Source: Candidatus Sumerlaeales bacterium (GTDB lineage Bacteria; Sumerlaeota; Sumerlaeia; Sumerlaeales; Sumerlaeaceae). Taken from it: a DNA stretch of 19,465 nt. Where the stretch lies: contig JBBSQY010000059.1 of NCBI GenBank assembly GCA_038243585.1, forward strand, positions 1-19,465, written 5' to 3'. A program made the position numbers and the translations under genes. Each line of letters begins with the position of its first letter. Position 1 is the stretch's first letter. Shown one piece after another: positions 1-19,465 of the stretch. Below the pieces are notes generated by a model. That model was not told where the DNA came from and made no database searches. It saw only the letters and a program-made list of their open reading frames with translations.

Positions 1-69
1 AGCGGTACGCATTGGTTTATTAATTTTTGCGCGGGCCTCTTAGTTTTCTTCTGGTTATTACCATATTAT

Positions 70-103
70 AAAAGCGGTGCCGGCTTGCGCCTGCACCGCT
101 TTT
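70..103 (-). terminator. Intrinsic terminator downstream of the giant protein gene (possibly bidirectional)
   Basis: Minus strand reads AAAAGCGGTGC-A-GGC-GCAA-GCC-G-GCACCGCTTTT: GC-rich stem, GCAA tetraloop and T-tracts on both strands, about 20 nt after the stop at 125. Confidence 0.8.
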
Positions 104-124
104 CGTTTTTCTGGTTTGCTTAGT

Positions 125-3100
125 TTACTCGTAGAGTTCCCAACCGGTGTCGACTGCGGTTTCGGGGATTGATACGTCATTAGTCACACGGAACATTGAC
201 TGGCTGCCGAAGGCAGACCGGCCATCAGGATTGGTGACGGTAACGATCCGGGAACCCAGTTCAGCGTCTGGTGCAATTGATATCTGCACTTTCAGCTTTT
301 TCCCGTCGGCGCTGGCCGGCATTACTCTTACAACCGTGATACCGTCGCCAAAGTCTACTGTGGGCATTCCGGCAAAGTACTGGCCGTTGAGTTCCACCAT
401 CAGCGACTGAGCCGGCGCGGCTGCAGGCGGCATAACGGACCGTAGTATTGGTGCTCCCACGGGTCGATAGGTCAGGATATTCGGATTGATAAAGCGGAAG
501 TTCGCCGGATTGGTCATGTTCACCAAGATATTGTTAAACCAACCAACAGCATCTACGCCTTCGCCGCGCTCACGTCCAAGCTGGGCAATGACCATATCCA
601 GATCGCCATCGCGGTCAATATCAGCAAGCTTGATGGCTCTGGCATTACCTGGCACGCTGCGCGATTCGTTTGTATAAGCAAACTGCACTTTAAGAACTGG
701 CAGTTCACCGCGGCTGGACTGAACCGTGTTGCTTGTCAGCAGGTCATTACCGCTGGCGTCCACAAAGAACCCGGGCTGAAGTCCCTCGGACTGCGGCGTT
801 GTGTTCATGTACAGACCAACAGGAATCTTGGCAGCCGGCGCATCGGGTCCCAAAGCCGAATCCGTGGTTTGGGTATCCAGGGCGAGGACGAGATCAATCA
901 AACCATCATTGTTGAGATCGCCTGCGTCGCCGCCATAAGCCGGGAAGTTCGTATTAATTGGGAAACGGTTAGCCGTTTCATTGACGAAAACACCAGCCCC
1001 AATTCCAGATCCGCCACGGTTTGCCAGAAAAGCGTGAGGCAGGCCGATACGACCTGAGGTAATAAACAGATCCATGTTGAGGTCGCGGGTACCGTTACCA
1101 TTGGCGTCAGTGAAGCCGACAATCCCATTGTCGTTCAGGTCCTCCGTCTCTTCGATCAGGAGATAGGAACCGCCGGATGTCTTTGTAGAGTTTCCGTTGA
1201 TATCTTCTCCGGATTCTCCGCGGTTAGTGAAGTCGGCAACGATAACGCCTTCATAGACTCCGGGGAGGTTAATCATAGGCCACACGGCGGGATCGGTCAC
1301 TTCTACAAAGTTATCAGATCCTTGTGTCTTCTGGTTCAGAAGCAGGCGACAGTTGTGGTAGAAATTCGGTGACTGTTCGCCTATGCCCGTGCTGCGGTTT
1401 ACAAATACGAGGTCCAGATCGCCGTCGTTGTCCGCATCAAAAAGCGCGGAATCAACCGTATCGTCGTATTTTGCTGCGCCAAGCCATTGAGCTGAAGCGT
1501 CTACAAAATACCCCCATTCTCCGGCCACGTTTATGTTAATCAGGACCACATTAGGAGCACCGTTGGTGCTGTCGGCGTTGCCAAGTACAATGTCCGGGTG
1601 ACCATCGAGATTAATATCGCCAACGGCTACCGTTCGGGCGTTTGCCTGTTCGGGTGATAGCAATGGAATACGATCCGGAGATTCATAAAAGGCTCCGTCT
1701 CCCGCAGCGTTATCATCCGGTTGAGAATTCAATGGAGTGCCAAATAATGGATCCAGCGTGAAAGCTTCATTATCTTCATCGTTGTTTATGTATAAACGAT
1801 GCTGAAACGGCAGAGTTGGAAAGATTGGATCCGGAACAGCGCCGTTGACGGCATAGAAGATATCAGCAGACCCATCACCATTAAAGTCAACGAATGCGAC
1901 ATCTGCGGCCGTAAATGCGCGGGTTGAGAAGATTGAGAAACCCATTTCAGATTGAACCGCAGGCGCGCCGAAGCTGGATCCAACCGGCGTAAAGACTTTT
2001 TCGCCCTTATTATTTACTCTCTGATTGTTCTTATAAAGAACCTGGAATTCGCCCACTGGATTAAACAATCCGCCGTTTGCAAACGTCAGGTCAAGATCGC
2101 CGTCACTGTTAAAATCGGCCAGAGCCACGCCGAGCGATCCATTGGCGATTCGTCCGTAGGATGGATTTAGAAGCGACGTGAATGTTCCGCTGAGATAAGG
2201 GGCGATAAGGTCAAAGGTCTGATCGATGAACAATGGCAGATCTTGCTGATTTGCTTCTGTGATAACATTTCCAGGAACTGTCGGCCCAATGCCGGCTGTT
2301 CTCAGATTATTCCGGTAAAGAGTCAGGGCCTGCCCTGAATTTCCCGTCACAAAATCGATGTCGCCGTCCAAGTCAAAGTCATCCGCTGCGACTGTACGGG
2401 CAAAGTGCGGAACTTCATTAGTTACATACGGCAGAAGGCTTGCATGTTGAACGGCCCAATTGACCTGCGTTTGACCGGGCCCCACATCGGTGTTCAGGTG
2501 GAGAGCGTTAAAGCCTGGAGGAAGGCCTGTTTGTTCGACACTCGCGGTCACATTAGTGTCATAGGCAACCACCATATCCGGCAGTCCGTCAAGATTGAAG
2601 TCTTCTGTTACAGCAGCGCGAGGTCGTCCAAAGGCTTGCTGGTTGACAAGGTTGACTCTGTATCGGGTGTTCGTATTGTAAGCAAACGGACGCCCAGTAA
2701 TAACTTCTTCCATGTCGTTTCCGGTTAACTGCGAGGAGGGGGCATTGAAGTTGCCTAACATTCCCCGCCGCACTTCCTGCGTGTTTCGGCTATCATCACT
2801 GCCGTGCATGATGCTTGCATCGCCGGCGTTGAAAACCATCATTTCCGGGACCGCAGAATAATCTGTGTCAAAAACGAGCCCAGCTACGGTGTCATCCTTA
2901 ATATTCTCGATCTGGTCGAACTCGGGGGACGCCGTAATATCTCCGGGAATTCCGTCTGGAAGACCCAGCCAAAGTGGTCTGGATACGGTGGTTACCCCGT
3001 TAAACTCACGGGTCGAATAGTATGTTTCTGTACCATAGGTGATGTTGCCAAATACCCCGTCAGCAATGCTATCAAAGTTTACATCAACATTGCTGTAGAC

Positions 3101-6100
3101 CATCTCACTACCGTCCCACTGATTGTTGGGTACAAGGTTGTTCTCCAGATCAAAAACATAGATACTTAAAGCATTGCTTGGTCCCCAGTAGGTCGGTGCC
3201 AATTTTATATCCTGCGTGTTACTGAAATCTATAGATGTCGGAAACACCGGATTAGAATCCCACTCTGGCTTTAGCGGTGGCATGCGATCCTGATCGAATC
3301 CGAACACGCCGTCATTTCCGAGAGTCTCATCACGAAACTTAGTAAGGGTAGTGAAAGTTTCCAACCTATTCATATTGGCGGGCATACGTGTTGTGTTGAT
3401 AAGAACTCGCTCGCTGAACCGGGGGAGAAGATTTCCGGTGGCGGTAGTCACGTTATCCCCGTCAGGGCGAAGAGTTCCGGTTGTCTCGAGATCAAAGAAG
3501 GTATTGGCGTTTCCTATGATGATATCCAGATCGCCGTCCAGATCAATATCTCCGAATTCGGCGGAAGTGGATCGGTCAAATGAGAAAAAGTCATAAGGAA
3601 CCATGGCGCCCGTATTAAGGATTCCCGGATCCCACTCCATTGTGACGTCCACGAAGAATCCGTCTCCAAAACCGTCGGTGTCTGGCGTAGGGTTTTCTAT
3701 CCCATCAACGTCATCGTTCCGGTAGAAGAAATTTTGATAACCTTCTCCAGTGAAACCTGGCGAAGCGAAATTCGTAATAAACATGTCAAGATCGCCGTCG
3801 TTGTCGAAATCAGCCAAGAGGATTTTGGAGCTCGAAACCTGATGATACGGCATACGGTCATCCAATGTGTTGGCGATACCGTCTTTACCGAAGCTCAGGT
3901 CGATGAACTTGCGTCCGCCCTGGGGCTCAAACTCCGTGGGTGCGGCCGGCACGTTCATATACAAGCGGTTCACCGATGCGGCGCCTGATCCGCCCAACTC
4001 CGCGCTGGTGGCCACGGCAAGATCGGGATAGCCATCATTGTCGACATCACCGAAAGTAACACCCAATGCGAACAATGGCGTCACGGGCACGCCGTCTTTA
4101 CGATCAGGTCCCGGTGATGCAGGGGAAATGTCTGTAAATGTCACGAAATCCTGATCGCACGCGTTGCCGATTCCATCTCCGTCGGAGTCGAACTGATCCG
4201 GGTTCGGGATATCTACGCAGTTGTCCAGTATGTTTGGAATACCGTCGTCGTCCCGATCAAAGTTGCCTTCGCAAACGTCGCCAACGCCGTTGCCGTCGGT
4301 GTCGGTCTGGTCAGGGTTTGGAACATTGATGCAGTTGTCCACTCCGTCTAGAATGCCATCGCCGTCGATGTCTCCGTCTACGCCGGGTCCAGGTCCTCCG
4401 CCAGTGCCGATAAGGCCGCCGGGAGCGCCGGTATTCGTGAGAATATCAATTCCGCTGGTAATACTATTTTCATTCACGCGGACTGGAGTGTAGACGTTGG
4501 GATCATCTTCACCGGGTTGAGTACCGGTAAGGAAAGGCACAGGACCATCCCGTCCAGGCTCTTGAAACAGAAAACCGATGTCAGTACTAAAGGTGACGAT
4601 CTCACCAGGTTGCAGCAGGCGCGGATCAAATTGTACTGCGTAGCAGCCATCCGTCAGGCGCATACCGGAGTCGGTCTCATAGTTAAAGAATTTGGGCTGA
4701 GGAAATCCGATCTGGTGCATTTGGAAATAGTTACCAAACTGGAGCTTATCCGGCATGGTTACTCCGGTTAGAGGGTTGTTCAGCGTAGCCAGGCCAGAAT
4801 AGTTTGCGAACTTTCCGGTGCCGAAAGTAAAAGTGTTCGGAATATCCGCGCCGGTTAAAGTGGTCTCATTGGATATTTCGCCTTCGTTCGGAAGAAGGAA
4901 TTTTGTCTGCCCGTCCTGTCCGGTGTAGGTGCGAACGAGGTATCGCAGTCCTGCTTCAAGAGGTTGGGTTGTCACGTTTTGCATACGAACCGTCAGGAGA
5001 AGGTCCGACTGCGGGCCGCTGCTCTGGAAATCGAAGGAACGGTATCTGCCAAGGCGCAACGTCTCTGTTGCAACAACATCATTGTTTATATTAAAGCTTC
5101 CAGCCACAACGTTGTTGAGATCATCCTCGGCGATTACGCTGGAGATAAAGTTGGATGTCTCGGTGTTTATGACATCCTGCGGGAAGCCGTTTTTGACGAC
5201 GCGGTAGGTGATATAAGATTCTGTCGGAGGCGCACTGGTACGCTCCACGAGGGTCGTGGTGGTTGCGGGAAAATGCAGACCAAATTGTCCGGATGGATTG
5301 TAGGTGGCGACCAGGTAATTATCCTGAATCCTGCCGTCGTTCGGCGTGTTCGGATCGGGCACGTTTGTGGATCCCGGCTGTAAAAACGGGACGGAGCCGC
5401 CATAGAATTCCGGCGGAACAGTTGCCGCGTCGGCGAGGAAAAATCCGGTTACTTCATCTACTCCGAAACCAGGCCGGATGTAAACGGCGTAATCATTCGG
5501 CGGAAGATTTGGCCCGTAACCGATATTTAGGTCCTTATCGGAAGCCGGCAGACCAGGCAGAAAGTAACGATTGTCGTTAAACGCATTAGAGTTAATGTTT
5601 CCAATATTGAATTTGGGGCTGTTAAACACTACGCTGGCGAGACGAATTTTTCTGGTAAGGCTTGTGGTTTCGTCAGTACCAAACACGTCATCCGCCAAAT
5701 CATACGGATCATCCGTGGGACGGCCCACGAATACAGGGGTATTCATGACCTCTTCTACCAAAGGCGTTGGATCAGGTATGCCGTCAACAGCGGCACCATT
5801 AATGATTTTGCCTTCGATTGCGCCTTTACCCAGGCGATTGAAAACCTTTTGATATGTCATTTGGAGAGAAATACGATCGTCAAAATCCAGCTCGCGTCCG
5901 AGGAATGGATCTTCCTGTATGACGGGAGCCATAGTTGGATAAATAAGCTGTGAGTGGGTCAGGCTTGCGCAGTGGCCCATTTCGTGGAGTAGAATTGCCT
6001 GAACGTCAAACTGGAAAGCGTAATCGGATCGGCGTTCACCAGGGGGCAGATCATCCACAGCTTCGGGCTGGACCCATTGTATAACAAGGTTGTTAAAAAC

Positions 6101-6865
6101 AATATCGGCATCGAGTATGTCTCCGGCGTCGTACTTGCCCAGCGGCAAAGGTCCAAAAGCAAGGGTATTGGACGTAATGGTAAACTCCTGGCCAGTGGCG
6201 CCAGTCTCAATGTAAGGCGGAAATGTCGTCTGATCTGACAGGTCGATATCACGGTTGAAGTAGGAGAATACCGCTACAGCAAGAGGGCCATCGCCCAGGC
6301 CATCGAAGCCAAGTCCAAATTTTGGGTTAAAGAATATAACGTTGTGCAAATCTACTTCGGCGCCCTCAGGACCTAAAGGACGCTCAGGATTTTGCCCGGC
6401 GAACTGGTCGCTGTAAGTGATTTGTGGGGAGAACTGGAAATTGCTGCCAGCCTCGTTCCAGCCAGTGGGTCCGTCCATATTGTCCCCGGTTACGACTTCC
6501 AGAAGTGCTTGCCGCACCTCGTCGTCGGTCACGGGGCCAAACGATCCGAAGTTCATAAAGGGCGGAATGATTCGCTGGTTAAAATTATTAGTATCAGCCG
6601 GTTCCCGGTAAAGCGTCCAAGACGGTGGACGGAACTGATCCGCCCACTTAATCTTAGTGGCGACAAGTTTATCGTCGGTGGAAGTGTTTGCTCGGGCACC
6701 GGCATCTTCCCTAAGGAAACGGAAGTAGCCTGCTCCGAAGATATTGGGCAAGGTACAGGCTACGGCCAGTACCAGGGTTCCGCGCCGAATTAATCCCGCT
6801 TTAGATACGCTTTTAAATGATTTCATCAAATCCACCTGATTAAGCCGCTGTGTCAAACTTTTCAT
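125..6865 (-). CDS. Giant secreted multidomain protein: matrixin/metzincin-like Zn-peptidase domain, thrombospondin type-3 repeats, FG-GAP/VCBS repeats, C-terminal IPT/TIG-like Ig domain
   Basis: 2246-aa ORF with an N-terminal signal-like segment. [11 protein letters not shown] plus Met-turn PTMAP at nt ~5925-5986. TSP3 repeats ([24 protein letters not shown]) at ~4150-4372. Many GD/AD-x-D/N-x-DG-x-x-D FG-GAP motifs. C-terminal beta-rich domain. The true start may be ATG 6826 (AGGTGG RBS). Confidence 0.9.
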
Positions 6866-6867
6866 AT

Positions 6868-7707
6868 TTAATTACCGGAACTCATGATGGACTGAACCTG
6901 CGCTTTGAACTCGTCGAAGTCCTGAACGGGAAGGGCTTTACCACCGGCGCGAATTTCCTTCAAAGCTGCCGCCTTCTGGGCATTCCGTTCTACTTTGATC
7001 TTTTTGCCGTCGCTGCCTGTAAATTCCAGCGGGTCTTTTGACCGGGTATCAGCGGCAATATCTTTTGGCCGAACAATCGGCTGGTTCACAGTTGGAATAC
7101 TGCCCTGAGCCATAGCTTTCATTACCTGACGCATCTCATCAGAGCCGTTGGTGACACCAAAGTTTTCCAGATTCACCCGAGTTACAAATTTTTTCCCGTC
7201 CTGGTCCCGCGTGACTACGCTAAACCGCCCCTGGTTCCAGCCCATAACTTTAAAAGTATTGCCCAGGTTGCTTTTTGCAGACGGGGTCGATCTCGATGAT
7301 TTTGGTTCTTCCGGCTGCTCCCCGGAGCCCTTCTGGAGAAACAGGAATACTTCTTCGCCCTTAAAGAGATAGGGCGATCCCATAACGTATTGGGTCAGCG
7401 GTGGCTCTTGCAGCACCCCGCCCGCGAGGGTGAAAGTGAACGTTTTCCCGGGGCTTATTTCGCTGTTTGACTTTAGACTGTCGTGCACCTGCACCTGATA
7501 ATCGGTCTCAAAATGTCCGCCAACAATCTTCGCTTCCTCACTTATGACGTTGCCGACGACGATCTCGTCCGCCTCCTTAGTCATTTGTTCGAGGGAAATA
7601 GCCGGAACGGTGGTGGAGAAGGAGTACCCCGAGACGGCAATAGCGGCGGCCATTGCGCAAGAAAGCACCCGGGCCATCGGCAAATTAGCAAATACTGAAG
7701 GTTTCAT
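6868..7707 (-). CDS. Secreted hypothetical protein with a TIMP/NTR-like (OB-fold) domain of the type found with bacterial matrixin-like proteases
   Basis: 279-aa ORF with AGAGGA RBS and signal peptide. Pattern [17 protein letters not shown]...V.V.DSLK...LAGG...[15 protein letters not shown]. Stop lies 2 nt before the giant gene's first ATG. The fold call is from motif recall. Confidence 0.7.
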
Positions 7708-7776
7708 ATAAAGTTCCTCTTTGGGCAGGCTTACGGTTATCTGTGTAGCGTTAAGTTTAACGATTTCAATTTGTTT

Positions 7777-8457
7777 CTATATATCTTTTTGTCCGAGGTC
7801 GTCAGAAAAACGGTAGACGTTCCCGGCACTTGTTGTTCCGTTGGTGGGGTCGTAGAACCATTTGTTCGTGTTGCGTAAATATGCTGGTTCCACGGGATAT
7901 GTGGAGTTTGCGGCGTTGATCCCCGTGTACTGGTCTGGACCAACGGACAAAAAACAATAGCCACTCAGGCTCATGCCGTTGGCGATGATGGGGTGCTTGC
8001 CAACTCTGCGCAGGGTTAATACCTGAACTGGGTCCCAGTAATCCAGAGCTGTCGAAATGCCGGGTATCCCGTCTGAAATGAGCTGTTGAACCGGCAGATT
8101 AAAGACATCCCGGGGCAGCGATGAGAGATAAGAGAGCGGGGTGGTAATGCCTCGCAATCCGACTCGCGCATCCGGAGCAGCCGGGTCAAAAACTTTTGTA
8201 TCGCCAAGGGGATAAGGAAGTGCGGGTTTGGGCGGGTCACCCTGCCAGTCTCCGTTACGAGTAATCACTTTGTTATTGTCTACGCGATATAGCTCTACGG
8301 CAGTCTGCATGGTTCGCATATCCGCCATGACTCTCGCCACTTTTGCGCGGGTCTGAGCTTCGAGGAAATTAGGCACAGCGATTGCGGCTAATATCGCGAT
8401 GATAGCCACCACGATAAGAAGTTCAATAAGGGTAAAGGCGCGCACTGGATTAATCAC
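7777..8457 (-). CDS. Type II secretion/type IV pilin-like pseudopilin (prepilin N-terminal methylation domain, GspG-like)
   Basis: RA|FTLIELLIVVAIIAILAAIAVPNF class III signal with Glu+5. C-terminal SVGPD...YDPTNG..S.GN motif. GTG 8457 gives a typical short leader (MINPVRA); the ORF track extends to TTG 8499. Confidence 0.9.
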   Translation of the reverse strand: MINPVRAFTLIELLIVVAIIAILAAIAVPNFLEAQTRAKVARVMADMRTMQTAVELYRVDNNKVITRNGDWQGDPPKPALPYPLGDTKVFDPAAPDARVGLRGITTPLSYLSSLPRDVFNLPVQQLISDGIPGISTALDYWDPVQVLTLRRVGKHPIIANGMSLSGYCFLSVGPDQYTGINAANSTYPVEPAYLRNTNKWFYDPTNGTTSAGNVYRFSDDLGQKDI

Positions 8458-8563
8458 AACGGTGCAACCCACGGGTCTGCATAGGGGTTCGTCAAGCAAA
8501 AGCCGTACAAACTCATTTTAATCGATATCATGACTCCCCATTACCTCCCGCCGAGTGCGAGTT

Positions 8564-8615
8564 GTTTGATAAATCAAACGTTCTATATTATAGGACCGAT
8601 TTCGTAAACTGGCCA
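8564..8615 (-). promoter_or_regulatory. Putative sigma70-type promoter with downstream operator-like palindrome
   Basis: Minus strand TGGCCA (8615-8610), 17-nt spacer, TATAAT (8592-8587), then palindrome GTTTGAT-N2-ATCAAAC (8564-8579). Confidence 0.45.
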
Positions 8616-8661
8616 CCAACATTTTTAATTGTTTAAAAGTTTTCTCGCGCGGCGGCGATTG

Positions 8662-11112
8662 TCAATAGGGAACGAATGCGGGTATGTCGGGTCTTTTTGG
8701 GGTGACGGCAAGCCATTCGTAGGTCATCAACCGCTCGTCGATGTCGTTTCTAACGCAAAAGGCGAATTCGTTCGCGCCGTTGCTCCACCCGGAGTTGGCG
8801 GGATCGATCCATATTTCGCGGTAGGCCAGGTAACGCCATAGTTTTGCCCATTCCTGCCTGGCGAGTTTGTAGCGGTCGGCATTGATGCCTGTATCCCGGC
8901 TTTCGAGGGGTGTCAGAAGCAGGTAAAGATCAGCCATAGCTGAGATGTCCAGCATTTCCGGCTCCCACCATTCGCGGACTTTCATTCGTCGGATGCTGTA
9001 GTTGTCGCGGAGGTTGGGCACGCCTGCCATCTGCCAGTCGACCATCACAACCGGACGGGTTGTGTTTTCGGCGGATTCTCCAACGGGGGCGATTATATTG
9101 TTGTAGTCGCGCAAATACCAATGGAGCGGCCAACCCATCTCTCCCTGCATCAGCACGGGGAGCTTGTTACCGAAATTGGTGGTTTGGGCGATGTTGTCTA
9201 TCATTGCGGCGGCTTCGTTAATGTCTGGGGATGTGTGATTATAGACGAGCCGCTCGGCGGGGCTCCATGGGTGGACGAACAGCAGCAGATGGTTGTTTCG
9301 AACCTGGTAGAGTACAGCCGCGCAGGCGATAATTAAGAAAACGGTGCGGCGAAGTGATGTCGCACTGGCCTTTTGGCTTTGTTTGTCTCGAACAAACGCC
9401 GCACATGAGGAAGCCAGCCTTACCAGCTCGGTGCCTGCCAGTAGTGCCAGTGGTCCGACCGTATGCACGGTCAGCCAAGGCACCTTTTCGCCGGCGTAGC
9501 TATAGGCGAACAGGCTGGTGACGCCCCAATAGGTGATGAACGATTCGGCGCGGCGGCCCTGGCGGAACAGCATGGGAGAGATGTAGACCAGCAATTGCGC
9601 GTAGAACATTATCAGGAACAGGTGGAGAGGATGGGTCAGGTGGAACAGCTTGTCCATCTTTTCCCAGTCGATAGGGGGAATGACCCAGATCAGCAGGCCG
9701 AGCAGGGCGTGCATGGCCAGCAGGAGGGCGGAGTGGAGCCACGGACGACGGGTGTTTTTTAGTGCGCGGAGCCAGCCCAGCAGGGCCAGGCCGATGATTG
9801 GCAACTCGTACAGGAGCAAAATGGGCAAATAATAGTGGAAAGGGCCCTTGATGCGGTGGAGCTTGTGCTGATCCCACCAGTAATCCCAGGTGTTTTTGTA
9901 TATCTGCACCGGAGTGAGGGCCATTTCCGGGCCTTTAAAATCGCGGAGCTGATGGTCGAAGCTGACGGCTTTGGTGTTGGTGAAGAGGGTGGTAAAGATG
10001 GCGGTGTAGATGATGACGGCGACGGCGATGGCGGCGACGGCGTGCCAGCGATTGAGCCAGACGACGCGGCTGAACCAGCCGGCGATGCCGTAGCGTCCGC
10101 GGGGGCGGCGGATGTTTGACAGGACCAGGAGGCTGAGAAGGTAGGCGGTGACGAGGATGACAAATGCAATCATCCAGTTGGCGGCGCGGGGGGTTACGTC
10201 GAGTCCGGCTTTTGCGAGGAGCACCTGGATGGGCGTGTAGATGTGGAGGGTGGCGTAGAATATCCGGTGGAACAGCCAGCCGGCAGCGGCGGTGATTGTC
10301 AGGGCGACGAGGGCGCAGTAGAGGTAGTCGCTGGGGCGGAGGGTCTTTCTGGTGTCGGGCCATGAACCGGACCAGCGGCGCGTTTCGTCGCGGAGCCATC
10401 GTGGCCAGGTTTTTTCGTCTTCCTGTTTGCGATTCCGCCAGATGATCAGGTCTGCCAGCAACATAGTGGTTAAATAACCAATGCACGCGGCGAAGAAGAA
10501 GATGGAGCTTTCCATCATGCAGAACATGAGGGTTGCGCCCAGGATGGCTCCCCAAACGTATTTAGGGCGGGCGGTCTGCATGGCGCGAACCAGGCATAGC
10601 GCAGTCCACATGGTGGCGGTTAGGTATGGGACGTCGTTTCGTAGAAAGCGGGCGTAGAATGCGATGGATGGGGAGAGGGCGATGAGGCCGGTGACCGCTA
10701 CGGCCCCTGCTGCTCCGCCGAGATAGCGCCGCCAGCACCAGGCGACGGGGAACATCAACAGTCCGCCGAGCATGGATGGGATGCGCATCGTCCATTGATC
10801 ATCACCGAAGAGGAAAAAGAAGAATGCGCTCAGCCATTGAAGTACCGGCCCGTGAAGTATGGGCTGATAGTCGTAGCCGTTGCCGCGAAAAAGCCAGTAT
10901 CCATAGTAGGCGAACAGGCTTTCGTCGTGGTGCATGACCTTGGCTGACAGGCCCCAAAGGCGGGAGAACAGCACGTAGGTGATGAGCAGTGCCATCCAGG
11001 TGAAGGGGCTGCGAAGCGCGGCCCTTACTCTGGCAGGGGGGGTGTCCGGGGCCTCGGCCAAACGGAGGGGGCGAACTTCGCTGTATATCTTTTCGTCATT
11101 CATTGGGGGCAA
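8662..11112 (-). CDS. Polytopic membrane GT-C-like glycosyltransferase, TIGR03663/Agl23-like (PMT-related)
   Basis: 816 aa with many TM helices. Family-like motifs HHDESLFAYY...YQPILHGP, YARFLRND, GPFHYYL..L..YELP, YSYAGEKVPWL, and WPLHWYLRDY. The start may be ATG 11103. Confidence 0.8.
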   Translation of the reverse strand: MPPMNDEKIYSEVRPLRLAEAPDTPPARVRAALRSPFTWMALLITYVLFSRLWGLSAKVMHHDESLFAYYGYWLFRGNGYDYQPILHGPVLQWLSAFFFFLFGDDQWTMRIPSMLGGLLMFPVAWCWRRYLGGAAGAVAVTGLIALSPSIAFYARFLRNDVPYLTATMWTALCLVRAMQTARPKYVWGAILGATLMFCMMESSIFFFAACIGYLTTMLLADLIIWRNRKQEDEKTWPRWLRDETRRWSGSWPDTRKTLRPSDYLYCALVALTITAAAGWLFHRIFYATLHIYTPIQVLLAKAGLDVTPRAANWMIAFVILVTAYLLSLLVLSNIRRPRGRYGIAGWFSRVVWLNRWHAVAAIAVAVIIYTAIFTTLFTNTKAVSFDHQLRDFKGPEMALTPVQIYKNTWDYWWDQHKLHRIKGPFHYYLPILLLYELPIIGLALLGWLRALKNTRRPWLHSALLLAMHALLGLLIWVIPPIDWEKMDKLFHLTHPLHLFLIMFYAQLLVYISPMLFRQGRRAESFITYWGVTSLFAYSYAGEKVPWLTVHTVGPLALLAGTELVRLASSCAAFVRDKQSQKASATSLRRTVFLIIACAAVLYQVRNNHLLLFVHPWSPAERLVYNHTSPDINEAAAMIDNIAQTTNFGNKLPVLMQGEMGWPLHWYLRDYNNIIAPVGESAENTTRPVVMVDWQMAGVPNLRDNYSIRRMKVREWWEPEMLDISAMADLYLLLTPLESRDTGINADRYKLARQEWAKLWRYLAYREIWIDPANSGWSNGANEFAFCVRNDIDERLMTYEWLAVTPKRPDIPAFVPY

Positions 11113-11157
11113 TCCACCGCCGTGCTAAAGGGGTATTCGCAATGGAAAACCATACTT

Positions 11158-11970
11158 TCAGGTTGAAAGAAATGGTGCAGCCAGTGGCGCCGACAGATTG
11201 AACAGGAGGTGCAGGCTGATGGCGTAGGTGGTGCCCAGCCAGATGCGCACGGCGCCGAGCATGAGGCCCCAGGTGAATGTCTGTGCCAGTTTTGGCCAGG
11301 CGGGATCGAAATGGCCGGCGTGACCGAGGGCGAAAACCAGGGCTGTCACTATGACGGCCAGTATCATGACGGGGCGGGAGCGGCGGCCGCCGATGGCTGA
11401 GAGTCGGGCAACCAGGTAATGGCGAAATAGTAGCTCTTCCTGCCACGGGGCGTTCAGCATGAGCCACGCGACGAGCAGTCCGACTGCCAGATCGGATCCG
11501 CCATCGGTCAATTCTAGAACGGCTTCTCCGGTTTGGATATCGACCAGCAACACCAGCAGCAGACTTATGGCGACGCCGGCTACGGCCATGCCGGCCATCA
11601 GAAGGGATTTAGCCTTCGGGGACCAACCGCCTTCTTTTACCGGAATCCCGCTTTTGACTGCCCACACGTGGCCTGTCGCCCACAGCACCGGCAGCAATAG
11701 GGCGAAAAGAAAATACAGGACGGCCGGACCGGCGAGGAGATTAAAGCCGGCGAAATGATCTGCCGCCAATATCGCCGCGAGCTGCGCCGCTGCCAGGCCA
11801 AGGCCCCACGGGAGGGTTCGAATGATCTGTTGGCGAAACAGGGCTTTGTCGGCGCCGGAGAAAGCTTTTGCCGCACCTTCTGCCAGCGCGAGGCCGCACG
11901 CGCCCCACATTACGCCTGAGTAGACGATGGGACCCCATTGCGAAACGCCGCCATCTAAGAAATTAGTCAT
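11158..11970 (-). CDS. CPBP family intramembrane glutamic endopeptidase (CAAX protease/Abi-like)
   Basis: Hydrophobic 270-aa ORF with EELLFR, FALGH and H-x3-N (SLHLLFN) CPBP motifs. Confidence 0.88.
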   Translation of the reverse strand: MTNFLDGGVSQWGPIVYSGVMWGACGLALAEGAAKAFSGADKALFRQQIIRTLPWGLGLAAAQLAAILAADHFAGFNLLAGPAVLYFLFALLLPVLWATGHVWAVKSGIPVKEGGWSPKAKSLLMAGMAVAGVAISLLLVLLVDIQTGEAVLELTDGGSDLAVGLLVAWLMLNAPWQEELLFRHYLVARLSAIGGRRSRPVMILAVIVTALVFALGHAGHFDPAWPKLAQTFTWGLMLGAVRIWLGTTYAISLHLLFNLSAPLAAPFLST

Positions 11971-12026
11971 TTACGGTAATGCCTGTCGTATGCTGGATAA
12001 AATTTGATCGTGTGCCTGGCCCATTT

Positions 12027-12114
12027 AGTGGGATGACATCCTGTTTGTCCCCTGCCAGGTGAGGCAAAAGGGAAAGAGAAAGTCTCCAGGACAGACCGGA
12101 ATGTCTATCCTACT
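12027..12114. repeat. REP/REPIN-like imperfect inverted repeat pair
   Basis: Left arm AGTGGGATGACATCCTGTTTGTCC (12027-12050). Right arm 12089-12114 has reverse complement AGTAGGATAGACATTCCGGTCTGTCC. GTAG/GTGG ends with an internal GACA...TGTC palindrome; lies in the divergent intergenic region. Confidence 0.6.
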
Positions 12115-12170
12115 GCTACGAGGCACGGCTATTATAATTAAAAGCGCGCGCCCCGCTGTAGGCCCATGAG

Positions 12171-13319
12171 ATGTCGACCACCACAACAAATCCGATCGAA
12201 CTGGACTATGGCCGTGTTATGGCGCCGGACGCTCGGATTCTCGTGGCTATGAGCGGCGGCGTGGACAGCGCGCTTACGGCTGTGCTGTTGCGGCGGGCGG
12301 GGTTTGAGTGCGTGGGTATCAATATGCGAACTTATCACCCTAACGAGGCGGATGTCGCCAGTGGGCGGAAGTTTCAGACTTGTTGCTCGCCGGAAGACGC
12401 GGGCGATGCGCGGGCGGTTGCCCTGGATGAAGAGTTTCCGTTTTATGTGCTCGACCTGGAAAAGCAGTTTCATGCCGCGGTCGTTGAGCCTTTTATCAAT
12501 GATTACCTGCACGGTCGCACGCCGAACCCGTGCGTTCTTTGTAATAATCACCTGAAGCTGGGCGTTCTTATTGAAAAGGCGCGGCTGTATGGTTGTCAGT
12601 TCGTCGCGACGGGTCACTATGCGCGCATTCTGGAAAATACGGAAACCGGACGCATGGAAATGCACCGGGCGGCGGATCGCGGCAAAGATCAGACTTATTA
12701 TTTGTTCGGCCTGCGGCAGGATCAGCTTCGGCGTTTCCTGTGTCCGCTGGGCGCGATGACGAAGCCGCAGGTGCGGGATCTGGCTCGGGATTATAATATT
12801 TCGGTGGCTGAAAAGCCGGACAGTATGGAAATCTGTTTTGTGCCGGGAAATGATTATCGGCATTTTCTGCGGCAGCGGGTGGAGGCGGGAGCCATTACGC
12901 CAGGAAATATTGTCACGATGGATGGCCGGGTTCTCGGAACGCATGAAGGCACGGCGTATTATACCATCGGGCAGCGCAAAGGCATTGGCCTCAGCAGTCC
13001 GCTGCCTCTATATGTCATCGATATTTTGCCGACGGAGAATCTTGTGGTTGTCGGCACGGCGGATCAGACGACCAGCCCCGCGCTTTATTGCTCGCGCACG
13101 AACTGGATCGCCATTGAAAAGCCTGAGGTGCCGGTGAGGGCGGCGGCGCAGATTCGGTATCGCCATCAGCCGGCCGCGTGCGAGATCATTCCGCTGGGCG
13201 ATGACAAGTTTGAGGTCCGGTTCGATGAGCCTCAGCGCAGCGTAGCGCCGGGGCAGGCGGTCGTTTTCTATGATGGCGACAGCGTGCTTGGCGGCGGCTG
13301 GATCGATTCGCGGGAGTAG
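12171..13319 (+). CDS. mnmA: tRNA-specific 2-thiouridylase MnmA
   Basis: PP-loop AMSGGVDS, GRTPNPCVLCN, ATGHYA, KDQTYYL, K.DSMEICF, YTIGQRKG, QIRYRH and PGQAVVFY...LGGGWI motifs. Confidence 0.97.
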   Translation: MSTTTTNPIELDYGRVMAPDARILVAMSGGVDSALTAVLLRRAGFECVGINMRTYHPNEADVASGRKFQTCCSPEDAGDARAVALDEEFPFYVLDLEKQFHAAVVEPFINDYLHGRTPNPCVLCNNHLKLGVLIEKARLYGCQFVATGHYARILENTETGRMEMHRAADRGKDQTYYLFGLRQDQLRRFLCPLGAMTKPQVRDLARDYNISVAEKPDSMEICFVPGNDYRHFLRQRVEAGAITPGNIVTMDGRVLGTHEGTAYYTIGQRKGIGLSSPLPLYVIDILPTENLVVVGTADQTTSPALYCSRTNWIAIEKPEVPVRAAAQIRYRHQPAACEIIPLGDDKFEVRFDEPQRSVAPGQAVVFYDGDSVLGGGWIDSRE

Positions 13320-13339
13320 GACGGAAGGCGCCTGATTTT

Positions 13340-14146
13340 ATGCTGAACTGTCAATGTGAGAACAAGGAAGAGTGCAACTGCAGCACTGGGGTTGTTTGTC
13401 TGAAGCACGTGACGTTTCACCGGGGCGACAAGGTCATTCTGGACGATATTACGTTCTGTATCGACCAGGGCATTTTCCTGGGGGTTATCGGCCCTAATGG
13501 TGGCGGCAAAACTACGCTGCTCAAGCTGATACTGGGAGTGCTTCCCATGCAGGCGGGCCGCATCGAAATTTTTGGAGAAAGCCTGTCTCACAGCCGCGCA
13601 GCCCGGTCGCGCATTGGTTATGTTTCTCAGCGCAGCGATGTGGATCAGAATTTTCCCGCGAGCGCTCTGGATGTTGTTCTCATGGGGGCGGTTGCAAAGA
13701 CGGGCCTCCTGCGCCGCATCCCGCGCGAGGCGCGGGACCGCGCTATGCATCTATTGGAAACGACGGGTATCGCCGACCTGGCGAGCCGGCCTATCGGTCG
13801 TATGTCGGGCGGTCAGCAGCAGCGGGTGTATATCGCCCGGGCGCTGATTAACGACCCCCGACTCCTGATTTTGGACGAGCCGACCGTTGGTCTGGATTCC
13901 GCCAGCCAGAAACAATTTCTTCAACTGGTGCAGCAGCTGAAAGCGGAGCTGAAACTGACTGTCATTATGGTGAGTCACGATGTGGGTCAGCTTTCCCATT
14001 ACGCCGATCAGATTGCCTGCCTCAACAGGAAGCTTCACTTCCACGACCGCAGCGCGATGCTGACCGACCAGATTATCAGCCATGTGTACACCTGTGAGAT
14101 GGACGCGTATAAGGAACGGGTGAAAGAGATAGCTGGAGCAGGGTAA
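13340..14146 (+). CDS. znuC: Zn/Mn ABC transporter ATP-binding subunit (ZnuC-like)
   Basis: Walker A GPNGGGKTT, IGYVSQ...FP....DVV.MG, signature MSGGQQQRV, Walker B LILDEPTVGLD, and VSHD...IACLN typical of metal ABC ATPases. Confidence 0.85.
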   Translation: MLNCQCENKEECNCSTGVVCLKHVTFHRGDKVILDDITFCIDQGIFLGVIGPNGGGKTTLLKLILGVLPMQAGRIEIFGESLSHSRAARSRIGYVSQRSDVDQNFPASALDVVLMGAVAKTGLLRRIPREARDRAMHLLETTGIADLASRPIGRMSGGQQQRVYIARALINDPRLLILDEPTVGLDSASQKQFLQLVQQLKAELKLTVIMVSHDVGQLSHYADQIACLNRKLHFHDRSAMLTDQIISHVYTCEMDAYKERVKEIAGAG

Positions 14147-14238
14147 TAAGCACCACCGGCTCAATATTGCATAGAAATATAAAAATAAAACGCTATTTGG
14201 TGGTGGTTGAGTTCTCAAGTTTTTATGTGTAAATGACA

Positions 14239-14871
14239 CTATTGATGAGTTCCTAACACAGATGGAATTGGCGGCAATGCACCAAATGTTGATTTGGGTG
14301 AATGCCAAATATTTCCGAGTGATATTAATCCATTAGTTGGATCATAGGGTAATTGAGCACTATTTATGAATGAGTGATCATATTTTTTATCGGGACCCAC
14401 AGACCCTAGCCGCCATTCTCCGTAAAATTGAAAGGCGCTTGGCCAAAACAGGGAATCCGGAACGCGTTCCTTATACACTTGCATAACGTTATAAGAATAC
14501 AGCATTTCGTCGACAGGAGCACCTGAAAGATCCACCATAAACGGATCAATTTTATTGATGGCGGTCAGATAGGCAACTGGGGTTGTAAGAACTTTTGAAA
14601 GAACACCGTTGACTGGCGCGCCTAACATAAGATCAAATTCTGGGTCCAGATAAAATGACGCGTGCGCCATTCGCGGCATTTGATTATGATCTACCGTATA
14701 CGCTACGATCGCACCTGCATATGTGCGAAATTCGGACTTAATTCTACTGGTCTTTGCGTTAACGATCGCGGATTGATAACTTTCCAAGGCGACGCCAGTC
14801 AAAATAATCAATAGAGAAGCGGCTACAAGTAATTCCAAAATAGTAAATCCATTCGATGATGATTGGTTCAC
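14239..14871 (-). CDS. Pseudopilin (prepilin N-terminal methylation domain), second paralog
   Basis: NG|FTILELLVAASLLIILTGVAL class III signal. LTTPVAYL...DPF and SVGPD...YDPTNG..S.GN motifs are shared with the 7777 paralog. GTG start overlaps the upstream TGA (GTGA). Confidence 0.88.
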   Translation of the reverse strand: MNQSSSNGFTILELLVAASLLIILTGVALESYQSAIVNAKTSRIKSEFRTYAGAIVAYTVDHNQMPRMAHASFYLDPEFDLMLGAPVNGVLSKVLTTPVAYLTAINKIDPFMVDLSGAPVDEMLYSYNVMQVYKERVPDSLFWPSAFQFYGEWRLGSVGPDKKYDHSFINSAQLPYDPTNGLISLGNIWHSPKSTFGALPPIPSVLGTHQ

Positions 14872-15767
14872 GTCCCGACCTTTCGAAGATATTTTGCGAT
14901 ATCTGGATCTCTACTTTTACTCCACTCAATTACATCAAAAAAGAATGACTTTGGCAAGAGATCATCATCAGCGCCCGTCAGCTCCACAAAAGGCACAACA
15001 ATAAGGCCAAGCTCAGAATCATTATTAAAAGCTCCGTCTACCTGCAGTTGGCCCATGAGGGTCTTAATGTCAGACGCCTGCGAAGTGAATTCATTTGGAT
15101 CGTACAATGTGATGCATCCAAGCGTATCGCGATGAGACCACTCTACCGTTTCTGTCCCGTGGATAAAACAATCTTTTTTAAAATGGCTGCTATTTACAAC
15201 AATACCAGAAGATGATAATCCAACCGAAACTGCCCCACTAGTTATCACATCAGCCTCGTATAATACTTGCGGTTGTTTCAAATTCAACTTACTGTCTGCT
15301 CGTCCCCATTCTGAAACAAGAAGACCTGAACCTGTATGCATTAGAGTCCTGGCAAGGTGGAAAAAGCCAATAGGAACGCTTTGATAGCCGTATCTATACT
15401 TTCTACCGCTACTTTCAACATAACGTTGCAAAGTCTCAGCGTCCGATATTTCTGGCTTTTGTAAGGCCGTAGTTTCAGATCTACAAAAATATTGTCGACC
15501 AGTCATAGACCATGTATTTCCACTACGCTTATATATAGCCAATATTGAATTTCGAAAAGGGATACCTACATCGAACTCGGAACTGCGTTCCGCCCGACGC
15601 CCAAGCAAAACGATGCTGGTGCATTTGGGAGCCTCGGAAACATTTACGTTTATTTTTAAATGTTTTGACGCTTCAAATTTCGCCACGACTCTTGGCAACA
15701 CTACTGCCATTACCGCCGCGAATACATAAATTAACGCAATAACTTTATGTCGCCTGGAAATTACCAT
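14868..15767 (-). CDS. N-terminally anchored or secreted protein with an L,D-transpeptidase (YkuD/Tlde-like) catalytic motif
   Basis: 299 aa with GAGGT RBS and N-terminal hydrophobic helix. VPIGFFHL and FIHGTETVEWSHRDTLGCITL resemble the YkuD P-x-G-x-F and HG-xn-[ST]-x-GC motifs. The CDS is secure; the function is tentative. Confidence 0.6.
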   Translation of the reverse strand: MVISRRHKVIALIYVFAAVMAVVLPRVVAKFEASKHLKINVNVSEAPKCTSIVLLGRRAERSSEFDVGIPFRNSILAIYKRSGNTWSMTGRQYFCRSETTALQKPEISDAETLQRYVESSGRKYRYGYQSVPIGFFHLARTLMHTGSGLLVSEWGRADSKLNLKQPQVLYEADVITSGAVSVGLSSSGIVVNSSHFKKDCFIHGTETVEWSHRDTLGCITLYDPNEFTSQASDIKTLMGQLQVDGAFNNDSELGLIVVPFVELTGADDDLLPKSFFFDVIEWSKSRDPDIAKYLRKVGT

Positions 15768-15780
15768 TGCACATCAACCT

Positions 15781-16866
15781 CTATTTCACACGAACGGGTA
15801 TAACGCGTGGCATACCGTTCGAGGGATTGACGACAACACCCCCGATTGTTTCACTAATCATATTCAGACTTTCTAAGTTATTAATTTTTACAAAATAATT
15901 GTCCGCTGCATCTACATCCACTATAATATCTTTGCCCACGGCTTTCACAGTCCCGTCCCGATAATTACTTAGAATACGGTGAGATAAAAGGCCGGTTCCG
16001 CGCCGGAATAGAATTTCCGAAGGAAGATTATCGGCCGGGTGACACTCAATTTTAACCTTAGCTGCAGTAACAACAGATTGACTTCCCAAGATGTTTATAT
16101 CGAAATATTCTTTGTCGCCGGACGGGAGCGCGGTTATGCTTAATGTCGCGGTAACTACTTCGTCTGCTTCTAACGAAGTTGGTAGCGAAAAACGAACAAG
16201 ATCAGCCCATGGGGCGGGCACCCTTACCGAAATGTTTTTTAATGGCACAGCCGAATTTTTTAATATGACAGCAACACCTTCTGCTAGGTCTAATAGTCCT
16301 GAATGCGAATCATAGTGCAATTTATATAACGTTTTATCAGTTGAAATAAGCGGAACTATAGAGCCCGTTATGGAAAAATTAAGTACTGTTTCACCGGCAG
16401 AGTTCAGGCCTTCAACCAGTTCAGTAAAGAGCCCCAAAGGCTTGGCCTTCAAACTTACCTTAACATTTATAAGTAGTTCTTCATCTGGCTTCAGATTACA
16501 TGGTGCGAAATCCTGTACTGTAGTACAGCCACAAGAAGTCCTTATTGAATAAATCTGGAATTCATGGTTCGAACTATTTATATAGTTAACCGGCACGATA
16601 ATCGTTGAGTTTTGAGACACTTCGCCAATACTCGCCGACATATTGTTTTTACTCAAAAACTGGGGCTTAACAATAATCTTATCAGGCGCTGTATAGCCTG
16701 GCTTTATCTCGGTAGCAGTTAATAACTGAATTATCATAAGCAATATCAACGATACTACGCCAAATGTTACCGCAATGGGAATAATATTGCGGTTAAATCT
16801 GATAAATTTTAATTTGACGTTCCATTCTTTTTTTGTACCTGTTTGAAGCGATCGATTTTGCTTCAC
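15781..16866 (-). CDS. DUF1573 domain (Ig-like) membrane-anchored protein
   Basis: N-terminal TM helix, then N.S...FQIYSIRTSCGCTT......LKPDEE..I.V (DUF1573 SCGC signature) and further beta-rich sequence. Likely GTG start at 16866 overlaps the upstream TGA; the ORF track extends to 16932. Confidence 0.8.
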   Translation of the reverse strand: MKQNRSLQTGTKKEWNVKLKFIRFNRNIIPIAVTFGVVSLILLMIIQLLTATEIKPGYTAPDKIIVKPQFLSKNNMSASIGEVSQNSTIIVPVNYINSSNHEFQIYSIRTSCGCTTVQDFAPCNLKPDEELLINVKVSLKAKPLGLFTELVEGLNSAGETVLNFSITGSIVPLISTDKTLYKLHYDSHSGLLDLAEGVAVILKNSAVPLKNISVRVPAPWADLVRFSLPTSLEADEVVTATLSITALPSGDKEYFDINILGSQSVVTAAKVKIECHPADNLPSEILFRRGTGLLSHRILSNYRDGTVKAVGKDIIVDVDAADNYFVKINNLESLNMISETIGGVVVNPSNGMPRVIPVRVK

Positions 16867-17786
16867 GTCGACTTCATTTTTTTGAAAACAGACACTCCCA
16901 ATACGAAAACCAATACAAGCGCCCCACCCCACTTCAGGTAGGAAGCACTATTGAAATTTGGACTTGCCTGCCTCTCACGACCTGTTAACGTAGCCACCTG
17001 AGCGTATGGATGAAGCCCCGCTTGCATTTCTTCCGAATATGATTCTGTTGTTCGACTGTCAGGAAAAGCTGTTAAGCTTTTCACCTGAACGTCAAAGGCT
17101 CTAGCCAATTTTATGTCGCCGGTGGGTGTCTGCGAGTAGTATTGAGATTTTAATTTCCGAGGCAGCGTAGGAAATTGCTGATCGAAGTGCGAGCACTGAA
17201 TGCTGAATAGTTTTTGAATGTTGCCATTTATGGTCATCGACATATCTACGTTATGAATTTGCCCATTTACTACCCGCAACATCAGTTCTCGTGAAATAGT
17301 TGGTCCATTGCCACCTTTCCCAGGCACTGTCATTGTAATCAATTCTTCGCCAGGTTTAGAAGAATTTTTATTCATCACCATTTTGGGATTTTGAGCCAGA
17401 AGTTTCGGAACGTAAAAGTAATAATAGGGGCTCATCAGAGAAACATTTAAATCTAGCCCAACATTGAGATAGCCGGTAAACAGTTCATTGCTTCCACCCA
17501 ACCAATATTTCGCGCTATCGCTACTATAATCATATGAAACAAAAGCTTCACCGGAGTCTGTTTCCACTTTAATAAGGATAACTGACTGATGGTAGATGGC
17601 TTTAACACTTGCCTCTATTTCCGTCCTGGGGCTGATTCCAAACATGGGGCTTGATAAAAAGTCTTGGTTAGTCTCGATTGCAATCTTGGACTCCACCACA
17701 ACATCAGGAACGGTTGTAGATACCGTATTGTTTAGCACGAGGTTTCCTTTGGGATCGTAGTGTGCATTGGTTGCCAACTGCCGCAT
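16863..17786 (-). CDS. Hypothetical beta-rich protein with C-terminal transmembrane anchor
   Basis: 307-aa ORF ending KWGGALVLVFVLGVSVFKKMKST. The start is probably GTG 17738 (AAGGA RBS), because ATG 17786 sits in a hairpin loop. Confidence 0.75.
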   Translation of the reverse strand: MRQLATNAHYDPKGNLVLNNTVSTTVPDVVVESKIAIETNQDFLSSPMFGISPRTEIEASVKAIYHQSVILIKVETDSGEAFVSYDYSSDSAKYWLGGSNELFTGYLNVGLDLNVSLMSPYYYFYVPKLLAQNPKMVMNKNSSKPGEELITMTVPGKGGNGPTISRELMLRVVNGQIHNVDMSMTINGNIQKLFSIQCSHFDQQFPTLPRKLKSQYYSQTPTGDIKLARAFDVQVKSLTAFPDSRTTESYSEEMQAGLHPYAQVATLTGRERQASPNFNSASYLKWGGALVLVFVLGVSVFKKMKST

Positions 17787-17805
17787 TTTTAGTTGGCAAC
17801 CAATG
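17765..17805 (-). promoter_or_regulatory. Perfect 15-bp stem-loop directly after the peptide gene (mRNA stabiliser or attenuator)
   Basis: CATTGGTTGCCAACT (17765-17779) and AGTTGGCAACCAATG (17791-17805) are exact reverse complements around an 11-nt loop. No U-tract follows on the minus strand. Confidence 0.75.
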
Positions 17806-17810
17806 TTTGA

Positions 17811-18017
17811 TCATCCTGGGTGACAAAAGCAAGTCATATCGCCTTGCCCATTTGCGTAGGGGCCGACGCACGTCGTCCCGGGGGGACATTTTGATTTACT
17901 ATTGCAGTACCAGATTAATACCCATGCAGCGCCACAAGCATCAGCTACGGGCGCATGCGCAACTAGGTATAGTCCCAGCATTACACAAACGATTGCTCTA
18001 TTAGATTGTCGTTTCAT
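17811..18017 (-). CDS. Small secreted cysteine-rich peptide precursor
   Basis: 68 aa with AGGTG RBS 7 nt upstream. Sec-type signal ends in A-D-A. Predicted 41-aa mature peptide has six Cys. First gene of the co-oriented cassette. Confidence 0.75.
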   Translation of the reverse strand: MKRQSNRAIVCVMLGLYLVAHAPVADACGAAWVLIWYCNSKSKCPPGTTCVGPYANGQGDMTCFCHPG

Positions 18018-18307
18018 TCGTTTTCACCTGCTCTCAGATGAAAGTGTAAACGGGTCAACAGGAACCAAGACTGGCACCAATGTTAGTGCTTAGGCGGTGG
18101 AATCACGAGCAAGTCAACCACAATTTACTTAAACCCTCCATTTTTGAGAGCGGAGAAAAAGGTCGTGGGCAAGGTCCCATAGGTAACCTTTACCATGGCA
18201 AGGCACGAAGGGAAATGGCAAAATACCATATATTAACCTTCTCGTTGACAAGCTGCCCACGGACCCTCCACACCAGCACCAGATTTGGCAGAGGACTAAC
18301 GTTTTTT

Positions 18308-19465
18308 ATGCGGTCGCCACAAAAGCTCACTATTATCGTTTCGGCAGTTGCGGCCGTTGCGTTGTCCGGTTCCTCACTGTTACCTGTCGCCGCCCAGGAG
18401 ACCTCTGCGCCGGCTCCGGCGCGGCGATCGTCGCTGCCGGATGAGGCGCTGAAGCTTGCTCAGCAGGCCGAGCAGCATCTTGCCGCCAATGAACCGGAAA
18501 AAGCTATTGCGGTTTTTAAAAGTCTTGATAAACAGCACCCGAACCAGCCGGCCATCAGTCTGCGTCTGGCCCAGATAAACGACACCCTTAACCGCGCTGG
18601 CTACGCGTTGTTTTATTATCGCCGATACATTAAACAGGCTGGCCCCCGCTCCCGCGATATTGCGGTGGAGCGGGTTTCCAGCCTTGAGCTTATGGCGGGC
18701 GCTGATGCCGAAGCGGAAAAAGCCGCTCGCGAAATGGGCGAGACAACTGTGGCCCTGGCTACCCCGGCTCCAAAAATTGAGCGACAGCTGGTTACGGAAG
18801 CAAAAGACGGCAGCAGGGTTCCCATTAACAGCGAAAAGGATCTGGAGCGTCTCCAGAGACAGGGCGTGCCGCAGACTGCCCCATCGACTCCCGTCCCCAC
18901 GTCCGCGCCGGCGATTGTTCTTCCGCCGCAACTGACGGCGACCGTAGCTCACGAAACGGCCCAGCCGCAAGAAACGCCGCGGAGGCAAACGCCACCTCGA
19001 CAAACGCCGTCGCCGGCCTACACGACTACCCCGGCCCCACCTCGACCAAAAACCGCGGCGGCGCCTGCGACCCAGGCTTCGGTGTATGCCAGCGCAACCC
19101 CTCGCCCGCCGGATGAGGACGCGCTTCTGGCAAACGCATTCAGCAAAGGGAGTGTCTCGGAATCGGCAGAAATCCAGGTGGACAGGTCGGATGAGTCGGT
19201 AAGATCGGACAGGTCTGTCCGGTCCGAAAACCCTCCCCCGCCGGCCAGGGCCACTCCCGAACAAAAAGTTGTTTTCACCAAGCAAACCCCGGCCCACGAA
19301 TCCCCCCGGGCCGCCGCTTTCTTTAATGTTGCCAAAGCCGCCGGGGCGTATGCCTCGGTTGCCATTGTGAACGATTTGAAGGATGCGGTTGTGACTTTGT
19401 CTTTGACGCCGGAAGACAACGGCGAAGTCATATCAGCTATTCTGGTGCCGGGAGAAAAACGAACG
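18308..19465 (+). CDS. Secreted TPR-like protein with a long Pro/Thr/Ala-rich linker (3' truncated by the window)
   Basis: Manual translation from ATG 18308 (GAGGA upstream): MRSPQKLTIIVSAVAAVALSGSSLLPVAA|QETS..., then a helical TPR-like segment (AEQHLAANEPEKAIAVFKSLDKQHPNQPAISLRLAQI...ALFYYRRYI). The same frame reads ...DAVVTLSLTPEDNGEVISAILVPGEKRT at the window end. Not in the ORF track, presumably because it has no stop. Confidence 0.85.
   Translation, partial: MRSPQKLTIIVSAVAAVALSGSSLLPVAAQETSAPAPARRSSLPDEALKLAQQAEQHLAANEPEKAIAVFKSLDKQHPNQPAISLRLAQINDTLNRAGYALFYYRRYIKQAGPRSRDIAVERVSSLELMAGADAEAEKAAREMGETTVALATPAPKIERQLVTEAKDGSRVPINSEKDLERLQRQGVPQTAPSTPVPTSAPAIVLPPQLTATVAHETAQPQETPRRQTPPRQTPSPAYTTTPAPPRPKTAAAPATQASVYASATPRPPDEDALLANAFSKGSVSESAEIQVDRSDESVRSDRSVRSENPPPPARATPEQKVVFTKQTPAHESPRAAAFFNVAKAAGAYASVAIVNDLKDAVVTLSLTPEDNGEVISAILVPGEKRT
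19181..19225 (+). repeat. Degenerate 9-nt tandem repeat (5 units) inside the CDS
   Basis: GACAGGTCG GATGAGTCG GTAAGATCG GACAGGTCT GTCCGGTCC, encoding DRS-DES-VRS-DRS-VRS. Confidence 0.55.

What the first reader, a model, noticed from the sequence alone, without database searches (positions are those of the whole stretch)
17811..18017. Defensin/knottin-like disulfide-rich bacterial peptide
Seen: the predicted mature sequence after ADA is CGAAWVLIWYCNSKSKCPPGTTCVGPYANGQGDMTCFCHPG (41 aa), with Cys spacing C-x9-C-x5-C-x5-C-x12-C-x-C, a hydrophobic aromatic patch (WVLIWY) and a basic patch (KSK). Inference: a three-disulfide mini-protein that could be antimicrobial, an enzyme inhibitor or a signal. 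An ORF this short is easily missed by annotation pipelines.
Basis: partly seen in the sequence, partly recalled or inferred. Interest (0 to 1): 0.7.

Follow-up and report, generated by a model that had tools for sequence, protein, structure and literature searches.

The report
Unannotated secreted cysteine-rich mini-protein gene
A short gene that annotation missed very likely encodes a small secreted, disulfide-bonded protein that heads an inserted cell-envelope gene cassette found only in the uncultured phylum Sumerlaeota, but it is not a demonstrable defensin or knottin and its function is unknown.

Summary
The 68-aa ORF (17811-18017, minus strand) is exactly as described. It has a Sec-type signal-like N-terminus, an A-D-A site, and a 41-aa tail with Cys spacing C-x9-C-x5-C-x5-C-x12-C-x-C. 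It has no sequence relative anywhere searched, so homology cannot support it. Four other lines do. (1) Only 5 of 16,271 short ORFs in the genome combine these features. (2) It has a well-spaced AGGTGA Shine-Dalgarno site. (3) It is the best of six frames by its neighbours' codon usage. (4) It heads a 4.1-kb low-GC, five-gene cassette inserted between ABC and TPR genes that abut in relatives. That cassette has a conserved pseudopilin-like protein plus a YkuD-fold Cys/His enzyme, and variable upstream genes. It recurs 18 times in 12 of 73 genomes of the class. In 11-12 of 16 evaluable copies a different short signal-peptide, Cys-rich ORF sits at the head; the same filter fires at 0.6% of ordinary genes. 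Six of ten such peptides are already called "hypothetical protein" with my exact ends. Defensin/knottin membership is not supported: no Pfam match, failure of a published cis-defensin Cys pattern, and an unreliable fold model. One oddity remains: the ORF is in frame with the next gene, which lacks a signal peptide, across one TGA and a perfect 15-bp hairpin.

The parts
17811..18017 (-). Head-peptide gene: 68 codons plus a TGA stop (17811-17813)
   Evidence: ORF list. (5 of 16,271 short ORFs share its features). (best of six frames by cassette codon usage: LLR -0.4 against -6.9 to -22.5).
17937..18017 (-). Signal-peptide-like region, residues 1-27. Basic n-region with K2, R3 and R7; uncharged hydrophobic core; A at -3 and -1
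   Evidence: Read and passed by the rule-based filters. No trained predictor was run.
17814..17936 (-). Predicted mature 41-aa part with six Cys (C-x9-C-x5-C-x5-C-x12-C-x-C), ending C-F-C-H-P-G
18024..18029 (-). Shine-Dalgarno-like AGGTGA, 6 nt before the ATG
   Evidence: duplex energy -6.4 kcal/mol. Only 9% of random positions and 21% of first ATGs of long ORFs in this genome reach -6.
17765..17805 (-). Perfect 15-bp hairpin with an 11-nt loop. It starts 6 nt after the TGA, and the loop holds the ATG (17786) of the next ORF
   Evidence: inverted repeat I6, 100% complementary. (dG -28.6 kcal/mol, z -3.7). (no Rfam family).
16863..17786 (-). Variable 307-aa protein ending in a TM helix plus KKMKST. 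It is in frame with the peptide ORF and has no signal peptide. An alternative GTG start at 17738 gives the 291-aa form held in the public collection
   Evidence: Remote similarity to the G001 counterpart (E 1.5e-4).
15781..16932 (-). DUF1573 protein with an N-terminal TM segment and an invariant CxC motif (SCGCT). The true start is probably downstream of 16932
   Evidence: PF07610, 32.8 bits against a cut-off of 26.1. (C134 and C136 invariant in 4 of 4 cassette homologues).
14868..15767 (-). YkuD-fold protein with an N-terminal TM helix and an invariant His203/Cys218 pair
14239..14871 (-). Conserved pseudopilin-like protein with a prepilin-type N-terminus and a conserved C-terminal domain
   Evidence: A1, 46-55% identity to the window's copy. 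(profile matches the N-terminal helices of type IV pilins and GspG, best E 1e-11)..
14147..18307 (.). Inserted low-GC cassette region between the ABC ATPase gene (ends 14146) and the TPR gene (starts about 18308)
   Evidence: GC 41-44% against 55-60%. (in G011 and G003 the order is mnmA-ABC-TPR with about 150 nt between ABC and TPR).

Best explanation
The ORF is a genuine, unannotated gene and the first gene of a five-gene accessory envelope cassette that was inserted into this Sumerlaeota-type genome. Proposed mechanism: it is translated from its own Shine-Dalgarno site. The 27-residue signal peptide takes it through the Sec pathway and is cut after A-D-A. The 41-residue product folds in the periplasm or at the cell surface with its six Cys paired into three disulfides, possibly helped by the cassette's membrane-anchored DUF1573 protein, whose CxC motif is probably redox-active. 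It then acts outside the cytoplasm as the cassette-specific, fast-evolving partner of the equally variable protein encoded next to it. A conserved chassis (a YkuD-fold Cys/His enzyme plus a pseudopilin-like protein) handles attachment to the wall or display/export. My best guess for the purpose is a polymorphic surface-recognition or antagonism module. Shown: the ORF and its features, the ribosome-binding site, the insertion, the recurrence of the cassette and of a signal-plus-Cys-rich head gene, the YkuD fold, and the invariant CxC. Inferred: export, cleavage site, disulfides, any partnership, and the biological role. Rough odds: real secreted mini-protein gene about 0.8; works with the cassette's other proteins about 0.6; the specific recognition/antagonism role about 0.3.
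For: Intrinsic evidence. Only 5 of 16,271 short ORFs pass the signal plus at-least-6-Cys filter. There is an AGGTGA site 6 nt upstream (dG -6.4). Third-position GC is 0.42, like the cassette genes (0.37-0.44) and unlike the genome (0.58). It is the best of six frames by cassette codon usage, and only 1.1% of 180 off-frame windows do as well.

Context. It heads a low-GC string of four more minus-strand genes. That string is an insertion relative to G011 and G003.

Comparative evidence. The 299-aa family occurs in 12 of 73 class genomes as 18 copies, always next to the 210-aa pseudopilin-like gene (18 of 18). Of these, 16 have enough upstream DNA to evaluate. A pre-set filter finds a short ORF with a signal-like N-terminus and at least 3 Cys at the cassette head in 8 of 16 (7 of 15 without the window). 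Looser inspection adds 4, one of them without a canonical start codon. In 9 of the 12 the next gene ends in a TM helix plus basic tail (my reading). Background for the same filter is 0.0095 hits per kb of strand, and 12 of 1,930 proxy genes.

Ten of the 11 head peptides with a start codon have a strong SD site (dG at most -6.4). Six of 10 are already in public protein sets with exactly my start and stop, and two of those are named 'hypothetical protein'. Mature Cys counts are even in 9 of 11 (my count). In 9 of 10 other cassettes the gene after the head peptide has its own clear signal peptide (one is unclear), and frames relative to it are mixed, so head peptides are separate genes.

DUF1573. 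Tables in two reviews list PF07610 selenoproteins with the motif UGC (passages seen). The corresponding CxC is invariant in 4 of 4 cassette homologues.
Against: No homologue exists. There is no paralog in the genome. There is no word-sharing protein of 37-119 aa among 5.8 billion clusters. Only noise appears in 60 relatives (best E 0.004, with stops inside or within large unrelated ORFs). The 5 hits among 1.84 billion representatives are repeat proteins without the Cys frame. So neither conservation of the Cys frame nor purifying selection can be shown.

The window peptide is no more similar to any other head peptide than shuffles are (z at most 1.4). The class therefore rests on position and composition only, and my filters were shaped after seeing the window.

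Four evaluable cassettes show no head peptide (L019, L020, L036, L043). Codon-usage LLR per codon is about 0, against 0.13-0.17 for the cassette's long genes. No expression data exist. No sigma-70-like promoter match lies upstream.

The window's own downstream protein lacks a signal peptide, so if it stays cytoplasmic a direct extracytoplasmic partnership in this particular cassette is doubtful. Relatives are kin, not independent samples.
Confidence: 0.6

Rival explanations
1. The ORF is a bacterial cis-defensin-like or bacteriocin-like antimicrobial peptide. In this reading it is a Sec-exported, three-disulfide peptide that kills or inhibits competitors, with the adjacent variable membrane protein acting as immunity or receptor.
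For: The head peptides in L041 and L042 pass the published cis-defensin Cys pattern, which only 2 of 16,738 short ORFs of this genome pass. The window peptide ends in C-x-C, as 4 of 11 head peptides do, against 95 of 16,738 in the background. Peptide and neighbour are hypervariable and diverge together. The cassette is patchy, multi-copy and inserted. All of this is typical of antagonism loci.
Against: The window peptide fails the pattern because it has no C-x3-C. There is no Pfam defensin, knottin or bacteriocin match for any of the 11 peptides at E up to 10. Mature net charge is about +1, and the L042 peptide is acidic (read). No similarity to the peptides that pass the pattern (z 0.5-0.6). 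The neighbours are 260-450-aa bitopic proteins, unlike typical small immunity proteins. PMC11561630 itself reports no antimicrobial activity for the one class II bacterial defensin it tested (passage seen).
Confidence: 0.15
2. The ORF is not a separate gene but the N-terminal part (signal peptide plus a Cys-rich module) of one longer gene continuing into the 307-aa ORF, interrupted by a single TGA. That would be either a nonsense-mutated pseudogene or a programmed UGA readthrough stimulated by the hairpin that follows.
For: The two ORFs are in the same frame, separated by a TGA and 8 codons. The 307-aa protein has no signal peptide, whereas 9 of 10 counterparts clearly have one. A perfect 15-bp hairpin starts 6 nt after the TGA.
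Against: Selenocysteine recoding is unlikely: no SelA, no SelB or SelD above cut-off, and no tRNA-Sec among 42 tRNAs in a genome that is 89.7% complete. No Rfam SECIS match. None of the other anchored proteins has a Cys-rich N-terminal module, and their head peptides are separate, often overlapping genes in mixed frames, with 2 of 10 in frame, as chance predicts. Being in frame has a one-in-three prior. Strong hairpins also follow three other head peptides whose downstream genes have their own signal peptides.
Confidence: 0.12
3. The ORF is a chance open frame in the roughly 520-nt divergent intergenic/leader region between the cassette and the TPR gene, and it makes no protein.
For: It is an orphan in every search. 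No gene caller called it. The language-model atlas gives only noise (best 0.83). The fold model has low confidence. Codon LLR is near zero. There is no expression evidence.
Against: The combination of features is rare (5 of 16,271). It has a properly spaced SD site. It is the best of six frames. An analogous ORF stands at the same place in 11 of 15 other evaluable cassettes, against 0.6% of control genes.
Confidence: 0.08
4. The ORF is mainly a regulatory upstream ORF. Ribosomes terminating at its TGA melt the hairpin that sequesters the next gene's ATG, so its translation gates expression of the downstream gene, and the peptide itself is incidental.
For: The stop codon lies 6 nt before the stem. 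The ATG at 17786 sits in the loop and has a weak SD (dG -2.2).
Against: A 68-codon ORF with a signal peptide and six Cys is far more elaborate than a leader peptide needs to be. In 7 of 10 other cassettes the head gene overlaps the longest frame of the next gene, and only 4 of 11 head peptides, the window's included, are followed by a strong hairpin. Coupling and a functional peptide are not mutually exclusive.
Confidence: 0.05

Closest known systems
Bacterial cis-defensins (CS-alpha-beta defensin-like peptides; classes I-V of PMC11561630)
   Same: Both are short precursors of 30-130 aa with an N-terminal signal peptide and a Cys-rich mature part expected to form three or four disulfides, ending in C-x-C. 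Two sister head peptides (in L041 and L042) satisfy the published Cys pattern.
   Different: The window peptide lacks the C-x3-C element required by the framework. It has no sequence or profile match, no reliable fold and is barely cationic. Per the passages seen, the 74 published peptides come from Proteobacteria (the majority), with one each from Acidobacteria and Actinobacteria. I saw no gene-cluster context there: the term 'gene cluster' occurs 0 times in that paper.
Sec-dependent bacteriocins with adjacent immunity genes (for example enterocin P or lactococcin 972; recalled, not fetched)
   Same: A small pre-peptide with an ordinary Sec signal instead of a double-glycine leader, with the structural gene first in the operon and membrane proteins following.
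   Different: No sequence relation was tested or found. The cassette has no dedicated ABC exporter. The neighbours are large bitopic proteins, a YkuD-fold enzyme and a pseudopilin. The organism is an uncultured member of a Sumerlaeota-type class.
YkuD-type L,D-transpeptidases and their small protein substrate (Braun lipoprotein attached by Ldts and released by DpaA; recalled biology, with structures matched)
   Same: The cassette encodes a YkuD-fold Cys/His enzyme next to a small exported protein. In E. coli, enzymes of this fold attach a 58-aa exported protein to peptidoglycan or detach it.
   Different: The head peptide is not a lipoprotein by its -2 Asp (recalled lipobox rule). It has no conserved C-terminal Lys and is hypervariable. 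Whether it is a substrate is pure conjecture.
Verru_Chthon-type and other pseudopilin-rich cassettes of PVC-group bacteria (NCBIfam TIGR02596 and relatives)
   Same: Multi-copy cassettes containing proteins with prepilin-type N-termini. The window's second pilin-like gene (7777-8499) gives a weak hit to Verru_Chthon cassette protein D (E 1.2e-5, below cut-off).
   Different: The cassette's 210-aa protein matches no Verru_Chthon model. A Cys-rich head peptide, a YkuD-fold partner and a DUF1573 protein are not features of that cassette as far as I recall.

Membership tests
cis-defensin (cysteine-stabilised alpha-beta) peptides | Cystine framework C...C-X3-C...C...C-X1-C (abstract of PMC5234102, seen in the listing), as the regex CX(2,18)CX(3)CX(2,12)CX(4,17)CXC (Methods of PMC11561630) | tested here: not met
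   the window peptide does not match, since its Cys gaps are 9, 5, 5, 12, 1 and none is 3. The L041 and L042 head peptides do match. Background is 2 of 16,738 ORFs.
cis-defensin (cysteine-stabilised alpha-beta) peptides | Precursor of 30-130 aa with a predicted signal peptide and no TM region (Phobius in the paper) | tested here: inconclusive
   The length of 68 aa fits. The signal peptide was judged only by my rule-based filters. Phobius and SignalP were not available.
cis-defensin (cysteine-stabilised alpha-beta) peptides | CS-alpha-beta fold (a helix pinned to a beta-hairpin by two disulfides) | tested here: inconclusive
   the model shows a helix at 24-39 and a hairpin at 48-55/61-67, but mean pLDDT is 58 and pTM 0.30. 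That is too weak for a fold search, so none was run.
Defensin, knottin or EGF families in Pfam | Profile match at or near the family threshold | tested here: not met
   0 Pfam families for the peptide (E up to 10, though HMMER filters drop most matches above about 0.1); 0 NCBIfam families.
Knottin (inhibitor cystine knot) | Disulfide connectivity I-IV, II-V, III-VI forming a knot | not testable with these tools
   This needs a reliable structure or disulfide mapping. The Cys spacing does not fit the knottin loop lengths as I recall them, but that recollection is a lead, not a test.
Sec (SPase I) secretory signal peptide | Basic n-region, uncharged hydrophobic h-region of about 10-15 residues, and small residues at -3 and -1 | tested here: met
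   Read: K2, R3 and R7; a 13-residue uncharged core; A at -3 and A at -1 before Cys28. It passes the filters. This is a rule-based reading only.
Bacterial lipoprotein (SPase II) | Lipobox with an invariant +1 Cys and a permitted residue at -2 | tested here: inconclusive
   A Cys does follow the predicted site, but -2 is Asp, which the lipobox pattern excludes as I recall it. No lipoprotein predictor was available. Lipidation would also leave an odd number (5) of free Cys.
Selenoprotein (UGA read as Sec at 17811-17813) | Genome encodes SelA, SelB, SelD and tRNA-Sec, and a SECIS hairpin follows the UGA | tested here: not met
   no match over the curated cut-offs, and none at all for SelA; 42 tRNAs, none Sec; no Rfam SECIS. 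A hairpin is present. The genome is 89.7% complete, so absence is not proven.
YkuD L,D-transpeptidase fold (the cassette's 299-aa protein) | YkuD fold with a catalytic His and Cys | tested here: met
Type IV pilin / T2SS pseudopilin (the cassette's 210-aa protein) | Prepilin-type N-terminal cleavage/methylation motif followed by a hydrophobic helix | tested here: met
   the family profile matches the N-terminal helices of pilins and GspG (best E 9.8e-12). In Pfam N_methyl, the window copy scores 19.8 against a cut-off of 21.2 (just under) and the G001 copy scores 26.5. The C-terminal domain matches nothing.
DUF1573 (PF07610; the cassette's 383-aa protein) | Pfam profile over the gathering score | tested here: met
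   32.8 bits against 26.1; the G014 and G050 counterparts score 36.8 and 40.8 bits, and G001 scores 15.9, below cut-off.

The most novel reading that the evidence does not exclude
The peptide is one allele of a previously undescribed polymorphic system of Sumerlaeota. In this reading a mobile, low-GC envelope cassette has a conserved chassis (a pseudopilin-like protein plus a membrane-anchored YkuD-fold Cys/His enzyme, sometimes with a CxC DUF1573 redox protein). That chassis matures, displays or wall-links a hypervariable pair consisting of a Sec-exported disulfide-rich mini-protein and a co-diverging C-terminally anchored protein. The pair would serve cell-cell recognition or antagonism. Some alleles use the cis-defensin cystine framework, which would tie bacterial defensin-like peptides to a dedicated genetic system for the first time.
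Probability: 0.25. Interest if true: 0.75.

Novelty: new variant of a known kind. Interest (0 to 1): 0.55.

Why it matters
Small secreted disulfide-rich proteins are under-annotated in bacteria, and in uncultured phyla they are invisible to homology searches. This case shows that such a gene can be supported without any homologue, using position in a recurrent cassette, ribosome-binding sites and composition. It also points to a phylum-specific accessory cassette not mentioned in the main Sumerlaeota genome survey, in which the terms pili, pilin, transpeptidase, cysteine, horizontal gene transfer and bacteriocin each occur 0 times. If the head peptides are effectors or recognition ligands, they are a pool of very diverse natural mini-protein scaffolds. 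If the YkuD-fold enzyme acts on them or on their anchored partners, that would extend protein-to-wall linkage by L,D-transpeptidase-type enzymes to a new phylum and new substrates.

Tried and rejected
Homology searches for the peptide gave nothing real: own genome, 5.8 billion clusters with near lengths only, 60 relatives in six frames, 1.84 billion representatives (5 hits, all repeat proteins whose weak repeats add up), the ESM atlas (best 0.83, at noise level), and all fetched loci by tblastn.

By eye the peptide resembled the L041, L042 and L049 peptides (Cys at the cleavage site, a Trp cluster, CPPxT, terminal C-x12-C-x-C). I tested this by global alignment against 2,000 shuffles and rejected it (z 0.0-0.6; the control pair scored z 16). 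BLAST also found nothing.

Selenocysteine at the TGA is rejected.

Expression: no RNA holder was listed. The only run holding the DNA is probably its source, and its contig is identical, so this gives no independent check of the TGA and no expression information.

Complex prediction of the mature peptide with residues 1-275 of the 307-aa protein returned no verdict (score 0.01, controls not run).

The profile of the 299-aa family found no sequence match in the PDB; only fold comparison worked.

A sigma-70 promoter scan found nothing upstream of the ORF and no more sites than shuffles give. No border repeats mark the insertion.

The genome-collection scan added 4 new loci and the metagenome scan added 16. 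None gave an evaluable new cassette head: they hold the pilin gene only, or the contigs are too short. So there is no independent test set for the head-peptide rule.

In a note I wrote that the G050 peptide's ATG start is preceded by GGGAG. Rechecking showed this is wrong, so that peptide counts as the 1 of 11 without a clear SD site. Two earlier-findings look-ups returned nothing.

Full report
OBSERVATION. One search lists 17811..18017 on the minus strand, with an ATG start and 68 aa. Residues 1-27 have a basic start (K2, R3, R7), an uncharged hydrophobic core and A-D-A before Cys28. The remaining 41 residues carry six Cys with gaps 9, 5, 5, 12 and 1. A rule-based filter for a signal-like N-terminus plus at least six Cys after the site passes 5 of 16,271 ORFs of 45-110 aa in the six frames of the 3.43-Mb genome, this ORF included. 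Cys is 0.84% of residues in the genome's long ORFs, against 7 of 68 here.

NO HOMOLOGUES. Pfam and NCBIfam give nothing. The genome has no paralog. No protein of 37-119 aa in 5.8 billion clusters shares words with it. Six-frame searches of 60 relatives give only noise, with a best E of 0.004 and hits that contain stops or lie inside large unrelated ORFs. An exhaustive HMMER search of 1.84 billion representatives returns 5 hits, all long repeat proteins (NHL, Calx-beta, unnamed) whose weak repeat matches add up; none has the Cys frame. The language-model atlas stays at noise level (0.83). The exact sequence is not in a 15-billion-protein collection, although the next gene of this contig is. So gene callers skipped it.

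INTRINSIC CODING SIGNALS. An AGGTGA lies 6 nt before the ATG, with duplex energy -6.4 kcal/mol. Only 9% of random positions and 21% of first ATGs of long ORFs in this genome reach -6. Third-position GC (0.42) matches the downstream genes (0.37-0.44) and not the genome (0.58). Scored with the codon usage of the four downstream genes, the annotated frame is the best of six (LLR -0.4 against -6.9 to -22.5), and 1.1% of 180 off-frame windows do as well. Per codon, though, it scores about 0 against 0.13-0.17 for the long genes. The single-sequence AlphaFold2 model is unreliable (pLDDT 58).

CONTEXT. The window is one whole contig. From about 14.1 to 18.3 kb the GC content falls to 41-44%, against 55-60% on both sides. 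That stretch holds a minus-strand string of five genes:
- the peptide;
- a 307-aa protein ending in a TM helix plus KKMKST;
- a 383-aa DUF1573 protein (32.8 bits against a cut-off of 26.1);
- a 299-aa protein;
- a 210-aa protein with a prepilin-type N-terminus.

In two same-family genomes (G011, G003) the flanking genes run mnmA-ABC-TPR with about 150 nt between ABC and TPR. In the window, 4.16 kb separate them. The string is therefore an insertion. No border repeats were found.

THE CASSETTE RECURS. The 299-aa protein has relatives in 12 of the 73 genomes of the class, as 18 copies including the window's. All 18 lie next to a close relative of the 210-aa protein. In the species-representative collection the 210-aa family was found in 20 loci; 19 have titles reading Candidatus Sumerlaeota, Sumerlaeia or Sumerlaeaceae, and one reads only 'bacterium'. 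Conservation falls off along the cassette. The pseudopilin-like protein is 46-55% identical to the window's, and the 299-aa protein 22-30%. The upstream genes are mostly unrecognisable between cassettes. All 8 cassettes measured are lower in GC than the rest of their locus, by 2-12 points.

THE HEAD-PEPTIDE RULE. Two of the 18 cassettes have under 100 nt of upstream DNA, which leaves 16 evaluable. I used a pre-set filter: ATG or GTG start, signal-like N-terminus, at least 3 Cys, and a mature part of at most 100 aa. It fires at the head of 8 of 16 cassettes, or 7 of 15 without the window. It also fires twice elsewhere in the roughly 66 kb scanned. Looser inspection adds L021 (13 Cys), L037 (8 Cys), L038/L049 (7 Cys) and L040 (8 Cys, no canonical start codon). 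None was found in L019, L020, L036 or L043. In 9 of the 12 the next gene ends in a TM helix plus basic tail. Background for the same filter in the window's genome is 0.0095 hits per kb of strand, and 12 of 1,930 proxy genes have such an ORF at their start.

Three further checks support the rule. Ten of the 11 head peptides with a start codon have an SD site with dG at most -6.4; the exception is G050's. Six of 10 are already in public protein sets with exactly my ends, as singleton clusters, and two of those are named 'hypothetical protein'. Mature Cys counts are even in 9 of 11 (counted).

There are caveats. The filters were designed after seeing the window. Relatives are kin, not independent samples. 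Neither wider scan produced an evaluable new cassette head.

HYPERVARIABILITY. Only the L041 and L042 peptides are homologous to each other (E 4e-27; z 16), and so are their anchored neighbours (35% identity). The window peptide is no closer to any other head peptide than shuffles are (z at most 1.4). So the likeness I saw by eye (CPPxT, C-x12-C-x-C) is not evidence of common descent. The window's 307-aa protein is remotely similar only to its G001 counterpart (E 1.5e-4).

DEFENSIN/KNOTTIN TEST. The abstract of PMC5234102 (listing) gives the CS-alpha-beta framework as C...CX3C...C...CX1C. The Methods of PMC11561630 (passages seen) screen for CX(2,18)CX(3)CX(2,12)CX(4,17)CXC in signal-bearing proteins of 30-130 aa. 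The window peptide fails because it has no C-x3-C. The L041 and L042 peptides pass. Background is 2 of 16,738. None of the 11 head peptides hits any Pfam family at E up to 10. Membership is therefore not supported for this peptide.

THE JUNCTION ODDITY. The peptide ORF and the 307-aa ORF are in the same frame, separated by a TGA and 8 codons. A perfect 15-bp hairpin (17765-17779 / 17791-17805; dG -28.6, z -3.7) begins 6 nt after the TGA and holds the ATG at 17786 in its loop. The 307-aa protein has no signal peptide, whereas 9 of 10 counterparts clearly have one and one is unclear (my reading). Selenocysteine is unlikely: no SelA, no SelB or SelD over cut-off, no tRNA-Sec among 42 tRNAs, in a genome that is 89.7% complete, and no Rfam match. 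In the other cassettes, head peptides lie in mixed frames (2 of 10 in frame), often overlap the next gene, and end in TGA, TAA or TAG. So they are separate genes. Strong post-stop hairpins occur in 4 of 11. I keep a broken or read-through fusion as a rival at about 0.12.

A POSSIBLE REDOX HELPER. Tables in two selenoprotein reviews list DUF1573 (PF07610) selenoproteins with the motif UGC (passages seen). The corresponding CxC is invariant in the four cassette DUF1573-type proteins, accounting for 2 of only 9 invariant columns. Three of those four pass Pfam's cut-off. By the recalled principle that Sec/Cys pairs mark redox-active cysteines, this protein could oxidise or isomerise the head peptide's disulfides. 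That is inference only.

VERDICT. The most likely reading (about 0.8) is a real, unannotated gene for a Sec-exported, disulfide-bonded 41-aa protein. It is the fast-evolving head gene of an inserted accessory envelope cassette specific to Sumerlaeota. Its role is unknown. I favour a cassette-specific extracytoplasmic partner or effector, with the recognition/antagonism role at about 0.3. The defensin/knottin label is not supported for this peptide.

Expression could not be assessed: no RNA holder was listed, and the only DNA holder is the probable source. The complex prediction gave no verdict. The main Sumerlaeota genome survey does not contain the terms pili, pilin, transpeptidase, cysteine, horizontal gene transfer or bacteriocin. 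A search for Sumerlaeota together with pilin found only two papers holding both words, neither about such a cassette judging by title and abstract.

Noticed in passing
window 17765-17805 (minus strand): A perfect 15-bp hairpin with an 11-nt loop lies directly after the peptide's TGA. The loop holds the ATG of the next ORF. Similar strong hairpins follow 3 of the 10 other head peptides (G005a, G062a, G069c). It could be a translational-coupling or mRNA-stability element.
   Followed up: partly
window 16863-17786 (minus strand): The 307-aa anchored protein lacks the N-terminal signal peptide that 9 of its 10 counterparts in other cassettes clearly have, and it is in frame with the peptide ORF. 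This remains unexplained; it may be a decaying or rearranged gene.
   Followed up: partly
window 15781-16932 (minus strand); L022 1266-1952; L021 5767-6999; L038 4310-5434: The DUF1573 proteins of the cassettes keep an invariant CxC (SCGCT, SCNCI, ECGCT, SCSCT). Reviews list DUF1573 selenoproteins with UGC at this motif, which suggests a redox-active site in an Ig-like exported domain.
   Followed up: partly
window 11158-11970 (minus strand) and 125-6865 (minus strand): A CPBP/Rce1-like intramembrane protease gives sub-threshold hits to myxosortase-type models (MrtJ, MrtP). It lies near a 2,246-aa FG-GAP / thrombospondin-type-3 repeat protein with sub-threshold hits to MYXO-CTERM-related models. 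The giant protein's C-terminus shows no TM anchor.
   Followed up: no
window 7777-8499 (minus strand): A second pilin-like gene outside the cassette shares the C-terminal motif GPD...YDPTNG..S.GN with the cassette's 210-aa protein. This points to a wider Sumerlaeota pseudopilin family with an uncharacterised C-terminal domain.
   Followed up: no
G000 contigs C13:2239-2500 (+) and C20:24460-24649 (+): Two other short ORFs in the genome pass the signal plus at-least-6-Cys filter. They look like real Ala/Pro/Cys-rich secreted proteins unrelated to the cassette.
   Followed up: no
L040 (G069:C158), plus-strand coordinates about 4665-5051: An 8-Cys frame with a hydrophobic signal-like start sits at a cassette head but has no ATG, GTG or TTG before the hydrophobic stretch. 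It may use an unusual start codon, carry a frameshift, or be a decaying gene.
   Followed up: no
P0001 and P0004: Two large unannotated metagenomic proteins are built of many repeats of a module around K-C-P-x-G-T-D-L-E-G-V-F-A-M-G-D-G-D-L. They surfaced only through summed weak matches to the peptide's C-terminal half, and no Pfam family matches them.
   Followed up: no
L039 (G068:C12), oriented coordinates 3932-4909 and 5322-6398: Within one cassette the anchored protein is tandemly duplicated (56% identity). A head peptide was detected only before the second copy.
   Followed up: no
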